Positions 1 through 33,269 of a stretch of DNA of 33,269 bases are shown piece by piece. The translations under genes were made by a program, and so were the position numbers. Position 1 is the stretch's first letter, and every line of letters starts with the position of its first letter. The notes beneath the pieces are model-generated. The model worked only from the letters and a program-made list of their open reading frames with translations, was not told the origin of the DNA and made no database searches. This stretch comes from Alphaproteobacteria bacterium (lineage in GTDB: Bacteria; Pseudomonadota; Alphaproteobacteria; Rs-D84). The stretch spans positions 1 to 33,269 of the forward strand of contig JAFSST010000045.1 in the NCBI GenBank assembly GCA_017450905.1, in the 5' to 3' direction.

Positions 1-2
1 GT

Positions 3-536
3 GTCGCGGCACGTATGTGGCCGTGGGTGGAAAAAAACAAAATACAATTATTTTCCAGATTTAATTTTTCACAATTTGCAAATAATAATGTGGATGAAAT
101 GGTGTCGAATTTTGCCGCCGCGGTTTCAAATGAATTCAGACACGGTGCCGGCGGGATTCAGGTTGTTTTGTCAAAGTCTGAGTTTGAATCATTTGTAACC
201 GGTATACATCCAATAGTTCAAGATTTGTTTTTTAATAAAAAATTTTCGATTGCGATAAATATCAATGAAACAGGTTTAAATGATTGGAAAAATATATTTG
301 AAATGGTCAATAAATTGAATACGGATTCGTTACTGGTCGTATCCGATGATGAAAAATTTGATGCGAAATCAGATTTTGTCGGCCGTGTTTTTGCTATGCT
401 GGAATCGTGGGACACACATGCAGAATTGCATTTGATGTTTGGCAAAAATATGCTGCGTGTCGGGCAAACGATTCGTCTGGTTGAAAAAATGCGACCGGAA
501 TTATCCGATAAAATAACGGTTTTTGTTTCGGATTAA
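3..536 (+). CDS. Hypothetical protein, 5'-truncated by the window edge; possibly a degenerate alpha/beta (TIM-barrel-like) fold
   Basis: Frame is open from base 3 to TAA at 534-536 and converges on trmB. No diagnostic motif recognised with confidence. Confidence 0.6.
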   Translation, partial: VAARMWPWVEKNKIQLFSRFNFSQFANNNVDEMVSNFAAAVSNEFRHGAGGIQVVLSKSEFESFVTGIHPIVQDLFFNKKFSIAININETGLNDWKNIFEMVNKLNTDSLLVVSDDEKFDAKSDFVGRVFAMLESWDTHAELHLMFGKNMLRVGQTIRLVEKMRPELSDKITVFVSD

Positions 537-1165
537 TTCACGTTTGTCAGTATCAGATATTTTGGTTCGGATGTTTTGGCCATATTTTTTGTTTGATACC
601 GTGTTTTTATGATTTCTGGTGCATTTTGATTAATTTTCAAATTGGTTTTTGAAACCTGGTCAACAATCCAATCGTAATATCCCCAATGGTCGGTACCGAT
701 AATAATTTTTCCACCCGTTGCCAGGTTTTTAGATAATAAATTTAGAAATTCGCCACTTAATAAACGTCTTTTTTCGTGTCGTGCCTTGGGCCAGGGGTCC
801 GGGTGCAACACCCAGATTTCTGAAAACCTGTATGTGTTTTTGTTCAAAATTAAACGCACATCATCGGGCCAAACGCGAATGTTTTTATATTCATCTTTGA
901 TTTTATTATCATCATCACAAATGGCCGAGAGCAGGGCGGCCACGCCGTTCACAAACGGTTCGGCACCAATTACAATCTTGTCAGGATTTGCGATGGCTAT
1001 TTCGCGGACGTGTTCGCCGGCACCGAATCCTATTTCCAAAATTTCGGTGTTTTCCGATTCGTTTGGTGCGATTTTGGGCAAGATGTTTTCCATCAGCCAC
1101 GCTTTGCGGACCGATAATTTTTTGCCATGACGGCGACCAAATGTTCTTATTTCTTGTTTTTCCAT
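533..1165 (-). CDS. trmB: tRNA (guanine-N7)-methyltransferase TrmB
   Basis: LEIGFGAGEH SAM-binding motif, GAEPF, PDPWPKARHEKRRL, GTDH. Confidence 0.95.
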   Translation of the reverse strand: MEKQEIRTFGRRHGKKLSVRKAWLMENILPKIAPNESENTEILEIGFGAGEHVREIAIANPDKIVIGAEPFVNGVAALLSAICDDDNKIKDEYKNIRVWPDDVRLILNKNTYRFSEIWVLHPDPWPKARHEKRRLLSGEFLNLLSKNLATGGKIIIGTDHWGYYDWIVDQVSKTNLKINQNAPEIIKTRYQTKNMAKTSEPKYLILTNVN

Positions 1166-1171
1166 ATTTTT

Positions 1172-1200
1172 AGTATAAAATGCAAAAGTTAGAAATACAA
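1172..1200 (-). promoter_or_regulatory. sigma70-type promoter for trmB (probably leaderless)
   Basis: Minus strand TTGTAT-N17-TATACT, then 6 nt, then the trmB ATG. Confidence 0.55.
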
Positions 1201-1210
1201 GGATTTGATT

Positions 1211-2785
1211 ATGAGACAGGGTTTATCCGAAGATTTAATCGCACGCGTTTTGGGTGTCGCACCGAAATATACGATTTCCGAATTAGAGGAAAAATTTCCG
1301 CCACGTGATTTGCCAGAGGGTGCGATGGTAACACGTTTCGCCCCCAGTCCGACCGGTATGATGCACCTTGGTGGTCTATACCAGGCATTGATTGATTCTA
1401 AATTGGCGTATGACAGCCATGGTGTATTTATGTTACGTATTGAAGACACGGACACCAAGCGTGAGGTCGTAGACGCGGTTACATTGATTATCAGTTCGTT
1501 AAAAAAATTCGGAATAAAATATAACGATATGCCCGAATATGGACCTTATTATCAATCAGAACGCAGGGATATTTATCATTCGGTTGCGGCGGAATTGTTG
1601 CGAACAGGGCGTGCGTATCCGTGCTTTTTAACGGCGGACGATATGGAACGCATACGCAGCGAACAATCAGCGGCTGGATTTGCAACCGGTATATACGGCG
1701 AATTTGCACGCGACCGCGATATAAGTGCGGAAGAAATTATTAAACATCTTGATAATGGTGAAATGCCAACAATTCGTTTGTATTCAACGGGCGACCCAGC
1801 AAAGCGAATTTTCTGCAAGGATGCGGTGCGTGGTTCGATTGGGTTCCCGGAAAATAACGAAGATATCGTTTTAATTAAATCAAATGATGGATTACCGACA
1901 TATCATTTTGCACACTTGTGCGATGATCATTTTATGCGGACAACCCATGTTATCCGTGGTGAAGAATGGTTGCCGTCATTACCGTTACACACGCAATTGT
2001 TTCGTATGATGGAATGGACACCACCATTGTATATTCATACTTCGACCATTGATAAAATAGACAGTGAAACCGGCAAGCAACGCAAATTGTCAAAACGTAA
2101 AGACCCGGAAAGTAATGTTGCGTTCTTTTTACAAGAAGGCTGGCCGACAATGGCTGTTTTAGAATACCTTGGTAATATCGCGGCATCTGGATACGAAGAG
2201 GCAAAGTTAAAGGGGATGGTTAAAACAATTTGGGAATACCCGATAAAACCAAAAAAGATTCCAATGTCGGGTGCGTTGTTTGATATGAAAAAATTGGAAT
2301 GGTGGGCAAAAGAGTATATAGGTGCGATGGCCGTTCCTGATTTGGTGAAATCGGTCACCGATTGGGCAAATGAATATGGCGATGAAAAACAAAAAATGCA
2401 GGTTGCGGATACAGATTATCTGACCGCGGTTTTGGCAATTGAACGCGATAAGCCGCGGCGTGTTCGTAAAGATTTTATCACATGGTCCCAGACATTGGAA
2501 ATCGTGGAATTTTTCTGGGATGAATTGTTTGTTGCAAATACCGAATACGAATATAACCGCGATGTGTTAAAGGCATTTTTGGAAACGTTTGATGTTGCCG
2601 ATGACAAAGACACTTGGTGGAATAAAATTGTTGAAATAGCTGGGAAATTCGGCATAAAGAACGGTGATGTGGCAATGAATTTACGCGTTGCGTTATCGGG
2701 CCGAACAAACACGCCGGATTTGTATTCCATAATGCAGGTAATGGGTGGGACCAGGGTAACAAAAAGAATCAAGGATTTATTATGA
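1211..2785 (+). CDS. gltX: Glutamate--tRNA ligase
   Basis: RFAPSPTG..HLGG (HIGH-like), LRIEDTD, PTYHFA..DDH, HVIRGEEW, KLSKR. ATG at 1211 follows AAGGA. Confidence 0.95.
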   Translation: MRQGLSEDLIARVLGVAPKYTISELEEKFPPRDLPEGAMVTRFAPSPTGMMHLGGLYQALIDSKLAYDSHGVFMLRIEDTDTKREVVDAVTLIISSLKKFGIKYNDMPEYGPYYQSERRDIYHSVAAELLRTGRAYPCFLTADDMERIRSEQSAAGFATGIYGEFARDRDISAEEIIKHLDNGEMPTIRLYSTGDPAKRIFCKDAVRGSIGFPENNEDIVLIKSNDGLPTYHFAHLCDDHFMRTTHVIRGEEWLPSLPLHTQLFRMMEWTPPLYIHTSTIDKIDSETGKQRKLSKRKDPESNVAFFLQEGWPTMAVLEYLGNIAASGYEEAKLKGMVKTIWEYPIKPKKIPMSGALFDMKKLEWWAKEYIGAMAVPDLVKSVTDWANEYGDEKQKMQVADTDYLTAVLAIERDKPRRVRKDFITWSQTLEIVEFFWDELFVANTEYEYNRDVLKAFLETFDVADDKDTWWNKIVEIAGKFGIKNGDVAMNLRVALSGRTNTPDLYSIMQVMGGTRVTKRIKDLL

Positions 2786-3531
2786 CTAAAACAAATGTCG
2801 TTAGAAAACGTTTAAAAAAAGTCAAAGAAGATAAACGTGCATCGCGTATGTTACGTGTTTTACGTGCCACGGGTTTATTCCGTTGGGAACGCCCCAGCAC
2901 CCACGCCGAAGAAGCGATGAATATATTAACGCATGGTATTGGTATCGGATTAGCTTTGGCGGGTTTGACGTTGTTGGTTGTTTTTGCGGCGATGTATGGG
3001 AACGCTTGGTCTGTTGTTTCGTGTGCTATTTTTGGTGTAACGATGTTCACACTTTATTTTGGTTCCACAATGTGCCATGCAACAATCGGTCAAAAAAGTG
3101 AATGTTTTTTCGAAGTATGGGACAGTGTCGCCATCTATGCGTTGATTGCCGGCACATACACACCCTTTTTGTTGGTAAATTTGCGTGGACCTCTGGGGTG
3201 GACAGTGTTTGGAATTTTGTGGGCGATTGTTATATTCGGTGCGGTCGTAAAAATTCGTAATCCGCATCAGCAACCAAAATGGGTCGTGGCATTGTATTTA
3301 ATAATGGGGTGGGCGTTGTTGTTTATATTGCCGGCAATGTTGCGAAACATTCCATCGCGTGGATTATGGTTTATTTTGGCGGGCGGTTTGTCATATTCAA
3401 TTGGTGTGGTTTTTTATCTGTGGCGGCGATTAAAGTTTTCGCATACTATTTGGCACCTGTTTGTGATTGGTGGAACGGTTTGTTTCTTCTTTGCTGTTCT
3501 GTATGGGGCAATTTTGGATTATGCCGCATAA
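2782..3531 (+). CDS. Hemolysin III / PAQR family membrane protein (TrhA-like)
   Basis: EE..N.LTHG, STMCH, IYALIAGTYTPF, YLIMGW, GGLSYSIG, HTIWHLFV; about 7 TM segments; ATGA overlap with gltX. Confidence 0.92.
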   Translation: MTKTNVVRKRLKKVKEDKRASRMLRVLRATGLFRWERPSTHAEEAMNILTHGIGIGLALAGLTLLVVFAAMYGNAWSVVSCAIFGVTMFTLYFGSTMCHATIGQKSECFFEVWDSVAIYALIAGTYTPFLLVNLRGPLGWTVFGILWAIVIFGAVVKIRNPHQQPKWVVALYLIMGWALLFILPAMLRNIPSRGLWFILAGGLSYSIGVVFYLWRRLKFSHTIWHLFVIGGTVCFFFAVLYGAILDYAA

Positions 3532-3571
3532 ATTTTTTCTTGTTAAAAAAATTAATTGATATAAAATCAAT

Positions 3572-3744
3572 ACTGATGCAATGTATTATTGCATTGGGCT
3601 TCAGAACCCATCAATAGGCGTCAGTGAAGACGTAAAAACTCCAACTTATCCAGGTTGGAGGGTGTGGAATATATTGAATAACACACGCAATTCCTGTTGA
3701 TTGTTCTGAAACTCCAACCACCTGTTTTTGGTGGTTTAGTTTTT
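3572..3744 (+). ncRNA. Candidate structured non-coding or cis-regulatory RNA, family unknown
   Basis: Hairpin ATGCAAT/ATTGCAT; long closing stem TTCAGAAC..ATCAATAGG (3600-3618) / CCTGTTGAT.GTTCTGAA (3693-3710) enclosing three hairpins; followed by a terminator-like hairpin. Strand inferred from G-U pairs and terminator polarity. Confidence 0.6.
3716..3744 (+). terminator. Intrinsic terminator-like hairpin
   Basis: AACCACC (3716-3722) / GGTGGTT (3730-3736) followed by TAGTTTTT. Confidence 0.55.
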
Positions 3745-3764
3745 GATATCAAAAAGGGGTTGAT

Positions 3765-4688
3765 ATGAGACGGATTTTTGCCAATTTGGTTGCGATTTTT
3801 ATTCCATCGCGTGAAATCAGACGGCGTGTTCGACACAAGATTTTATCTTGGAAGTTGTCTAATCTGAACAAGAAAAAGAAATATCGTCAGTTGAAATCAG
3901 AATGGTTTGCACGTAGTGGTATATTGTTGCCTGCCAGATTCAAAGAATATGATTTGATTATTCCGATGGGTGCAACTTGTCATGTTTCTTGGTTGTTAAA
4001 GGCGTTCAAATTGCGTTCTTTTTCAATGCCGTTTGAGTGGACTGGCGGGGCAGAGCCTGTTAATTGGTATGTTGATCCGTTTGTGCAACGTAATACGCGT
4101 TTTCGTGAAAAAATAGACGCGATTTGTAATGATTTCAAAGATTTTTATAATCCAGATGATTTTCGACAGATTACGGATTGGAATCCTGGGAAAAAGCACC
4201 ACATGGTGGTAAATGTTAAAACAAAAATACGATTTATGCATGCGTTCCCTGCAAAACAAAGTTTTGAATCTTATATGCCAGATTTTATAGATAAAACGAA
4301 AAGACGTTCCGAACGATTAATTGATGCCATAAAGATGTCCGATAAAATACTGTTTTGTTGGATACACAAAACATGGGATCAAATCGCTTTGATGGATGCG
4401 ATTGTTGATGATAGAGACATAAAATATGCAATAAAAGCATTGAAAAAGAAATATCCCAATAAAGAATTTGATTTTGTTTTTTTTGAACAAGATGGCACAA
4501 AAAAGAGATTCGAATTTGAAAAAAAACCCGTGTCAAATTGTGCGTTTCGGATAAAATCAAACCATTTTTTATTTGATTCTGAATATGAAACTTTGTGGCC
4601 TTTTGATGACAAATTTCATTCCCATATTCATGTTGTTTCTGAAATGTTGGACAACATAAAACTGTCAAAAAAAATCAAAAATGGGTAA
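3765..4688 (+). CDS. DUF1796 family putative papain-like cysteine peptidase
   Basis: YDLIIPMGATC...L....LRSFSMPFEW matches the DUF1796 (SLG..C...L....LR..S.PFDW) pattern, with RFMHAF downstream. Visibly AT-richer than its neighbours. Confidence 0.75.
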   Translation: MRRIFANLVAIFIPSREIRRRVRHKILSWKLSNLNKKKKYRQLKSEWFARSGILLPARFKEYDLIIPMGATCHVSWLLKAFKLRSFSMPFEWTGGAEPVNWYVDPFVQRNTRFREKIDAICNDFKDFYNPDDFRQITDWNPGKKHHMVVNVKTKIRFMHAFPAKQSFESYMPDFIDKTKRRSERLIDAIKMSDKILFCWIHKTWDQIALMDAIVDDRDIKYAIKALKKKYPNKEFDFVFFEQDGTKKRFEFEKKPVSNCAFRIKSNHFLFDSEYETLWPFDDKFHSHIHVVSEMLDNIKLSKKIKNG

Positions 4689-4695
4689 TCGAGAA

Positions 4696-4724
4696 TTGAC
4701 AATACGAAAAAATCGTATTACAAT
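4696..4724 (+). promoter_or_regulatory. sigma70 promoter P1 of the thrS leader
   Basis: TTGACA (4696-4701)-N17-TACAAT (4719-4724). Confidence 0.7.
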
Positions 4725-4734
4725 TACAGGTGCA

Positions 4735-4797
4735 ATGAATAAATTTAATTTTATCTTTACTGCATTTACAACTACAACCCCGTTTGGGGGACGGTAA
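4735..4797 (+). CDS. Putative thrS leader peptide MNKFNFIFTAFTTTTPFGGR
   Basis: 20-codon ORF just after a consensus promoter; 5 Thr codons including four in tandem (ACA ACT ACA ACC); directly upstream of thrS. Confidence 0.65.
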   Translation: MNKFNFIFTAFTTTTPFGGR

Positions 4798-4804
4798 TTT
4801 CTAT

Positions 4805-4833
4805 TTGCCTTTTTGTGGGCACATTTATATAAT
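4805..4833 (+). promoter_or_regulatory. Possible second sigma70 promoter P2 for thrS
   Basis: TTGCCT (4805-4810)-N17-TATAAT (4828-4833). Confidence 0.45.
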
Positions 4834-4879
4834 CAAACAGTTAAAAAAACAAAATATAAAAAACAGTGAGGATTTTATT

Positions 4880-6607
4880 ATGTCATATCCAATCGAATTA
4901 ATTCGTCATTCATTGGCACACGTAATGGCGGCGGCGGTAAAAAAATTGCACCCGGATGTTAAATTTGCGGGGGGACCTGCGATTGAAAACGGTTTCTATT
5001 ATGATTTTGATACCGAATATCGTTTTTCCGAAGATGATTTTGCGGCAATCGAAAAAGAAATGCGTGAATTGATTAAATCAAATGGTCGTTTCGAACAAAG
5101 AATCATTGATTTAGACGAAGCAAAACAGATTTTTGCCGACCAGCCATACAAAATGGAATGGTTGAACGAATATGATGCGGCGGGGGAAAAGTTATCTGTC
5201 TATACTTTCCGCGACTTTACCGATTTGTGTCGTGGTCCACACGTTGAAAGTTCCAAGGATTTGCCACGTGATGGTTTCAAGATTCGTGCCGTTGCCGGTG
5301 CATACTGGAAAGGTGATTCGAAAAATAAAATGTTGCAACGTATCTATGTTGATGCGTTTGCCAGCAAGGAAGAATTGGAATCTTTCCTTAAAATGCAGGA
5401 AGAGGCGGCAAAACGCGATCACCGTAAATTGGGCAAAGATATGGATTTGTTCCATTTTGAACCAGAGTATGCACCGGGTGCGGTGTTTTGGCACGACAAG
5501 GGTTATAAAGTTTATCGCCGCTTGATTGATTATATGCGTGCACGTCAAGAAAAGGCCGGGTATGTCGAAGTTTGCACACCAGCCGTAATGGACAGGGTTT
5601 TGTGGGAAACGTCCGGACACTGGGAAAAGTATGGTGCACATAATTACTCTGGCAAGACCGAAGATGGTCGTATGTTTTGTATCAAACCTATGAATTGCCC
5701 GGGGGGTGTTCTGGTATATCGTAATCTGTTGCGTTCGTATCGTGATTTGCCATTGCGTATGGCGGAATTCGGCAAAGTTAATCGTTATGAAGCATCTGGC
5801 TCTTTGATGGGGTTGATGCGTGTGCGTGAATTTACCCAAGATGATGCACATATTTTCTGCACACCCGAACAAATGGAATCTGAATGCATAGATACGTTAA
5901 AGTTGATTTTGGATATATACAAACAGTTTGGTTTTAACGAGGTTAAAATATATCTGTCAACACGACCAGAAAAGAGAATCGGATCTGACGAGATTTGGGA
6001 TTTATGCGAAAAATCTTTGTCTAATGCATTGACTGCTCATGGGTATGAATTTACCATAAATCCAGGGGAGGGTGCTTTTTATGGGCCAAAGTTAGAATTT
6101 ATATTACGTGATGCAATTGGACGTGAATGGCAATGCGGAACAATTCAGGTTGATATGAATTTGCCAGAACGATTTGATATTTCGTATATTGGCGAAGATG
6201 GCGAAAAACATCGACCTGTGATGTTGCATCGGGCTTTGTTTGGCTCTATTGAACGCTTTATGGGTATTTTGATTGAGAATCATGCGGGTAATTTGCCACT
6301 CTGGCTGTCGCCGGAACCGGTTGTTGTTGTGCCGATTTCCGAAAAATATCGCGAATATGCCGAATCGGTTGTCGCAGATTTGCGTGCAGCGGGTGTTTAT
6401 AGCCGTGCCGATTTGCGTGATGAAAAGGTTAATTACAAGGTTCGCGAATTGTCTGTGGCAAAAACCCCGATTATCGCGGTTGTTGGCGAAAAGGAAATGA
6501 ACGACAAAACTGTTACATTGCGCCGGTTGGGTGTTGAAAAACAGGAAGTTGTTTCGCTTTCTGATTTCGTTGCCCAGATGCAGAATGCGGTTAAATTGCC
6601 GTTGTAG
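4880..6607 (+). CDS. thrS: Threonine--tRNA ligase (lacks the N-terminal TGS domain)
   Basis: RHSLAH, GPAIENGFYYDF, DLCRGPH, RDHRKLG, KPMNCPG, RVREFTQDDAH, GAFYGPK, HRALFGSIERF. ATG 4880 follows GAGGA. Confidence 0.97.
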   Translation: MSYPIELIRHSLAHVMAAAVKKLHPDVKFAGGPAIENGFYYDFDTEYRFSEDDFAAIEKEMRELIKSNGRFEQRIIDLDEAKQIFADQPYKMEWLNEYDAAGEKLSVYTFRDFTDLCRGPHVESSKDLPRDGFKIRAVAGAYWKGDSKNKMLQRIYVDAFASKEELESFLKMQEEAAKRDHRKLGKDMDLFHFEPEYAPGAVFWHDKGYKVYRRLIDYMRARQEKAGYVEVCTPAVMDRVLWETSGHWEKYGAHNYSGKTEDGRMFCIKPMNCPGGVLVYRNLLRSYRDLPLRMAEFGKVNRYEASGSLMGLMRVREFTQDDAHIFCTPEQMESECIDTLKLILDIYKQFGFNEVKIYLSTRPEKRIGSDEIWDLCEKSLSNALTAHGYEFTINPGEGAFYGPKLEFILRDAIGREWQCGTIQVDMNLPERFDISYIGEDGEKHRPVMLHRALFGSIERFMGILIENHAGNLPLWLSPEPVVVVPISEKYREYAESVVADLRAAGVYSRADLRDEKVNYKVRELSVAKTPIIAVVGEKEMNDKTVTLRRLGVEKQEVVSLSDFVAQMQNAVKLPL

Positions 6608-6632
6608 TTATTAGTGGTTAGTGATTGGTGTA
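6605..6632 (+). repeat. Degenerate heptamer tandem repeat (TAGTGGT type)
   Basis: TAGTTAT TAGTGGT TAGTGAT TGGTGTA, starting at the thrS stop codon. Confidence 0.6.
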
Positions 6633-6646
6633 AGAGGGTGGTCCGT

Positions 6647-6672
6647 CCCGGCATCGCATTGACGGTGCCGGG
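6647..6672. repeat. GC-rich inverted repeat (hairpin)
   Basis: CCCGGCATCG-CATTGA-CGGTGCCGGG, a 10-bp stem with one G-U pair; no U-tract on the + strand. Confidence 0.6.
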
Positions 6673-6698
6673 TCGCGACAAAAAAGAAAGGACAGATA

Positions 6699-6839
6699 AT
6701 GAAAAAACTTTTGATGGTTATCGTTGCACTTTTACCGATTGCGTTGGCGGCGTGTTGTCATTGTGAAACAGAACCAATCGTGGAAGAAAATCATAAATTG
6801 ATTGTCCCACCAAATTTTGGTGCACGTCCCGTAAAATAA
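6699..6839 (+). CDS. Small lipoprotein, 46 aa (MKKLLMVIVALLPIALAACCHCETEPIVEENHKLIVPPNFGARPVK)
   Basis: SD GAAAGGA, MKK plus hydrophobic core plus LAAC lipobox. Too short for the supplied ORF track. Confidence 0.75.
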   Translation: MKKLLMVIVALLPIALAACCHCETEPIVEENHKLIVPPNFGARPVK

Positions 6840-6842
6840 TTT

Positions 6843-6871
6843 TTGGTATATTCGTTTTTTTATGGTATAAT
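6843..6871 (+). promoter_or_regulatory. sigma70 promoter for SPOR-tatA
   Basis: TTGGTA-N17-TATAAT with extended -10 TG. Confidence 0.55.
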
Positions 6872-6894
6872 GTTCCCAAAAGGGAGAATTTACC

Positions 6895-7695
6895 ATGAAT
6901 GATGAAAATTTGGATTTATTGGATTTAGACGACACTGATGCCGTTGCCGATGATAACTTGCCTGATGCAACCCCGTTTGTTGCACCGCGTCCGCATCGCC
7001 CTTGGGTTTTGCTGGGGATTGGTTTGGCTGTAATTATCTTGGCCGTTTTTATAATTATTAAAGTTGTGGGAAATAATTCTTCTTCGTCTATCGAGGTTGA
7101 TTTGGGTGCACCCGTTACAGTAGAAGAACGCCCCGTTGAAGTTATTGGTTCGGATGTTCAACCAACACCGGTTGTGCCGGCACCTGCGGTTGAATCTGGG
7201 GCTGTTGCCCCGGTCGCGGCCCCTGTTGTTCAGCCGGCACCCGCACCGGTTGCGGTTGCAAATCCGGCACCGGATACAACACAACAATCTGTTCGTGTTG
7301 TCCAGGACAGAAAGGAAGTAAAATTCCAACCGGAAAAGGCAACAGAAGCACCAAAACCAATTGTTAAACCGGCACCAAAACAGGTAAAAACCGCAACAAA
7401 ACCAAAACCTGCACCAAAGCCCGCAACCAAAACAACCCAAACCGTTGCCAATGGTGGTTGGTATGTTCAGTTTGGTTCGTATAGCACACGTGATGCCGCA
7501 AACGCAGCTGAAAAGAAAATACGCACAGGACATCCAAGTTTATTCCAAGGAAAACAGTTTGTCGTTTTGGCGGCGGTTTTACCGAACGGTCAAACAACAT
7601 ACAGATTGCGTATCGCATTCCCAACATCAAACGATGCTAATGGGTTCTGTCGCAACGCAAAATCTGATGGTTTGGATTGTTATGTAGCGAAATAG
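6895..7695 (+). CDS. SPOR-domain bitopic cell division protein (FtsN-like)
   Basis: Acidic N-terminus, single TM, Pro/Ala/Lys linker, C-terminal WYVQFGSY...YRLRI...A..FC......G.DC SPOR domain. Confidence 0.88.
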   Translation: MNDENLDLLDLDDTDAVADDNLPDATPFVAPRPHRPWVLLGIGLAVIILAVFIIIKVVGNNSSSSIEVDLGAPVTVEERPVEVIGSDVQPTPVVPAPAVESGAVAPVAAPVVQPAPAPVAVANPAPDTTQQSVRVVQDRKEVKFQPEKATEAPKPIVKPAPKQVKTATKPKPAPKPATKTTQTVANGGWYVQFGSYSTRDAANAAEKKIRTGHPSLFQGKQFVVLAAVLPNGQTTYRLRIAFPTSNDANGFCRNAKSDGLDCYVAK

Positions 7696-7713
7696 TGGTT
7701 TGTGGTTAGTGAA
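7693..7713 (+). repeat. Degenerate heptamer tandem repeat
   Basis: TAGTGGT TTGTGGT TAGTGAA, starting at the stop codon. Confidence 0.6.
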
Positions 7714-7724
7714 AGGAGTTTAAT

Positions 7725-7961
7725 ATGTTTGGAAGATTGGGCTGGACCGAAATACTGGTAATAGTTGTATTATTGGTCATATTGTTTGGACACAGCAAGA
7801 TTCCAGGGATGATGAAAAATCTTGCCAATGGGATAAATGTTTTCAAAAAAGAAATAAAAAATAAAGACGATAATCAACAAAAAACCGTTACAAAAAAAGC
7901 ATCGGTAAAAACAACCAAATCCAGAAAGGTTGTTAAAAACACAAAAACAAAAAAGAAATAA
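7725..7961 (+). CDS. tatA: Twin-arginine translocase subunit TatA
   Basis: G..EILVIVVLLVILFG..KIP.....LA.GI..FKK; SD AAAGGAG. Confidence 0.92.
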   Translation: MFGRLGWTEILVIVVLLVILFGHSKIPGMMKNLANGINVFKKEIKNKDDNQQKTVTKKASVKTTKSRKVVKNTKTKKK

Positions 7962-7970
7962 TTCGAATAA

Positions 7971-7999
7971 AACAAGGGGCGAAATAATCGCCCCTTGTT
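7971..7999. terminator. Bidirectional terminator between tatA and dksA
   Basis: AACAAGGGGCGA-AATAA-TCGCCCCTTGTT, a perfect 12-bp stem between convergent genes. Confidence 0.8.
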
Positions 8000-8015
8000 G
8001 TTTGTTGTGATAAAA

Positions 8016-8450
8016 TCAAAGTTCACGTTTTTCGTGTTCTTCCTGTTCATCAATGGTCATTGTTGCCAATGGGCGTGCCAACATACGCGACAGACCAATT
8101 TCTTCGCCGGAAATAACACTGTATCCAAATGTTCCGTTTTCAATACGTTCCAACGCCTGGTTTATTTTAAGCAATAAATTATTATCACGTTCAGCCATAC
8201 GAAGTGTCAATGTTGTTTCCTGTTCCAATGTCGCATTGTCGGATTCATCGCCGGCGATACCGGAATTAGCCTTGGTTGTGGCACTGACAGAATTTAATGC
8301 ATTTACGTTTTGATTTAAAATCTCATCTTTCTGGGTGCTTAACAATTGATAAAAATAGGCCAACTGTTCCGGACACATATACGGTTCAGATTTTTTTGGA
8401 ACATATTTCGGTGGTAATACAACAGATTTATAATCTTTCTTTGCAGCCAT
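8016..8450 (-). CDS. dksA: RNA polymerase-binding protein DksA (zinc-free type)
   Basis: YM..EQL.YF, coiled-coil tip DESDNA, KI.QALERIE.GTFGY....GEEIGL.RM.ARPLAT. ATG 8450 follows GGAG. Confidence 0.88.
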   Translation of the reverse strand: MAAKKDYKSVVLPPKYVPKKSEPYMCPEQLAYFYQLLSTQKDEILNQNVNALNSVSATTKANSGIAGDESDNATLEQETTLTLRMAERDNNLLLKINQALERIENGTFGYSVISGEEIGLSRMLARPLATMTIDEQEEHEKREL

Positions 8451-8451
8451 T

Positions 8452-8772
8452 TTATACTCCTTTGAGTTCATCAATCCATGCGGTCAAGGTTTCTTGGTCC
8501 ATCAATCCGCTGCGTGCTTCGACCAATTCGCCATTTTTAAATGCCAAAACGGTCGGTATTCCGCGAATCCCAAAACGGGCAGGGGTTCGCATATTTCCAT
8601 CGTTAACTTCAAATTTAATGAAATTTACATCATCCATATTTTCAGAAGTGCCTTCAAAAATCGGTCCAAACATACGACATGGACCACACCATGGTGCCCA
8701 AAAGTCAACCAAGGTCAGGCCGCTGTTTGTTAATTCGGTGAAGTTTTCATCGGTGGCGTGTTTTACGGCCAT
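8452..8772 (-). CDS. trxA: Thioredoxin
   Basis: VDFWAPWCGPC, GIRGIPT. Confidence 0.95.
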   Translation of the reverse strand: MAVKHATDENFTELTNSGLTLVDFWAPWCGPCRMFGPIFEGTSENMDDVNFIKFEVNDGNMRTPARFGIRGIPTVLAFKNGELVEARSGLMDQETLTAWIDELKGV

Positions 8773-8846
8773 ATTTTTCTCCTTTTGTTATTGATATTTT
8801 GGTTAAGTGTATTATAATCCCGAAAAAAAGCAAGAGAAAACATAAA

Positions 8847-9962
8847 ATGAATAAAATCATATACTTAGATGCGGCCGCATCCGCCTTGAAACCGGATGTT
8901 GTGATTGATACAGAAATCGATTTTTTAAAAAATAAATATGCAAATGCTGGTCGTGGGGTGTGTGCACGTGCGGCGGCGGTTGATGATATGGTTTTATCGG
9001 TGCGTAAAAGTGTGGCAAAATTTATAAATGCTGATACAGACAAAATCATTTTTACATCCGGTGCAACAGACGGTTTGAACAGAATAGCAGATATTATTTC
9101 AAAACAATCGTGGTTTTCGGAAAACTCAACGGTTGCCGTGTCTGATTTGGATCATCATTCGGCACGTCTGCCGTGGCAGGAATTGATGTATCGTGGCAAA
9201 ATTCGCAAAATCCAAGTTATGGAATTGGATGAAAATTTTGACATAAATCTGAATAAAATCCCAAAGGTCGATATTTTGGTTATTACCGCAATGTCAAATG
9301 TTTTGGGTCGTCCCCAAAATGTTGCAGAGATTATCACAACGGCACGCAGAAAAAATCCAAATGTTATAACGATTGTTGATGCATCGCAATACGTTGTGCA
9401 TGAAAAAATAGACGTAAAACAGTGGGACCCAGATTTTCTGGTGTTTTCGGGCCACAAAATTGGTGCGGATACCGGCGTTGGTATTTTGTATATTCGCGAC
9501 AATGAAAAATTTTTCCCCGATAAATTTGGTGGTGGAATGGTGTTAAAGGTATCTGGGACGGAAATGATTTTAAATGGCTCGCCCGAAAAGTGGGAGGCTG
9601 GCACATTGCCATTAACCCAGATTGCTGGATTGAAACCGGCAATTGATTATTTGGAACAACACAGACCAAATTTATGTTTAATAAAATATGCATACGATGA
9701 ATTGTCGAAATTACCACGCATAAAAATTTTAACCAAACGTGATGCTGCGATTTTAAGTTTTAATATCGAAGATATGCACCCATTGGATGTTGGGGCTTTG
9801 TTGGGTGCTGTGGGGATATGTGTTCGTGTTGGAAATATGTGTGCATCGTGGATTCATGGTGTCATGGGAACGGCTGGTTCGATTCGTATATCGATTGGGT
9901 CATGGAACACAATGGACGAAATTAAACGTGCCACAGATGCTATCAAGGGAATTATAAAATAA
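8847..9962 (+). CDS. sufS: SufS-like class V PLP-dependent cysteine desulfurase
   Basis: IYLDAAAS, IIFTSGAT, HHS..LPW, VDASQ, FSGHK (PLP Lys), EAGT, RVGNMCA (catalytic Cys); lies next to sufT and sufE. Confidence 0.87.
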   Translation: MNKIIYLDAAASALKPDVVIDTEIDFLKNKYANAGRGVCARAAAVDDMVLSVRKSVAKFINADTDKIIFTSGATDGLNRIADIISKQSWFSENSTVAVSDLDHHSARLPWQELMYRGKIRKIQVMELDENFDINLNKIPKVDILVITAMSNVLGRPQNVAEIITTARRKNPNVITIVDASQYVVHEKIDVKQWDPDFLVFSGHKIGADTGVGILYIRDNEKFFPDKFGGGMVLKVSGTEMILNGSPEKWEAGTLPLTQIAGLKPAIDYLEQHRPNLCLIKYAYDELSKLPRIKILTKRDAAILSFNIEDMHPLDVGALLGAVGICVRVGNMCASWIHGVMGTAGSIRISIGSWNTMDEIKRATDAIKGIIK

Positions 9963-9963
9963 G

Positions 9964-10278
9964 ATGTCGATTTCAAAGCAAGATATTATTGACGTGTTAA
10001 AAACCATATTTGACCCGGAAATCCCGGTAAATATATGGGATATGGGATTGATTTACGATATTGATATGTCGAACGAATCGGTGATTATAACTATGACTTT
10101 TACAAGTCCGACTTGCCCAATGATGGAGGAATTATTGGCCCAGGTTAAACAATCTGTGGAAAAAGTTGATGGGGTAAAATCGGTTGAGGTTAAATTGGTT
10201 TGGGAACCGGCGTGGGATTTATCAAGAATGTCTGATGCGGCCAAAATAGAATTAGATTTAACGAATCAGGGGTGGTAG
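9964..10278 (+). CDS. sufT: Fe-S cluster assembly factor SufT (DUF59)
   Basis: DPEIPVNIWDMGLIY, MTFTSPTCP, LVWEPAW...MS..AK. Confidence 0.88.
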   Translation: MSISKQDIIDVLKTIFDPEIPVNIWDMGLIYDIDMSNESVIITMTFTSPTCPMMEELLAQVKQSVEKVDGVKSVEVKLVWEPAWDLSRMSDAAKIELDLTNQGW

Positions 10279-10281
10279 TTT

Positions 10282-10644
10282 ATGACGTATGATGATATAA
10301 AAACAATGTTGGATATGGTGCCAAATCCAGTAGAAAAATTGGAGATGGTTATGGATTTTGGCAAAACGTTGGCCCCGGTTCCGTCTGATGCGGTGTGTTC
10401 GGAAATAACCGGTTGTGCATCTTTTGTTCAAATATGTCGCAGGGGAAATAATTTTTTTGGAACGGCTGATTCTGCATTGGTTCGTGGTGTTGTTGCGATA
10501 ATTTTATCCATGGTTGATGGTGTGTCGGTCGATGATATAAAAAAAATGGATTTGGATAAAATGTTTTCCGAATTAAAAATAAACCTTGGGGCGGGTCGTT
10601 TGAACGGTGTTAATTCTATGATTCGTTTTTTGAAAAATTTGTGA
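10282..10644 (+). CDS. sufE: Sulfur acceptor SufE
   Basis: FGK.L, I.GCAS.V, ADSALVRG, R.NG..SM. Confidence 0.88.
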   Translation: MTYDDIKTMLDMVPNPVEKLEMVMDFGKTLAPVPSDAVCSEITGCASFVQICRRGNNFFGTADSALVRGVVAIILSMVDGVSVDDIKKMDLDKMFSELKINLGAGRLNGVNSMIRFLKNL

Positions 10645-10682
10645 TACAATGGTATACAGGATTTTATTCGTAAGGAAAGGCA

Positions 10683-10979
10683 ATGAACGAAGATGAAAAA
10701 ATTTTTCGCATCGGTATGGTGTCTTTTATAATCGTGCTGGGACTAACTTTTGCAATCCAGGTGTGTTACAGGGCACAAAATCGTGAACGCGACAGGGTGC
10801 GGCGTGAAATTGTCCAAACTCAACAAGAGATTGCCGTTGCCCAGGCAAGTTTTGCCGCCTATGTTCGACCCGAGATTTTAAGAAATTTGGTTTCGGGGGT
10901 TGCACCAAATGCCGAAGTGATTAGTTTTCATAAATCGGTTGAAATTGGACAATTAACTGATAGACTGGACCAAAAGTAA
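10683..10979 (+). CDS. ftsL: Cell division protein FtsL-like
   Basis: Short TM plus coiled coil ending AY.RPE.LR.L (alphaproteobacterial FtsL pattern); immediately upstream of ftsI. Confidence 0.7.
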   Translation: MNEDEKIFRIGMVSFIIVLGLTFAIQVCYRAQNRERDRVRREIVQTQQEIAVAQASFAAYVRPEILRNLVSGVAPNAEVISFHKSVEIGQLTDRLDQK

Positions 10980-12605
10980 ATGTTTGAAGTAGGGCGGGAT
11001 ATTTTAAAAAATGCTGGTGTTCGCCGTGGCGATGTATCTGCCGGGCGTGGACGTATGCGTTGGATTCAAAACTTTTTTATATTGGCTTTTGTTATTTTTG
11101 TTGGTCGGACGATGCAATTGGCTCTGCAGGGAACGGACCGCGGTCGTGTTGTTGCTGGGGCTGACAGGTGGGTGGTAAATCGTGCGGATATTGTTGACCG
11201 TAATGGTGATATTTTGGCTAAAAATGTTGTGTCGGGACATATTACATTGCGACCACGCCAGGTCCAAAATCCCGAAGCGGTCGCCGAACTTGTTCATTCA
11301 ATTGCATCATACGAGTATTCGGTATCCCAGGTGTTAAAACTATTAAATTCATCACGCAAATTTATTTACATTAAAAAGTATGCTAGTGAATCACAACGTG
11401 ATACGGTTGCCCGTGCAAAATTAGCGGGATTAGATATTGAATCAATCCAACAACGCAAATATCCAAAAAGACGGTTGTTTTCACACGTTGTTGGTTTTGT
11501 TGGTAATGATGGACGTGGACTGGAAGGTGCCGAACGGACCTATGATAAATATCTGCGTGATAACAAGGAGCCATTACAATTATCATTGGATTCCAGAATC
11601 CAATCCGTGTTTTATGAACAATTATCAATCGCAATGCAGAAATACCAGGCAAGAAATGCGATGGGAATGCTGATGAATACCAGTACTGGCGAAATGATTG
11701 CAATGGTGTCGTTGCCTGATTTTGATCCTGAAAATTTGACGTTGGATTCAACATCTAATCGTTTGTTCAAGCCAATGCGAGCAACGTATGAAATGGGTTC
11801 TATATTCAAGATATTTAATACCGCAATGGCGATGGAAAACGGTATAAACAAGGAATACTATGTCAAAGAAGCATATAAAATTCGTGATAAATTCGGACGT
11901 GTCGCGGCGAAAATTGGCGATGTGGCAAGTTTTAAACCACCGCGTCCAAATTTAACAGTCGAAGAAATAATGTTGCATTCCTGTAATGCTGGTAGTGTTC
12001 AGATAGCACTGGATTTGCCCGATGGAACACAACCGGAATTTTTCCACAGAATGCATTTCGATGAAGTGTTAAATTTGGAATTTGGTCAAACCGAACGCAC
12101 ACTGTTGCCACAAAAATGGGGACCTGTGGAACGTGCAACGGTATCTTTTGGACACGGTATCGCCGTAACACCAATGCATTTGTTGTTGGGGGTAAATTCC
12201 ATGATAAATGGTGGTGTTTATATTTATCCAACGATGAAAAAACGGACGTTCGGGCCTTTACGCGGTGAACGTGTTTTGTCGGATGAAATATCCGCCAGGT
12301 TACGCGGAATAATGTTACGTATAGCCGAAGAAACAACCGCTAAACAGGCAAGAATCGCCGGTATTCAAATTGGTGGTAAAACCGCAACCGCGGAAAAACG
12401 TGTAAATGGAAAGATTGATAAGTTTAAAAACTTAACCGCCTTTGTTGGGATTTTCCCGGTGAATGCACCACAATATACCATTTTAATCGTGTTGGACGAA
12501 CCCAAGGGAACCAAAGAGTCTTTTGGGTTAAGAACCGCGGCATGGAATGCGGTGCCGACCGCTGGGAAAATTTTAGACAGTATACTGCCATTGCTATTTG
12601 AATAA
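10980..12605 (+). CDS. ftsI: Class B penicillin-binding protein FtsI (PBP3)
   Basis: RADIVDRNG.ILA, R.YP, G..GLEG.E, YEMGSIFK (SxxK), SCN (SxN), GKTAT (KTG variant). Confidence 0.9.
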   Translation: MFEVGRDILKNAGVRRGDVSAGRGRMRWIQNFFILAFVIFVGRTMQLALQGTDRGRVVAGADRWVVNRADIVDRNGDILAKNVVSGHITLRPRQVQNPEAVAELVHSIASYEYSVSQVLKLLNSSRKFIYIKKYASESQRDTVARAKLAGLDIESIQQRKYPKRRLFSHVVGFVGNDGRGLEGAERTYDKYLRDNKEPLQLSLDSRIQSVFYEQLSIAMQKYQARNAMGMLMNTSTGEMIAMVSLPDFDPENLTLDSTSNRLFKPMRATYEMGSIFKIFNTAMAMENGINKEYYVKEAYKIRDKFGRVAAKIGDVASFKPPRPNLTVEEIMLHSCNAGSVQIALDLPDGTQPEFFHRMHFDEVLNLEFGQTERTLLPQKWGPVERATVSFGHGIAVTPMHLLLGVNSMINGGVYIYPTMKKRTFGPLRGERVLSDEISARLRGIMLRIAEETTAKQARIAGIQIGGKTATAEKRVNGKIDKFKNLTAFVGIFPVNAPQYTILIVLDEPKGTKESFGLRTAAWNAVPTAGKILDSILPLLFE

Positions 12606-12648
12606 ATTTAAGTTATAATTGTTCTGATAATAAAAAAAAGAGAACAGC

Positions 12649-14403
12649 GTGAGAAAGATAGTAGAAAGGTCCATGTTGGGACACGCATGGATTACGGCAG
12701 GTGACCAGGATTTACCTTTTGTTGGCGAAGAAGAATTGTTACGACATATATTGGTGGGGCGTGGTATTGCCGAATCGGATATCCAACATTTTTTGAATCC
12801 GTCTGTCAGGGAATATATGCCGGACCCGTTTGTTTTGCGTGATATGCAGGCCGCGGTCAAAACAATAACCACTTCGATAGTCAATCATGAAAAAATTGCT
12901 GTTTATGGCGATTATGATGTTGACGGAATTACATCCACGGCGATATTTGTAAAGTATTTGCGTGCCATTGGTGCGGATGTTATTTGGCATTTGCCAACAC
13001 GTGAAGGCGAAGGATATGGTTTGAACGTTGATGCCGTGCGTGAATTGTATGACAATGGGGCCAAAATTTTAATAACGGTTGATTGCGGAATCAGTGGTAA
13101 TGTCGAGGTTGGTGTTGCGAAATCTTTGGGGATGCGGGTTGTGATAACGGACCATCATTCGCCCGATAACCAGATTCCGAACGCTGATGCGGTGGTTAAT
13201 CCTAAACGTGATGATGATGATTCTGGGTTGAACTATTTGGCGGGTGTTGGGGTTGCGTTTCTGACACTGGTTGCATTAAATCGTGAATTAAAAAATTTAA
13301 ATTCGCCGGAATTTTCTGAAAAACTTAAATCGATAAATTTGTTGAATTTGTTGGATTGTGTCGCGTTGGGAACCATTTGTGATACGATGGCGTTGGTCGG
13401 GTTGAATCGTGCATTGGTCGCAACCGGGTTAAAGGTTATGGATTTGCGTCAAAACCTGGGGCTGAAAACATTGATGGATGTTGCCAAGGTTAAAAAGATG
13501 TCTGTTTATGCCGCGGGATTTGTGTTGGGGCCGCGATTGAATGCTGCGGGGCGTTTAGATTCTGCATCGCCTGCGTTGGAATTATTATTAACGGATAATC
13601 CTTTGATTGCGTATGATTTGGCAACAAAATTGGATACAATGAACCAGGAACGCATAAATATACAAAATGCAATAATGACCCAGGCCACAGAAATGGCAAA
13701 TAAATGTTGTCATCAAGGTAATTGCAGTTTGTTTATATGTGGTGACAATTGGCACGGTGGTGTTATGGGAATTATTGCCGGCCGATTAAAAGACCAATAT
13801 AATTTACCAACGTGTGTTGCAACGCGTGCGGACGGTATGATAAACGGGTCTGGACGTTCTGTCCCGGGCGTAAACTTGGGGGAAATTATACACGAAGCGT
13901 TGGCACTTGGATTGATTTCCGAAGGTGGTGGTCATGCGGCGGCGGCGGGATTTTCATTGCGTTCCGACCAGGAAAAAGTTTTTTGTGAATTTTTAGAAAA
14001 ATCTGTATTGAAACAATTGGGTGGTGAAATACCTGTGTTGGATGTTGTCGTTGATGCCCAGATGGATGCATCGGGTGCAACGATAAATTTGATTAACTCG
14101 TTGAATCAAATGGAACCTTTTGGCCAGGGAAATCCCGAACCTGTATTAGTTTTGTATGGGGCTGTTTTGCATCATGCGGTTGTAATGGGACACAGCGGAA
14201 CGCATTTGCGTGGTGATTTTATAACATCAAATGGGACCCGATTGAACTTTGTTGGGTTTAATTTGGTTGGGACACCGGTTGGTAATTTTTTACTGGACGA
14301 TGCGAACATAAACACTAAAATAAAGTTATTGGGTCGATTACAGAAAAACGATTATAACGGACGTGTTACGGCACAATTCGTTTTAGAAGATATTGCGTTA
14401 TGA
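12649..14403 (+). CDS. recJ: Single-stranded DNA exonuclease RecJ
   Basis: YGDYDVDG, EGYG, TVDCG, TDHH, GTICD, PRLNAAGR, GSGRS, GGHAAAAG, EPFGQGNPEP. Confidence 0.95.
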   Translation: MRKIVERSMLGHAWITAGDQDLPFVGEEELLRHILVGRGIAESDIQHFLNPSVREYMPDPFVLRDMQAAVKTITTSIVNHEKIAVYGDYDVDGITSTAIFVKYLRAIGADVIWHLPTREGEGYGLNVDAVRELYDNGAKILITVDCGISGNVEVGVAKSLGMRVVITDHHSPDNQIPNADAVVNPKRDDDDSGLNYLAGVGVAFLTLVALNRELKNLNSPEFSEKLKSINLLNLLDCVALGTICDTMALVGLNRALVATGLKVMDLRQNLGLKTLMDVAKVKKMSVYAAGFVLGPRLNAAGRLDSASPALELLLTDNPLIAYDLATKLDTMNQERINIQNAIMTQATEMANKCCHQGNCSLFICGDNWHGGVMGIIAGRLKDQYNLPTCVATRADGMINGSGRSVPGVNLGEIIHEALALGLISEGGGHAAAAGFSLRSDQEKVFCEFLEKSVLKQLGGEIPVLDVVVDAQMDASGATINLINSLNQMEPFGQGNPEPVLVLYGAVLHHAVVMGHSGTHLRGDFITSNGTRLNFVGFNLVGTPVGNFLLDDANINTKIKLLGRLQKNDYNGRVTAQFVLEDIAL

Positions 14404-15362
14404 TAACAACAGAACAGATAAAAATTTTTGATGAAAAACTGCGTGTGGCGAACACGATTGTTTTGTGTGGACATAAAAATCCTGATGGTGATGCATTGTG
14501 TTCGGTATTGGCGTTGGCACATTTAATAGAATTGAATTATAATAAAAATGTTGTTTGTACCTATGACGGCAACATTCCGGATTTTTTGGATAATGTCCCA
14601 TTACGTAAAAAAATTCGTTATTTTGAACGTGTTGATGATATTGATGCGGTTGATGTCGCAATAGTTATGGATTATGGTGCGATAAAAAATATCGGTGGTC
14701 CCAAGGTTTTTACCGACAAGGCCGGTTTTATAATAGAAATCGATCATCACATAAATAACGAGAAAATAGGTGCGTTGTGTATTGATGATGTGTCTGCTGC
14801 GGCAACGACCGAAATAGTTTATGAATTGATGAAGACGGCGGATTGGCAATATGATGCATTTATTTTGGAACTTTTGATGACCGGAATAATTACGGATACC
14901 GGGCATTTCAAGTTTGTTAAAAATGGAAATGTTATGCGGGTTGTTGCTGAATTGGTTGATGGTGGCGTAAATATCAGACGCATTATGGACAGTTTGGAAA
15001 ACAAATCGCGTAAGACTGTTGTAATCGAATCTGTTGCCGCCGGTCGTGCAGAATTCTTTTTCAAAAACAGATTGGCGTTCGCATATATTGATTCGCGTGA
15101 ATATCGTAATTTGGATGGTCGTGGTGAAACTGTCCTTGGGTTGTTACAGCAAATACACGGTGTCGATTATGTCGTCTTGTTAAAGGAGCAAAAGCCCGGA
15201 CAAATTGGCATATCGTTACGTGGACGGTTTAAGCCTGTGAACAAAATAGCCGAGGCTTTGGGTGGTGGTGGACACGAATTTGCCGCGGGTGCCGTTGTTA
15301 TGGACAGTTTGGAAAATGTAAAAGCATTAATTTTAAAAATGTTTCAGGAGGTTATAAAATGA
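14400..15362 (+). CDS. nrnA: DHH family oligoribonuclease/pAp phosphatase NrnA
   Basis: H.NPDGDA, IDHH, GIITDTG.F, ISLR, GGGGH..AAG. Confidence 0.88.
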   Translation: MITTEQIKIFDEKLRVANTIVLCGHKNPDGDALCSVLALAHLIELNYNKNVVCTYDGNIPDFLDNVPLRKKIRYFERVDDIDAVDVAIVMDYGAIKNIGGPKVFTDKAGFIIEIDHHINNEKIGALCIDDVSAAATTEIVYELMKTADWQYDAFILELLMTGIITDTGHFKFVKNGNVMRVVAELVDGGVNIRRIMDSLENKSRKTVVIESVAAGRAEFFFKNRLAFAYIDSREYRNLDGRGETVLGLLQQIHGVDYVVLLKEQKPGQIGISLRGRFKPVNKIAEALGGGGHEFAAGAVVMDSLENVKALILKMFQEVIK

Positions 15363-15973
15363 TGCGTTTTTTTGTTGCGATTATTGCGATTTGTTATACG
15401 ACACTTTCATTTGCATCGGTTGATTCAAGTTTGGTAACAAATGCGGAAAAATATCTGAATTCAATTACTGGTTTGACCGGGGATTTTGTTCAAACAAATA
15501 ATGGCAAGAAAGAGCAGGGCAATTTTTCAATGCTGCGTCCGGGACGGGTCAGGTTGGATTACAAAAATATGCCGGTTCAATTAATGGCTGATGGTTCGGA
15601 TTTATATTTTTATGATAAATCATTGGACCAAATTACAACGGTTCCTTTGACCAGTACGCCGGCCGGGATTTTAATCAGAAAAAAAATTGATTTAAGAAAC
15701 GCGGATATCAACGTTATTGATACAATGGATAATAAATCAACGTTCGCGTTAAAAATGAATTTGCGTGGCCAAGAAGGTCTTGGGAATATGACGGTTACGT
15801 TTAATAAAAAGCCATTGGGATTAAATTCGTGGACTATATTTGACGCGGTCGGAAACAAGACGGATGTCGAATTTAAAAATTTGAAAACAAAAACGAATTT
15901 TGGAAAAAATTATTTCCAGATACAACGTCATAAAACCATTACAACCAGTGGCGGTGATGATTTTTACGATTAA
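15359..15973 (+). CDS. lolA: Outer-membrane lipoprotein carrier LolA
   Basis: Signal peptide, YLNSI......F.Q, RPGRVRLDY, YD..LDQ....PL..TP (alphaproteobacterial LolA pattern). Confidence 0.88.
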   Translation: MMRFFVAIIAICYTTLSFASVDSSLVTNAEKYLNSITGLTGDFVQTNNGKKEQGNFSMLRPGRVRLDYKNMPVQLMADGSDLYFYDKSLDQITTVPLTSTPAGILIRKKIDLRNADINVIDTMDNKSTFALKMNLRGQEGLGNMTVTFNKKPLGLNSWTIFDAVGNKTDVEFKNLKTKTNFGKNYFQIQRHKTITTSGGDDFYD

Positions 15974-15975
15974 AA

Positions 15976-16257
15976 ATGTTTGGAATAAGTTGGGCTGAAT
16001 TTTTAGTTATTTTATTGGTCGCGATTTTGGTTATACCAACGCGATATTGGCCTGATGTTGCACGAGTTTTGGCACGTATTGTGAAATATATTCGTGCCAT
16101 AATTTGGCGATTGACCGATGCGTCTGAAAAAATCAAAGAACAAATCGAATTGGAAAAACCGATTGATGATATTATGCGGCGGACCAGTCAAGAAGTTATG
16201 GATACGTTTTCCGTAAAAAAACCAAAAACAAAGAAAACGCGGATAGTCAAAAAATGA
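15976..16257 (+). CDS. tatB: Twin-arginine translocase subunit TatB
   Basis: MFGISWAEFLVILLVA, amphipathic helix; overlaps the tatC start. Confidence 0.82.
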   Translation: MFGISWAEFLVILLVAILVIPTRYWPDVARVLARIVKYIRAIIWRLTDASEKIKEQIELEKPIDDIMRRTSQEVMDTFSVKKPKTKKTRIVKK

Positions 16258-16958
16258 AGAAAATGACACTAATGGAACATTTTTCCGAATTGCGACACCG
16301 TATATTGTTTGCGGTTGGTTTCTTTATCATTGTGTTTTGTGGCGGGTGGTTTATCGCACCATATATCCAGGAATTTTTAACCGCACCATTGTTAGCGGTT
16401 TGGGGTGATGGGCAATTGTTATATACCGGGTTGACCGATGGTTTGATGATTCAGTTGTCATTGGCACTGCTGGTTGCGTTGATGTTAACTGTTCCGGTTG
16501 TATTGTGGCAAATTTGGGCGTTTATCAGTCCGGGGCTGCATCAAAATGAACGGCGTTTTATTATTCCTATATTTGTTTTATCGCCTTTATTGTTTTTGGT
16601 TGGTGCGGCGTTTGCGTTTTATGTTTTGTTTCCGGTTGTATTTGGATTTTTTATTGAATTAAATGAATCTGCACCGGTCCCGGCGTTGATTATGCCGGCC
16701 GTTCGTGATTATATCGGTTTTTCTATCAGGTTATTAAAGGTCTTTGGAATTGCGTTCCAATTGCCGTTAGTGTTGGTGTTATTAAACAGGGTTGGCATAT
16801 TGGGCCGGGAACGTGCCGTAAAGATGCGGCGTTATGCGATTGTTATAATTGTTATTGCGGCGGCGATTCTTACGCCACCTGATGTTGTATCCCAGATTTT
16901 ATTGGCGTTGCCCATGTGGGGATTGTTTGAATTAAGCATTTTGTTTATGCGGAAATAA
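16254..16958 (+). CDS. tatC: Twin-arginine translocase subunit TatC
   Basis: EH.SELR.R, QIWAFISPGL..NE, FGIAFQLP, RRYA, LTPPDVVSQ. Confidence 0.95.
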   Translation: MKKMTLMEHFSELRHRILFAVGFFIIVFCGGWFIAPYIQEFLTAPLLAVWGDGQLLYTGLTDGLMIQLSLALLVALMLTVPVVLWQIWAFISPGLHQNERRFIIPIFVLSPLLFLVGAAFAFYVLFPVVFGFFIELNESAPVPALIMPAVRDYIGFSIRLLKVFGIAFQLPLVLVLLNRVGILGRERAVKMRRYAIVIIVIAAAILTPPDVVSQILLALPMWGLFELSILFMRK

Positions 16959-17007
16959 AGAGTTGATAGCATTTTATTTTACGTATTTTTTGTGATATAA
17001 TTGATGT

Positions 17008-18549
17008 GTGAAAAAATGCCTGTTATTTTTTTTATGGACGTTTGGGGTATTGTTGGTTTCGGCGTGTGATTTGGAACCAAAAATATCATCGTTGCCTGAC
17101 AGTGTTGGCGATTTTATATCGGTTCGCTATCCGGCGTTGTTGGCCGACCCTGAAACAGAATCCGAGATTTATAATTCTGCGGTTACTGATTATGGGGTTT
17201 ATGAATCGCCTGATTTGTATGGAACAAACGCAACAAATGATTACGTAAATTATGCGAATCCGTCCGATTATGTTTTACCGCCGGCGGAACAAAAAACCGT
17301 GGTAGAACCGGAACAACCGGTCGCGGTTCGCGATGTTCCGCAACCAAAAGCAACACGGGATGTTTCTGATGAAATTCCGGATGATGTGTTGGATATTCCT
17401 GAACGGACGGTGGAAAAAGTCTCTCCTGCTATAAAACCAGAAAAGATGGACAAAATAATTGTTAACAAGGGCGATACACTGTATTCATTGTCGCGTGAAA
17501 ATAATATAGCGGTAAAAGATTTGGTGGCGATAAATGGATTGGTTGAACCGTATGTGTTGCACCCGGGTCAGGAATTAAATCTGAAACCGATGAAAGTTGC
17601 CCCTAAAAAAGATGAACCGGTGCGTGATTTAATCGTTCCTGAACGCAAGGTTGAATCTGGCCTTAAAACAAACGTTCCCGCCACGAAACAGCAAAAGGCG
17701 GCACCAAAACCAGAGCCGGAACAAAAGGTCATAGTAAAAAAAGAACCCAGGGTTAAAACAATTACGATAGGTGCTGGTGATACATTGTATTCGGTATCAC
17801 GGCGTTATGCGATTCCGGTTAATGATTTGGCGATAATGAACGGTTTACACGCACCGTTTACATTAAAAAATGGTCAGACGTTACGTGTGCCTGATGTTCC
17901 CGAGGTTATTATTCCCCGTGTTACCCAACAAGAACCAAAAGAACAGAAAAAAACCGAATCGGTTACGAAAAAAACTGAAACAAAACCGGTCCAAAAACCT
18001 GTTGTCAAAGATGTAAAGAAAATCGAACAGAAAAAACCAGAAACAAAGAAAGTTGAAAATAAAAACACCAATGCGGATAAATCCGGCGTTCAGAAAAACC
18101 AAAAGTCGGAACCAAAGAAAACAACAGTAAACACAAGGCAACAAACACCGCAAAAGATTGCGGCACGTTCGTCATCAAAATTTTCGTGGCCGCTTCGTGG
18201 AACGATTTTGTCTCATTTTGGTGCGAAATCTGGTGGATTATTTAATGATGGTATAAACATCGCAGCTGTGTCTGGGGCGGTGGTGAAATCTGCGGAAAAT
18301 GGTGTTGTTGCGTATGCAGGGAATGAAATCAAAGGTATGGGAAACTTGGTTATTATTCAACATGCTGGTGGTTGGATGACGGTTTATGCACACTTGAATT
18401 CAATGTCTGTCCGCCGTGGGGCCCGCGTAAGTGTTGGTGATAAAATTGGCCTGGTTGGTCAAACCGGCAAGGTTACAAAGCCCCAATTGCATTTTGAAAT
18501 CCGTAAAGGAACCAAGGCATATAACCCAGTAAATTATTTGAAAAAATAA
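17008..18549 (+). CDS. nlpD: LysM x2 + M23 lipoprotein (NlpD/DipM-like; degenerate LytM, probable amidase activator)
   Basis: VSAC lipobox, two GDTLYS LysM repeats, FSWPLRG, NDGINI (no first His), YAH, QLHFEIRKG. Confidence 0.85.
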   Translation: MKKCLLFFLWTFGVLLVSACDLEPKISSLPDSVGDFISVRYPALLADPETESEIYNSAVTDYGVYESPDLYGTNATNDYVNYANPSDYVLPPAEQKTVVEPEQPVAVRDVPQPKATRDVSDEIPDDVLDIPERTVEKVSPAIKPEKMDKIIVNKGDTLYSLSRENNIAVKDLVAINGLVEPYVLHPGQELNLKPMKVAPKKDEPVRDLIVPERKVESGLKTNVPATKQQKAAPKPEPEQKVIVKKEPRVKTITIGAGDTLYSVSRRYAIPVNDLAIMNGLHAPFTLKNGQTLRVPDVPEVIIPRVTQQEPKEQKKTESVTKKTETKPVQKPVVKDVKKIEQKKPETKKVENKNTNADKSGVQKNQKSEPKKTTVNTRQQTPQKIAARSSSKFSWPLRGTILSHFGAKSGGLFNDGINIAAVSGAVVKSAENGVVAYAGNEIKGMGNLVIIQHAGGWMTVYAHLNSMSVRRGARVSVGDKIGLVGQTGKVTKPQLHFEIRKGTKAYNPVNYLKK

Positions 18550-18551
18550 TT

Positions 18552-18578
18552 TTGTGATTAGTGTTAGTGGGTAGTGAT
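18552..18578 (+). repeat. Degenerate heptamer tandem repeat
   Basis: TTGTGAT TAGTGT TAGTGGG TAGTGAT, 2 nt after the nlpD stop. Confidence 0.55.
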
Positions 18579-18590
18579 TAATACCCAAAT

Positions 18591-18645
18591 CCAAAATTAA
18601 AACCGACACAGGTGTCGGTTTGAATTTGTGGTGGGCGCATGGGGA
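18591..18645 (-). repeat. 55-bp direct repeat, copy 1 (tRNA-Lys 3' end plus terminator)
   Basis: CCAAAATTAAAACCGACACAGGTGTCGGTTTGAATTTGTGGTGGGCGCATGGGGA is identical to 18765-18819. Confidence 0.95.
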
Positions 18646-18759
18646 TTTCCTCGGTCGGCATTGCCGACACTGCGGGGCAACCGTGACGATTTGATTGCAC
18701 TGACGTTTATCAAATCTACTTGTTGTCGAACCCCTTGTGGTGTTCTCGTCCAATGGCCC
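18629..18759 (-). other. tRNA-linked structured element ending in a duplicated tRNA 3' end with CCA
   Basis: Minus strand GGGCCATTGGA...GGGGTTCGAC...AATCCCCATGCGCCCACCA, with three internal hairpins. Confidence 0.6.
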
Positions 18760-18764
18760 AAAGA

Positions 18765-18819
18765 CCAAAATTAAAACCGACACAGGTGTCGGTTTGAATT
18801 TGTGGTGGGCGCATGGGGA
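18765..18819 (-). repeat. 55-bp direct repeat, copy 2 (overlaps the tRNA-Lys 3' end; includes the terminator AAACCGACA/TGTCGGTTT)
   Basis: Identical to 18591-18645; period 174 bp. Confidence 0.95.
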
Positions 18820-18878
18820 CTCGAACCCCAGACCCACTGATTAAGAGTCAGTTGCTCTACCAACTGAGCTATGCACCC
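18803..18878 (-). tRNA. tRNA-Lys (anticodon CTT)
   Basis: GGGTGCATAGCTCAGTTGGTAGAGCAACTGACTCTTAATCAGTGGGTCTGGGGTTCGAGTCCCCATGCGCCCACCA; 76-nt cloverleaf with encoded CCA. Confidence 0.97.
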
Positions 18879-18904
18879 ATGGGTCATATATTTCAGACCA
18901 CGAA

Positions 18905-18932
18905 ATTATATATCTTTTTTTATAAAATGCAA
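18905..18932 (-). promoter_or_regulatory. sigma70 promoter of tRNA-Lys
   Basis: Minus strand TTGCAT-N16-TATAAT. Confidence 0.6.
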
Positions 18933-19062
18933 GTTTTTATCGGTTTGCCTTGTTTTGCGGCGTATACAAAAGGTATCCATACCTATATAAACTTGTCTTT
19001 TGTCGTGATAACATATTTTTGTTGAAACGGGCATGGTCGCCCCAAAAACAAAAGGAGAAAAA

Positions 19063-19671
19063 ATGAAAAAAATAGTTATTCCTGCCTTGGCTGCGTTAAT
19101 TGCATGTCCCGCTGTGGCTGGTCAATATCAACAACGTAATGAAAATAATACCGATATATGGAACCCGTATATGGCGTTGCGTATCGGTGCTGGATACACA
19201 AATTTGAATTACAGTTTGGATGAAAAAAAAGAAATGATTTCTGACCAAGAAATGCACGGTCGTGTAGCATTAGGTTTGGAAATGTGTGATACGGCACGTG
19301 CCGAAGTAGAATGGTCTTTGTTCACAAAAACAAAAGACACCAAAGACTTTAACACGTTTAATGATGTAGAAGTCGAAACGAAATTGCAAACATTGTTGTT
19401 CAATGTCTATACCAACCTGGGTGATTACAAGATGATACGTCCGTTTATCGGTGTTGGTGCCGGTATGGCGTTTGCCGAAGTATCAGGTGATATTCCAACC
19501 GTTGGTAAACACAACCAAGACCAAAACAGATTTTCTGCGATGGGAACATTGGGTGTAACATTTGATTGGAATGTTTTCGCTGTTGATATGGCGTTCCGTT
19601 ATACCTATGCTGATGTTAATTCCGGGTTGCATAACTTTGGTGGCGATATTGGCATCAGATATATGTTCTAA
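19063..19671 (+). CDS. Outer-membrane beta-barrel protein (OmpA-transmembrane/opacity-like, ~8 strands)
   Basis: SD AAAGGAG, signal peptide, N.Y......I.PFIGVGAG.A, D..FRY, C-terminal GIRYMF beta-signal. Confidence 0.85.
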   Translation: MKKIVIPALAALIACPAVAGQYQQRNENNTDIWNPYMALRIGAGYTNLNYSLDEKKEMISDQEMHGRVALGLEMCDTARAEVEWSLFTKTKDTKDFNTFNDVEVETKLQTLLFNVYTNLGDYKMIRPFIGVGAGMAFAEVSGDIPTVGKHNQDQNRFSAMGTLGVTFDWNVFAVDMAFRYTYADVNSGLHNFGGDIGIRYMF

Positions 19672-19693
19672 TGATTTTCATTTTGAATATATT

Positions 19694-19716
19694 GCCCCCT
19701 TTTATGGGGGCTTTTT
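19694..19716 (+). terminator. Intrinsic terminator
   Basis: GCCCCC-TTTTAT-GGGGGC-TTTTT. Confidence 0.8.
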
Positions 19717-19793
19717 CATAGGTAGTCATACCTGACGACATTTATGGCGTGGCATAATATAATAATCACGTAACAACCAAAAAGGGGGAAAAT

Positions 19794-20339
19794 ATGAATA
19801 AACTTTTAACAAAAATCACAACATTTACATTTGCAATTGGGGCTGTGGCGGTTTTGTCAGGATGTTCCTGTGAAACCAAAGAATCACACGCCAGACATCA
19901 TAACAAACCGAATCAGGATATGGTTATGGTGCAAATGACCGAAACCATGACGGCCGAAATGATAGAACCGGGTATTGTCAAGGCCAAGATGTATACTCGC
20001 AATGGCCGTGGCGGGGTATCAGAAATGGGGAATATAAAATTTGCAACAACTGAAAACGGTATGAAGATGATGGTTGATGTAACAGATTTAAGACCAGGCA
20101 AAGATTATACTGTTAAAATTTACAGATGTGATGCATGTAATGGTAAAAATTGCTGTGATTCAAAATGTATGAATGTCAAATTGCCAATGTTGTCGGTTGA
20201 TGAACCAGAACGTTTGACCAGAACATTTGACGTGTCTGGAATTGATTGGCAAGATTTGAATAATGCAAAAATTGTTTTGACACGTGATGGTGGATACAAA
20301 GCATCGTGGGGCAGGTTATATCCAACAATGGGCTTCTAG
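19794..20339 (+). CDS. Lipoprotein with a degenerate Cu/Zn superoxide dismutase-like fold
   Basis: LSGC lipobox. G.I.F..T..G....V....L.PG, LP.L.V and GG.KA..G.L align by eye with bacterial SodC, but the His ligands are absent. Confidence 0.55.
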   Translation: MNKLLTKITTFTFAIGAVAVLSGCSCETKESHARHHNKPNQDMVMVQMTETMTAEMIEPGIVKAKMYTRNGRGGVSEMGNIKFATTENGMKMMVDVTDLRPGKDYTVKIYRCDACNGKNCCDSKCMNVKLPMLSVDEPERLTRTFDVSGIDWQDLNNAKIVLTRDGGYKASWGRLYPTMGF

Positions 20340-20341
20340 GG

Positions 20342-20370
20342 AAAAATCACCCGTATGGGTGATTTTTTTT
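20342..20370. terminator. Bidirectional intrinsic terminator
   Basis: AAAAATCACCC-GTAT-GGGTGATTTTTTTT between convergent genes. Confidence 0.85.
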
Positions 20371-20409
20371 GCCGGGGTGACGAAACCCCGCACCCCACTA
20401 ACCACACAC

Positions 20410-20637
20410 CTATGATTTCATCATTTTGGCAAAATCTTCCAATGACGTGTGGGTTGCGTCCAAAATTTTTGCCAACGCGTATGTTGATGGCCAACGCAAC
20501 TGGCCGAATTTATTTGTTCGTTTGCTTTTGTTAAAAATTGTCGGGTCCAAATTCGCAAAACGTGCCAGCCCAGAACACGTCATATTATTTACCGCGGCAA
20601 GATTTATTATGCCGTTCCATAACTCTTCATTGGTCAT
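20410..20637 (-). CDS. Helix-turn-helix transcriptional regulator (alphaproteobacterial XRE-like, HTH domain only)
   Basis: W..I..LA......SGLA..A.LDPT.FNKSKR....G..RWPST..LAKIL; SD AAGGAGG. Confidence 0.85.
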   Translation of the reverse strand: MTNEELWNGIINLAAVNNMTCSGLARFANLDPTIFNKSKRTNKFGQLRWPSTYALAKILDATHTSLEDFAKMMKS

Positions 20638-20844
20638 AAAATCCTCCTTGTTTTATATGCGTGTGATATATTAACCATTTTGGTAAAATATCGTCAAAGC
20701 ATTCGTGTTTTATTAGAACGTTGTGTTGAATTTTGGGGCTTTGAAATACGTTTGGAAAAAACGTCCGAATCGGTTTTTTGCTGGGGGTCCGAATATGATT
20801 TTTTTCTTTATGAAATAAATCTTATGTGCTAACCTTGGTTTCAA

Positions 20845-22116
20845 ATGAAACGATTGGCTTGTTTGTTTTCTTGGTTGTTTTGCTTTTGTTGGTTTTATGG
20901 GGATGCCAACGCGGCCAGTGTATTGGTTATTCAGAATACCAGTTTTAAAAATTTCGCAGATTTAATTCGTGAACATCCCGATGCAACGGAAATAGAAATC
21001 ACGGATTCAACGTTGTTTATTACACCAGGAATTGATACAGGCGGAAAACAAATAATTATTAACAATGGTGTCGGTTTTATTGTTCGTGGAATAAATCGCA
21101 CCGGTGATATAAAATTGTTATCGAATGTGGAAAATGGATCTGGACTAACAATTAATTTTAATGATGTTGATTCAATGTATACGGCCACCAGGTTTGTGTC
21201 GGGACATTCTGTTTATGTTCATACGGTCAGACAGACCAATTATTCAATTGTTCTTGGTGGAAATGTTGGGACGTTTTTGGATGATACGCGGTCAAAAAAT
21301 CCAAATGATAAATTGTTGTTAGCGTTGGATTCGGCAACTAATCGTGCCGCGTTAAATGGTGTAATGCATGATGCTGTGCGATTAAATCCACAAAAGGTTA
21401 TCGATTCGGTCGGGAATGTAAATCCATTTGTTTTAAATGATTGGGGTGGTGTCAGTCGTGGTTTTGGATTGATGCCAATGTATATTTATTCTGGTGATTA
21501 TTCAGTTGTTGGTGCTAATGCTGATTTTTCATTTGATTTGTCCAATGCTTTGCATGCAACAATTGGTGCACATTTTGGCAAAATCAGATATTCCGATGCC
21601 TATGATGATTGGAACGGTGCGGTATACGGTGGAAACGTTGGTATTTTATACCAAGACAACGATGTTTATGTTCGAACGATTGGTGCATTGTCGGTTTTTG
21701 ATTTTGACGGTCCAAATGTTTATGATGGAACATCGAATGGAACAAAACTTACCGGGAAAACAGGTCTGGGAACGGTTGATATGGGACCGGTTTTTACGTT
21801 TATCAATGGTGGTGGAAAAATAATTCCTTTCCTGGGTGGTGGGATAAAATATGCAAATGTTCTGAATGATTCTGATACAGATTTTTTTGCCCGTGCCGGA
21901 TTAAATTTTGAATTTAATATGAATATAGATGGAAATAAATACGGTTATGGTTTTCGAACGTATGCCCAATCCGATGGGGATATTTACGCCGGTATTTTCA
22001 GCAATATGTTTTCAACAGCGGACGGAATAGGTGGTGCATTAAACGCAGGTCTGTTATACAATGGCGATTTTGGCACATCGTATAAATTATCACTGGATGC
22101 AAAAATCCATTTCTAG
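20845..22116 (+). CDS. Secreted protein with an autotransporter-like C-terminal beta-barrel
   Basis: Signal peptide (ANA-A), short beta-rich N-domain, helical linker, Gly/aromatic-rich amphipathic strands, terminal Phe. Confidence 0.6.
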   Translation: MKRLACLFSWLFCFCWFYGDANAASVLVIQNTSFKNFADLIREHPDATEIEITDSTLFITPGIDTGGKQIIINNGVGFIVRGINRTGDIKLLSNVENGSGLTINFNDVDSMYTATRFVSGHSVYVHTVRQTNYSIVLGGNVGTFLDDTRSKNPNDKLLLALDSATNRAALNGVMHDAVRLNPQKVIDSVGNVNPFVLNDWGGVSRGFGLMPMYIYSGDYSVVGANADFSFDLSNALHATIGAHFGKIRYSDAYDDWNGAVYGGNVGILYQDNDVYVRTIGALSVFDFDGPNVYDGTSNGTKLTGKTGLGTVDMGPVFTFINGGGKIIPFLGGGIKYANVLNDSDTDFFARAGLNFEFNMNIDGNKYGYGFRTYAQSDGDIYAGIFSNMFSTADGIGGALNAGLLYNGDFGTSYKLSLDAKIHF

Positions 22117-23417
22117 TCGTTTGCAAATTCCCCGCGGAGTGATGCCTTGCTGGCCGCGGTTATTTTTATTGTGGATATTTTTTCGCCATCTGGTGGTGTT
22201 CCGCGAACAACACATTGTTGCATATATGGCGTGCGATAAATTAAGTGTTTACCGGTTTTATCAGAACCTTCGTATAAACATTGCATTGTTTTTCCAACAC
22301 AACTGTTGTTAAATTCGTGTTGAATTTCGTTTAACAAAGAATCTAATATCGCCAAACGTTCTTTCTTTACATTTTCTGGAATCTGGTTTGGCATAATTGC
22401 CGCCGCGGTATGCGGACGTGGCGAGTATTTAAATGAATAAGAATTTATATAACGAACGCGGCGTGCAATATCCAATGTTTGTTCAAAATCAGAATCAGAT
22501 TCCCCGGGAAACCCAACGATAAAATCACTGGAAATTTGAATGTCGGGACGAGCCACCCGCAACTTGTTAATTATCTCCAAATACCCGTCCAAACTGTATG
22601 GTCTGTTCATACGTTTCAGAACGTCCGGTGAACCACTTTGAACAGGCATATTTAAAAATGGTAACAGTTTTGGTTCGGTTGCAAACATTTCGATTAAATC
22701 ATCGGTCATTTCGGTTGGATAACTGGAAGTGAAACGTATACGCTTGATTTCCGGGATTTTCGCGGTCTGACGAATTAAATCAGACAACCGAAATTCATTC
22801 CCATTTTTGTCGGTATATTTATATCCATTTACGTTTTGTCCTAAAAAACATATTTCAATCGCACCATTTTTTGCGGCATATTTTGTATCACGAATGACAT
22901 CATCGAACGAGCGTGATATTTCACGACCGCGTGTATATGGAACAATACAATATGTGCAGCAATGATTACATCCCTCTTGGATTGGGACATAACATACGGT
23001 TGGTGATGTGGCAGGTTGCGGCATTTCATCAAACTTTTCAAGCCCGCCAAGGTCGATATTTAATAATCTTGCATCCGGGTTTTCTAAAATATCTGGCAAT
23101 TTATGATAACTTTGCGGCCCCAAAACAAAGTTTAATTCCGGCATACGGCGAAAAGCATCGGCACCCGCTTCGCGTGCAACGCACCCAACAATTCCAAATA
23201 ATGCCGATGGCTTTTTTGCATCGCGAATGCGTCCCAGTGCAGAAAATACTTTATTCGTTGCCTTTTCACGAACAGAACAGGTGTTTAATATAATAATATC
23301 AGCATCTGCGACATCGTTGGTGGATTTGTATCCGCGTGCATCCAACATCGCGGCAATACGCCAACTGTCGTATACGTTCATTTGGCAACCAAAAGTTTGA
23401 ATAAAGTATTTTTTCAT
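22113..23417 (-). CDS. miaB: tRNA-2-methylthio-N6-dimethylallyladenosine synthase MiaB
   Basis: TFGCQMN.YDS, NTCSVRE.A, GCVA, EGCNHCCTYCIVPYTRG, SSDFIVGFPGE, YSPRP.T.A. Confidence 0.95.
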   Translation of the reverse strand: MKKYFIQTFGCQMNVYDSWRIAAMLDARGYKSTNDVADADIIILNTCSVREKATNKVFSALGRIRDAKKPSALFGIVGCVAREAGADAFRRMPELNFVLGPQSYHKLPDILENPDARLLNIDLGGLEKFDEMPQPATSPTVCYVPIQEGCNHCCTYCIVPYTRGREISRSFDDVIRDTKYAAKNGAIEICFLGQNVNGYKYTDKNGNEFRLSDLIRQTAKIPEIKRIRFTSSYPTEMTDDLIEMFATEPKLLPFLNMPVQSGSPDVLKRMNRPYSLDGYLEIINKLRVARPDIQISSDFIVGFPGESDSDFEQTLDIARRVRYINSYSFKYSPRPHTAAAIMPNQIPENVKKERLAILDSLLNEIQHEFNNSCVGKTMQCLYEGSDKTGKHLIYRTPYMQQCVVRGTPPDGEKISTIKITAASKASLRGEFAND

Positions 23418-23419
23418 TT

Positions 23420-23581
23420 TTAATGTCTGCAAGAAATATACATTTTTAACATGGATAATGATTTGGTCAAAATCTCGGCCTTTTTACGCATTTCCGAATT
23501 GTCTTTCGTTTCTGCTTTTACCGGTGTATCAACCCATCTGTACGACATACCTGTAATAACATTATAGTCAAACACCATCAT
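23420..23581 (-). CDS. Small hypothetical protein, 53 aa (MMVFDYNVITGMSYRWVDTPVKAETKDNSEMRKKAEILTKSLSMLKMYISCRH)
   Basis: Fills the gatB-miaB gap. SD AAAAGGA with the same AAGGATTTGAT context as gltX; stop is 2 nt before the miaB ATG. Confidence 0.55.
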   Translation of the reverse strand: MMVFDYNVITGMSYRWVDTPVKAETKDNSEMRKKAEILTKSLSMLKMYISCRH

Positions 23582-23592
23582 ATCAAATCCTT

Positions 23593-25113
23593 TTAGTTTA
23601 ATTTGTTTTTCAAAATTTCATTTACAACGGCGGGGTTCGCACTGCCACCGGATTTCTTCATAACATTACCGACAAAGAATCCAAGAAGTCCAACCTTGCC
23701 AGATTTATATTGTTCAACCTGGGATGGGTTTGCGGCGATAACTTCGTCAATAATTTTTTCAATCGCACCGGTATCGGTAATTTGCTTCATGCCGAATTTG
23801 TCGGCGATTTCACGCGGTGTGCCAGATTCTCCGTCTAACATTTTAATAAAGATTTCTTTGGCTTGTTTACCGTTGATGTCACGGGATGCTACCATATCAA
23901 CCAATTCTGCCAAATCTGATGGTGTGATGATACGCATTTCATCAACCATGCCGGATTTTTCATTTGTTATGTCATAGTTTTCCGGGTGTGCGAACAATTC
24001 AGAAATCATCCAGTTCGCAATTGATTTTGCACGCGATGGTTTATCGCCAACCGCCGCATCAAACCAGTGTGAAATATCAACCGTTTCGGTAAGGCGGGCC
24101 GCATCATATTCCGCTAAACCGAATTTTTCGATATAACGCGTCCGTGTTGCCGCCGGCAATTCAGGCATTGTTTTCCGAATACGTTCGATATGTTCGTCAG
24201 TAATAATCAGTGGTAACAAATCTGGGTCCGGGAAATAACGATAATCCAATGCATCTTCTTTACTGCGTTGAACGGTTGTTGTTCCATCGCCTTGGTTATA
24301 ACGCATTGTAGAGCGTTCAATTTTTCCGCCGTTTTCAAGTATTTCAATCTGACGGCGTGCCTCGTATTCGATGGCGGTCTTGATAAATTTGAACGAGACC
24401 ATATTTTTTATTTCGCAACGTTCGTTAAAGTATTTCGCACCCGCGGGACGGACCGAAACGTTTACGTCCGCACGCATAGAGCCTTCTTCCATATTAGCCT
24501 TGGATACACCGACTGCACGTGCGATTTCGCGAATTTGACGCAGATATTTTTCCGCTTCTTCTGGTGAAGTTATGTATGAATTGTTTTCTGGATTTTTTGT
24601 GTCCAAGAAAGTTACGATTTCCAGCAACATAACCCCACTGCGGTTTAAATCAACAAAAGATTTGCTTGGGTGCATATCGTGTTTGTTTTTTGCCGCATCC
24701 TGTTCCATGTGTGCACGTTCGATTAAAATTTTTTTTGGATTGCCATCATCGCCAACAATTTCAATCCATCCACGACCCACAACAGGTGGTTCTTCGGCGG
24801 GTTGTGAAATCTGGTATCCCTGGGGCAGGTCAGGGTAGAAATACTGTTTACGTGCAAAGCGACTTTTGTGGGATATTTCCGCATTGATGGCCAGACCAAA
24901 TTTAATTGCCTGGTCAACACAGTATTCGTTTAATACCGGCAACATGCCTGGCATAGCGACATCAACCATGCAAGCCTGGGTATTTGGGGCGACTGTCGGA
25001 TTATAATCAGCAGATGCACCACTGAAAATTTTACTTTTCGACAGAACCTCAATATGAGTTTCCACTCCTATAACCACTTCCCAATCACCAGTTTTGCCTT
25101 TTATCGTAAACAT
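23593..25113 (-). CDS. gatB: Asp/Glu-tRNA amidotransferase subunit B
   Basis: VIGVETH, PGMLPVLN, RKQYFYPDLP.GYQISQ, HMEQDA, DLNRSG, MEEGSMRADVNVS, DYRYFPDPDL, Yqey-like tail. Confidence 0.96.
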   Translation of the reverse strand: MFTIKGKTGDWEVVIGVETHIEVLSKSKIFSGASADYNPTVAPNTQACMVDVAMPGMLPVLNEYCVDQAIKFGLAINAEISHKSRFARKQYFYPDLPQGYQISQPAEEPPVVGRGWIEIVGDDGNPKKILIERAHMEQDAAKNKHDMHPSKSFVDLNRSGVMLLEIVTFLDTKNPENNSYITSPEEAEKYLRQIREIARAVGVSKANMEEGSMRADVNVSVRPAGAKYFNERCEIKNMVSFKFIKTAIEYEARRQIEILENGGKIERSTMRYNQGDGTTTVQRSKEDALDYRYFPDPDLLPLIITDEHIERIRKTMPELPAATRTRYIEKFGLAEYDAARLTETVDISHWFDAAVGDKPSRAKSIANWMISELFAHPENYDITNEKSGMVDEMRIITPSDLAELVDMVASRDINGKQAKEIFIKMLDGESGTPREIADKFGMKQITDTGAIEKIIDEVIAANPSQVEQYKSGKVGLLGFFVGNVMKKSGGSANPAVVNEILKNKLN

Positions 25114-25125
25114 TTTTCTTTTTCC

Positions 25126-25154
25126 TTGCTTTTTTGTTTTTAGTATCTTATTAT
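25126..25154 (+). promoter_or_regulatory. sigma70 promoter of tRNA-Phe
   Basis: TTGCTT-N17-TATTAT, overlapping the gatB SD region on the opposite strand. Confidence 0.6.
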
Positions 25155-25167
25155 GTGTCCCACGGAT

Positions 25168-25243
25168 GGCCAGATAGCTCAGTTGGTAGAGCAAGGGACT
25201 GAAAATCCCTGTGTCAGTGGTTCGATTCCACTTCTGGCCACCA
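25168..25243 (+). tRNA. tRNA-Phe (anticodon GAA)
   Basis: GGCCAGATAGCTCAGTTGGTAGAGCAAGGGACTGAAAATCCCTGTGTCAGTGGTTCGATTCCACTTCTGGCCACCA; 76 nt. Confidence 0.97.
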
Positions 25244-25246
25244 TTT

Positions 25247-26713
25247 TTATTTCCCCATTATTTTTGTTGGTCTGTTATCTATGTTGGCAAATTGTTCAAT
25301 GTGTTTTGCCAATTGCAATACGCACACATCATCAAACATTTTTCCAACAACCTGCATCCCCAATGGCAGGTTATTAGATGCCAATCCACATGGAACAGAT
25401 ACCGCCGGAATGCCCGCCAAATTCATCGCAACGGTGAATAAATCCAATGCGTAGTATTCAAGTGGTGTTAAATCAGAATCCAACGGTAATGCGGTATTCG
25501 CACCCGATGGACAAACAATTAAATCACACTGTTCAAATGCACGATTAAAACTGTCTGCTATCATACGGCGGACACGTGCGGCCTGCATAAAATAGACTTC
25601 GTATGACGAACTGGACAACACGGCCGTTCCGATAAGCATACGGCGTTTAACTTCGTCACCAAAACCCGCGGCACGTGTTTTCTTGAACGTGTCATAAATA
25701 TCTTTACCTTCCACACGCAGCCCATAACGCACCCCGTCATATCGTGCCAGGTTAGATGATGCCTCGGCCGGGGCGATAACATAATATGCCGCCAGTGCAT
25801 CCAATATGTTTGGTATAGAAACCTCAACAACTTCTGCACCCAATGATTTCAAATCTGCAACACGTTTTTCAAACAGGTTTTTCATATCGTCTGAAACTTT
25901 GACATCTGCAAATTCTTTGATAATACCAATACGTAATTTTTTCCCATCACCCAATATAGGTTTTAACGGCACAGAAATTTCCGTTTTGACATTTGCACTT
26001 GTTGAATCCTTGGGGTCATGACCCGCCATCACAGATAACAATAACGCCGCATCATCAACCGTGCGTGCAATTGGACCCGGTGTATCCAATGACGATGCAA
26101 ATGCAACGCATCCCCAACGTGAACACAAACCGTATGTCGGTTTTACACCAACAAGGCCGGTAATAGAACACGGAAAACGAATTGAACCACCGGTATCTGT
26201 TCCGGTTCCGCCCATCGCCAAACCGCCAGCAACCGCGGATGTCGTTCCGCCCGATGACCCACCAGCGTTTAATCTGCGTTCCATTTGCCACGGGCTGATT
26301 GGTGCACCAAAGTAAGATGTTTTACTAAAAGTCCCCATGGCAAATTCGTCCAGATTTGATTTACCCAACAAAACCGTCCCCGCATCAATGAAGTTTTGTG
26401 ATACAGTCGATTCGTATTGGGGAACAAAGTTTTCCAATATATGTGATGCCGCCGTTGTGCGAATGCCCTTTGTCGCAAACAAATCCTTCATCGCAATAGG
26501 AATACCGTCCAATGCACGCGGTGTTCCGTTTTTAATGCGTTCATCTGCGGCGGCCGCATCCGATAATGCACGTTCTGGTGTCAATGTAATAAAGCAATTT
26601 AATTCCTTGCCATATTTTTCAATACGGTCCAAATGTGCACGTGTGAGTTCGGTCGCAGATATTTCGCCCGATTTCAACTTTTGTAATGCTTCGGTAATTG
26701 TTAAATCTATCAT
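25247..26713 (-). CDS. gatA: Asp/Glu-tRNA amidotransferase subunit A
   Basis: GIPIAMKD, GKSNLDEFAMG, GGSSGG, GTDTGGSIR, EASSNLARYDG.RYG. Confidence 0.96.
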   Translation of the reverse strand: MIDLTITEALQKLKSGEISATELTRAHLDRIEKYGKELNCFITLTPERALSDAAAADERIKNGTPRALDGIPIAMKDLFATKGIRTTAASHILENFVPQYESTVSQNFIDAGTVLLGKSNLDEFAMGTFSKTSYFGAPISPWQMERRLNAGGSSGGTTSAVAGGLAMGGTGTDTGGSIRFPCSITGLVGVKPTYGLCSRWGCVAFASSLDTPGPIARTVDDAALLLSVMAGHDPKDSTSANVKTEISVPLKPILGDGKKLRIGIIKEFADVKVSDDMKNLFEKRVADLKSLGAEVVEVSIPNILDALAAYYVIAPAEASSNLARYDGVRYGLRVEGKDIYDTFKKTRAAGFGDEVKRRMLIGTAVLSSSSYEVYFMQAARVRRMIADSFNRAFEQCDLIVCPSGANTALPLDSDLTPLEYYALDLFTVAMNLAGIPAVSVPCGLASNNLPLGMQVVGKMFDDVCVLQLAKHIEQFANIDNRPTKIMGK

Positions 26714-26720
26714 AATGTAA

Positions 26721-27104
26721 TCACTTTTTAGTTACGTTTAGCTTGTTTTTTCTTAATTGTTGTATTTGTTTTTCGCAAATTTTCTTTTCCATTTCCAATG
26801 CAGCGATAGTATTTCTGTAATTAGAAATTTTTTTGGATATGTCCGCGTGCATTTCACGTAATACGGTTTCGTCATTTATTGCATCAATAATGTCTGGTTG
26901 ATGGTTTATTTGATAAATTTTATTCATGATTTCCAGATATTTGGTTTTACCCACATTTCTGTATTTCATCAAATTACCTTTATTCACAACATCAATTAAT
27001 TGTTGCAGTGTTTCGATACCACCCTGTAATAATGCGTTTGTTGCGCCGGTACTTAACCCCAAATCTTTAACCAATACAGAATTGTTGTCTTTTTTGTTTT
27101 CCAT
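26721..27104 (-). CDS. Stand-alone RNA polymerase alpha-CTD-like domain protein with a C-terminal coiled coil
   Basis: V.DLGLST.A.NAL...GI.TL.QL.......L...RNVGK....EI matches the RpoA C-terminal (HhH) pattern; AT-rich. Confidence 0.7.
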   Translation of the reverse strand: MENKKDNNSVLVKDLGLSTGATNALLQGGIETLQQLIDVVNKGNLMKYRNVGKTKYLEIMNKIYQINHQPDIIDAINDETVLREMHADISKKISNYRNTIAALEMEKKICEKQIQQLRKNKLNVTKK

Positions 27105-27106
27105 GA

Positions 27107-27403
27107 TTAATCGCCCTCCATAACTTTTGGGACCGCGAAATATCCACGTGATACGCCGGCCTTGTCTGGGGAGTTTGCGAGTATCGCATCACGAATACCG
27201 CCATCAGTAACAACGTCCGCCCGCAAGGGCAGGTTATGTTCAGCCGGGCTTAACATTGGTTCAACACCGGTTGTATCAATTTTTTGTAATTTATCCAACC
27301 ATTCCACAACAGAATCAATGTTCATTTGTTCCAACTTTTCATCTGGAATTTCAATTTGTATTAAATCCGCGAATTTGCGTAATTGTTGCTTGCTAAATGC
27401 CAT
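27107..27403 (-). CDS. gatC: Asp/Glu-tRNA amidotransferase subunit C
   Basis: L..IDT.GVEPM, LRAD.V, .L.N.P....GYF.VPKV.E. Confidence 0.92.
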   Translation of the reverse strand: MAFSKQQLRKFADLIQIEIPDEKLEQMNIDSVVEWLDKLQKIDTTGVEPMLSPAEHNLPLRADVVTDGGIRDAILANSPDKAGVSRGYFAVPKVMEGD

Positions 27404-27441
27404 TTCTAATCCTATTATTTTAAACAAAGGGAATTATAACG

Positions 27442-27894
27442 ATGATTTTACCAAATTTCAAGGTTTTTACGCCACAGGGGCGATTATTAGGACTGGATTG
27501 GGGGGCGTGCAGAACAGGTGTGGCGGTGTCGGATACATCGGGTGATTTTGTATTTGCTCGTCCACCGATTGTAACGGCGGCAAACGATACAGATGCGTTG
27601 GTGAACAGCGTTGTTGAAATAATTGCCGGTGAAAACATATCCGGGATAGTTATTGGGTTGCCATTGCGAACAGATGGAACAGAATCAGAAACGACCGCGG
27701 CTGTTCGTAATTTTGCAAATACGTTGGCGACACGAACAGAAATCCCGATTGTTTTTATTGACGAGACGTTGTCCAGTATGTCCGCCCAGGAACAAATGGG
27801 CCGTATTCGCGTGCATGATATCAAAGAAAAATTGGATTCCAATGCCGCCCGCGTGATTTTAGAAAACGCAATCGCAATGATGAGACGCGGTTAG
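27442..27894 (+). CDS. ruvX: Pre-16S rRNA nuclease / Holliday-junction-resolvase-like RuvX (YqgF)
   Basis: LGLDWG...TGVAVSD, IVIGLP...DGTE, DETLSS, D..AA.VIL. Confidence 0.92.
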   Translation: MILPNFKVFTPQGRLLGLDWGACRTGVAVSDTSGDFVFARPPIVTAANDTDALVNSVVEIIAGENISGIVIGLPLRTDGTESETTAAVRNFANTLATRTEIPIVFIDETLSSMSAQEQMGRIRVHDIKEKLDSNAARVILENAIAMMRRG

Positions 27895-27940
27895 TGGGGG
27901 GTGTAGTTTTCCTCTGGCCAGAGGGGGAAATCGCGTAGGC

Positions 27941-27968
27941 GGACCAACCCACCAACCACAAACCACTA
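27941..27968 (-). repeat. Degenerate heptamer tandem repeat
   Basis: Minus strand TAGTGGT TTGTGGT TGGTGGG TTGGTCC, starting at the AI-2E stop; first 15 nt identical to 7693-7707. Confidence 0.6.
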
Positions 27969-28997
27969 ATCTTCTTCTTTATCTGGGATTTTGCCGTCTG
28001 CGGACAACAGTATCGCAATCCAGCGAGTTGAATCAAACTGGGCGGTAATGATAAACGTTGCCACCAACAACGGAACGCTGAAAAACATACCGGCAACGCC
28101 CCACAATAATCCCCAAAATACCAGGTTTATCAGGATTGCCAGCGTTGACAGGTTTAATGTTTTTCCGGTTAATTTTGGTTCCAATATATTGCCAAAAATA
28201 ATTTGTAATCCAATCAATCCCATGGAAATTAAAATTGGTTCGTTGATGCTGGTGCTGGTTACCAATGAAAACACTATCGGTAAAGCACAACTGACAATTG
28301 CACCAATTGTCGGAATGTAACTGAGTATGAATATGCCGAACGCCCAAACGCCCGCAAATTCCAACCCCAGCATATACATCCATAAATAAGAAACAATCCC
28401 AGTTATACCCGAAACCAATGTTTTCATAAATAAATACTTTTTCATATTTTCATCGATACTGGCCAATATGTAACGCATTTTCTTGCTCTGATTTTTATTT
28501 GGAAATAATGCAGAAAATTTTTTATTAAAAGTGCTTTGTTCGATAAACATAAACAATATATACACCAAAACCATACCCATCGATGTCGCAATTTTCGCCA
28601 CCGATGAACCGATGTTCGTAATAATAGAATTTATGCTGGGTAATGTATCAATTGTCAAATTGAACCCAAGTTGTGTTGATATGTAATGCCACAATGAATC
28701 AAGATTGGATTGTATCTCGGGCATAACAATCAATAATTCCGAAAACATTGGTCGAACACGTGTAGCGAATAAATATATCAATCCACAAAATGTTCCAATT
28801 GCCAGAATTTTAGATATTGCATTAAACAAAATCGACAACCATCTGGAATGTTCGGCACCTGGTAACAATTTACGATAATATGTCGCGATAGCGTTTATCA
28901 AATACCAAATAAAAGTCGCAACCAACAATGGGATGAAAATTGAACTGCCCAGCCATAAAACAAAAACCAGTCCAGCAAATAAAATTAATCCGTTCAT
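27966..28997 (-). CDS. AI-2E family transporter
   Basis: Multi-TM; LSYIPTIG, GNILEPKL.G..LNLS, FWG.LWG..GMF.SVPL. Confidence 0.9.
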   Translation of the reverse strand: MNGLILFAGLVFVLWLGSSIFIPLLVATFIWYLINAIATYYRKLLPGAEHSRWLSILFNAISKILAIGTFCGLIYLFATRVRPMFSELLIVMPEIQSNLDSLWHYISTQLGFNLTIDTLPSINSIITNIGSSVAKIATSMGMVLVYILFMFIEQSTFNKKFSALFPNKNQSKKMRYILASIDENMKKYLFMKTLVSGITGIVSYLWMYMLGLEFAGVWAFGIFILSYIPTIGAIVSCALPIVFSLVTSTSINEPILISMGLIGLQIIFGNILEPKLTGKTLNLSTLAILINLVFWGLLWGVAGMFFSVPLLVATFIITAQFDSTRWIAILLSADGKIPDKEED

Positions 28998-29024
28998 ATT
29001 GCAATACCTTTTGTTACATCACAA

Positions 29025-29705
29025 TCATTTTATCATAATTTTGCCATTTGATAAAGTCGTTGTGTGGGTTGGTCCAACACTTTGTGTAAACGTTGGTTGG
29101 TGGCTGATAAAAATAAATGTTGTATCCGGCATAGATTTTATTGTGTCGGCAATTTGTTTTTGGACCGTTGCATCCGCCCCAGAATCGGGTTCATCCAATA
29201 TGGCCAATTTTGGTTGGGTCAATACCAACCGTAACAACATTAAACGTTTACGTTCGCCACCGGAAAAGCCGACATTTACACACCGGTTTAACCAGTCTTT
29301 TGGTATGTCCAATTGTGTTCGTGCATTTTCCAATTGTTCTAAAAACTGTCCCATTGGCAAATCTTTACCTGTTTGAAAATGATGATGCGCCGCCAATGAG
29401 TGTTTCAGGAAACTGATAATTGTCAGGCCCGGAATTTCCGGAACGTTTTGTGTGCCGACAAATATCCCCATCAAAGAACGCGTTGTTGCGTTTTCATTTG
29501 TTATATCACGTCCATCAAAAATTATTTTCCCAGAATCGATTGTATACGTTGGATTTCCGGCAATTGTTCCAACCAGTGTTGATTTTCCACACCCATTATG
29601 TCCTGATAATAAATGTCGTGCACCCGTTTCCACAGATATGTTTATATCATCAAGCAATTTTTTGCCGTCCAATGAAACAGAAAGATTTTTTATTTCCAAC
29701 ATCAT
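29025..29705 (-). CDS. sufC: Fe-S cluster assembly ATPase SufC
   Basis: GHNGCGKSTL...IAG.P.Y, Q...EIPG, R.VNVGFSGGERKR, ILDEPDSG.D. Confidence 0.9.
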   Translation of the reverse strand: MMLEIKNLSVSLDGKKLLDDINISVETGARHLLSGHNGCGKSTLVGTIAGNPTYTIDSGKIIFDGRDITNENATTRSLMGIFVGTQNVPEIPGLTIISFLKHSLAAHHHFQTGKDLPMGQFLEQLENARTQLDIPKDWLNRCVNVGFSGGERKRLMLLRLVLTQPKLAILDEPDSGADATVQKQIADTIKSMPDTTFIFISHQPTFTQSVGPTHTTTLSNGKIMIK

Positions 29706-29709
29706 CTTA

Positions 29710-31050
29710 TTATCCTTTGTCTGATGCTAATGCCATTTCTATTAATTGTTTTGATTCAACCAAAAATTCCATTGGTAATCGTGATAAAATTGGTGTCGCC
29801 ATCGAACCGATAATCAACGCAGTTGCCGCATCAACATCCAATCCAGATTGGGTTAGATATAACAATTGTTCCGCATCAATGGCACCTGTTGTGGCCTCGT
29901 GCGTTTGGATGTTTTCGGCATCGTTGTAAACTATATTCGGCAAAGCGTTTGCGGTTGCTTTATTTCCGATAAGACGAGTGTCGCATTTCGAAACGTTTTT
30001 CGAATTTTTCCCACTGAAACTGACCAAACTGCGAAATGTTTGATGCGACCAATCCAATGCGACACCATACGATAAAATGTTCGATTTAGTGTCGTTCCCT
30101 ATGTGTAACATTTTTGTCCCTGTGTCGCTTTGTTGGCCATCACGCGTGATGGTTAACGAATAAAAATCACTGGCCGAACCATCGCCAAAAAGTATCGTTG
30201 ATGGATATTTCCATGTCATGGCGGAACCGATTTCCATCTGGGTCCAATCAAGACGGGCATTTTTATAACATTTGCCACGTTTAGTTACAAAATTTAATAT
30301 GCCACTTTCGTTATATTTGCCTGGCTTTTTTGGTTTTCCTGCAAACCAATTTTGCACGGTTGCATATTTGACATACGCATCATCGTTTACAATGATTTCT
30401 ACAACACCGCTGTGTAATTGATGATTCGGGCGGCGTGGAGCACTGCAACCCTCCATATAACTGAGTTCTGAACCGGTATCGGCAATAATCAATGTTCGTT
30501 CAAATTGTCCGATTTTTGCGGTTTCTATTCTGAAATAACTTGCCAAATCAATGGGGCATTTTACGTGTGGCGGGATATACACGAACGTTCCATCGGAAAA
30601 CACCGCCGCATTTAATGCCGCAAAAAAGTTATCGGCTGCCGGAACAACCGTCCCAAGATATTTTTGAACCAGTTCTGGATATTGCTTTACCGCATCTGAA
30701 AAAGGCAAAAATATAATGCCGTGTTTGGCTAATTCCGCCGTATACGATGTGTGAACGGACGAACTGTCGATGACGGTGTCTGTTGCCATCCCCAGCAGTG
30801 CACGTTGCTCGTCAGATGATAATCCCATTTTGTCATACGTTGCCTTTAAATCGCTGTTATCAATTGGGGATTGTTCGTTATAGTAATTTAGTCCATCGTA
30901 ATTTATCGGTTGGTAATCAATTTCTGCCCAATGTGGTTCAGACATTTTTTGCCAGCATTTGAACGCGTTCAACCGCCAATCAAGCAACCATTTGGGTTCG
31001 TCCCGTAATTTGGATATTTTACGAACAAGATTTTCGTTTAATACTGTCAT
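29710..31050 (-). CDS. sufB: Fe-S cluster assembly protein SufB
   Basis: EP.WLL.WRL.AF, DNFFAALNAAVFSDGTFVY, GQFERTLI, YMEGCSAP, NFVTKRG, GSA.TWKYPS, DTGTKM.H, CD, HEAT. Confidence 0.94.
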   Translation of the reverse strand: MTVLNENLVRKISKLRDEPKWLLDWRLNAFKCWQKMSEPHWAEIDYQPINYDGLNYYNEQSPIDNSDLKATYDKMGLSSDEQRALLGMATDTVIDSSSVHTSYTAELAKHGIIFLPFSDAVKQYPELVQKYLGTVVPAADNFFAALNAAVFSDGTFVYIPPHVKCPIDLASYFRIETAKIGQFERTLIIADTGSELSYMEGCSAPRRPNHQLHSGVVEIIVNDDAYVKYATVQNWFAGKPKKPGKYNESGILNFVTKRGKCYKNARLDWTQMEIGSAMTWKYPSTILFGDGSASDFYSLTITRDGQQSDTGTKMLHIGNDTKSNILSYGVALDWSHQTFRSLVSFSGKNSKNVSKCDTRLIGNKATANALPNIVYNDAENIQTHEATTGAIDAEQLLYLTQSGLDVDAATALIIGSMATPILSRLPMEFLVESKQLIEMALASDKG

Positions 31051-31598
31051 TTATTTTCGTCATCTTTTTTCGCCAGTTGATAAGCCTGGGTAAAAAACGT
31101 AAGCGATTGTCCAAGCAGACCGTTTAAAAATGTTGATGCCAGAATACCGTTTGGTTCGGTTGCGTTCATGTGTTGTAATAAATTATCGGCACGATTCATA
31201 TAATTCGATACGTTGCGATTGATTTCAGAATCCAGTTTTATCGCACGCCGTAATTTTTCCATAACAAATGGGTTTTTTGCATATTCATCTAATAATCCAC
31301 CCAATGCCCGCCACAGCGGATGTTCCGAAGTGTTGCGTGGCATAATATCCAATGCCGCCAGTATCGGAATAAGGTTTTGTAACAAATCTTGGTAAATTAT
31401 CTCGGCGTGTTCGGCAACGGCGTTTGTCGCAGATTTGTTTTTTAATGTGTTTTGCATTTTAATAATCAGGTTATATTGATAAGTCAAATTTTGTTCGATT
31501 TTATCAGATTGCTTTTTTTGTTTTGCTATAAAAAACAGTTCAATCAATGTAATAATTAAAATTATCAGTATTCCAATTAAACCCATTGTATAAAACAT
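31047..31598 (-). CDS. Hypothetical protein with an N-terminal membrane anchor
   Basis: SD AAAAGGA, hydrophobic N-terminal helix, helical remainder; ATGA overlap with sufB. Confidence 0.7.
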   Translation of the reverse strand: MFYTMGLIGILIILIITLIELFFIAKQKKQSDKIEQNLTYQYNLIIKMQNTLKNKSATNAVAEHAEIIYQDLLQNLIPILAALDIMPRNTSEHPLWRALGGLLDEYAKNPFVMEKLRRAIKLDSEINRNVSNYMNRADNLLQHMNATEPNGILASTFLNGLLGQSLTFFTQAYQLAKKDDENK

Positions 31599-31710
31599 AA
31601 TACCCGTCCTTTTGCTTGTTAGTCACAACAGTATAGCATCTTTTATCGATTCGTGCGATTTTATCTTGGCAATTTTTTTAGTAATCAAATAAAACCAGTG
31701 TTTTTTGGTC

Positions 31711-31739
31711 TTGCACAGATTCGGTCGAATTGTTATAAT
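31711..31739 (+). promoter_or_regulatory. Strong sigma70 promoter of the pilus-like locus
   Basis: TTGCAC-N17-TATAAT with extended -10 TG. Confidence 0.65.
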
Positions 31740-31778
31740 GACCAATATAAGATGGATTTTATTAGGAAAGGAAGACCT

Positions 31779-32816
31779 ATGTTTCGCAAGATTTTTATCG
31801 CCGCAATGGTTGCAACCGCCGCTGGTTATTGCTTTGCGGCCACTGATATCCCCCAGGTTGTCACGTCCGAGGTTTTTTACACCGAAGATAAAACAGTTAA
31901 CGAGGTTACCAACGAACAGCAGGATAATGTTGTAAATTATGACGAAGGTTCCTATGCACCGGTTCCGGCATGGCCGCTGGCGGGGTCGGATGCCGATGTT
32001 GTTGTTTCGTGTGGGGCGGGTGCGTGCGTCAAAAAATCCCAGGCACAGCAAGAATCCCAGGACAATGGAAACATTAAAATTGTTTCTAAAATCGGTGCAG
32101 ATATGTATGTTGAAAATAATTTCAATTTCAGTGGACGTGCCGGGACTGGTTGGTCTGGTGGTGCCGATATGTTGCATGGAAATCAAATTCCTGTGGGGTT
32201 TGATGACGAATGTAATCGTGGGTCCGAAATGCCATTATTGCATCGCGAGGTTTTAGAAGATGATGGTGGTAATGTTTTGTCTGTTTCACGCAGTTCACGC
32301 CGTAATTGTACAAAATATGCCGACAGATATGATTCTTATCTGGCGAAAAATGGTTTGGTTGAAAAAACACCAAGTGGTGCAATTGTAACCGGGGGCGGTG
32401 TCATTGGGGCTGATGGTAATGCGTGTCCCGAAGGGATGGAACCTGCTGGTAACACATTTGTAACAAATGGTTTTGAAACAAATACGTTTGAAAACACCGA
32501 AATAACAGATATTGCGGTTGATTCCACCTCTGATGCAGAACCAGCGGCGGCATCAAAGGATGCTGTTCGTTCGTGGGTTGTTGCAAATGGCCAAACGTTA
32601 CGCCAGGTTTTACAATCATGGTGTGACAAGGAAGGATGGGATTTAGTTTGGGCGACATCGCGCGAATATCCTGTTCAGGCAAGTGCCGTATTCAAGGGGC
32701 GTTTTTTGGATGTTGCATCGGCGGTTGTTCGTAACTTTGGACGTGCAACGCCGGCACCGTATGCAAAGTTTTACAAAGGGAATCGTGTATTGGTTGTTTC
32801 GGCTTCGGAAGAATAA
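31779..32816 (+). CDS. Secreted protein with a C-terminal TcpQ domain (type IVb pilus PilL/TcpQ-like)
   Basis: SD AAAGGA, signal peptide; W....G.TLR.VL..W....GW.LVW....YP..A...F.G.F..............FY.GN.VLVV is the TcpQ-domain pattern. Confidence 0.8.
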   Translation: MFRKIFIAAMVATAAGYCFAATDIPQVVTSEVFYTEDKTVNEVTNEQQDNVVNYDEGSYAPVPAWPLAGSDADVVVSCGAGACVKKSQAQQESQDNGNIKIVSKIGADMYVENNFNFSGRAGTGWSGGADMLHGNQIPVGFDDECNRGSEMPLLHREVLEDDGGNVLSVSRSSRRNCTKYADRYDSYLAKNGLVEKTPSGAIVTGGGVIGADGNACPEGMEPAGNTFVTNGFETNTFENTEITDIAVDSTSDAEPAAASKDAVRSWVVANGQTLRQVLQSWCDKEGWDLVWATSREYPVQASAVFKGRFLDVASAVVRNFGRATPAPYAKFYKGNRVLVVSASEE

Positions 32817-32843
32817 AATTAAGTGTTTCGTAGGAGAACATAA

Positions 32844-33269
32844 ATGATAAAAATGTTAAAATTTTTTGCTGCGATGGTTTGTATGGTTGCGGTTTTTGGC
32901 TGTGCCCAGAAACAATCTGCCAAGGTGGCTGCATCGGTCGACCAAGATTTTATCAATGTGTACGATGCGTTTGAAATGGCAAAAAATCCCCGTGCCAAGG
33001 TGGACAGTAATGATACGGTTTCAATGTCCGAAGGTGTTTGGTTGGGGGATAAATCTACATTGTTTGAACACAAAAATAATTTGCCGGCCGAATACGAAAC
33101 AGACACCGGGGTTACTATTTTATTAAGTGAACCGGTTACATTACAGGTTTTGGCAAATAACATAAATTCTATTACGCGTATACCGGTTAAAATAGACAGC
33201 CAGGTTGCCCAGGAAAAATTGAAAAAAACAATAAACCTTGCATACACCGGAAAGTTATCGGGACTGTTA
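32844..33269 (+). CDS. Lipoprotein, probable type IVb pilus secretin (PilN/BfpB-like), 3'-truncated by the window edge
   Basis: SD TAGGAG; open to the window end: MIKMLKFFAAMVCMVAVFGC (lipobox)...VWLG...LP...ITRIPV...YTGKLSGLL; follows the TcpQ gene. Missing from the ORF track because it has no stop in the window. Confidence 0.65.
   Translation, partial: MIKMLKFFAAMVCMVAVFGCAQKQSAKVAASVDQDFINVYDAFEMAKNPRAKVDSNDTVSMSEGVWLGDKSTLFEHKNNLPAEYETDTGVTILLSEPVTLQVLANNINSITRIPVKIDSQVAQEKLKKTINLAYTGKLSGLL

Follow-up and report, generated by a model that had tools for sequence, protein, structure and literature searches.

The sRNA-Xcc1 RNAs have been represented in Rfam (RF02221) for over a decade and share a compact fold, in which an outer helix rich in GG..GGAGG and CCUCC..CC encloses two hairpins. 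In RF02221 the first of these carries the motif AAUA...GAAUAA flanking an inner hairpin, and a junction of 6-7 nucleotides follows the second. According to the accessible parts of the reports, sRNA-Xcc1 is an 88-nucleotide RNA of Xanthomonas campestris that was seen by Northern blot (PMC2996969) and occurs in integron cassettes, in prophages and on genomic islands, and in Xylella seven copies are expressed, five of them in tandem (PMC12189769). In the accessible portions of the literature searched, no mechanism is given for sRNA-Xcc1, and no description of the leaders treated here was found in work on Enterousia or on sRNA-Xcc1. Related in topology is the C4 RNA of phages P1 and P7 (RF01695; targets a1 and b1, RF03163), in which an outer helix likewise surrounds a hairpin and a large-loop hairpin, followed by a junction, the 3' strand of the outer helix and CACC. 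P1 C4 reportedly represses by pairing with a2/b2 at the icd ribosome-binding site and is released by RNase P. The c4, icd and ant genes form one operon and, as far as the accessible text of that report goes, full repression of ant requires C4 (PMC8198154).

How does the present locus compare with these systems? The window analysed here comprises the 33,269 nucleotides of contig JAFSST010000045.1 (assembly GCA_017450905.1), which belongs to the order Rs-D84, a group of uncultured alphaproteobacteria of the gut whose genomes measure about 0.9 Mb. A gap of 233 nucleotides separates the stop of one open reading frame (3531) from the ATG of the next (3765), for which the initial annotation had proposed an unidentified multi-stem RNA, a riboswitch or small RNA candidate with alternative terminator and antiterminator pairings. 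All helices it named are found at the coordinates it gave, and folding of 3532-3764 recovers the four-way junction with a minimum free energy of -71.7 kcal/mol, as compared to -47.1 ± 4.5 kcal/mol for 200 shuffled sequences (z = -5.48), none of which folded as well. The minus strand folds comparably (z = -6.0), so that the strand cannot be told from folding energy alone; it is comparative data that assign a strand and a function to the leader. The locus is covered by contigs of four DNA runs with few differences at most, and in one of these runs there is a break inside the element.

Judged by its sequence, the stretch from 3540 to 3764 is a self-contained leader unit consisting of a predicted promoter, a structured RNA of about 170 nucleotides, a putative intrinsic terminator, a Shine-Dalgarno (SD) sequence and a start codon, all on the plus strand. 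A consensus scan places a sigma-70-like promoter at 3540-3567 (TTGTTA, 16-nucleotide spacer, TAAAAT; 9 of 12 matches) with a predicted start at about 3574. The pattern TTGnnn-N16-18-TAnnnT occurs at the promoter position in 101 of 141 family copies but in only 18-27 of 141 shuffled ones, and the -10 element of the family ends some 30 nucleotides upstream of the hairpin Pa. Between promoter and Pa, pairing and the minimum free energy fold give a 5' hairpin, P0 (ATGCAAT/ATTGCAT, 3576-3582 with 3588-3594), of which the structure is kept and the sequence is free between copies: across 142 copies the 34 nucleotides 5' of Pa fold with -8.2 kcal/mol versus -3.6 kcal/mol after shuffling, and -5 kcal/mol or better is reached in 89% versus 17%. 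Since the sequence of P0 is free, the short open reading frame starting at its ATG is not conserved, and a leader peptide was rejected. At the other end, scan and fold predict a terminator at 3716-3744 with the stem AACCACC/GGTGGTT (3716-3736) around a 7-nucleotide loop, followed by TAGTTTTT. Across the family this stem is paired in 92.8% of cells with covariation at 7/7 pairs, and at least 5 T within 9 nucleotides 3' of it are found in 97 of 115 copies. An SD-like GGGG (3756-3759) precedes the ATG (3765-3767) of an open reading frame called at 3765-4688 and encoding 307 amino acids; its earlier label DUF1796 is not supported, as the Pfam match stays below the cut-off (18.7 versus 23 bits).

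Comparison with homologous copies confirms the leader as a conserved structured RNA on the plus strand and a member of a very large family of the alphaproteobacterial order Rs-D84. Its own genome contains eight copies by nhmmer and seven by covariance model; in the order as a whole (Candidatus Enterousia and kin) there are roughly 1,250 matches, with at least one in 136 of 151 genomes; 7, 17, 21, 51 and 57 copies are present in five near-complete genomes from its genus, and the family extends to seven other alphaproteobacterial families. Within the RNA, a first set of helices, fold I, is built around a closing helix read in the sequence (3600-3606/3704-3710 plus 3610-3618/3693-3701). Its outer part, P1a, joins a1 (TTCAGAA, 3600-3606), which is also the loop of the GGG/CCC hairpin Pa (3596-3609; 94.2% of cells paired, with GC, AU and GU changes), to a' (TTCTGAA, 3704-3710); P1a is paired in 92.9% of cells and 7/7 pairs have changed on both sides. 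The inner part, P1b, joins b1 (ATCAATAGG, 3610-3618) to b' (3693-3701). Enclosed are P2 (CGTC/GACG, 3619-3632; 96.3% paired, 4/4 pairs covarying), which is dispensable, being absent from the two copies L014 and L029; P3 (CTCCAAC/GTTGGAG, 3639-3660; 96.7% paired, 6/7 pairs changed on both sides), formed by an anti-SD-like decoy strand A (3639-3645) with the SD-like strand B (GGTTGGAGG, 3653-3661); and P4 (GTGTG/CACAC, 3662-3686; stem 95% paired, 5/5 pairs covarying). The P4 loop GAATATATTGAATAA (3667-3681) contains two GAAUA repeats and is invariant or nearly so; promoter-like readings of this loop were discarded because the spacing is wrong. Over P1a, P2, P3, P4 and the terminator together, the 115 homologous copies collected have 94.5% of cells paired, and 29 of 30 pairs have changed on both sides, which none of 500 shuffles equals, albeit in an alignment fitted to the model's own structure and thus biased in favor of that structure. 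P1b was tested independently of alignment columns by comparing duplexes of cognate and non-cognate strands: cognate strands pair with -6.6 kcal/mol and non-cognate ones with -0.8 kcal/mol, with 92 distinct 5' strands in 109 copies.

A second set of helices, fold II, uses some of the same strands. Here b' lies inside the loop of a hairpin P5 (CAAT/ATTG, 3688-3703; 97.3% paired, the second pair being U-A in 56 copies and A-U in 51), and from pseudoknot geometry we infer that P5 and P1b are mutually exclusive. Moreover, B is not confined to P3 but can be the 5' strand of an outer helix with A' (ACTCCAACC, 3711-3719), the alternative pairing of GGTTGGAG (3653-3660) with CTCCAACC (3712-3719) read in the sequence. 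A' overlaps the 5' arm of the terminator by 4 nucleotides, a' is the single-stranded junction of fold II, and B:A' would be the antiterminator. B:A' is paired in 96.4% of cells with 6/8 pairs changed on both sides, and a ninth pair outside P3 (3661 with 3711) covaries independently (GC in 64 copies, UA in 30). The fold II helices Pa, P5 and B:A' together reach 96.4% pairing; 12 of 16 pairs have changed on both sides, a result matched by none of 500 shuffles. A, B and A' switch jointly between lineages (GGTTGGAGG/CCTCCAACC, GGTAGGAAGG/CTTCCTATC, GGCTGGAGGG/CCTCCAGCC, GACTGGAAGG/CTTCCAGTC and GGCAGGAAGG/CTTCCTGCC), and across genera and families compensatory change keeps both the terminator and the pairing that competes with it, bearing out the alternative pairings originally proposed. 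These data support selection on both folds. B:A' covariation is not proof of antitermination, as B:A' is the plain closing helix in homologous small RNAs.

Which are these homologues? The 3' two-thirds of the leader is by comparative evidence a diverged member of the sRNA-Xcc1/C4 kind of antisense RNAs, and to this extent the RNA is no longer unidentified. The outer helix around two hairpins corresponds to B:A', P4 and P5 with their covariation, ACC follows A' in 58 of 115 copies, and the P4 loop GAATATATTGAATAA aligns to the canonical AAUA...GAAUAA motif. sRNA-Xcc1 has the same fold as 3653-3722, sharing the first hairpin with its motif, the second hairpin, the 6-7-nucleotide junction, ACC and the terminator; a' occupies the position of the junction 5' of the outer-helix 3' strand in both RF02221 and C4. 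In addition, sRNA-Xcc1, as far as the accessible sources describe it, usually precedes a gene in the same orientation (symE or an ORF6N gene), as the leaders do. The window copy itself has no RF02221 match at E ≤ 10 (3450-3850) and does not reach the gathering score (53 bits), and there are no matches at E ≤ 0.01 in its own genome. Among the 151 genomes of the order 73 have RF02221 matches at E ≤ 0.01, three above the gathering score, and some lie inside leader copies. Sister copies score 30-58 bits; in one of them (L184, 37.4 bits) the alignment spans model positions 1-87, and in a sister copy B aligns to positions 1-9, the start of the sRNA-Xcc1-like domain. Twenty further loci scanned at E ≤ 2 gave no match. 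Reciprocally, a model derived from nothing but these leaders in fold II (R2) detects 14 of the 42 phage loci searched at E < 0.01, the strongest match reaching 50.5 bits (E = 8.5e-10), and all 20 of the 42 viral loci that were scanned with Rfam carry RF02221 (59-82 bits). The kinship of the window copy with RF02221 is transitive, via its sister copies. Several features set the leaders apart. The inner hairpin of P4 is absent; the terminator overlaps the outer helix by the 4 nucleotides mentioned above, whereas in the one canonical phage copy examined (L237) it starts right after the helix; the leaders are chromosomal with 7-57 copies per genome; and, unlike in canonical sRNA-Xcc1, the a1/b1 module and the decoy A are part of the same short transcript without a terminator-like hairpin in between.

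The a1/b1 module links the leaders to C4. In both systems the hairpin loop b' and the junction a' match, by complementarity, a1 and b1 located upstream in the same transcript, which for the leaders is documented by P1a and P1b, and C4, like the leaders, is co-transcribed with the gene under its control; Rfam finds no C4 match in the window. In canonical phage loci of sRNA-Xcc1 the P5 loop together with the junction shows specific complementarity to a site upstream and to the ribosome-binding site of the next gene (for the latter, a2/b2, -23.1 kcal/mol cognate versus -19.1 kcal/mol non-cognate, p = 1e-9), which suggests that these copies pair with that ribosome-binding site in the manner of C4, the immunity RNA of P1. 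In the Rs-D84 copies no such a2/b2 sites are apparent at the downstream ribosome-binding site, the difference being marginal at most for b' (-4.68 versus -4.22 kcal/mol) and not significant for a'. Unlike in P1 C4, the output of the leaders would be the predicted intrinsic terminator or masking of the SD by A'. A GC-rich hairpin with a U tract and an alternative pairing on its 5' arm, as found here, fit an intrinsic-terminator attenuator as modeled, and the three-strand logic A:B, B:A' and A':terminator, with a terminator overlapping the antiterminator, is the same as in trp-type attenuators and riboswitch platforms; SD-masking variants likewise exist among classical attenuators. Unlike such classical attenuators the leaders have no conserved leader peptide, and they sense by means of an antisense RNA bound to its own target.

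We consider it somewhat more probable than not (probability roughly 0.55) that the leader joins a C4-type RNA to the a1/b1 target of that RNA and works as a default-off attenuator. Briefly, the 3' domain (B, P4, P5, a', A') would be the diverged antisense RNA, and the 5' domain would hold its targets, a1 in the Pa loop and b1 adjoining, together with the decoy A. In fold I, a1:a', b1:b' and A:B would close the four-way junction and leave A' free, so that the terminator forms, the gene is off and an RNA of about 170 nucleotides is released; the CCUCC-like part of A' could additionally mask the SD. In fold II, the C4/sRNA-Xcc1 fold, B:A' would take 4 of the 7 positions of the terminator 5' arm, P5 would replace P1b and transcription would read through into the gene. 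The nascent-RNA antiterminator fold is 13.1 kcal/mol worse than the minimum free energy in the window copy (median 9.5 kcal/mol) and within 2 kcal/mol of it in only 5 of 106 copies; fold I with the terminator is predicted to be the ground state, hence off by default. The gene would be switched on by a factor occupying a1/b1 or A, or else stabilizing or cleaving fold II; RNase P, as for C4, or a protein bound to the invariant GAAUA..GAAUAA motif might play this part. The use of the promoter, termination and read-through are predictions throughout. In three terminator-less copies A' (CCUCC or CUUCC) lies 10-12 nucleotides upstream of the SD, and the output stage, to judge from these, is interchangeable between terminator and SD masking. 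The position of the family fits a switch controlling the downstream gene, as had been suggested: in 136 of 163 copies a co-oriented start codon follows 25-170 nucleotides 3' of A' (median distance 57 nucleotides; 40-69 in 109 copies), a spacing that leaves no room for a separate promoter of the downstream gene, and only 3 of 163 copies face a convergent open reading frame instead. Whether the downstream gene is constant, as expected of a cis element, or variable, as for a small RNA, had been put forward as a check. Position and orientation are kept, and the genes themselves fall into 62 unrelated clusters among 136 proteins; these are for the most part secreted proteins that match no Pfam family, small HTH proteins of the XRE type, a methylase and a glycosyltransferase.

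As an alternative, the unit could be a stand-alone small RNA gene that yields the terminated RNA of about 170 nucleotides, or a C4-like piece of some 70-90 nucleotides cut from it, and acts by base pairing in trans through a'/b' or the CCUCC-like stretch, its place before genes reflecting tight packing or dual use. Tandem arrays of three to five complete units, each with its own predicted promoter and terminator and with no open reading frame in between, are more readily expected of such RNA genes than of attenuators, the accessible parts of the sources describe the relatives sRNA-Xcc1 and C4 as accumulating in the form of small RNAs, and fold I with the terminator, the predicted ground state, would release just such a product. 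However, the fixed short distance to a co-oriented start would be unexpected, terminator-less copies continue directly into the SD, and every candidate seed is paired in fold I. Moreover, neither Hfq nor ProQ nor CsrA was found in five genomes, four of them near-complete. A trans-target search in the own genome, using a loose pattern with a' offset by one base, returned only chance-looking matches. We regard this reading as rather doubtful, albeit as the one that survives best beside the attenuator.

Much less can be said for a metabolite or ion riboswitch, in which a ligand bound in the four-way junction would stabilize fold I and cause termination. The architecture of a four-way junction combined with a terminator/antiterminator expression platform, the interchangeability of terminator and SD masking, known from riboswitch classes, and the many copies per genome are what such a switch might show. 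Yet neither a conserved pocket nor a common downstream function is evident: the 62 downstream clusters have no common theme, P2 can be absent, the strands of the junction are short and show little conservation, nearly every copy has P1 helices of its own, fold I is predicted to win without a ligand, and the fold is homologous to antisense RNAs, so that the riboswitch originally considered has become very improbable. Gathering-score and E-value scans of the window with Rfam gave two tRNAs and chance-level matches only, with no riboswitch; T-boxes were likewise discarded for lack of an Rfam match in the window. RfaH/LoaP-type antitermination was also rejected, as 4/4 near-complete genomes have only one NusG and no NusG paralogue was found in five genomes, four of them near-complete; each genome has one cold-shock-domain gene. 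That the copies are selfish repeats scattered through the genome (MITE- or REP-like), or mobile cassettes of promoter and terminator without a regulatory role of their own, might be imagined from the dozens of copies per genome, contig breaks within copies, the good folding of both DNA strands and the carriage of relatives by phages, integrons and islands, but is hardly credible given that orientation and spacing to the next gene are fixed (the 136 of 163 copies above), that no terminal repeats or transposase adjoin the copies examined, and that helices are kept by compensatory change while sequences diverge fully, which indicates selection on the RNA fold of one strand.

What would the attenuator reading mean for these bacteria? 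Gut alphaproteobacteria with genomes of only about 0.9 Mb have apparently turned an antisense RNA into a self-contained switch by fusing it to its own target and using a terminator as output, on a scale of up to 57 leaders per genome placed before secreted and small HTH proteins. It could further be imagined, although we hold this to be a long shot, that each leader with its private address helices a1:a' and b1:b' belongs to an RNA-only, address-coded control network descended from a phage immunity system. In such a network processed C4-like RNAs or a1/b1 pieces would open or close only leaders sharing their address, in cis or in trans, and the overall level would be set either by RNase P or by a common factor bound to the invariant GAAUA motif. 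In genomes without Hfq, ProQ and CsrA as many as about 6% of the genes, chiefly those for surface proteins, could then be governed in this way, and on/off variation of the cell surface might result. If confirmed, the attenuator would offer a compact, programmable two-helix "address" design and would represent a rare case in which a reduced genome has domesticated an RNA regulator of mobile elements as its principal means of regulation.

In the window, the gap at 3532-3764 lies on the plus strand between a membrane ORF of 249 aa (2782-3531) and a downstream ORF of 307 aa (3765-4688), and houses a unit that reads, from 5' to 3', promoter, 5' hairpin, hairpin Pa with loop a1, strand b1, helix P2, strands A and B, P4, P5 with loop b', strands a' and A', terminator, SD and ATG. 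Inspection of the sequence located every pairing that the initial annotation had claimed for the gap, each at the coordinates given there, and 5' hairpin, long closing helix, three inner hairpins and terminator all recur in the MFE fold. The MFE of -71.7 kcal/mol compares with -47.1 +/- 4.5 kcal/mol for 200 dinucleotide shuffles, none of which folds as well (z -5.48); as the minus strand folds about equally well (z -6.0), the strand is not decided by folding energy alone. Consensus scans place a promoter-like site at 3540-3567 and a predicted terminator at 3716-3736, both on the plus strand. An Rfam scan of 3450-3850 gave no meaningful match. The kind of element is already known, namely sRNA-Xcc1 and C4. 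In the whole window only two tRNA genes exceed the Rfam gathering score (18806-18878, minus strand; 25168-25240, plus strand). Within the species the locus is nearly invariant in DNA contigs from four runs. The P4 loop, GAAUAUAUUGAAUAA (3667-3681), is readable as two opposed GAAUA strands (putative pairs G.A, A-U, A.A, U-A and A.G) with a UAUU cap, at which a hairpin is inserted in other lineages and in canonical, that is phage or viral, sRNA-Xcc1 loci (RF02221). Read in this way, the loop is a candidate site for a protein or tertiary contact.

The window's own 0.8-Mb, 74%-complete assembly contains copies of the element, alignable over ~230 nt, at five places according to blastn and at eight according to nhmmer, and a same-orientation ORF follows in all six of these eight copies with downstream flank on the contig. 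A motif scan of one genome per species (185,579 species) yielded at least 121 stretches, and among the 80 matches listed all but one are titled Candidatus Enterousia, Alphaproteobacteria, Rickettsiales, proteobacterium or 'bacterium', the exception being a record labelled Muribaculaceae. Enterousia (order Rs-D84) are described in the available excerpts of one article as uncultured inhabitants of the gut whose genomes measure 0.75-1.0 Mb (PMC12306168). R1, a covariance model of the element core, matches in 136 of 151 Rs-D84 genomes (family counts: f1 118/121, f3 14/19, f2 1/4, f5 1/2, f6 1/3, f4 0/1) and also, in a sample of one genome per family, in seven other alphaproteobacterial families. 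Full scoring gives counts of 7, 17, 21, 51 and 57 copies for five near-complete genomes of the genus; genomes from other families of the order have 3-25. Contigs of one public run break inside the element, and since the element limits assembly through contig ends and breaks, copy counts taken from draft genomes should be read as minimum values. At contig ends of G000, a genome of the genus, lie two copies (C21:29-294 and C28:55148-55314) whose upstream flanks are identical.

Two alternative folds of the element are both maintained by selection. In fold I, a1 pairs with a' (P1a), b1 with b' (P1b) and A with B (P3), leaving the terminator free to form; in fold II, which resembles C4 and sRNA-Xcc1, B pairs with A' as outer helix or antiterminator and P5 is formed. 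For fold I (P1a, P2, P3, P4 and terminator), 94.5% of cells are paired and 29 of 30 pairs have changed on both sides in an alignment of 115 copies that was fitted to the R1 model itself, a level reached by 0 of 500 shuffles, with slid controls at 32-57%. In a column-free test of P1b, cognate strands give -6.6 kcal/mol and non-cognate strands -0.8, and its 5' strands comprise 92 distinct sequences in 109 copies. Pa, a GGG/CCC stem enclosing the 5' strand of P1a, is paired in 94.2%, and P5, a CWAT/ATWG stem enclosing the 3' strand of P1b, in 97.3%, its second pair being U-A 56 times and A-U 51 times. The alternative pairing B:A', proposed from the window to overlap the left arm of the terminator, is likewise kept by covariation (96.4% paired, both-side changes in six of eight pairs); a ninth pair, outside P3, is GC in 64 copies and UA in 30, and A, B and A' vary jointly between lineages (triple covariation), with five further variants. 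On geometric grounds, Pa and P1a would be compatible as an H-type pseudoknot with a 1-nt first loop across a 7-bp stem, and P5 and P1b would be mutually exclusive because no 3'-side linker remains.

The 5' arm of the terminator is common to the terminator and the outer helix of the C4-like fold: A' shares 4 nt with it, and formation of B:A' leaves three terminator pairs. The penalty for imposing B:A' is 17.9 kcal/mol for the window's full leader and 13.1 for its nascent RNA; across the family the cost in nascent RNA has a median of 9.5 kcal/mol and is within 2 kcal/mol in 5 of 106 copies. In the energy model fold I emerges as the ground, or default, state. SD-masking variants of the leader also exist: in three terminator-less copies (L194, L207, L205), the SD, with GGAGG or GGGAG, follows A' (CCUCC or CUUCC) at a distance of 10-12 nt, and these copies would be the SD-masking form of the same switch.

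The element is a promoter-proximal leader. A TTGnnn-N16-18-TAnnnT promoter is found in 101 of 141 copies, against 18-27 of 141 in shuffles, and ends ~30 nt before Pa; the 34 nt in between fold as a hairpin of free sequence, and a U tract follows the terminator stem in 97 of 115 copies. Among 163 copies (153 loci), 136 are followed, at 25-170 nt from A', by the start of a co-oriented ORF (median 57 nt; 40-69 nt in 109 copies), the other 27 being mostly truncated by the locus end or upstream members of tandem arrays; a convergent ORF takes its place in 3. The proteins encoded downstream form 62 clusters. HTH-like proteins of 60-90 aa make up two families (16 and 14 members); also represented are numerous products that carry signal peptides and many cysteines, a DNA methylase, a glycosyltransferase of family 2 and a weak VirB2-like match, and the majority of the proteins fall in no Pfam family. 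The name DUF1796 given to the window's ORF at 3765-4688 is a weak label, as the match (residues 65-93) scores 18.7 bits, below the Pfam cut-off of 23. In another species of the genus, a copy 89% identical to that of the window (L006; blastn, 205 nt) is followed by a gene whose product belongs to the same BLAST cluster as the 307-aa protein.

Alternatively, the element could be a stand-alone sRNA gene, a reading kept alive by tandem arrays of three to five complete units (L166:1265-2371, minus strand; also L159, L163, L157 and L168). Each array unit (period ~240 nt) has its own TTGATA-N17-TATAAT promoter, and a gene, encoding a small HTH protein, follows only the last unit. In the best array, that of L166, spacers are 90% identical and P1a, P1b and P2 only 49-60%, while the helix strands printed still pair, so that the 'address' helices seem to diverge more quickly than unpaired DNA does. 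The units of an array are mosaics, with inner or outer helices in common.

For the element as a leader, transcription would by default end at 3740-3744 and release an RNA of ~170 nt, and read-through into the gene would need a factor that releases B from its pairing with A, or a'/b' from theirs with a1/b1, or that locks the RNA in fold II. Hfq, ProQ and CsrA were not found in G000, G041, G042, G075 and G067, five genomes of the genus of which four are near-complete, and the same five have a single NusG and no second one; one cold-shock-domain gene is present in the genomes of the genus examined. The only such gene found in G000 (C66:18823-19014, minus strand) lies directly upstream of another element copy (C66:18406-18559).

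The relation to sRNA-Xcc1 emerges from searches in both directions. L184, a copy from a different family of the order, matches RF02221, whose gathering score is 53 bits, along the full length of the model with 37.4 bits (E 3.4e-5, 351-nt search), and the Rfam consensus structure equals fold II, with outer helix B:A', hairpin 1 with AAUA...GAAUAA, P5 as hairpin 2, then the junction and ACC. At E<=0.01 RF02221 matches in 73 of 151 genomes of the order (3 exceed the gathering score), in part within R1 matches; there were 0 matches in the window's own genome, none in 14 control genomes and none at E<=2 in 20 further Rs-D84 loci. The best matches are a second subfamily of the same genus (L219-L228, e.g. 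L224:1484-1668, minus strand) with B = GGTCGGGG and A' = CCCCGACC, in which A and a Pa/P1a module lie upstream, the 3' domain scores 48.8-57.8 bits on RF02221 and the genes directly downstream start with signal peptides. Conversely, R2, a model of Rs-D84 3' domains alone in fold II, has matches with E<0.01 in 14 of the 42 viral loci searched (top 50.5 bits), RF02221 scoring 59-82 bits in the 20 of these 42 that were scanned with Rfam. Detection being reciprocal but patchy, the kinship is genuine but distant by the measure of these sequence models, and transitive in the case of the window copy.

C4 (Rfam consensus) and sRNA-Xcc1 have the same topology, and one viral locus carries c4-a1b1, isrK, C4 and sRNA-Xcc1 in series. 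Across 87 distinct canonical viral loci, P5 loop and junction together show specific complementarity to two sites, one upstream (-30.5 vs -22.9 kcal/mol, p 4e-21) and one just before the start of the next gene (-23.1 vs -19.1 kcal/mol, p 1e-9), the latter ending in or running into the SD in the examples printed. In the canonical loci on viral contigs L229-L308 the upstream site sits in a small hairpin, and many of them also have an A:B hairpin. This two-site arrangement is that known for phage P1, where a'/b' of C4 pair with a2/b2 and an RNase P step is involved. In P1, c4, icd and ant belong to a single operon, and C4 antisense RNA is needed for full ant repression, as stated in the available excerpts of PMC8198154. 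The Rs-D84 leaders have their upstream sites as the 5' strands of P1a and P1b; a downstream a2/b2 site is essentially absent (-4.68 vs -4.22 kcal/mol). New in this variant is that it is self-targeted, terminator-coupled, chromosomal and present in dozens of leaders per reduced genome; it was not found in the available portions of the full-text literature on Enterousia and sRNA-Xcc1. The two sets of sites in canonical loci suggest that the sRNA-Xcc1 'sRNA gene' of Rfam works like the C4 immunity RNA of P1.
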